Notes under the pieces: generated by a model
What the model was told of the DNA's origin: nothing
Seen by the model: only the letters and a program-made list of their open reading frames with translations
Database searches by the model: none
Translations under genes and position numbers: made by a program
Shown: in pieces, positions 1 to 45,322 of the stretch
Layout: each line of letters opens with the position of its first letter
How positions within the stretch are numbered: position 1 is the stretch's first letter
Source: Intoshia linei
Lineage: Eukaryota; Animalia; Orthonectida
Direction of reading: 5' to 3'
NCBI GenBank assembly: GCA_001642005.1
Contig: LWCA01000168.1
Location: 1 to 45,322 of the forward strand
DNA length: 45,322 nt

Positions 1-239
1 ATGGATCTCATGCAGATCCTCGAAAAAAGTTTTCATTTTGTTGTCTAGTGTAATTGTACTGCTATTTAATGTTAATGTTGGCAACATTCACCCTAAACGT
101 GCTTTAAATGGTCTGAATCCTTTAATTATCAATAATTATTGATAAAAAATATTTTTTACTTATCGAAAGCAGATACTGAATATATACCATTACTAAAAAA
201 AGAAAATACCGGTTTATTAAATAAATTATTTACAATGTT

Positions 240-575
240 ATTTTTGCTGTGATTTTAGCTATTTGTGAAAATTTTTAGGATTGTACTGTTTTTACTTTAT
301 TTTTATGATTATATTCACATTCTGTCTAATAAATTAAAAAAATATCAAAATTGTTCTTAAAATTTAAATTTTTATGTGAAATGACTGGTTCATAGTGAAA
401 CAAGATTGAGAACCACTCCTTTAAAGGATTGTTAATAGTGAATACATTGTAATTTAATATAGTGTAGTACCATTTTTAAGTAAGATTTTATAAATGTAAT
501 TTATTTTTTGGGTAGAATTAAAAACTAGTTCGCTCTCAGCAGAACTAGGTACTATTTGTACAATGTACATTGTTA
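240..575. repeat. Copy of a dispersed Helitron/DINE-1-like repeat family inside a myosin intron
   Basis: Similar to 10370-10710 (direct) and 12226-12400 (inverted): shared gaaacaag..gaaccactcctttaaa..aatagtgaata and ctc.gcaga.ctaggt blocks. Confidence 0.7.
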
Positions 576-655
576 CACGGTAAATTGTTAAAGTCAAGTT
601 AGATATAATAATATAATTGACTATGAAAAATAGATATGTTTATTTTTAAAATTAC

Positions 656-3028
656 CAGTATTATCTTTGATGCTAGCTTGATCGGATCGCGTCACAGCAT
701 ATTCTACATTGCCTAAATGCATAATCCCAGATAAGCATCTAATTATATCTAAAATATAGTATATACGACGAATAACTGATACAAATACTTTTAATCTCCC
801 CTTCTTCAAATCCTTCCAATTTCATGGACTCTAAGGTAGTATCATATTCCTTTTTATCATCAATATCACCAGCTTTTAAATTTGCATTTTTTATGTATTT
901 AAAAGAATTGAAATCGTTAAGCAAATATTCATCTAATAGTAAAAAGTAAATCATACGTTATAAATCAGTGTTTCTTAAACTAAAGTCTACAGATATACAG
1001 TCTGTAAAAATAACACAATATTAAAATAATTTTGCATGATAAATGTGCCAATAAAATATTAATCTTTAACCTTTTTCTTTACTTGATAACCCATGCATTA
1101 ATTGATAAAAAATGTGAAAGTTTCGTTCATCATTATGCTGATTTATGGATCTTGATTTTTCCAACAAATCTAAATTTTTCATTATTATTTACATTGTAAT
1201 TAACCAATTGCGTCTCGAATACAAAATAAATGGTGAGCATGTATTAAACTGTAATATGGTTATTACACTTTTTAAATCGTAAATTTACACACTGAAATAT
1301 AACAAATTTCGGGATGCAAACAGTTCAGCCCAATATTTTAGTATTACATTTTAATTAAAAATTAAAAATTGTGTTTTAAATAATATCTACATTGTAGATA
1401 TTCAATATTGTTTACAATTAATAATTATTTATAATAAATAAATTAATTATAATTATTGATTGTTGATTATCGATATTGTATTGAATTGCAATATGACTAT
1501 TACACAACGAAACTTACAAATCTCAGGGTGCAAAATGTACACTGTTAGTTTATTAATTTTATTCAATGTTAATTTAATTATAACACTGCAGTGTAGCACA
1601 ATATAATATAATTTCGCTGACTATGTACTATAAAATTTTATTTTATTTTAAATTTAGCAGAGGGAAGCATTTACTGTTCGAAGGCCGCACTAACCTCCCA
1701 GAAAAATATAATAAGGCCGTACATGTTTGAATAAAATGTAATTTAAAAATAAATACAGCAGTGCTTCTTATGGGGGCCCATGATGGATGTGACTGGCACC
1801 ATAAGTGGGAATAATTTTATTAGTGGTGAATGAATAACTTTTAGCGTATTTTATTCAATTTAGTAAAATCATATAAAAAAAACACCTTCACCAACTCTAA
1901 GTCAAATTTTGGTTAACTGGAGACCTGCATTTCTCACTGACGATCCGCAACTGTAATTAACTGTAAGTTAATTAATTTTTTAAATTTTAAAAAATGATAT
2001 ATTACATGTATCAATTCTGGCTCCACAAATGTGTCCAACATTATTAAATTTAATTTTAATAAATTTTCCCTAGAAAATTGAATGAATTTAAAAATTGACA
2101 TGCTCATACAAATCTGGAAGAATTGTCATTTCTTTTAGTTTTTGCGTTACCAAATGCTTCCAAAATATTGTTTACTGTCAATAATTGTTTTGTCAACACA
2201 TCCTATATTATTTGATTAAAATTTTAGACATCATAAAGAATGGTACAATCTGAAACAAATATGCAATTTTCATTAATATGTAATGTCATCAGAAAGTTAA
2301 AGGTTATTAAACTTACGTGTTTTTTTTTGGCATTGGTAGAATTGGCAAGATATTGTATAATTTTTTTAGTATTTTCAGTTTTGCCTGACAAATAAATAAA
2401 AATATAAAAAAAACATACCTGCTCCAGATTCCCCTGTACAAAGAATCGATTGATTCTCTCGTTCTATAAATCAATGCAAAAAAAAGTAAAACCTTACCTA
2501 AGCTTAAATTTTGAAACGCATTGTCAGCAATGCAAAAAATGTGAGGTGGCATTTGAGATCTTTTTTTTCTGTGGTAACTATTCATGACATTTTCGGAATA
2601 AATGGGTAAAGAACGATAAGGGTTAATTACAACACAAAACAGACCAGAATACGTCTAAAAGATGTTAAAAAAAATAAAATAATGAAAACATAAATCAATC
2701 CGGAATAATAACGATCTCTTAAATTGTGAAAAACTGACGCCTCGTTTAAATTAGTCAATCTAGACATATCCTCAATTTTTTGAAACTTGGGTGGATTCAT
2801 TTTCTGAATATCTACATTGTTGACAATCATTTCTTTGTTATTGGATATGTTCATGACCTTGGTTTTACCCTTTCCAGCCGAGCCTAAATCCTTGACTGAA
2901 ACGTAACCATTCATTTCATCCGGCACCCACACTAATTTATTCTCACTCCAAGAAGTGTCTGCCGCATCTAATTGATTTCGATCAACATGCAAAAAACTTT
3001 TTTCATCCTTAGAAAGGTTATCCGTCAT
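656..3028 (-). CDS. zip: Non-muscle myosin II heavy chain (MYH9/10, zipper-like), N-terminal motor-domain exons; gene continues past the window start
   Basis: Exons 3028-2690, 2654-2498, 2463-2419, 2384-~2317, ~2203-2110, ~2069-2006, ~1169-1071, ~931-789, 748-656 splice to [25 protein letters not shown]|[14 protein letters not shown]-loop [38 protein letters not shown]|[24 protein letters not shown] introns. Confidence 0.93.
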
Positions 3029-3194
3029 AAAAACTTTGTCTTGTAAAATATGGTACTACTTTTTACAATATTTAAACAACTGTATTTACACTTATAGCAT
3101 CAGTCCTAGCAAATTAAATAATGGTATTGGAAATAGTCAACACATATAGGCATATTGATAAAGTTTATTGAGTTACAAATACAATTTAAGGGAA

Positions 3195-3701
3195 TTAAAA
3201 CATAATCATTTGACCCTAAATAAAAATTTAATAAAATAGTAATTTTTGTAAATAAACCTTTTTCTTTTTTTCTCCACCCAATTCAAAATGCTTGCATCGT
3301 TTAATGTGTTGCATCTTTTTACGTTTGCAAGACGAACATTCTAATTTCAATGTAATTTTCTTTGTATTTTTTGCCTATGTATTGATATTTAAAAAAAATT
3401 TTCATTATTGGTTACCTTTTTTTTCAAAATAGGTTTGGTTTGACCACCAAAACCTTGCTGTTTACGGTTATATCTTCTGTTTCCTTGTTTATGTTGATTA
3501 ACCTTTCCCTTTTTGTACTGAGTCACTTTGTGTAAAGTGTGCTTGTGACATCCTTTACCATTGCAGTACGTTTTTCTTTGTTTTGGAAAATTCACCTAAA
3601 ATTTTATTTGTATGTTATTGAATGCTCTTTTTAATTTTTACGTAATTAAATTATATAAATGTGTTTTAATATATTTATTTTCAATATTTTAAACATACCA
3701 T
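3195..3701 (-). CDS. RPL36A: 60S ribosomal protein eL42 (L36a/L44)
   Basis: Exons 3701-3699 (ATG only), 3595-3416, 3374-3258, 3215-3195: [35 protein letters not shown]|[31 protein letters not shown]|GQMIMF*. Confidence 0.97.
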
Positions 3702-4589
3702 GATTGTTCCTAATATCGTTTTGTAATAAAGTTTTTTACGATATTGAATTTCAGCAACAGAAAATTAAAATAAAAACAACATAAGTTTGTTTCTTTTTTA
3801 TTTTCGATACTAAATGATATCAGATTTATCTAATTTATTTTTCATATTTATTAATAATGAATCATTATTTAATTTTTAAATTATTTACATTTAAATTTTA
3901 TTAATGCCGGATAAAAGTGGGATTTTTGAAATTATAATGTAGCGGTCGTCTAGGCTTTGGGATAAAATCCTGACATCTGGCAACTCTGCAGTGCAACTAA
4001 CGGAACATTTACTTTCATTATATATTGAATGGTATATAAACAAGTATTTCCGTATATATTGTGTAGTTACTACTACGCTGTGGTACACTCTACTAGTAGT
4101 AATACACCGCATCTTATATTATTTGCATGTCACAACAGCATGTAAACAGTTAGGGTTGTAACTTTGTTCGCTATATTCGTTAATTTTATTTATTTTGTAG
4201 AAAATCGGGGTAGCTCACTTTTTGCATTTTTTAATGCGATACACTTAAGCAGTTATTTTACTTATTAACACTAACATCATACTTAAATATGCAGTGCTCA
4301 TTGAGCAGTAGTTATGTCGATTTTTAGCAGTAACTTTATTAAATTGACAGTAAAATTTCTATTAGAATTAAACTAGCTAATTAAACTAACTGTTAATAAT
4401 AAATTTTTTTTAAATTTAAATTTCTATTTGTTTTGCTTATTCTTTCCATAAAGATTGCATTCTAATTATGACAAAATTTGTTGATGAAAAAAAGTTATTC
4501 AGAAATTTTGCATTTTTTCATTTGGCATTTCATAAAATTAAGAAAACTATTGAAAAAATTAAATTTTATCCTGAATTATCTAAGTTGTA

Positions 4590-5135
4590 TATTTATTTTC
4601 ACTAGTTTATGTTTACTAATCTAACTAAAAAAAATCAATTCTGTCCAATATTGGTTTGTGTGTGTTATTATTTATTTCAATAACTACCAGTCTTAGAATT
4701 ATATAAAGTCCACATTTCAATTACAGTTTTTTCCAGAAGTGTTATTAAAAAATAAATTTCAACCCCCAAACTCACGTCTTACGAATCAACAACCCTAATT
4801 GTGCTTTTTTTGAAAATCAAACGAGTTGGAGAATTTAAAAAAATATATACTCTCATACGGATTTTAAAATAATAAACATTAGCATAAATTTAAATGTAAA
4901 AAAATTTACAGATGGTAGAGTTGTATCCTGTTAATACGCACATAAAAATTTCAATTTAAATAAGTGATGCCTTGATGGTCAAAAAGCATTTTAGTTTTCA
5001 TATTTTTTTTGCGAAATATTTTATTAAAACAAAAAATGTGAAATAATTAACGGTCCAAAAATTAAAAAAATAATTATCTGATAGAGCTTATTCCAGTTGA
5101 TATAAATACAAAATTTCAACCCCAGAAATCAACCA
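4590..5135. repeat. Dispersed repeat (Helitron/DINE-1-like family)
   Basis: Colinear similarity with 30280-30995 (aataactacca.tcttagaatt, ttggagaatttaaaaaaatatata, gcttattccagttgatataaatacaaaa). Inverted partial copies at 5655-5905 and 12400-12500. Superfamily assignment is inferred. Confidence 0.75.
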
Positions 5136-5654
5136 ATTTTCAAATATAATTTAAAAAAAATGTGGTTGTCATAGAAACATTGGCCCAAGTGATCTCGATT
5201 AGCCAGAGTAGCCACTGCTTACAAGTGATTGTCAAGTGAATATAACTAAGATATAAATAATTTCTAATAATTAGCAGGTGCACTCCGCTATATAAATTTA
5301 ATATATAGATTTATTACTAGTCAAATGAAAATGTGTTCGAGTTATGTGTATTTAAATTGAGATATGACATTTATACAAACATTTCGTTTTTGTTTTGTCA
5401 AGTCAAGTCAAGTGTTCATATTATGAACTTCATATTTACAAATTAGAAATTAATTTAACAATTATTAAGAAATATTAACACTAGAAAATACTAAATATTT
5501 GATTTTTTAATATTTTTCTAATTTTTCAAAAAATATCAACTCGGGCTTTTCCCGAATAGCCCGAGTTGGAGAGTCGCCACTGAATTATTTTATTTATTAA
5601 CTCTACAAATTATATCAATATTATTTTCTCAAATTTCGTTATGTGATTTAGTGT

Positions 5655-5905
5655 AATGGTAATAATATATTAAAAATTATTTTTCACTGGGCATGTGTAG
5701 ATTTCTGGGGTTGAAATTTTGTATTTATATCAACTGGAATAAGATGTATTAAAACAATCTATTTTTTTAATTGTAGGACCGTTATTTAAAAATTTTGGTG
5801 TGTGTTAACTAGATATAACTGTATCATCCGTAATTTTGTTTAAAATTCTAGGGCCGTTTTCATTTTTAAAAAAAGGTAATCTGGGTTTTTGATCGTGAAA
5901 ATTAT
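5655..5905. repeat. Inverted partial copy of the same repeat family
   Basis: 5700-5743 is the exact 44-bp reverse complement of 5087-5130. Related segments at ~14830-14900 and ~37310-37410. Confidence 0.75.
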
Positions 5906-6199
5906 CTTTTTTGAGATTGACATTTATGATAATGCTCAGGATTTTAAAAACTATTAGTGAAGCTTTTAGTGAAGATGATTTTTATGTCATGACACCCATA
6001 GGGACATATACATGAGAAACACAATATTCATGTGTTTGGGATCCTATACATGTTGCCAGGTATAAAGTTAAATTCTTCATTTAAAATCTGTGTTTCTAAG
6101 TGTACAGTTGTTTTTTGCTGAAATAGTTCCATAGATTAATTATAAATTTAATTCCAACAATTGAAATGTGTATACGTTCAATGCACATTTTTTCTAGAA

Positions 6200-6350
6200 A
6201 ATTGTAAACATTTCTCAATGTTTAGATGAGACTAATGACACCAAGGATATGACACAAGTAGTAGTGTTTGTTCGTATGACGAATGATGAATTCGACATTT
6301 ATGAAGAAATGATGGGACTAGTTGGATTGACTGGTACAAATAAAAGTAAA
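6200..6350 (+). pseudogene. hAT (SPIN/Buster/GTF2IRD2-like) transposase fragment
   Basis: Translates to CLDETNDTKDMTQVVVFVRMTNDEFDIYEEMMGLVGLTGTNKS, matching the hAT first-catalytic-Asp motif LDES.D..D.AQL.IF.R..EE; no surrounding ORF. Confidence 0.8.
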
Positions 6351-6639
6351 AGTGTGAAAATTATAAGCTATGACTTTTATATAATATAATTTTTTTTACT
6401 ATTTAGTGACTAAATTAAATCTATTAAATTAAGTCTATTAACCCTTACGAGACAAAAACACGTATACATGCAAAGAAGTACAATCATAAATTTAAATTGT
6501 TTGTCGGCATGCAAAAATAAGGCGGTACATATGTCAATTGTGAACAAATTATTACTCATGAAATATGAGTACAAAATTAATTTTATTACCAACATTTACA
6601 TAGTGTCAACAATAAAATATTACATTATACAAAAATATT

Positions 6640-6920
6640 TCAGTTTTTGCGCACTAGATAAAATGTTCCCATATTTACCGTTATTGAATTAACAAATTGT
6701 ATATTTTTAATATAATTAAACTGTATATAACGATGCTAAAATTAATTTTTTTGGTTAGTTAAATCAAAAATTATAATATTATTTTTTGAGGATTATTTCC
6801 GTTTTTGCGCATGAAATAAAATGTTCTTACTCTTTACCTTTAGTGAATTAAACTATCTTAAATTTTTAATAAAATTAAACTGTACATAATGATATAAAAT
6901 TTAATTTTTTTGATTGATTA
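6640..6920. repeat. Two diverged ~157-bp subterminal tandem units within the piggyBac-like element
   Basis: gtttttgcgca..ataaaatgttc..gaattaa..aattaaactgta.ataa.gat..aaaatt at ~6643 and ~6801. Confidence 0.7.
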
Positions 6921-7583
6921 TATTATCAGTTGCAATGTAATAAAATTTTAATTTTAATTAACAAAGATTAAAAATTAATATTCAGTAATGAAATTGAACA
7001 ATATCAAAGGAAAATTGTCCGCTTTACTGAACATAAAATTGAATTGCTCATTGTTGAGTCAACAAAAATGTAATTTCTTTATCAATTTTTTATTATAAAT
7101 CTCTTAATAAAGATTAAATTTCATAGATTTAAAAATGACCGGTAAGATAAAACATTAGCATCAATTTAAGCAGTTATTTTAAATTTGTTTTGTTATTATT
7201 AATGAAATAAATTTAAAAAACACCTTAGGTTGTGCTTTTAAAGTTTTGAACAAAATATAGCTCATCGTAACTAACATTTATATATTATTTTTTTGAATTT
7301 TTGTTTAAAACACAGTAGAGTATTTTTATAATAAAATAATTAACTCTAAATTTACATAAATATGTATTAACAATTAATGTAAATAATTAATTCGCATCTA
7401 ATAACCTGAAGTTATTTTTAAGTTTTTATAAATGTATGTATGCAATTAAAATTTCCTAAAACGTGCAAAGTAAAATATCCAAGATAAAATTTATACTCCA
7501 TGGTATAAAATATAGATACGCAATATTATACATCATGTTTGAATATTAATTAATTCTGAGCAACCTTAACATAATTTTGACGA

Positions 7584-8106
7584 TAATTTAAATTTAAATA
7601 CGAAAATCTAAATATCAATCCATTTATATAAGTATTTAATTAATTAATTAAAATATAATAAGGCTCTAAAATTATTGCTTAGATTTCATATTTTTAAAAA
7701 TCATTTTGCTCGCTATATACAATCTCAAATAAGGCTCACTGTTTTAGAACAATTTTATAGCTCAGAGAAAACGTAAAGTATTGTATTTTATTAGTGACAC
7801 TTTCAATTGTTCACTTTGAATAATCTTTCGAAATAATTTTATNTAATTTAAATTTAAATACGAAAATCTAAATATCAATCCATTTATATAAGTATTTAAT
7901 TAATTAATTAATTAAAATATAATAAGACTCTAAAGTTATTGCTTAGCTTGCATATTTTGAAAAATCATTTTGCTCGCTATATACAGTCTCAAATAATGCT
8001 CAGTGTTTTAAAACAATTTTATAGCTCAGAGAAAACGTAAAGTATTGTATTTTATTAGTGACACTTTCAATTGTTCACTTTGAATAATCTTTCGAAATAA
8101 TTTTAT
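7584..8106. repeat. ~260-bp near-identical direct duplication centred on a single N (7843)
   Basis: 7584-7842 is repeated at 7844-8106 with only scattered substitutions; typical of unmerged overlapping contig ends or haplotypes. Confidence 0.85.
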
Positions 8107-8173
8107 GAAATAGTTTGGCTTTTATTTTGTAAAACTTAAAAATTTTTATGAAGTGAAAATGTTATGTAAATTT

Positions 8174-9403
8174 CACTGTCCAACATTGCAAAAAGAAACT
8201 TAATGTAACATATATTAAAATAATCAGTTAATTTTTGTGATTCTAACGATATATATATTTTTATAATTGAAGATATAAAAATAGTGATATTTCAATTAGT
8301 AATTTTATTATTCTATTAAATTTTTACCCACAAAAAACATAGTGACATGTTTTACATGTCAAATAAAGTTTTTATTACATCTTTCAATTAATTAAAGCGA
8401 TGAGTTAATTTTATAATTGCGTTCTCACAAAACATTTAAACAAGATTTAAACCATTAATTACAATGTCGAACACGTATACAACAAACTTACTGCGACCAT
8501 CATAAATTTTTCCTAATCTCAGCGACACTAAATTAATGGCTGGTATACTAAATGGCCCACAAATTAGAAAACTATTAAAAGATGTACATTTTCGATCTAC
8601 CCTTAAATTTGAACAAAAAGATGCGTTTAATGCTTTGGAAAATGTAATCTTATTTATTCTTGGAAACAATCGATCTGAAAATTACAAGGATTTAATCGAA
8701 GAGTTATTGATAAAATACCAAGAAATGAACTGCCTTTATACCATAAAAATGCATTACCTAGAATATCATTTAGATTTCTTTGCGTTATACTGTGGTATGT
8801 GATCAAACGAAAAGGGTGAACAATTTCATCAAACTATGATGTTATATGAAAGATGTTTTGGAAGATGTAGATCATTAAATATGATTTGTGATTTTGTTTT
8901 GTGGTGTTCAATAAAAAATAAATTTTAAATTTATCTAATTATTACTTTTTTTATTAAATACTTTTAATTGATATCTTCTTATATCTTAATTTTTTAAATT
9001 TATGTCTATCACTTAAATCCTTGATATTGAACAAGATTTATCTAGGGGTAACCCGAAAAAGTTATTTTACGTATAATGTAAGTACGTCCATAAAATTTTT
9101 TATTTCATATTTTTTGTCGATGTTGCCTTAAAATTAGAGTTAATTAATTAAAGTAATTAAATAATTAATGACAATTTTTTTATACATATGTAGATGTATG
9201 TCTATATGATGATAGAAAGATGTAGATAAATTGTAAATAGACCTCACGGTGGAGTGTACCTCTTTAAAAAAAAAACTTAGACCCTTAATTAAATCCAAAG
9301 TCGATCTTGAAATTAATAAATTTTTTTTAAAAATAGATGTATACTGGTTCACTTACATATAACAAAAGTTTCGGTCAGTTTGTCGAAATTTTGTTGGACA
9401 GTG
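8174..9403 (+). mobile_element. Chapaev3 (CMC)-like DNA transposon, internally deleted, with decayed transposase C-terminus (~8500-8870)
   Basis: TIRs cactgtccaaca (8174) and tgttggacagtg (ends 9403), flanked by ttt on both sides. ORF remnant GILNGPQIRKLL..ILGNNRSENY..KMHYLEYHLDFF..*SNEKGEQFHQ resembles the GPQIR / H..H.D.F / GERFHQ motifs I associate with Chapaev3; in-frame stop. Confidence 0.75.
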
Positions 9404-10369
9404 TTTTAGTAAAAATAAATAGTCTCGTAAGGGTTAAATCAAAATTTTTTAAATTTAGGGTATAAATGTAAAGTGAAAAATATTTTGTATTGAAAATTCA
9501 ATCGTTGTTAAAAATTGAATTAAGACAGCTAGAAGGAAAATTAAAAAACTAAGATGTTTAGTTATAAACGGTGATTAACATAATACTCTGTAAACCATGA
9601 CAATTCATTACAACACTGTTTTCTAAAAAAATAAAGTTATATTTTTATTTTAATATAAGATTTGTAATGGTTTATTTAAAATGTTAAACGCACAGCGAGT
9701 AGATGTCTTTGTCAAATAAAATTGTATATTAATTGGTTTTTCATTAAAATACACTATTTGCACGCTAACCATCTTTATCAGTTATTAGTATTATACATTA
9801 GTATTATTTACCTTTTTTTTTCATTATTAATTTTATAAAAATTCTAGTTCATCTTATGATGGGTGCGTTGATTTTGAAATTTATAAATTATGGTTTAATG
9901 GAGGCGTTGGTTGAAAAAGGTTGAGAACCCCTGCTCTAAGGTGTCGCGAACTGTAAAATAAAAATGGAAAATGTAAATATTGATCCTACAATTTCTAAAA
10001 AAAATTTGCATTGAATGTCTACACATTTCCAATAAAGAAATATGGGTGAAAATTTATATAATTCATTCCTTCGGGATTTTTTTCATTGCTACGCAATTGT
10101 TAAATTTCAAATTCTCATTTTCAAAACATTTTGTTACAAATTTAAACTACAACGAAACTAAAAGTAATACAACTTTGTTAATATCATTTTTATATGGATT
10201 ACAATCCTTTGCAATATTGGTAAAATTCGCCTGAAATATGTTTATAAAGTGAAGATTCGGTTAATTATTTTATACAAATTGGTATTTTTAAGTATTTAGA
10301 AAATTGGTACTGAATATATATCATCATATGGAAAATGACAAAATAAGTTTTTATAATTTTATTTTTTCT

Positions 10370-10710
10370 AAAAATTATGGTATTTATGACAATTTTTAGG
10401 ATTGAACTTTTTTTTCTTTATTTTTAATAATATTTTAAATTAAAAAAACGGGATAACAATTGTTTTTAAAATTCTTTACGCAAATGTTAACAAACAAAAA
10501 ATTAAGATGGAATAGTTCACTTAAAAAGTAATGTGATATGACGGTTCCACCTGAAACAAGTTTGGGAACCACTCCTTTAAAAATTGATAATAGTGAATAG
10601 TATGATTTTTAAGTTAAATTTTCAACATGAATTTATTTTTTTGATAGAATAAAAATGTGCCCTCGGCAGATCTAGGTGCGGTTTGTACGTAGTACATAAC
10701 AGTCAACCTA
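10370..10710. repeat. Dispersed repeat copy upstream of NDUFB9
   Basis: Similar to 240-575; reverse complement of 12226-12400. Confidence 0.75.
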
Positions 10711-10942
10711 GTTGTAATATATTGTTTGAAATTACAATTTCTATTTATGATTCATGATGAGGCTAAATTTTGAATCATTTTATTCTAAAAATAATCCAGT
10801 AAGATTTGAACTAATGAATATAGTAAATTTTAAGATTGACGCACCTAGATTTTGATGGACTGGTCGGGATTCTCAACTTAATAAATATAAACTTAAATTT
10901 TATTAAAATTTCCATAGAATCCGTTTAAACTTAAAACCTTTA

Positions 10943-11510
10943 ATGTATCAAACAAAATTTGTTTCACATAGTCGTCGCGTCTGTAAATTGTATAAAGACG
11001 CATTACATGCTCTACGTGAAATATATAATGCACCGTAATTCTACTACATATAATTAATTAATCCTCGACAAGTAAAAAAAAGCTGTACCATTAAAATTGT
11101 TTCATTTAGACACGAGTGTAGATATCATTCCGTTTTATTGAGACAAAGGTTTGAAAAATATAAAAATGAAAAAGATTTAATGTTGGCTAAAAAAATGGTT
11201 ATTGAGGGAGAAGCTGAGTTGAAATCAAAACGATCGTGGGATCCTTTAAAATGTAAAAATATTATCTAGTCATTAATTCAATTAATTTTATCTATAGATG
11301 CGCATTCACCTGGGGGAGCAGCATATGATACGGAATTTCATTGGAGCGATTCTGTATAAAATTTCTACAACTTTTTCTTATTTTTAGTTATTGGATTCAT
11401 GGCATCCAATTGAAAAAATGGCTTATGCTAAATACTTTGAAAAGAGAGAAATAAGAAAAGGAGAATATATTGAAAATTGGAACAAAACATATGAAAATGA
11501 TTCTAAATGA
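10943..11510 (+). CDS. NDUFB9: NADH dehydrogenase (ubiquinone) 1 beta subcomplex subunit 9 (LYR family)
   Basis: Exons 10943-11034, ~11110-11252, ~11298-11353, 11388-11510: SHSRRVCKLYKDAL..RYHSVLLRQRFE..GEAEL..SPGGAAYD..LDSWHPIEKMAYAKYFEKRE*. Start codon uncertain; not in the ORF track. Confidence 0.9.
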
Positions 11511-12225
11511 TATTAAATTTAGTTAAATTAAATTATTTTTTAATGACTCGTGTTAATTTAATTTATTCAGAACGTTTTTAATCGTTAGAGCGAGTTTTTT
11601 ACTGAAAAGGTTCAATTTTCTACCAATACCGTCAAGAGTAAGCTAACAGAGTCCACAATAAAAAAGGATAATAAGAATCCTTAGTCGTCTAAGAGGAATT
11701 ATTATTAAGCATTTAAAAATTGAATGAAATAAAAAATTAATTAACAAAACTCTTATCCTAAGATCCAAAATTTGTACAATTTGTAACTTACATTTTACAA
11801 ATCGATTTACAAAAATTTAATCGCCTTACAGACAAAACGCAAAAATTTATTTTGAAATAAAGTTTCCAATCTATACTAAATGCCGAATAATGATGTGGTA
11901 AGATTGTTTTTAAACTCTATATACAGCGATAAACATGCAACTAATATGTACAATGTTTTGGTAGAGGCTATTTACAGTGTTCAAATTATTCTTAAATGAT
12001 TGATTCTCACATTTGATAACCATATTGAACTGATTGAAATTTTTTATTTTTCATCTACTTACTTTATTTATTACTTAATTTCTTTATTGTACTACTATTT
12101 GCGTCGCACATTAATAAGATTTAATAATGAATTCAACCGTATCTGGTTTCTGTGATTTTGGTAATTTTTTGAAAAAATACGTACATTTAACTAAATTTTA
12201 TTCTATTTATAAAATTATAAAGTTA

Positions 12226-12500
12226 CTAGTTGACTGTTATGTACAATCAGCACCTAACTCTGCCGAGGACGGACATTTTTATTCTACCACAAAAAATAAT
12301 TTCAATAAGAAAATCTAACTTAAAAATGCTACTATTCACTATTATCAATCCTTTAAACGAGTCGTTCCCAAACTTGTTCCACGTGGACCACGTTTTACGT
12401 TTTTCCCGGAAAAAACTGTAATAGTACTTTGAAATTTAAAAAATTCCAAGATTCCTAGTTATTGAAATAAACGATAATAAACAGACAGACAAACAAACAA
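12226..12500. repeat. Helitron/DINE-1-like repeat copy ending in an (acag)n/(aaac)n microsatellite
   Basis: Joins the two repeat blocks seen separately elsewhere (240-575 type and 4650-4740 type); acagacagacaaacaaac at 12481. Confidence 0.65.
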
Positions 12501-13943
12501 TTTAAAATTAAAATTTGTTGGAATAAAAAAGTTTTAGTAGCAATTTTGATTTTGATTTACTAAATTTTAATTAAATTAGATTGTTTATTTGAATTTATCT
12601 GAATGGTTTATTCCAAAATATTTAAGATGTATCCAAGATTTTAATTGTCAGTTTCCTAGATTTTATGGCATTTTCTGTTTAAGTCAGTAATTGATAAACC
12701 AAATAACTAGAATTGACCAAAATATGACATGTAATACCAGTTAAAAATTAGTTAATTAGCGTTTGGAAATGTGATTGATTTTTATTTTTTTATGAACCAG
12801 GCACAAGTACGAGTCGGACTGGCACGACTATACATTTTGTGGAAACCCATTGAGCCAGTTTTATTATGTAAATAATATTTTTATTTTTTAGATAGTACGC
12901 GTCATTTGGCCTAAAAATGGAATTTATAGATTTACTTTTAATACTAATGAAAATATAACGGGATTGATGGATAAGGTGAATTTTTATTTCATCTAACATT
13001 TAATAAACTATACACCGATACTCTGGATTGGACCCAGTCAGTTTATGTCTTTTAAATTGCATTTTATTTTAAACTCTATTCCAGTATTCATCCGCACGAG
13101 CCATGTGGTTTACACATTATAATAGGGATTTATAAAAACCCATTCTTATGTAAAATAAAATAGCTAAAAATGTATATCTGTAATTGTTTATTAAAAAATT
13201 AAAGGCTTAAAATTTTAAAAAGCACAAAATTTGAAAAGTATTTAAGTTATATATTTTAAGAGTTAAAAGTTTAAAAATTATTAAAACAAGTTAAATTATC
13301 ATTTAATAAGATGGATGAGGTTTATGATTTAGTACAATATCTGTGATATTCGGTGTTTGAATTTCTGACTTATATTCGTTAACTTTAGGTTTAAATCTTT
13401 ATTTAATTCCAAACTAAGTGCATTTCTCAGTTTTTTTTTAATGTTTGGTAAACTAGATTTTTCTTTTAAGGGTTGGTAAAAGTCGTTTTTTCTCTTTAAT
13501 AATATTAAATTAATTCCTGAAATAGTAATAACGCCGTTATATAGAGAAACCTATATACATATATATATTTATATACCTTTGGGAAGCTGATATAAAGATT
13601 AATTACTTATAATTGCTTCTAATTGCGTCCAATAGAAAAAATGTTGAGAAACACTGAACTACGCAGTTAATAATTTTTCATATTTTCCACTAAATATCTA
13701 CATTTCATGAGACGATGAGTTAATTTGACCCCAAGAAATGAATTCTATTGAGACGATATCGACTATTTTAGTAGAGAATTATATTTTTTCAAAGCAGAAC
13801 TAATGAATAGAATGACTGATTATAAAATTGATGAAGCTACAAACATTTAGAACATGCTAAATATTCGGTTGTTAAAAAGATTTACAAATAAAAAAAAGTG
13901 AAAAATAATAATACCTAATAATGTAAATATTTATTTTAAATAC

Positions 13944-14456
13944 CTAAATAATTGTTTCGTTTTTTTGATATTCTGCAACCTTTAAATTGGAATTAGCAAG
14001 ATACAACACCTTGTAATAACCAAATTTAAAATCTTCCGATATAATCAAAATGATACAAAAAGCGAATGGAAAAATCAAAGAAAGGGTAAACACGGATATA
14101 GCAGATTTAAGCATCACTATCATCCCCCAATCAAAAGAGTTCATATGAGAAATAGCGACATAAAGAAACAAAGGTATTTGTGTGAAAATATAGACTAAAG
14201 TTTGAATAAACAAAACTTTACTCTGATTCTTGACTTGAACATAAATCTTTTCATTATTTTCATATTTACCACTCACATTTCCATCAATAGGTGTATTCAA
14301 TTTCCTTTTTTTGAAATATGTAACATATTGTAAGATCATAGACAATGACATTGGTAAACAAAAACCAATAGTAATGTGAATTAGCAGATTAAATTTAGCC
14401 GCCTTTGGACTAACATATGAGCACATTTTATGATCACTATTTTCAAATGTGTCAAC
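13944..14456 (-). CDS. Rhodopsin-like 7TM GPCR, TM5-TM7 portion; 5' part lost at the N (14457)
   Basis: ECL2 Cys, TM5 (ITIGFCLPMSLSMILQY), basic ICL3, TM6 (VYIFTQIP), TM7 and helix 8 (SEDFK). Frame open up to the N. Confidence 0.7.
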   Translation of the reverse strand, partial: VDTFENSDHKMCSYVSPKAAKFNLLIHITIGFCLPMSLSMILQYVTYFKKRKLNTPIDGNVSGKYENNEKIYVQVKNQSKVLFIQTLVYIFTQIPLFLYVAISHMNSFDWGMIVMLKSAISVFTLSLIFPFAFCIILIISEDFKFGYYKVLYLANSNLKVAEYQKNETII

Positions 14457-14519
14457 NCTTTCGAAATAATTTTATGAAATAGTTTGGCTTTTATTTTGTA
14501 AAACTTAAAAATTTTTATA
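14457..14519. other. Scaffold join (single N) followed by repeat sequence matching 8089-8149
   Basis: ctttcgaaataattttatgaaatagtttggcttttattttgtaaaacttaaaaatttttat follows the N; genes on both sides are incomplete. Confidence 0.85.
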
Positions 14520-15276
14520 AATTGATAGTATTTAATAAAAGTTTGGTAGAATTGGATTTTTCAAAAAAATATTGGTAAAAAGGGATTTTTTCACACATTT
14601 GACTAAATTGAATATAATATGTTAAAAATTTATTATTCACCCTATTCACCCCAATCATCTCAAATTTTTGTATTCACCCCCTCATAAAAATATTCACCCC
14701 TTGGGGTGCACAGTCACCCCATGAGAAGCACTGACTTAGACTGTACTACAGTACTTTTTTAACCGTGAAGGCGTTACTTTTGTTGATTGAAAATTTTTGT
14801 GTATATTAAATGGAAACAACTTCATTAGCTGTGGTTTATTTTAAATTTTAAGACTCTTCATTTTTAAAAAAGGGTAATTTCGAATTACTACTATGAAGAT
14901 ATAAGTTTCTGAGAATACAATATACGATAAAACATCACTCTGTAAAAAAATATCAAAATTTGGGTTTTTTAAATTTTTAAAATCTAATTTTTACTAAACG
15001 GCAACACAAGGGTATTCATTTTTATAAAAGTAGCTGTAAGGATGTAAACAAGTAAAGGGTGTAAAAAAATGTCCTAACGTACCATATATACTTTTTATTT
15101 AACTATCTGATCATATAAAATTGGTTTTTTAGTAAAAAATATGAGCCCTATAGTGCACAATGTACAATACATTCATAAGTTATTATTAATAACGTTAAAT
15201 TAAGTGGCGAATCGTACTAAATTATTTAAATACATTTGAAAAAATATAATAAAAGTGAATAGTACTAAATGATTAC

Positions 15277-16493
15277 CGACCATTTGAATTGTGCTTAAAA
15301 AAATGAGGATAAATTTCGCAAGTTCCAATATTTTTAGAAGATAAATCGACCAGTTGTCCATCTTCAAATTTAGTGGAATCAGAAACTTTGATATGACTTT
15401 GTAAAATATCGTTATTTTTACAACACACAACCTTTCCATTTGAATCCATAGATAACATTGGATTTTCTTGTCCCATCTATTTAATGGAAAATAAAATTTA
15501 AAAACGACACCAAACCTTTACAACAATAGTTCCACTATCAAAACCCATACAAATTTCATTAATATTTTTCCTACCAGCAATAGTCCAAATACGATCCATA
15601 CCATAATTTAAAGTCTTTTCCATTCTATAAGTTCTAGAGTTCCAAAGTTTAACTGTTCCGTCTTCTGACCCAGTAATGATTACTGGCAGTTCACTGTGAA
15701 AATAAACAGCAGAAATATTTTGAACGTGTCCCGAAATTGTGTGAACGCATGATTTGTTGTGATAATCCCAAATTTTAGCAGTAAAATCATCTGAACCAGA
15801 AATAATGTAAGGTTTATCTGGTCCATGATAATACGAAATTGTATTCACACCACGAGTGTGACCTTCCAAACTAAAATTTGGATTTCGGCTACCCAGATGC
15901 CAGACTTTAATGGTTTTGTCTAAGGAAGCTGACGCAAATGTATTATTATCTTTAGGATTAAACAATATTTGCATTATGTAATGAGAGTGTTTTTCAAAGG
16001 ATTGTATACATTCCCATGATTTATCCCAATTCCATAATTTTATAGTTTGATCATCACTACAAGTCAATAATAATGGCTGAGATGCATGGACATCCATTGA
16101 ACGAATATAATCACTATGGGCTTCAAATTCTTTAATCTTTTCCAAATTTATATAATTGTACACCCGTATCATTAAATCGTCGGATCCTGTTATAACCCAG
16201 TTTTTTCGAGGTACAAATTTTACTGCTCTAATTGGAACAGTACAAATTTCTAATGTTTTTGTCATTGACTAAAATTGATAAATATTTAATTGATACATTT
16301 ACAAGTTAAACCTGAGATTCATAGTTCCAAAAATGAACGTTTCCATTGTAGAGACTTGCTACTATCCAAGGTTCAGTAGAATGAATATCTATGCATTTTA
16401 CTCGATCCGACCTTGCTGTTAATTTTCTTTTTACGTCGAAAAGTGACTACATTTTTAGTTATTTTTATTTCAAATTGTATGCAATATTACCAT
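15277..16493 (-). CDS. COPB2: Coatomer subunit beta' (beta'-COP), N-terminal WD40 exons; C-terminal part not found in the window
   Basis: Exons 16493-16491 (ATG), 16446-16312 ([19 protein letters not shown]), 16268-15516 ([23 protein letters not shown]..), 15476-15277 ([24 protein letters not shown]). Confidence 0.95.
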
Positions 16494-17522
16494 TTCTTTA
16501 AAGTGTTTGTATGATGACGTGTATTCCTATGGATTTTTGATTTTAATGAACTGTAATTCTTTTTAATTTGTTTTATAATATTCGATAATTATAATTGTAC
16601 AATAACACTGTGCAACAAAATAAAACCTTTTTTGAGGATTTTTAAAAAAAATCAGTACTGTCTTTCATACATTGTACATAGTTACTGAAAAATTTTCAGA
16701 GAAATCTATTGTGCAGAATAGAAAATTCAGCTATTCTAATGTGATTTATTGGTTTTACAGTAATCAATAGATAAGTGCGTATTTAATAATTTGTGTGTAT
16801 AATTGTTAGTTTTTAAACGAATTCAATAAATTTGGTACTTATTCGATTCCCCTTATCCTAAAAAGTACAATAAAACCATAAAAAAACTAAAAAATTGACT
16901 TTTTACATAAAATTTAGTTAAAATATTAATTCAAATTTTCAATAAAATTTGTTGAACGTTCATTTCACCACTATCGAATTCGAGGATTTTCAAAAACGTA
17001 AGTTTATATTAAGTCAAGGACAGCTTTAAAATTAAAAAAAATCATCAAGTCAAGAGTGTTGGAAAGGTGACTGGGTCTATATTACACTACATTCGTCAAT
17101 AAAATATTTTTCATTTTCAATTTGTCTCAAGTTTGGTAGGTTTACTCTGGGTTTACCATCAGATTTTTTGAAAATATTATACAATGGATCATTGTTATAG
17201 AACGGTGGGGAATGAGGTTTTTATAAAATTTTTTAGATAATGATTCATGAATTGTGCAGATCTAAAAATTTGACTTTGCAGTTTTAATCAGCTTAGATTT
17301 TGTAGTTATTAAATTTTAGTAAATGTAGGTCCTGTTCTGGTGTAGTTCTGTGCATTGTTACACGCGTGGAACTACCCAACACGAACTTGAAAGCGTGTGG
17401 CAATACTATATTCAGTAACAAACTTGACAATCAGACGAATTTAAATACAACGTATGTAACCATGTAATTGTCATAGATACATAGAAATAAATTTGCTTTA
17501 AAATTTTATAATTTTAAAAAAC

Positions 17523-18981
17523 ATGAAGTCCAATCACTCAAAAGAAGTGAAAAGTTTTAGAAAACGTGCCATGAATATACCTACCGTGGAGAATAGAAAG
17601 GAAGAAATTAAAAAACCAAAATTTGAGTTTAGTGGTAAAACTTGCATAACTTTTCATAGAAGTTGAACTTAACCTTCAACATGTTTAATTTGTTGGATTT
17701 TGAATATGAATATTTCTTTGTTTACTACTTATTTAAATTATCTAACTCTGGTCATAATTCATTGACGAAAGAATACTCAAAAAATATTTTAATTTAGTTG
17801 GGTTTGGTTTTAAATTTCTTTGACGTGAATATTTCTATTGACCTCAAAATTAAAATGATGGAAACGTTTTTGATAATGCCATTAAAAATTAAAAATGTAC
17901 TAAAATTACAATATTAAGCGTACATCCGTATAATTATTGTACATTTTTTAAATAAATTTTTTAGTTACCTCAAAGTCTTTAACAACAGACTCCACATCTT
18001 CGTACAAATTTTCAGTATTAGCTAAATGTGTTCGGCACATGAAAGTAAATTATATACGTAAATTAATTAAAAAAATTTAAATTATAGAAACGACATTTGA
18101 CAAATATGACAACACCTCTTGGAATAGATGAAATAATGAACGAAATTAATATTACAAATACCAGTGCAATATTACGGAGGTGGCTAGTTAATGAGGTATT
18201 TCTTTTATAGAATTGGTTTAATAATTTTTTATTTTTAGGCCTTTATTTCTAATGAAAGAATAAAAATTGTTGACGGGAAATATGCCTACCAACCACCATT
18301 TGATATAAAGGATGCAAAGACAACTCTTAAACTTTTGCGACATTATTGGTTGAAAATGAAAGGAGGTGTACCCATAAAATTAATCGAAGAATCTTTACCA
18401 AACTATGAAAAAGTTATTCAAGTAATATTTTTTAAATCCGATTTAATTTTGCGTAAAACCCCATACTCGATTAGAGAAATTAAAGTTTTTATTCTAAATA
18501 TATATTCTGGGTGCCAGTACATTCGTTGATTGGTAAGAAAGAGTTGGCTATTTCATTAACCTCTAAATTGCTGCATTTTAAGTTTTAGAGAATTCAAGAT
18601 CACATTGTCACCGTTAACACAACGACTACTAAAAAGCCGGTTGTTTTTTTCAAAGACACTAGAGACCAGCTCAAAATTAATGACGGTAAAATGCAAAACA
18701 ATTCCATAGAATATAATAATCTTAGAGATTAAAAACTTGTGGAAAACTGTAAAATTGGACGGAATGGATGATATAAAGATTAGTGACTACATTACCTCTC
18801 ACCATCTAGGTCAACCATCTCAAATTATTAGAAAGGTATTTACAAAATTAAATTGTATTTAATATTTTCAAAGGTTGCACCAAAACAAAAAAAACAACAA
18901 AATAAACCACTCAAATCGAATAACGAACACTTGACAAACAAACTTCTCAGTATGAGTGAAATGACTCAAAATAAAAATTAA
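17523..18981 (+). CDS. GTF2E2: General transcription factor IIE subunit beta
   Basis: Seven exons splice to FRKRAMNIPTVE..YKFSVLAKCVRHMK|KRH..PLGIDEI..WLVNE|AFISNERI..GKYAYQP..GGV..IEESLP..NLWKTV..NNEHL*, following TFIIE-beta motifs. Confidence 0.9.
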
Positions 18982-19052
18982 TTTATTCCATTAACAATTA
19001 CTTTATATAAAATACAAACTACTTACAACTATTTTTACAAATTTTCAATTTT

Positions 19053-22000
19053 TCATTCAACGTGTGAACTTGTTTCAGATATAAAAGTTTTGGGATTTTT
19101 TAAAGTTACGATTTTTTGGTTTGATTTGTTAATGTGAATAACTTTAATATTTTTACCGCTGTGGTTAAATTTACGTGGTGTCGAAGGGTCAATAATTTCA
19201 ACTTTAAGTGGAATATTTTTTTTGGATACATATTTATGCAAGCTTTTATCGTTTTCTTCATAAGAACTAACAATAACTTCATTGACGGGAACATCAAATT
19301 TGACGTCTTCGTAATTGTTATTTACTCGAGATTGATCAGAAAATACTTGCGAATTTTCCAATTCGAAATTACCACAATCGACGGGAGGCATAATACTTTG
19401 AATTGCTTGAGTCAATTGTCTGTGTTGTTGGTAATTATCAAAAGTAAAGATTTTTTTTTCTTCAGATTTTCTAGTTTTATATTTGCTTCGCTTTTTTGTG
19501 GCGGGCCACATGATTGAATTTGGCCAGTTTTTGTCACCTTTTTTTGTTCGAGATATCGCTATGTTTGATAAAATGTTGTTTTGATCGTCATAGTGGCTAT
19601 TTAAACTATCTACATTTCTGGGGTCTTCTACTGGAGGTGGTGTCATGTTTCTTACATGTATTCCATTGAAGCAAGGTTCTTCGTCGTATTTACAGAAATT
19701 AACGGTTTCTTGAATTGAAGCATCCGTTAAACTGTCCTGATTGAGAGGAAATAAAAGTTTTGATTTGAATTTGTGCATTATCATTTCAGAGTCCAAATCA
19801 TTTTCCCATACTGATAACAATGTTTGTGATAAAATTCTGTATGTAAATGGAGTACCAACAGTTTCTTTCCAGTGTCTAGCTTTTTGAAATGCTAGTTGGT
19901 CCACCAAAGATGTTAATTGGTCGTCTAATGGGTGAATTACGTTTGAAGCAGAGAGAGGTATATTTACAATGTGTACTCGTTGTTCATTTGCTACTTGCAT
20001 CATTTGAAAAGAAATATCTTGAATACTTTGTGACATAAAAAGTAGACATGGATTTGAATATGAAGCGTTTGTTTTACGTACAAAATGGTCTCTAAACCAC
20101 CAGAGAAGAGTTTCAGATGTTACCATTCCATCTCTAGTGCAAACAAAATATGCATCGGGGTAAGTTTGACGGGCGGCAGCAAATTTGACACTGTTTCCTC
20201 TCACTATGATAAAAGGAGGTAAATGTGAACCATCCGCAGCTATAGCCCAAATCATTCGAATTTCATTGAATCCAGAAACTTTGAAATCATTCATGGCAAA
20301 TATGCGACTAGGTTTAACGTTGTAAGAATGTTTTTGATAGAGATGATTAACCAAAGAAAAAAATTCGTTAAACATAACTTTCTGTTCGAAAAAAGAAGGT
20401 TGAGATTCTCTATTGATTGTCTTTTTAATTTCAACAGCTAAACAAAAAAAATTATAAATAATTTTCAGTTAACGGAATAATTGGTCCTGAAAAAAATCTT
20501 ATTTCGTTATTGAGGAATTTTTTTGAAAAAACATTCTTGTTAACGTAATTTTTCATAATCGAAACATTACTGTACATTAAAACAGTGGTTCCGATTGGGT
20601 CCAAAATTATATGTCTGGGCCGTGAGATTCAAATAAAATATAAGAAAATTTGAATCAACTTTTTTTTGTATATGAGAATTTTACTATTTATTAGTTTCTA
20701 GAATTTGATCATCCCAAAGCTTATCGACCGCAACATTATTATTTTAAAAATCCCACTTTCATCCCACCATTATTAATATTTAATAAAAAATTTTACAGAA
20801 GCTTGTGAAAAAAATCTAATTTTACCAACCTATAAATATAATTGAAAATATCCTCTTTTTCCAATATTTTGAAATGGGACCCTTACACGATTTGAACCGG
20901 AAACCATTGCATTAAAACAATGAAAAAACGAAAATATTTTGATTTTTATTCCACTTAACCTATATTTGCAGGTAATTTCATTTCATATAACTAATAATCA
21001 ACCATTATCATCATTAACCAAAAAGAAAATAAAATGTTTTACGTATATATAACTTTTAATTTGAACCGAAAAAGGTTTAGTATAATTATGATTCTAGTCA
21101 TTCTAAGTTAAAATTTAATGGAATTTTTGTAGTTTAGAAAAATTCAGCCCGTTAATCAGGAATTTTTTCTGTTAACCATAGGAATTATCAGGTATAATAA
21201 TGCAAAACTAGATATTATTGATAAAAATAAAAATAAAAAACCAATTAAATTAAATTAACATTATTATCGGGATCTTTACTCATTCTCGATAATAAGTTTT
21301 TAAAAAATCGACAGTACAAAATTTCAGATAAAATGAAAATTTAAGGTCCACAAAAATAACAAAATTAAACGTGTTTGTTTAATTTTCTATAAATAATAAT
21401 ACGTAACTTAAAATACAAATAAATAACCAGTATTTACCTTAGACAGATAAAAAACTAAATAAAAATCGTAACCCACCATAACCTAAACAAGGCTGAACTA
21501 AAGCAAGGACCACGGCACGAATCTTTGGAGCCGTCTAATAAAAAGATTAAAAATATTTATTTATTAATTTTTTTCAAAATATTCAGTCCATACATATCAT
21601 AATGTAAATGACGAACACATTATAAAAATGTTAAGCTAAAACGTTCTTTAAAAAGTTAAATAATATTGCAGGTGCGTTCTGTAAAATTACCCAAATGTTA
21701 ATATGCTTGGACCATTTTAACTCACACTCTGTTAAAAAATTTACAAACCAATTTTTCTGGGAATCATAATAAAATAAAAAATACTAGGGTGTCTTTTAAG
21801 AAATCCAGCCAGCCAGTTTTGACCTGGAATACCGCCACTATACGGATTTTGATGTCCACGATACAACATCAACATTTCTGCAGCTCGTTCACGAACTTGC
21901 CAGTTTGAAATATTGAAACCACATCGCTGAATGTCCTATTTAAGAATATAAATAACTAAATGATATGGAATTATACGGCAATGTAATTTTTAAGTTCATC

Positions 22001-22884
22001 TTCTTCTTCAGGTGATAAAATTGTTTTAACCCCAGGTTTGACTCCATGTTGAACTCGTCCTTGCACTCTATCCTTTAAACTACTATAAGGCACACCAAAT
22101 TTCTTGGCTGATCCACGTAACGTGTAATTTTCTTCTTCGACTGCTTTCATTGCTGCAATCATATCATCGTTTTTCCATTGAAGTCTAAGTAATTAATTTT
22201 AATTATTAAAATTACAAAAAATAACAGTTTCATATCCTAATTTCTTATAAAAATGCAAAAGTACCGATGAGCAAATTGTCGTTTTTTAGAGGCTCTTTTA
22301 GGTTTTTTATCTAATTCAATATTTTCCATAACAATTATATCAGATTCATTAACATCTACAATATTATTGGGTGAAATTTTATCGTTGTCATAAACATCAT
22401 TGGGTGAAATTTCAATATCATTAATAGAATCGTAGCTTTCAATATAATAACTATCCCCCTTAACCTCTTCAATTGCACCAATAACATCATCAACATTTTG
22501 CTCATATTCACCTGTATGAATTTCAATTTCACTTTGTGCATTATTGGCTACGGAATTATCCATATAAGAATTTTCAATGTCCATATTAGAAGAATCGATC
22601 TTGACATCTAAATTACTATCAGGGTCCGTAGAGATAACTTGTTCATTGTTTGATATAATGTAACGATCTTGAACAATCTCAGTTTCTAAAATGTGGCCAT
22701 TCATATCTGTACTAGTAATATCTTCATATTGAATGCTATGGGACATGTCATTTAACAAAGTTTCTTGAACGTTACTCATATAATTATTAGCAATTATTTC
22801 CATTCCTATATTATCGCTCATTTGAGATTCCTCCACAATTTCTTCATTATTTGATATTATACTCCAATCAATAGGACTTGACAT
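19053..22884 (-). CDS. Spliced pogo-transposase-derived protein (acidic N-terminus + HTH_psq + CENP-B-type HTH + degenerate DDE_1); probable domesticated gene
   Basis: Exons 22884-22265, 22184-21977, 21935-~21786, 20437-19053 join in frame. QWKNDDMIAAMKAV..SAKKFGVPYSSLKDRV (psq), LSPEEEDEL..PGQNWLAGFLKRHP (CENP-B HTH), AADGSHLPPFII..DGMVTSETLLWW..HPLD (DDE_1-like). No stops or frameshifts; no flanking TIRs seen. Confidence 0.85.
20455..21192. mobile_element. Tigger-related MITE in intron 3 of the transposase-derived gene
   Basis: 20890-21190 aligns with 36775-37110; its right end resembles the reverse complement of the Tigger left end at ~43865. Confidence 0.75.
20583..20909. mobile_element. 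hAT-type MITE nested in the Tigger-related MITE
   Basis: Ends cagtggttcc.. / ..ggaaaccattg, with 8-bp TSD cattaaaa at 20575-20582 and 20910-20917. Confidence 0.75.
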
Positions 22885-24200
22885 TTATTAAGAGAAATGT
22901 ATTTATATATGATAAATGTATTTTCGCTCAAAGGTAAATTTAAAATAAATGATAATATGATTGTATCACGGCAGCAAATATTTTGAAAAACACACAAGTT
23001 GATCGCACTATATGACCTATATTTACAGTGTCCATGACATTTACCAAATAAGTCGCAATTTTCAATAGATTTAAATGTGTTTAGCAACAATATTTGAAAA
23101 ATATTCGTCTTGTTTATGTTTACATTATCAATTTGATTGTAAATGTGCTCTGTCATTGCATTTGTTGTATTTTTCTCAGTTTTGTATTTTTCAACTTTTC
23201 AGTAGTTTTTGTGGTTTGATTTTTGAATTTAATTGAATCTTTCCAAAATATATACATGATGCAAGTTCAGCAGAGTGATATTTAAGTTTTAATTCAATTT
23301 CGCAGTTTAAAGATTTGTTAATTTTTTTTAAATATCGTCCCATTTATTTATCTTAGACAGGTGCATTTGTTGTGGTATATTATTTTAAATTTATAGTTTC
23401 ATCTTTAGTCTACTTTTTTTAATGTTCAGATTTTATAAATGGTTATTTTTGTATGTAATAACTTGACTAAACTTATTTTGATAGATAATAGAAATAATAA
23501 TATTAACTAGGCTTTTTTATCGAGTTCGACAATTGGATTATGACTATCTTAAAATCTCTTTTAAAATTAGGCTAAAATTTTGGAACATTATAAAATGTGT
23601 ACATATATTTATCCCACAAACATTGTTTAAAGTTACAAACTACAATTATAAAAAAAAATTTTTTGGTATTATAGAATATACATCAATTTTACATTATGTA
23701 GCTGAACACGATTTATTAATATATAAACATTTTTCATTTTTTTCCACAAGCAAAGCAGGAATTTTAGTTTACGTAAAAAAAGTTAAAGAAAATATGAAAA
23801 TAAACTTAAATTTATAAATTTTTTGTTATACAATGTAAATGAGTTTTTACTGAAGGCGTCCATGTGCACCCCTTAGTGTTCTACAGATAAATTTTGGGGC
23901 TCTGTACGAACGAAACGGAATATTTTTGTTCGAAACACGATTAAAATTTAATCAAAAATTAATTAAATTAAGCTAAAGGTTAGTAACTAACCGTTAGTTA
24001 GTTAAAAACTTATACTTAACAATATCATGCTAGAAACTATGGAAAGAATCGATAGATGAAATTCTAGAAGCAAAAAATGAACCACGACCCCTTTGTATTC
24101 TAAATTCACATATACTATAAAAATGAAATGGAAAAATATGAAAAAATATTTATTACAACAATTAAAAATACGTAAGAAATTTTTCAAGTAAATTAAACAT

Positions 24201-27200
24201 TTAAACAAACATTTTGTAAACAAAAAGGGTGCTTTTAATGTTTTTTCGACATACAGGACATTCTTTAAAATTTATGGCACAAAGAGAACAACTAACATAA
24301 TGCCCACAATTATTAAAAACGACTTCAATATTTTTTTCACAACAAAACAGGCACAGTTCATTTTTCTTGATATCAAATTTTTTCATTTTTTCCTTTAAAA
24401 TATTTATTTTTTTATGTTTTTTTTCAATTAAGTATCTTGTTTTTAGATTTTTTTTTGTAGTGTAGCTAGATTTATCTGGCACTGAAATTTGTAAAACATA
24501 ATGATTGCCAATTTTGATAATTTGAGAATTATTAATATTGGTTGAATCATTCGAATGTATTGATACATCTGAAGATGTACTATCTGTTTCAATATCTTGC
24601 AGAGATGACGTTAAATCATTACATGTATTTTTATCATACAAGTATCTAGTTCGTGCTCTAGCTACTTGAGATTCAGTTTTATTAATGTCAAAAGTGTATT
24701 CATATTTTTCTTTATAATTTTCATACTTGTAAAATTTTTCTACTGCGCTAAATGACGCAATCGTCCTTAAACCTAATTTTAATGATTTTATTTTACGGGA
24801 TAGTGCACTTCGTCCCGGTAATATACAATTTTTTATTTCTATTGTTATGTGAGAACTTTGATAGAAACAGTGGTATTCTGTTATAGTTTTATAGGTTAAG
24901 TTAAGTATAAATCGATTCTTTGCGATTAAGTTGAAAAAATGTTTTTCGTTGTTCACTTTTATTCCAATTTTCAAATTTTTGCCACATATTGATATGGATT
25001 TCAATTGTCCGAGTTGAATTTTCCTAAAAATTTATTAAATATTAAATTGAATATTTAATAGGTATTTATTTTAATGTTTTAAACGTTTTACGAGCCCAGG
25101 AACCACAAACCATCCATCTGATACTGTTTGAAAATATTATAAACTGTGTATGATAATTTAAAACAGCTGACAGAGTCAATATTTTCCACAGGCGACGTGA
25201 GTTTTAAGAATTCAAAAATGTACTATCGTGTGAAGTAGAGCCATTAAAAAGGTACGCGTAATCGAATCAGAATCGTAACCAGAACCGGTAACCTGTTGGG
25301 TACGAACGGATATTTTTTTAAATATTGATGGACTAGGATAAGCGGGCCAAGGTAAAAACAGAAATTTTTTTATTTACTTGTATAAAATTTATTTGTATCG
25401 AACTGATTGTGCGTCGTTACTGTCTATGCGTAACGGTGATTGAATTAAAATTCAGATAAAATAGTGTCCATGATATACTAATCAGTGATTATAATCGGAT
25501 TAAATTTTTACGGTGGGTACGGGCGGTTATTGAAAAGTGACCCTATAATTCAATGAACCAAGCCTTGAACCCTAACACAATGATGTATACTAAGAATCAC
25601 CAAATGGTGACATGTAAATTCTATAACCGGGTAGATAACTTATATATTCACTCCACGTTTAACGACACAAAAAGATGTGGAACCGTGCTTTAAACCTCAA
25701 ATGACACCAAATATTAAAATAAAATGGTAAAACTTACACAGTCGACCAACTTGAATGTTTCAATTTAAAGACTAAATATGTTGGTTGAACGCAAATAATC
25801 ATGTCCGTATATAAAAAATTTTTCTTAGCAGACCAAGGAATTTTAAAAAGTTTGGCAATTTTCGCATTAATAATTGTTTTATAATCAAATATTAATTGCC
25901 CATATTCTGAGACATGCGAAATCAATTCGCACAGGTATATAGACAACTCATTTAAATTCAAACTACTAATGATTCCTTTGAAATTTTCCAACGAACCATC
26001 TAGATTAAAATATTGTTCTATAGTTTCCGAAGATGTGTTGTTTAAGTCTGTAAAAGTGGACACTGGATACAAATCTTCTGTTGGGATTAGAGTGCTACTA
26101 GATTGAATACCTTGAGTCCCAATTTGATACATATTATTGCGATGTGAATGATTTTTATTTTGGTTCACAAATATTACATTTGATCGTGTGTTGATATTAT
26201 TCAAAGTTATTGAAGATAAATTATGACTACTGTCATTCAGTTCGTTCAATCTTTTTAACATCATTTTTATTTTTCTCCATTCATCACCATTCAATAGTAT
26301 TGTTTCAGCGAATTCTCCGTTTGTATACTTGTTCAGTAGGCATTGTAGAAATATTTTTCTAAAATTTCAAAATAAATTTTAAAAAAATCACGTTATTTTA
26401 GGTCCGTCATTCGGTCCAGTCTTCTATTTCAAAAAAAATCTAATAATTTAAGTCAAGATGTCTCAATTGTGTCCGAGATATTAGTCGAATATTATATATT
26501 TTAAACACATACATTAAATCTAATCATACTTATTGTTATGTGAAAATATCAACTTTTAGTAACTTTAGTATTTTTTTAAAGTTTTAACTTTGAAGGTGCT
26601 AGATTTTCAGTATGAAATTTATTTTAATATTTGCACCGGAAAAAACTGAGTTAGAATTTTTAGTTTTCAATTTTCTGGGATTGTCAGTTTTCTCAATGGT
26701 TACACAGATATACACACACACATTTTGAGCAATAATTAATTCATATAAGGATGCAAAAAATCTTAATTACATATATGATTATAATTATAATTAGCCTATC
26801 GTATTTATATTTTGCAACGCACATTAAAATACAATTTTTATTCAAAAATTGAAATTTAGTAAACGTAAATTTAAATAACAAATTACCATTTTAGGAATTA
26901 AAATAAATTTCAAATTTATAATAATGAAGTTATATTTCAGTTTACAAAATCGCAAAAAATTTGTAATTTATAAACTTTATACTAAATTTAAGTAATATCG
27001 AAGAAACGGTATATAAAAAATGTAGAAATGAATTTATGAAACTGAAACACAGATTTTTGTATTTCAAATATAGAAGTTCAGTTTAATTTTTTTTTGTAAT
27101 TGTAGGATAAATATTTAAATTGACTGTCAATTCAAAAATTTGAAAAATATTAGTTGATAATACATTGTATATTAAAAATAATTTTTTATCTAGATCAATT

Positions 27201-28086
27201 AGAATAGGCTATATCAGATTAATTTTAAGATCATTAATTATTTTTTATTTTACTGAAATAATTTTCAAAAAAAAAATGAAATAAAAAAGAGTAACTAGTA
27301 AATGTTTTGACCCAGAAGTGGCAATTTTTTCAGATTAAAATTATATGTGTATGCTAACCGGAAATATAGCTGTATTAGTTGTGAATTTGAAAAAATTCTA
27401 AAACTTTTTTTCAAAGTAATAGCTAATTTGTTGTTTTGGTTTTGAAGGTGACGATTTTTTTTTTGAAATTTCTGAGATAAATTGTTTTGTCAATAAATCT
27501 TTACACACAAAGATAGACATACACACGTTTTTAGCAACTTTTACTTAATATACAGTGTATATTATACACACTTAATTTAAGAATAATGTAAGTAAGGATG
27601 ATATACAATATTATACATAATATACTATTCATATTAAAATTGGTATTACAATGTTGATTTGTCATGTACATTTCTTGGGGACACGAAAAATCGTACACCA
27701 AATTCCACTTGAAATATTTGAGCATAAGTGTTGATATTCTGCAAATTTATGAAATTGGATGACATTTTTTTCAGCTTTCTATTAATATAGACAACTTCGT
27801 TGTATAAATTATTTCTCGAATTTAACCAACAATTGTATTGATATGTTACACCTTGATGTTTATAATTCTTTGATTTGATACACAGGGAAAAATATTCTTC
27901 ATTATGTACCAATATTTTCAAACGATTACAAACCTGAAAATGTAAATTAATTGGTTAATTAAATCAATTAACATTTTAAAAAATAAATAAGATTACTTTA
28001 TGAAGAATTGTTGCTACCAAATCATATCTCGTAAATTTTTCCATTATTATCACATTATTTGGTAAAATAATATTTAAAGTCAACAT
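24201..28086 (-). CDS. MYLIP: FERM + C-terminal RING E3 ligase, MYLIP/IDOL (DNR1-like)
   Basis: Exons 28086-27997, 27933-27650, 26358-~25739, 25023-24201: ILHK|VCNRLKI..EYFSL..WLNSRN..VRFFVSP, ITEYHCFY, YTFDINKT..ARARTRYLY, RING CLFCC..CGHYVSCSLC..CPVCR. Confidence 0.88.
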
Positions 28087-30080
28087 ATTTACTAAAAATT
28101 ATGAATTATATATAAGTAAACGGTACAATTAAAATAAATGAATAATACAATGTCAAACTTTGAACGTACTTTCTTTATTTAAATGGAGATTATGAGGTCA
28201 CTTGATAATTTTGAACGTAATAGTTAATTTGGTTAATTTGTACACTGTGAATGTGAATTCAGTTGATACATTTATGGTGAAATGAATAATTTCATTTTAG
28301 ACATTAAGTAGTTGGATTTAAATTGAAAGCGAAATTGGCCATCGTACTTGTTTTCATGTGGATTACATTGATATATTGCACTGATTGTACAGTGACCGCA
28401 TGTAGTCCGGCTTATAATTTATTCATACAGGATTAGCTAAAGTTGTTGACTCTGTACTAAATATTATTATGTTGGTAACACATGTACTGTATCGTGAATC
28501 AGTGTTGACTTAAATCAATTTGTGAGTTAGTAATACAATTATATGGAAATGTCACATATTCACAATTTGTGATGCATAATTCCAATAATTGAAACATTTT
28601 GAAATATTAATTAAAATTAAAATATAAGTCATATATTGCTTATTTTAATTTATTAATACATTTTATAAAAGGCTAATATTAAGGTTAACATTACATTTTA
28701 TGATATAAAAAGGCAGTTTTGTAATAATGTGACTGTGTATCAAAAATAAACAATGTTTACATTTTTAAATTTATACATTTTCTTAAGGTTTTATTTACGA
28801 TTAATACTTGTCCTTATTTTATTAAAGCATAAACTAAAGGTGAAGTTTATAAAGATAATTGAAAAATTAAGTAAAGGTGTAAATATGGGAAATCGGGAGC
28901 TGTACCGTATTGATATTGATATTATAAGAATTGACGTCTAAGTAAATTTCGTGTTTGGATGTGATTAAATTAAATATGGATTAAATGTAAAACAATAGTT
29001 ATCTATACTAACAATTTTACTTAAATTAATCTTGAGTAATACAAAATAAAGATTAGCACTAAAATGAGCTAATGATTTGTAGGAAAATTTCGGACAATTA
29101 AATAATTTGTATCAAATTACCAAAGTTTATCTGAAAAAAATGAATGATTAACAAAAATAATATATTCATTGAATATATTAAATTATTAATTATTATAAAC
29201 CGTTGTCATAATTATTTAAAATGTTCCATACGACTGTTTTTTACAATACTTTATTAATTACTTATATATAATTGAATGTTTGTGTGTTACCGTTTATTTA
29301 AACAATTTTCAATTTTAAAAATGAAAAAAGTCTACAAGTGAACAAATCATAAATTTTGTGATAGTTTTAAAAATCATAAGCATTATCATAAATCACAATC
29401 CCAAAAAAGTGCATTTTCACAATCATAATCCCAGATTACTTTTTTTTAAATATTAAATTAGTTCTACAATTTTAAAAAATACAGATGATACCGTTATCTC
29501 CACTTTGTTAACACACAAAATATTTGAATTTTTAAAAATTACTACATATGTTTAATTTTATTTATTCTGAGATTTATGTTATTTTTCACTTTTTTTAGTG
29601 TTGTAACTAATTTAATTGTTTTGAACCATTTCACTGTCTGTGTATTCTATACTATACACGTCTGTTTATTCTATGATATACACAGCATAATTTTGAAAAA
29701 CTTTATTCTTTTATTTTCATACATTTTCACATAAGTAATTTAAAAATAATACAAGTTTAAATTAAAATATAAATTCCAGACGTGTGGTGATAGTACATAA
29801 AATTACATCAGACAGTGAAAGAGTTAGTCATACACTCGTTGTCTATAATAAACTAAAAAATTCATCTTAAAATTAAAAAGTCGGCGTTCGCAGAGCTGGA
29901 TACTGTTTGTATATTTTTCAATAATAAAAAAATACAATATATACAATATAGTTAGCACCATCTTAATTTAATTTATAAATTTTATATTAACCAACATTAC
30001 CATACCTACCATTTTTTTGAATTCAAAAATTCCAAAATTTTCAATATTCCATTTTAAATTTATTATTTCAAATTAAGTAC

Positions 30081-32419
30081 ATGAAAGATAGACTGAGTCA
30101 ACTAGCTTATTCAACAAATCAAGTAATATTTTACATTTTAATTTTACTCCTACTGCTTTTGGATGAATTTAGACAACTTACCATGTAGCTTAGCTTACTT
30201 TTTACTTGGTTTACATAGTTATTTTTCTTATTTAATAAATAATTTATTGATAACGTATTGATACGCTTTCGAATTTATCCTAACTTATATAAAAGGCTAC
30301 GCTATTTTTGTTTGTGTATGTGACTTTAATGAAATAACTACCACTCTTAGAATTTTTTAAAGGCCTTATTTCAATTACAGTTTTTTCCGGGACGTATAAT
30401 AAGATAAATTTCAATCTCCCAATTTCACATCTTACGGGTCAAAAACCCCTGTTGTCCCTCTTTTTGAAAATCAAAAGAATTGGAGAATTTAAAAAAATAT
30501 ATACGCTGATGCAGATTTTAAAATCATAAACATTATCATAATTTTAAATGCTGATGCGGATTTTAAAATCATAAACATTATCATAAATTTAAATTTAAAA
30601 AAATACACTGATGCGGATTTTAAAATCATAAACATTATCATAAATTTAAATTTAAAAAAATTACATCATCCGGACTAAAACCCTAAATTACCCTTCTTTT
30701 TTTAATGAAAACAACCCTAGAATTTCAAAACATTTATAGGTGACACAGTTGTATCTTGTTAAAACCCACAAAAAATTTCAATCCGAATAAATGACTTCAC
30801 GGTCAAAAAAGCATTTTAGTATTCATATATTTTTTTTCCGAGATATTTTATTAAAACAAAAAATGTGAAATAATTAACAGTCCGAAAATTAAAAAAATAA
30901 AAGATTATTTTGATAAAGCTTATTCCAGTTGATATAAATACAAAAATTCAATCCGAGAAATCTACGAATTCCCGATGAAAAATAATTTTTAATATATTAT
31001 CAACCAATATTTTTTAAATATTTCAATTAAAATAAAAATTTAAAATGTAAATATTGATCTTACAATTTCAAAAAAAATGTGCATTGATATTGTATATTAT
31101 CATTTATAGATCAACGATAAAAATTTTCAACTGATATTTTTAACTTTTTGTCTAAAATTTCGACAATAAATCGATTAAACAATGTATAGGTGTCCCATTT
31201 TTAAATAAGGCATACTGCTGACTCTCCATGGCCATGGTGTAACCGTATATACGATATACAATTGTATCGGAAAAAACGTAAAATTATTATTAAGCCTTAC
31301 ACAAAAACTCTAAGTTGACAGATATTATGAACGAAATGAAATTTTGAAAAAAGTGGTCTACTTTTCACAACTAGAGCATGGTTCATTTAATCTGTCACTA
31401 CTATATGAATAAAAATAAAAACCACTAACATACAATTAAGCTGGCTATAATGATGGCAAATTCAATTGGATTGGTAACGGAAAATGCAAAACCTGTTAAA
31501 TTTGAAGGTTATGACAAGCACACACCTTTGAATAATGATAATAAAACAAACGAAGGTATTTTTTAATTACATTGTAACGTCATAAATAACTAGATATAAA
31601 TAAAATTTGGACAATTAGTACCCCAGTAATTAGTTTTTCATTTTCTTTCTAATTTTTCTATACATTATATTTTTTATTAACCTCAGACTGGTATACTTTG
31701 CATTCAATTTAGACTATACAAAACTTTTTTCAAAACTTATAACAAGAACCGCTAATGATATTGAAACATTAATAAATTCTTTACCCGATGAACCTGGAGA
31801 TAATCAAGTAATTATTAAAAATTTTGGCAGTTAAAGGTTAAATAAGTATTATTAAAATTCTTTTTCATTTTGTACCGAGAAATTTTAAACATGGGTGATT
31901 GTTAAACTTAACACCAACATAAAGGCGTATGGTAAATTTTAGTATATCTTTGTTTTACGCTCGTATACTTTTTATTAAATGAGTTAAAATTTACGTTAAT
32001 ATTTAAGTTGTACAGTGGAATCGACTTATAATAACATTTTTTGTATGTATAACAGTTTAGAATTATTTTTGTCTTGGTTTTTCCATTTAACGACAGACCC
32101 ATTTAAGAATTTGTTTACGTCAGAAACTTAATTAATTTTCATATGAGTAGTTCTTACTTATATAAAGTAAAACTTCCTAAAATGTGCATCTCTGTAACCA
32201 TTTATTGAGATGACTGACAGTATTGTTAACAGTATAAATTTATTACTTTTAATTTAATTTTAGAATATGACTATGATGACATTACAAAGTGAACAAGCTG
32301 ACATTTCGAAAAAATTAAATCAACTTAAAGTTCACGTAGAAAAGGTGCATGATGAAGTTGATTCAAATATTAATGTTGTTTGCGACTTATATTTACTTAC
32401 AGATAAAAATAAAAATTAA
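30081..32419 (+). CDS. MED21: Mediator subunit 21 (SRB7)
   Basis: Exons 30081-30122 (MKDRLSQLAYSTNQ), 31441-31555 (LAIMMANSIGLV), 31713-31807 (YTKLFSKLITRTANDIETLINSLP), 32264-32419. Not in the ORF track. Confidence 0.88.
30280..30995. repeat. Helitron/DINE-1-like repeat in MED21 intron 1, with internal 3-copy tandem repeat
   Basis: Homologous to 4590-5135. Unit ctgatgc.gattttaaaatcataaacattatcataa.tttaaat occurs three times at ~30506, ~30551 and ~30608. Confidence 0.8.
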
Positions 32420-32686
32420 AATGTATTGTTTTATAATCAGTACAATTATATATTTCTCAATCAGTTTACGGAGGTTTTTGAGCTTATGGAAACATTTTTT
32501 AATTTAATCAGGTGTTATCAAAACGTTTGCTGGTCCAGTTTTACAATTTAATAGGTAAGTAATTTCTTAATCTAACAATTAACAAGCCATTATAATGAAT
32601 AGAATGGTGTAACTTTGATTTGGATAAATAAGTATAACATTTATTACAGTATTTACATGTCAGGTATATATTTTCATATAAAAAAA

Positions 32687-35469
32687 TTAATTGCAAAATG
32701 CTTTCCTATTGACAATTTTGCGTGTAAGACATTCAGTACGACAGCACCATACAAAATGACATCCATATTGTTCGGTTGTTTCAATTAATTCAATTCTATA
32801 TCCTTTATTGCAACATATAATTTCGCAATTATTGGAATGTGTTCTAAATAAAACTTTTCTTTATTGCCTTAAATGAATATATTAGGAACCCAAAATAATT
32901 TAAATTATTTTTATCCAAACTAAAACAATTGTGTATATAAAAAGTACCTATTGAGGCTACATTCCCTATTGGTAGCAGAGGTAACATAGTTTAATGCATA
33001 TCTTCTATATTTAGATTTTTTTAAATTTAAGTCTGTAGGCATGTATGATATTGCGCAATTATTGATATTATTAAAGTAAACAAGATTGTCGTTAGGTATT
33101 TTGTATTTAATTTTATCATTGTTAATTTCGGCCCCATCAGAAATTTGAACTAAAGAATTTTTTTTTATTTTTTTGACTCGAATTGCCAAATCAAATTTAT
33201 TTTTTATTATTTCTGCAATTTTGGTAAATGATGCCATTTCTCTATGACACATTTTCAAAGAACATGATCCAGATATACCATAGCATTTACATTTGGTTTC
33301 AATCGATTTTTTTACTACCTAGTAATTTTTGAAATTTTGAAATTAATTTCATTATATACCTCTCTACCAATTTTATAATTCCACAAATTTATTAGTCCAT
33401 TTTGAGTGTTTGGGTTTTCTAAAGTGTCTAATATTCTCGTCGAAAATCGTTCGCCATAATTAACGTCGTCCGAACAGGAACCCCATTGAAAATTTATTCC
33501 ATTGTTTCGCAGTTTCATGCTTTCATCACATCCACATTGTGATATTAAAGCTGAGGAACATGCTGAAGTCATACTGTACATTGTTGCTGCAGCTGTTAAT
33601 GCGTAAATGAATGCTTTTTCTGGGCTATCTAAATTTGAAAAATAATAAAAAAACTATGAAAATATTAAGTATTAAAGTAATTAGTTTTAACCTTTTTTAA
33701 TCAACTAAATTAACTTAATACATTATCTATTTATGAATTTGAAAAATTTCGTAAAAAAATTAATTTAGATTTACAAATTTATTGTAAAAATATTACCCTT
33801 TAATCTACAAATTTTATATATTTTTTTAAATTTTAAAAAGTGACGCTTGATTCAAAAACCATTGCATAAAAAAGTTTACATACATGTATTAATTATAAAT
33901 ATAATCATTTAAATTTAAATTTTTGAATAATTTCAAAAATTTTAACCGCTTTATAATGAAATAACAAATTTCTTAAATCTGACAATTCAAGTGTAAATTT
34001 GATGGTTATGAATTTTATTTTGAAATGTGATTGACATTTTTATTAGAAATAGCGAAAAATTTATGCAATGTGAAATTTCAACATAATCGCAAGGTGCCGA
34101 CATTTATTTTTCACATTATGGTCCTTATTATACGATTAATGAATTGGATTGTTTGTTTTTTTATAATATCATTATTTATTAATGGTATTTCCATTCAATA
34201 TATTATTATAATTAAGTTAATAAAAATATTGTTAAAAAAGTGACATATTTTATCAATTGTTATGATAAACTAACAAACACCTGTTTTGTTTAAGTTTCCA
34301 GTTGTAGCGTTGATATGAAATTTACAATATAAAAATTGAAATTTGAAATTTAAAATAATTTTTGTTAATGGTTTTATTTTACCAATTTTTTCATTGAAAT
34401 CCTAAGGGAAAAATACATCATGATCAAATTTTGAGTAGAGAAATCTCTAAGAGTGTGATTTTTAATGCGTATTTACATTTTCGTTAATTTTTTATCAATT
34501 CAAAAATTTAATTTAATTTAATGATAAACCCCTAATTATTGTAAACACGAGGCATATTGCCCTAGTTCTCTTTATGGCCCTATCATGATTTTGAAAAAAA
34601 ATCAATTTTATTTGATATTTAAATGGCATTGACCATTTTAGATAAAAAATTTAAAATTGTCAAAAACATTAAATTTTATTTAGTCACTAAATCATAATGC
34701 ATATTATTTACATATTCATATTTTATAATATGACATTTTAATTAGACATTGTTAGTGTTTTTGGAATAATTATAAAATGGGATAAATCAGATAATGATCT
34801 CTAATCAATTAACAAATTAATTGAACATTACACTATATATCATAGCTGTCAAATTGTATTGTGAAAATATTTGCCCTATAGGAAAATTCTCATGTTTATG
34901 TAAATTGTACATTGTCCTTGTAAAAGAAGCTAAAAATTTTTGTCAATTCTGTAGTTTGTGTTGATAAATTTATGGTAAAATACAAATTTTTGGATTTTTA
35001 AATGTAAGAATTAAAAATTACTTGAAGAAGTGATGAATTTGATATTATGTCTTTCCAATGCATATGTACAATTCCAAGGGTTTAATTTTAATTGATTTTG
35101 GCATTGAATAAGACTAAAATGAGCAGCTTTGAAAATAATTTCAGGAAATTTGTTCATTTGTTTGCATAGATTTGAGTGATTTTGACCAATAAACCCAATG
35201 TCTTTACATGTTAATTGATGGGTGGGTATTATGTTGTCAAAATCATTAATTCTATTTCTGAGAATATTGTCCGAGTTTATAAATTCAGAAAATTTATTAA
35301 CGTTCTGTTTTTGATTAATTAGCATTTTTTTCACTTTTTCTATTCCATCCTTGTAATTTATTTGCCTATTAAATAATATTAAACATTGACAATTTTTTAT
35401 CAATTACCACCAAATTGATTCCACTTTCACTATGATTATAAGAGCGTAGGTCATTATTGATAAATTCAT
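32687..35469 (-). CDS. Wnt family ligand (divergent; subfamily not assignable by eye)
   Basis: Exons 35469-35408 (signal peptide), 35365-35022 (QCQNQLKLNPWNC), 33628-33360 (EKAFIYAL..CGC..FQWGSCSDD), 33318-~32948 (CKCYGISGSC), ~32843-32687 (CC.KGY..CHFVWCC..C*). Confidence 0.93.
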
Positions 35470-36554
35470 TCTATGTGGTTGTTTGATAAATTCTTTTCAG
35501 ATTTATAATATTAAACGTATATATTACTTGTAATTATATAATGAAATACAAAATTGAAATTCTATTCCGCTTATGAAATGTATGATTAAAATTTGGACAT
35601 TCAAGAATTTTGTTTAGTACTTTGATTGACAAATTGGCAGTTATTACAGGCCTTTTCATTAATGTCTTTTGTTCTATTGTAACACGCCCATTTTTTTGTT
35701 GTACATTATTTAGGACAATTATTTCATGTAACGTGGTATAATATCGCAAACAATATCAAGCACAAAAATTGAACGGTTAGTCAACATTTATACATATTGT
35801 AATAATATTTAGTTGTTTTATGTACTTATTTCAATTAACATTATGATCCCATATCAGTGCCGTTGCATATCAGTGTTCATTTTTTACATTATTAATTTTT
35901 TAATTATTTGGATTTCATTGTTTATAGCGGTAGTGTCTTTTAATCAATTAATTTCATTATTTATGATAATTAATGATATGTAAATTAGAACAAAATTTAC
36001 TTTTATTATTTTAAATTTGCCGAACCAGTCGACTTTATCTATATAATTAATCAGATTATCCGTTATAATGTGAATTATTAACTAAATGGTAATGTAGATT
36101 TTAATATAAAAAATTTTATTGGTGTGATAAATTATCACTGATAATGCATAATTTATGAACATATGAATTAATATGATAAATTTATCACCCTTTTAATGTT
36201 AGACTGTAAAGGTGCATTATTTCGATAATAAATTACTAATTGAATACAAGTGTTCATTTAATTCCTAGTGGGAATAGATTGTTTTAATTATTTATACATT
36301 TAATCCCAATAAACTCAATGGAATTTAAATATCGAAATTAATTAAAAATGTGTAATTTCATTAGAAATAATATTGAAAATTTATTTTAAATGTTCTTTTA
36401 ATGCAATTTAAAACATTCATATTACAAAGTCTTTGTTCATTCTACGCCCAGTCATTGATCTAATTTTTTTGGGTTTATTTAGCATATTTTTAATTCCATG
36501 TTGATTTTTATCGTCTAATAGTAAGATAAATTATTTATTTCATGAAATATAATA

Positions 36555-37111
36555 CAGGCTAATTCCTCGTTGACGGAATAAATGAATTTGAAAAAAAATC
36601 TCATTCTCTTAAAATGAGGATTTTTTTTGGAAAAATATTCTCGTTAATGGAATTTTTTATAAATAATGTATACATTAAACATAAGATAAAAAACTTTTAA
36701 TTTTTTTTCGATGATTTATATTCCATGTTTGCCTTGGGGTCCAAAAAAATAAATATTTTGAAATGAAACACTATTGAACCGGGAACCAATGCATTAAAAC
36801 AATTAAAAAATGGAAATATTTTTATTTTCATTCCATTTAACCTATACTGGCAGGTTATTTCATTTCACATAATAAATAATCAAGCATTATTATCATCATT
36901 AATCGAGAAAATAAAATATTTTACGTATCTAAAGCTTTTAATTTGACCCGAAAAAGTTTTAGTATAATTATGATGCTAGTCATTTTAAGTTAAATGTATA
37001 TATAAATATTTAATATATTTAATGGAATTTTTCTACTTTAGAAATATTAAGTCCGTTAATCAGGAATTTTTTACCGTTAACGATAATTTCCGTTAAATAG
37101 GAATGAGCCAG
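36555..37111. mobile_element. Tigger/pogo-type MITE with TA target sites
   Basis: ta|caggctaattcctcgttgacggaa ... ttccgttaaataggaatgagccag|ta; the TIR matches the terminus at ~43865. Confidence 0.82.
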
Positions 37112-38544
37112 TAATAATACTAGTTTCAATACTCATTTACTGTATTCTTAAATGATTATGGTGGGTTAATGTTACATTTTACCCTATTTTTGGTTCATGA
37201 CTAATGATTTCATGCTGATTAAGAAATTTTTCCTGTACTGTATTTCTTTATTTACGAAATTAGCTTTACTGTTATGTATATTTATGTACTTCGTACAAAC
37301 ATCATCCACATACACATACAACTGTACCATCTGTAATTTTTTTTAAATTCTAGGGCTATTTTCATTTAAAAAAAATGGTAATCAGGGGTTTTGACCGTGA
37401 AAATTATTTTTCACTAAATTATTTTTTCGTTAAGATGTAAATAGGAATTTCGCAAATTGCAAGTTCCCGCCAAATTTAAGTCGAAAGTTTAGAATCTAAA
37501 GTTACATTATTTAGATTCTAAACCGTGATGACGATAATGGTCTTAATCATAACTACTAAATATATAGGACCATAACGTCTATAATTATAATTACTCAATG
37601 TTGTATATTTGTTCAGTAAATCATCTTGCCGTGATTTGAAAATGTTGACACTAGCTTTTGATTTAGAATTTAAAGTTCTCTAAAATTTTGAATTAATATT
37701 TCATAATTTATCGGCTTTGACAAATGTCTGTTTTTATAGGAATTAGGGCAGTAGAGAGGAGATATGGTGTAATATGGATGGATATTTTTAACATATTTCT
37801 GTTTTCACTGTTTTATTATATATTTTTCATTTTTTTATTCATAATTACAATTTTAACATTAGTTCTACACTTATTCCATTATTAAAGTTTCTTATTTAAT
37901 TTTATTGATTTATTAAAACTGTTAGTTTCATAATGGTATGAGTAAAGATTATTTTTTGGGCGACCCTCTTAATAAATTATTTTCACATTTATCTCACCAA
38001 GCAAATTGAATCTGACACCCTTGTTCAAAACTAAATCAACAACATTGATTTTAAATAACTCCACACTGGTCAAAACCAATATATTAATTATATATATAAT
38101 TCTAATTATTTACATTGAGATAATTGTCTGTATCATCATCGCAAACGTAATTTGCAAATTTTGAACTTACATTTAAATTAACAGTTTCATCTATAATTTG
38201 AATTTTTAATATCTGAAAGATATAAGTTTCATGTGAAATGTTAAATATATAATTAGATTCAGAAACAGACCAAAGTTTTTTTCATAATTTGAAATGGAAT
38301 TTTATACATTATAAATATACGTGGACTGTTTTGAAAAATTATTTTTAAAACCCAATCTATGATACGATTATTTGGTTACTCATTGGTAAATTATTCGTTA
38401 TTATTCGAAAACTGATTTTTTTAATTTTCAAATAATCAGGCTTGGTGTATCGCTAGGACAGAGTAGAACCTAACAAGCTCGAGGCAACTGATAATGAAAA
38501 ATAGGCCCTAAAGAAATTTACAAACGATTGTAGTGTATTATAAC

Positions 38545-39119
38545 TAGTGTTGGCAATCAATAATTTATCGATAAATAATTTTTTATCGATAAATTTTTGA
38601 ATATTTTTAATATCTATTATTTTTTATTTTATTACCGCCAAAATAACAAATAAAAAATCTAAAGTATGGAATTATTTTACATTAGTAAATAGTAATGAAG
38701 TTAAATGCACAAAATGCTATAAAATTGTAAAATGTTCAGGAACTACAAGATTATGTTATCACGTTAAAAATGTTCACAGCATTAATTTGAACGAAGATAC
38801 AAACCAAACAAAATTGCGAAGGATAGATTTTCTTGTTATTAATGAATTGATGGAAGAAGAGGTATCCAAAATAGCAGCCATGGATAATTTCTCATTTAAT
38901 AGAATAGCAAAAAGCGATTTTATTCATTTCATCATTATATAACTAAGAATAGATCCAGAATATCACCCGATGCTGTTAATGCTTTGGTGTTTTTGAAATT
39001 CTATTTTATAAACAAAAATAAATAATATAATAGTTGTAATTCATTTTTCAATTAAATTAGTTTATTATTTTTTATCGATAAATTGTCGATAAAAATATTT
39101 CGATAAATTGCCAACACTA
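38545..39119 (+). mobile_element. hAT deletion derivative carrying a BED zinc-finger fragment
   Basis: Perfect 13-bp TIR tagtgttggcaat / attgccaacacta, perfect 8-bp TSD attataac (38537-38544, 39120-39127), subterminal tcgataaa motifs. Internal SKVWNYF..CTKC..YHVKNVH..MDNFSFNRI. Confidence 0.92.
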
Positions 39120-39442
39120 ATTATAACTCTTAGCCATTTCTTGACTTGACATTTTAAATTTAACACACAAAATAGTTATAATATCCAAAAAAATAATTTT
39201 TTAAATGCTTAATTTGGTAAAATGAGGGGCCACTTTACAAAAATGTTGTTGAGCCCACTCAAAAATTGTATCGGATACGGTCGGTACTGTCTAAGGAAAT
39301 CATATTATGTATAACACGAAAAAAATTAAATTAAATTTTATTAACATCAATATATTAAAATGTAAAGTGGTCAATATGTGCCTACGAAAAATAAACCATT
39401 TGGAGAAAGAATAGTGTATTTATTTAAAATTAAAAATAAACC

Positions 39443-42400
39443 TGGTAAAACGGTTTTAATAATTTTAACGTTTGGTAATATCCACATTTTTTTGGAAGAG
39501 TCATATTTACAAAATTGTTTAATTTTGTCAATTTCAAAATAATTTGAATCGGGGCGCAAGCATGGTTGGATTTTTTCAATTATTTGCTATACAAATATTA
39601 TTGTAAAAATTATGTATTATACAAAATATTCAATATATTATCAGTTATTAACTTGAATATATAATAATAATGTAAGTAAGGATACATATTATAATATACA
39701 ATATATGTATATTACCAGTCACGTCAAAAGGTGTGTTTTCGTGTTAAAAATGCACACTTGACGTTTATTTTTACACACTTCAAAAATGAAAATATTACAT
39801 TTAAAAGTTGCTCATTTTTTTCACTAGCTTTATACTCTTCCATTAATTTTTTGAAACTAATTTTAGTTTTTTCCTTGAAATTGGTAAAATTTTCTTCAAC
39901 ATTTACATTCTAAAATATGCATAAAAATTGAATTTTCAAAATAATTAAAAACTAATTTTGTTAAAATTATACCAAATCATTGGCACGTTGCAATTGTTTA
40001 ACCTTTTCTCGTAGTTCATTTTGTAAATTATCTATGATATTAACCATCATTTCTTCTCCTTCAATTGAATTTAATGCATCTATAAATACACATGTTCAAA
40101 TCATTAATTCACATAAATAATGATGTGAATATATGGAGATGTATGGACAGACAGAAGGTTAATAAGACTTCCCAAATTTTTATCTGCGAACCAGTATCGG
40201 TTCGTGAAAATTTTTTTTGGAAAAAATAGCAAATAAAACTACTAAATAAAAAATTAATATTAATATTAATATTAATAAATATTATAATTATTAAATATAT
40301 ATTATCGTATTTTTTTAATTTTGTCTAATAATTTCATTATTTTACAGTAAATTACCGGAAAGTGTGGGAACCCCTGAGTTAAAATATTAAACAAAATGGT
40401 ATCAAATCGTGCTGCGGGCCGTGTTGCACAAATCTATTAGACAGCAGTTTATTTTCCTAAACCATAAAAATGTTACCAATAATTTGTTGTTGTTTTTGCT
40501 CTGCATATGTAAGTTTCTTTTTATGCTGTAAAATCGCATCTTGGTCGTTTGCTTTTTCTCCTCCAATCAATTTTTCTTCAAGTTCAGTCAACCTTAAAAA
40601 AATATTTACATATATAAATATATTTTATATTTTATATGAGGGTGGCTTCAAAAACATGACGAATGAGAACCAAAAAATACATTTTACCAATTTAACGGGC
40701 CGCAACATTAAAAAATATACTCCAAAGGCAATTATAAATTTAAAAAGGAAAAATTTCACAGATTAATCAGAAAATTATTACGGGTATTTAGTGATTGTGA
40801 TTTCCCGGGAAATTAAAAATTAAATTTTACGGGAAAAATAAAAAATTTTTATTCATATATAGTATAGAACCATTAAAAATTTTAGAGACCTTAAATAATT
40901 TTAGAAACAAAAATAAATTTAATTAATGAAATAACACGAATCTAGATTGAAATTTACAAATTTAATTAGAAAAAAGTTTATCTATTTTATATAGTTTTAT
41001 AAAAGTGTTTCAAAACACACATAATATTGATAGATTTGTCTTTTAAACGCGTTCTACGTTTTGTAACGAAATTAGAAGCAGTAAAGAAGTTTCTTTCATT
41101 TTGTGTTGACGTAGGTTAAACGGTCATAAGGGATTCCTTTAATTTTAACAATCTTGATGACAGCGTTTCAGTTCGTAACAACTCATAATATTTTTCAAAA
41201 TAATATTGGAAAAAGAGGATAATTCCCTTAATCGTTAGTAATTTGTGGTTGGTATAAAAGCTTTTTAAAAAAGTGTTGGACAAAGGATATTTTTCCATTA
41301 AGGGCTGGAAAATTAAATTTTTTATTTGTGGTTTGATGAAGTGGATTTTTTTCATAAGATTTCGTAAAATCGGATTTTTGAAAAGAATATTACACCAATT
41401 AAAATTATAATTAATGTTTTATCAAGTCATAATATTAAAAAAGGTCCCAAATGTTAGAATTAGTATCGTAAAGTACAAAAAGTAAGAATTTGAGAATAAT
41501 TAGTACAGAAACAGAATTATTTCTAGAAAATATTAATTAATGCTAGGTAGTAAGCTAAGTAAATCAATCTTTTCAAAATATTTATTAAACAATTTTGCGA
41601 CCCGCACAATTTGATCTGATTGGACGCATGCGACCCGCGGGCCACGCTTTGGACCACCCTGTTTTTTATTATACTCAGTGTTTAAAAATTTGTAAAAAAA
41701 TTTGTCATTGCTACCCACTTTTGGTCACAAGTTGTGAAGTTTTGAATAACAACACTTAATACCACAAAGAAATGTTTTATCCATGAAGGAAGTCTCGCAC
41801 TCAATTTTAATTTTTTTATTATTGGTACTAATTATTACTACTACAACACGCAATTCATATTAAGAAATATGCAAATCGGGTGTTATTTGTATACATTGTA
41901 TGTTGCATACAATGCATAACCATGAAATTTATAACGATATTCGTAAATCTTTTTTTAAATGAAAGATAATTTTATTGATCCCTCCATGCACTTGTTGCAT
42001 AATTACAATGTACATAATCAATCGGGGAAAAAATTGGGGGAAATTGTTCTAAGCTAATAATTACCCTGATATGATTGTGTTTATAATGTATTTCGGCGAA
42101 CCTGGAACCAATAACTTATTGAAAAAATAAATGAATCTTTAAATATTTTTAAATTAATATCAAAATTCTTAAAATTGTATATAATAATTACAGCATTACT
42201 AAAGTGATTACACTACATTACACTATACAATTTACACGACATTGGTGGAACATATACAAGCGTAAGCACAATAACGGTAAAATTTAATTAAAATTAAAAT
42301 ACCTTTGCAGTGCTTGTTGACTATCAAATTCTGTAACTTCAGATTCACTAATCTAAGGGAAATACAATGTTTATACACTTTATTTAAATTTTAATACCGT

Positions 42401-43798
42401 TTTGAATGAATTATCATCATCAGATATAACTTTTGAAGAATTTTTAACTTTGGATATTTTTGTATTATAAGAACGATTCAATCTTTGAATTTCATCCTGT
42501 AACCTTTCCTTTGAATATTTCATATGATTATAATCATCTTTTATTGCACTCAATTTTTGTTCATATTCCTAATAAATGAGATTTATAATTTTTACAATAC
42601 AAATGAAAAATAATCTACTAAATACTACCAAGAGACGTTATTACCTTGCATGAAAAGTGTACTATTTGCATATTAGTTGTACTATAAAAAACAACGGAAC
42701 AGTATATTATTTTTGTATAGTGTAAATTGTTTAGGTATTAACTAGGGTTTCCCAAATTTTTCGAACCCATGACGCCATTAAGACCATACATTTTTTATTA
42801 TTCAAATAAATAAATATTCCCCACACCTGAACTAGGCCGTGTTATTTGAATTGTTATTATTATTTGATTATTTCAAATAATAATATTCAATTGTACCGTT
42901 TAAAATAAAAGAACTTTAAACCTTTTTTTGTAGTTTTCATATTTCTTATCATATAAATACGCCCACAGAGCGTAAACTTAATGATTAATAACATCAAAGT
43001 AAAAATGAAGAATTGTTAATTAAAAAAATTTAAAAAAATCAACACTAACTACAGTAATTAACACTGCTGTTATTATTAGCATACCACTCTCATAATAATA
43101 ATAATCTGTGATATTACATTTTTTATTAATTTAATTTGGTCTTCCAATTGTTCATTTAAATTATCATCTTTGAGGAATGTATTTGATTGCATTGGTGTAA
43201 TCGGTTGGTTTGAATCACTAATTTTAATTTTGGTAATATTTTCAATTTGAGAATGGTTAGACAACAATTCCCGTAAACGTTCAATTTCCATTTTGTATTC
43301 TCTTAATAGTGTGTCTTTGGGATCTTCATTAATGACTGGTTTATTTTTAATATTTTTTGCTCGATTGGCGTAGCGTAGGGTAGATAAAGTTTCACCATAA
43401 TTTACATCAGCGGGTGAAACACATGCAATCATTAATGTTTTTGTGTTTCCACCTAGTGAATCTTGTAAAAGTCGAGTCAACTTTGCATCACGGTAAGGGA
43501 CCTAAAATTTTATCTTAAACTTTAAAATTCTAGAAGATTGGTTTGAAATTTTAAAAAATAGTATGTAAAAATCAATTTTAAAGTAAATTTTTTGTTTAGT
43601 TCATGAAAATATTTATATTTATTGATATAATATAATAGAATCATTTGATATGATAGATATATAAGGGCGTTCAGAGTAGATTTTAAATTAATCTTACATG
43701 TTTGCATTTTGGATCAACCAGAGATGAAATAACATTTCCTAAAGCAGACAAAGATAGATTAATCTTTGTGGCTTCTTTTAATCTTTCTCCAATTGCTC
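39443..43798 (-). CDS. KIF17: Homodimeric kinesin-2 KIF17/OSM-3, motor C-half and stalk; 5' exons lie beyond the window, last exons unresolved (possibly to ~37500)
   Basis: Exons 43798-43698 ([22 protein letters not shown]), 43501-43118 ([24 protein letters not shown]), ~42568-42399, ~42352-42303, ~40593-40478 (LIGGEKAND), ~40080-39973, ~39909-39799, ~39587-39443 ([18 protein letters not shown]17-type tail). Confidence 0.85.
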
Positions 43799-43864
43799 CT
43801 AGTATACTATATTAATTTTGTAACACATGTACATTGTACAATGTATATTATAATACACTATGCA

Positions 43865-45322
43865 AAGGCTAATTCCTCGTTAACGGAAAAAAATTCCTGA
43901 TTAACAGACTGTGAATTTTTCTCAAGTACCAAAATTCCGTTAAATTTTAATTTAAAATTATATCATCATAATTTTTAAAAATATCAGACTACTCGACGGA
44001 AACAGTTTTCATAAATCTCAATTTATTATTAATTCAACTTATATATTGTTAATGGTATTATGTGGTTATAAAATATAATACATAAAATATTTTGGATTAT
44101 AAATAATTAAACCGGGAAATGAATACTTTGATTCTGATTAATATTAATTACATTAAACTTTGTAATCCTATTTACCTTAATCCTGTTAGTTAGACATCAA
44201 TCAGACACCGATTATTCTTGTTTCATTATTATTAATTTAACATAAACAATTCATTTAATTTGATTTTAAACAATACACTGACAATAATAAAAATCAAAAT
44301 TAGAAAATCATTTTCTCTACAACAAAAAAAACAAATTTTGGATAATATCAAAATATACCAACAAAAATTTGTCTATAAAAAGTAGTCTTGCATCGTTAAC
44401 TGTTTCAGATATTAAAAAAAACGAAAAAAAGATTCTTAAACAATTTAATAAAAACACAATTATTGGAAATAAAAATAACAGTAAACGCATTATTAGCTTA
44501 GATAATGTAAAATTTGATACAGTTCTGATCAGTAAATTATTTTATTTCAGTGAGTGGATACGTAATAAAAAAACAAGCAAAACAACAAGATTTTAAAAAA
44601 AAAATGAATAGCGAAGATTGTGGTGGATTAAAAAAGTTCAAAACCAGTGATGGATGGCTAAGATCAATCAAACGTAGGTATGATATATCCTATAAAACGT
44701 TGTCTGGTACCAAAGCATCATTTAGTCAAAATGATTTCTTTCATAATTTCAAAGATAAATTAATTGAGTATGAAACATAAAGGACATTTTTAATGCCGAT
44801 GAAACTGCACTATATTATAAAAAATTGCCTACGAAAAGTTACATCTTTAGTGCACAGGAATCTACTAAAAAGATTAAAGATAATAAAAATATAACAATAA
44901 TATTATTTAACTGTACTGCTCTTGGTGAAAAAATCAAACCGTTATTCATTGGAAAAAGTGTCAAACCACAGTGTTTCAAGGGATTAAATATGAATGAACA
45001 ACCTTCCTATTATGAAAGTAATTCAAAAGCATGGATGAAAAGTCGAATATTTCAAGATTATATAAATAATTTAAATAATTTATTTTACAAAACTAATAGA
45101 AAGGTTCTTATTTTGATAGACAAGGCTACATGCCATTCTGAAATGAAACTATCTAATGTTGAGACAATGTTTTTACCTGCCAATACTACATCCTTGTTAC
45201 AACCATGTGATCAAGGTGTAATCTGATCGTTTAAGTGTATTTATACACAGATATATATTAGAAATTTAATTAACAAAGAAAACCTTAAAATCAAAAATAT
45301 GAGAGGAATCACTATTCTTGAC
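43865..45322 (+). mobile_element. Decayed Tigger/pogo transposon (left TIR plus frameshifted transposase ~44290 to window end) in a KIF17 intron
   Basis: TIR ggctaattcctcgttaacggaa. RKSFSLQQKKQIL, FKTSDGWLRSIKRRY, DIFNADETALYYK, SNSKAWM, LILIDKATCH, LQPCDQGVI*; split over several frames with stops. Confidence 0.92.

Follow-up and report, generated by a model that had tools for sequence, protein, structure and literature searches.

A3Q56_01979 of Intoshia linei is very likely a member of an old, unnamed family of pogo-derived host genes also seen in annelids

On the minus strand of a 45,322-nucleotide stretch of the Intoshia linei genome (contig LWCA01000168.1, hereafter the window), positions 22884..19053 hold a four-exon gene for a protein that resembles a pogo transposase with a damaged active site. 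Is this a host gene or a leftover transposon copy and, if a host gene, was it captured by the orthonectid lineage itself or inherited from an earlier ancestor? The first-pass annotation had read the locus as a host-recruited pogo transposase and, possibly, an independent lineage-specific event. The former reading was borne out by Pfam domains, predicted fold, single copy, splicing, and absence of TIRs; the latter was not. We conclude that the gene is very probably the Intoshia orthologue of an old, unnamed family of pogo-derived host genes that predates the split between orthonectids and two or more annelid groups (alvinellid polychaetes and leeches).

The four-exon gene is identical to the GenBank gene A3Q56_01979 of I. 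linei. Its coding exons add up to 2364 nt and give 787 codons uninterrupted by a stop, and the spliced translation is the same as the database protein P0001 at every residue; the frame is intact, as the first reading had it. Exon 1 (22265..22884, minus strand as for all features of the gene) begins with the ATG at 22884, codes for about 190 acidic residues followed by a basic patch and FAH, and ends in phase 2 (CG/GT). Intron 1 (22185..22264; 80 nt, GT..AG, phase 2) separates it from exon 2 (21977..22184), which carries a psq-type HTH and the beginning of a second HTH. After intron 2 (21936..21976; 41 nt, phase 0), exon 3 (21785..21935) encodes the CENP-B/Tc5-type HTH, ending in FLKRHP and in phase 1, and beyond intron 3 (20438..21784; 1347 nt, phase 1) exon 4 (19053..20437) contributes a linker helix, an RNase H-like DDE_1 domain, the C-terminal tail, and the TGA stop (19055-19053). 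The description of these introns as tiny and host-type fits introns 1 and 2, the latter matching in size the introns of a neighboring gene (40 and 38 nt), but not intron 3, which has been enlarged by a dispersed repeat (20468..21187, no strand assigned). That repeat has more than 40 genomic copies at 74-88% identity, and at other sites in the genome the distance between its two blocks is greater by about 400 bp.

The predicted splicing and expression were confirmed at each of the three junctions. The joints 20437/21785, 21934/21976, and 22184/22265 are all present in contigs of three public runs from one 2024 study, and these contigs span every exon. The library type is absent from the record of these runs and the intron-less form was taken as RNA; because the contigs lack introns, we regard them as RNA-derived and the gene as transcribed and spliced.

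Pfam was scanned exon by exon (four exon ORF pieces, matches listed at E <= 1). Exon 4 matched DDE_1 (PF03184) at 1.7e-11 over profile positions 7-122 of 177, scoring 44.5 bits where the cut-off is 22, and exon 2 matched HTH_psq at 1.1e-5 (25.5 bits, above cut-off). HTH_Tnp_Tc5 on exon 3 alone was below cut-off (0.0075, 16.7 bits); a precomputed match to PF03221 is present on the whole P0001 record. A bipartite HTH region (HTH_psq with HTH_Tnp_Tc5) therefore stands N-terminal to DDE_1, and these matches support the view that the DNA-binding helices are well kept. The full-length model of P0001 scores pLDDT >90 over residues 205-580, and residues 212-247 and 265-324 form two bundles of helices in it (pLDDT ~90). 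Residues 372-577 (19686..20303) are predicted to adopt an RNase H-like (DDE) fold (AlphaFold2 pLDDT 89.6), and the best PDB matches of this core model were the transposase cores of SETMAR, Mos1, and Sleeping Beauty and retroviral integrase cores.

The regions flanking this folded part are of a different character. Exon 1 matched no Pfam family at E <= 1; its acidic stretch, a putative activation domain in the first reading, is N/S/I-rich with 23% D+E, a net charge of -40, and predicted disorder. The basic patch KKPKRASKKR (22279..22308, residues 193-202) lies directly before the conserved FAHRLQW junction and might serve as an NLS or as an arm that contacts DNA. The tail is mostly disordered, its only predicted structure being a helix at residues 657-675 and a terminal helix at 775-786. 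It holds two short motifs: SLNSH (19593..19607, residues 604-608), which corresponds in Intoshia to the family motif GLSLLSALSSHEYAS and whose L605 and S607 do not vary in the alignment, and QLTQAIQSI (19392..19418, residues 667-675), within the first of these helices, which follows the family pattern Q-[IL]-x-x-A-[IV]-x-S-I (QINRAIDSI).

At the catalytic site, the motifs AMNDFK, LFMSQS, and HPLD were found where first reported, as was the basic patch. Two of the three residues of the DDD triad are replaced. The first aspartate position, canonically N-x-D-E-[TS]-G, is N376 (codon 20289..20291), with S, N, T, A, or I in relatives, and behind it 24 residues are missing from all family members whose sequences span the region. 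The second, canonically LL-x-D-x-H-x-S-H, is S462 (codon 20031..20033), with S, G, or N in relatives and D in one, P0010; the site is degenerate as proposed, although the residue that occupies it is S462 and not M461. Only the third aspartate is retained, D498 of HPLD (codon 19923..19925), 36 residues past the second position. Both the degenerate residues and the shortened linker of the first reading are thus upheld. From the sequence and the model, we infer that the Intoshia protein is catalytically dead. The retention of D498 and of the active-site fold, together with the aspartate at the second position in P0010, means that some residual or altered activity is possible.

A dead transposase in an open frame might be nothing more than a lone decaying or non-autonomous pogo copy, open and transcribed by chance, and pogo-type copies are numerous in this genome, with at least 152 other DDE_1 matches, often broken by stops. 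We consider this highly improbable, in the first place for reasons that lie in the locus itself. The frame stays open for 787 codons over four exons. A search over 9 kb revealed no credible TIRs, the inverted repeats there being AT-rich, low-complexity matches with 71-90% complementarity. The only protein-level match in the 41.6-Mb assembly is the gene itself, in agreement with the earlier claim of a single-copy, TIR-less gene; it is also the source of the only HTH_psq match in that assembly. The conservation of intron positions and of short C-terminal motifs beyond the transposase domains, and dN/dS values well under 1 in relatives (all given below), argue in the same direction. Other transposases in the window had been described as broken, which holds for the one remnant checked (44885-45322, with an in-frame TGA).

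We found relatives of the protein with an exhaustive HMMER search of 1.84 billion representatives, at 33-41% identity; for so fast-evolving a protein, word-indexed searching was almost blind and gave two hits. About 20 relatives form a clade with 100/100 support (branch 0.77) apart from the 42 ordinary pogo proteins in the tree. The Intoshia protein sits inside this clade on a terminal branch of 1.12. The named members are HELRODRAFT_183146 of Helobdella robusta, itself in the tree, and LSH36_139g04026 of Paralvinella palmiformis, assigned to the clade via its 90% cluster. The annotation of both goes no further than hypothetical, HTH CENPB-type domain-containing protein, and none of the literature searched contained a paper naming these or the Intoshia locus tag. 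Most other members come from ENA or Logan contigs (for example ERZ25767047, ERZ24900295, ERZ27262661/72, GCA_013332715.1, and several SRR runs).

What these proteins share goes well beyond a transposase fold. The substitutions at the first two aspartates and the 24-residue deletion are common to all members covering these positions, save for the aspartate of P0010. Exon 2 is the best-conserved part, with 62-69% identity to single-exon fragments of relatives, and the Intoshia protein carries the family motifs FA[HY]RLQW, WWFRDHF, and Q..AI.SI. Each of introns 1-3 has a counterpart of identical position and phase at loci L012/L013 and L019 in two other genomes, and a third genome (L014) has such a counterpart of intron 1. 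Full-length relatives have an acidic N-terminus of 150-200 residues, followed by a basic patch (KKRPKPRP, KPRKRD, or KQVKKRE in place of KKPKRASKKR) and the FA[HY]RLQW junction. The fusion to an acidic N-terminal exon, noted in the first reading, is therefore no novelty of Intoshia. Homology of the exon 1 sequence itself to their N-termini was not demonstrable (best local match VGAIEEV, E = 0.43), and it is the architecture alone that is shared.

These shared features also bear on when the gene was domesticated. A capture within the Intoshia lineage, with introns and an acidic exon gained and catalysis lost there, would account for a single-copy, spliced, dead-site gene, and a genome full of pogo-type remnants offers a possible source. 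Such an orthonectid-specific domestication is nonetheless highly unlikely, since the substitutions, the deletion, the motifs, the architecture of the N-terminus, and the positions and phases of the three introns recur in relatives that include annelids, and since Intoshia is nested in their 100/100 clade. The resident remnants lack the psq HTH, and four sampled DDE_1 loci showed no BLASTP similarity to the Intoshia protein. All four of these loci retain the long linker and the LLxDN..H motif of the second aspartate, and the three that reach the first motif retain DET. We also considered that the annelid sequences might be orthonectid contamination, which fits poorly with their GC content, with the length of their introns, and with contigs of megabase size. 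The dead site, deletion, motifs, and introns shared with relatives therefore indicate that the domestication is not specific to Intoshia, and with them the proposal of an independent event, which two named annelids speak against, falls away.

A dN/dS far below 1, one of the checks suggested at the outset, was found in two pairs of relatives, the comparison being made between relatives because divergence from Intoshia is saturated and a second orthonectid sequence was not found. By the NG86 method, the Paralvinella-type pair (alvinellid annelids) gave 0.006 for the core and 0.09 for the tail, and the P0160/P0161 pair gave 0.033 and 0.10, respectively; over the whole aligned length the two pairs had values of 0.06 and 0.08. 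The dead core is under very strong purifying selection in these relatives. Within Intoshia, four SNPs were seen, two of them synonymous in the folded part and two of them conservative changes in the tail.

An inherited gene might also be confused with one that arrived by horizontal transfer or contamination, whether the source was an annelid or some other animal. In favor of this stands the finding that all the named organisms with the family, Intoshia aside, are annelids, whereas I. linei lives in a host outside that phylum. This explanation is extremely improbable. The locus has a GC content of about 25-32%, the same composition as the window; introns of 41 and 80 nt resemble those of its neighbor; the repeat in intron 3 belongs to the same assembly; and the terminal branch is very long, as is typical of orthonectid genes. 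The gene also sits mid-contig with other genes on either side. Its neighbors are a RING gene and one that may code for TFIIE-beta; the latter had been called GTF2E2, and its TFIIE-beta winged-helix match is weak and sub-threshold (E = 0.15). The neighbors of the relatives are RIB43A, archease or WW, and eEF1A, and synteny with their loci was not seen, which is weak evidence at such divergence and in a rearranged genome.

It could also be that an orthologue of a named gene (CENP-B, JRK/JRKL, TIGD2-7, POGK, or POGZ) was missed by annotation. General architecture and catalytic-site decay are similar to those described by Gao et al. (PMC7386202), and TIGD6-like and POGK-like clusters scored 0.92 in the Atlas feature search. 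Transposon-like clusters outscored these, however, and none of the named proteins looked up from the closest hits was one of these genes. The first HTH is psq-type, and CENP-B_N, BrkDBD, KRAB, and zinc-finger matches were absent at E <= 1 from the four exon ORF pieces and from the precomputed Pfam hits on P0001. A PDB sequence search with the protein returned nothing relevant and no match to CENP-B. The named genes have, moreover, been reported as vertebrate or mammalian domestications (PMC7386202). We therefore regard such an orthology as very unlikely and retain membership of the unnamed family as our reading of the gene.

The Intoshia protein is most likely a DNA-binding nuclear factor, judging from its domains and modeled structure. 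A protein of this family would no longer cut or move DNA. Its two HTH domains may bind specific DNA sequences in the nucleus, with the inactive RNase H-like domain serving as a structural or oligomerization module, and the disordered acidic N-terminus and the two C-terminal motifs (SSHEY-like and Q..AI.SI) would then recruit partners. On the model of CENP-B, JRK, and POGZ-type proteins, its role may be transcriptional or chromatin-related.

With a dead site, core dN/dS values of 0.006-0.03, and conserved introns and short motifs, this spiralian family looks like a true old host gene, and its members are candidate DNA-binding regulators for study in tractable annelids (Platynereis, Capitella, Helobdella). 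Until now, reports of pogo domestication in spiralians have described species-specific expansions (PMC10027918). The debated position of Orthonectida within Annelida, so far argued from sequence phylogenies and mitochondrial rare events (PMC12249979), could also be approached through the distribution of the family, as an independent character from the nuclear genome. We put forward only tentatively, as a possible but rather doubtful proposal, that the family is confined to Annelida and Orthonectida and that a single ancient pogo capture is a nuclear rare genomic change. If so, it would place orthonectids within or next to annelids, with the dead site, the 24-residue deletion, and the three introns as its markers, and the fact that the gene has persisted in an animal genome that ranks among the smallest would point to an essential lineage-specific DNA-binding regulator. 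Its retention in the small Intoshia assembly itself hints at an indispensable role.

Compared with its closest named relatives, HELRODRAFT_183146 and LSH36_139g04026, the Intoshia protein belongs to the same clade and has the same dead-site substitutions, deletion, and C-terminal motifs at 33-38% identity. It shares its N-terminal architecture with LSH36_139g04026, while the HELRODRAFT_183146 record begins inside the second HTH. Its tail is shorter than in the two annelid proteins and far more AT-biased (N/I/K-rich), and their SSHEY motif is reduced to SLNSH.

Pipsqueak, E93/Mblk-1, and LCOR are psq-HTH transcription factors without a transposase domain. The psq-type HTH is common to them and the Intoshia protein, and in them it is the DNA-binding module of a nuclear regulator. 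They lack the second Tc5-type HTH and DDE_1, and no specific similarity to them was detected. Active pogo transposases (psq and Tc5 HTH with DDE_1) have the same domain order and fold as the Intoshia protein and share with it a third motif of QPLD type as well as PPF and WF..F. Unlike the Intoshia gene, animal elements such as P0163 and P0164 keep N-x-D-E-T-G, LL-x-D-x-H-x-S-H, and the long linker, and these two have 12 member sequences each where the Intoshia gene is single-copy.

Twelve pogo-derived genes are known from vertebrates, among them CENP-B, JRK/JRKL, TIGD2-7, POGK, and POGZ, with the catalytic triad decayed partly or wholly in several and Ka/Ks of 0.06-0.2 (Gao et al., 2020; PMC7386202); CENP-B-like captures have also been cited for fission yeast. 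The Intoshia gene resembles the vertebrate genes as a whole-transposase capture that retains HTH domains and DDE_1, and in being TIR-less and single-copy with triad decay; the low Ka/Ks of the vertebrate genes has its parallel in the two pairs of relatives (0.06 and 0.08). It differs in its psq-type first HTH, theirs being CENP-B_N or BrkDBD, and in having no KRAB, zinc-finger, or CENP-B dimerization domain. The family to which we assign it is seen in an orthonectid and in annelids, stands as a clade of its own within the set of proteins sampled, and has hallmarks of its own in the deletion past the first aspartate and in the WWFRDHF, SSHEY, and Q..AI.SI motifs.

The window (25% GC, a eukaryotic contig) corresponds to contig C2208 of the Intoshia linei assembly (41.6 Mb in 3520 contigs), and our protein search matched the locus to the Intoshia linei 'hypothetical protein A3Q56_01979' (P0001, 787 aa). 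Its four exons lie on the minus strand at 22884-22265 (E1), 22184-21977 (E2), 21935-21785 (E3), and 20437-19053 (E4), separated by GT..AG introns of 80 nt (intron 1, 22185-22264, phase 2), 41 nt (intron 2, 21936-21976, phase 0), and 1347 nt (intron 3, 20438-21784, phase 1). The joined frame of 2364 nt has no internal stops, and its translation is identical to P0001. Domain and similarity searches were run per exon, while whole-protein steps used the P0001 record. Of the words sampled from the locus, 56% (approximately its exonic share) were present in three runs from one 2024 study. Contigs from these runs cover E1-E4 and omit precisely the three introns; because this intron-less form is accompanied by canonical minus-strand splice ends, the contigs derive from RNA. 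The spliced, uninterrupted four-exon protein described in the first-pass annotation is therefore borne out, including the three junctions for which it proposed an RNA-seq check. Four single-base differences from the genome were common to all three runs, which bear two different organism codes. They lie at window 19239, 19335, 19857, and 22115, comprising two synonymous changes in the folded part (codons 230 and 520) and two conservative changes in the tail (D694E and L726F), and they fit strain polymorphism rather than editing.

The same contigs run unbroken into the gene from a convergent plus-strand neighbor (18600-18990), either because the 3' ends overlap or because the assembler merged them. 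Both GT..AG introns of this neighbor (18685-18724, 40 nt; 18832-18869, 38 nt) are also spliced out, indicating that such short introns (about 40 nt) are usual in this host. A TFIIE-beta winged-helix match to the neighbor was sub-threshold (E = 0.15, 18335-18529). A 267-aa ORF on the gene's own strand lies upstream of it (24201-25004) and ends in a C3HC4 RING finger (PF13920, 1.4e-11). Another minus-strand ORF, of 255 aa at 15498-16265, has an obvious WD40-repeat sequence with, possibly, a coatomer-like N-terminus. A dispersed repeat (20468-21187) sits in intron 3; the assembly contains over 40 copies of it, 74-88% identical, among them one at window 36752-37085. The intron-3 copy consists of two blocks (20468-20791 and 20863-21186) that are spaced about 400 bp wider in other copies, so it looks internally deleted.

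Pfam matched HTH_psq on E2, HTH_Tnp_Tc5 on E3 (weakly), and DDE_1 on E4, and no Pfam family on E1. The AlphaFold2 model of the E4 core, built with a 45-sequence alignment (pLDDT 89.6, pTM 0.85), has a predicted RNase H-like fold whose closest PDB structures are the SETMAR/Metnase, Mos1, and Sleeping Beauty transposase cores and retroviral integrase cores. In the full-length model, for which Mos1 transposase complexes were the closest whole-chain structures, residues 1-190 are disordered, residues 205-580 are folded, and the tail is disordered outside two helices, one spanning 657-675 and a short one at the very end (775-786). Residues 1-190 are 23% D+E with a net charge of -40 and are followed by KKPKRASKKR.

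We aligned the active site with those of 12 ordinary pogo-type proteins, which carry N-x-D-E-[TS]-G (11 of 12) and both LL-x-D-x-H-x-S-H and a [QL]P-x-D third motif (all 12). The first two catalytic aspartates (D1 and D2) are replaced in Intoshia by N376 and S462, and the third (D3) is retained as D498; the stretch from D1 to the following core strand is shorter by 24 residues. Judged by sequence, the proposed loss of catalysis was right, and the motifs had been located correctly, except that the D2 equivalent is the serine rather than the methionine.

A transposon copy would be another reading of this locus, and four results speak against it. No terminal inverted repeats were found in a 9-kb search, the sole match in a whole-genome protein-level search was the gene itself (settling the proposed copy-number check), and HTH_psq matched nowhere else in the genome. 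DDE_1, in turn, has at least 152 further (pogo/Tigger-type) matches in the assembly, many with in-frame stops and some with open frames reaching about 300 aa. Four sampled remnants all kept the long linker and LLxDN..H, the three covering the first motif had DET, and none showed BLASTP similarity to the gene. One DDE_1 remnant, at 44885-45322 on the plus strand, has a single in-frame TGA and is truncated by the contig end. A domesticated pogo transposase, as first suggested, is the reading we retain.

An exhaustive HMMER search returned 14 proteins with E < 1e-30; most of these, together with further searches, gave relatives 33-41% identical to the Intoshia protein (P0003, P0004, P0006, P0007, P0010, P0012-P0015, P0030, P0157-P0162, and P0170/P0186), and single-exon fragments reached 62-69% over E2. 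An IQ-TREE phylogeny built from 259 columns of the DDE core in 59 proteins recovered the family as a 100/100 clade (branch 0.77) separate from 42 ordinary pogo proteins; the Intoshia protein falls within this clade, on a long terminal branch (1.12). Members spanning the region share the 24-residue deletion. Among those covering each position, D1 is S, N, T, A, or I and D2 is S, G, or N, with P0010 the sole member keeping Asp at D2. WWFRDHF is common to members covering that region, and all but a few have an SSHEY-type motif (SLNSH in Intoshia) and Q-[IL]-x-x-A-[IV]-x-S-I (QLTQAIQSI in Intoshia). In P0004 (loci L014/L015) the third Asp is gone too (QPIS); its gene is without introns 2 and 3, and an additional intron interrupts the psq HTH.

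Exon boundaries at relatives' loci L012/L013 and L019 match Intoshia in alignment position and phase: intron 1 after FA[HY] within an Arg codon (phase 2; donor CG|GTACTT identical in Intoshia and L012), intron 2 after YI[AKR] (phase 0), and intron 3 after KRHP (phase 1). Of these three introns, L014 has just the first. The P0003 gene (L016/L017), on a gene-dense contig of 33% GC, is a single 787-codon ORF at L016, with no introns across the tblastn-matched region (residues 152-555, Paralvinella query). NG86 estimates of dN/dS for two pairs of relatives were 0.006 (core) and 0.094 (tail), and 0.033 (core) and 0.10 (tail); with dS of about 1.0-1.3 these are approximate, yet clearly far below 1. 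The shared deletion, D1/D2 changes, and intron positions of this clade overturn the suggested lineage-specific origin. Nor is the acidic exon a new fusion, as full-length relatives likewise begin with 150-200 acidic residues, after which come a basic patch and FA[HY]RLQW.

Organism names are attached to only two members, Helobdella robusta HELRODRAFT_183146 and Paralvinella palmiformis LSH36_139g04026; the others sit on ENA or Logan contigs, some megabase-sized. L021 (ERZ27262661) and L023 (ERZ27262672) are two ENA assembly-analysis contigs with neighboring accessions; one of them bears a family member with 99% identity to the Paralvinella palmiformis protein, the other a member of the P0160-P0162 group, which suggests host-animal DNA in such samples as a source of unlabelled relatives.

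The product is most likely a nuclear factor that would bind DNA through both of its HTH domains, with the inactive RNase H-like domain as a putative scaffold. Partner binding may fall to the acidic, disordered N-terminus and to the pair of short motifs near the C-terminus. Our literature search found no paper naming this gene or its annelid relatives. Mitochondrial rare events were used in a 2025 paper to argue that Orthonectida lie within Annelida (PMC12249979), and the gene could add a nuclear character for this placement, but only if the family turns out to be absent outside annelids. Among known systems, domesticated pogo genes were mined by Gao et al. in vertebrates only (PMC7386202), and a metazoan survey described only species-specific expansions for lophotrochozoans (PMC10027918).
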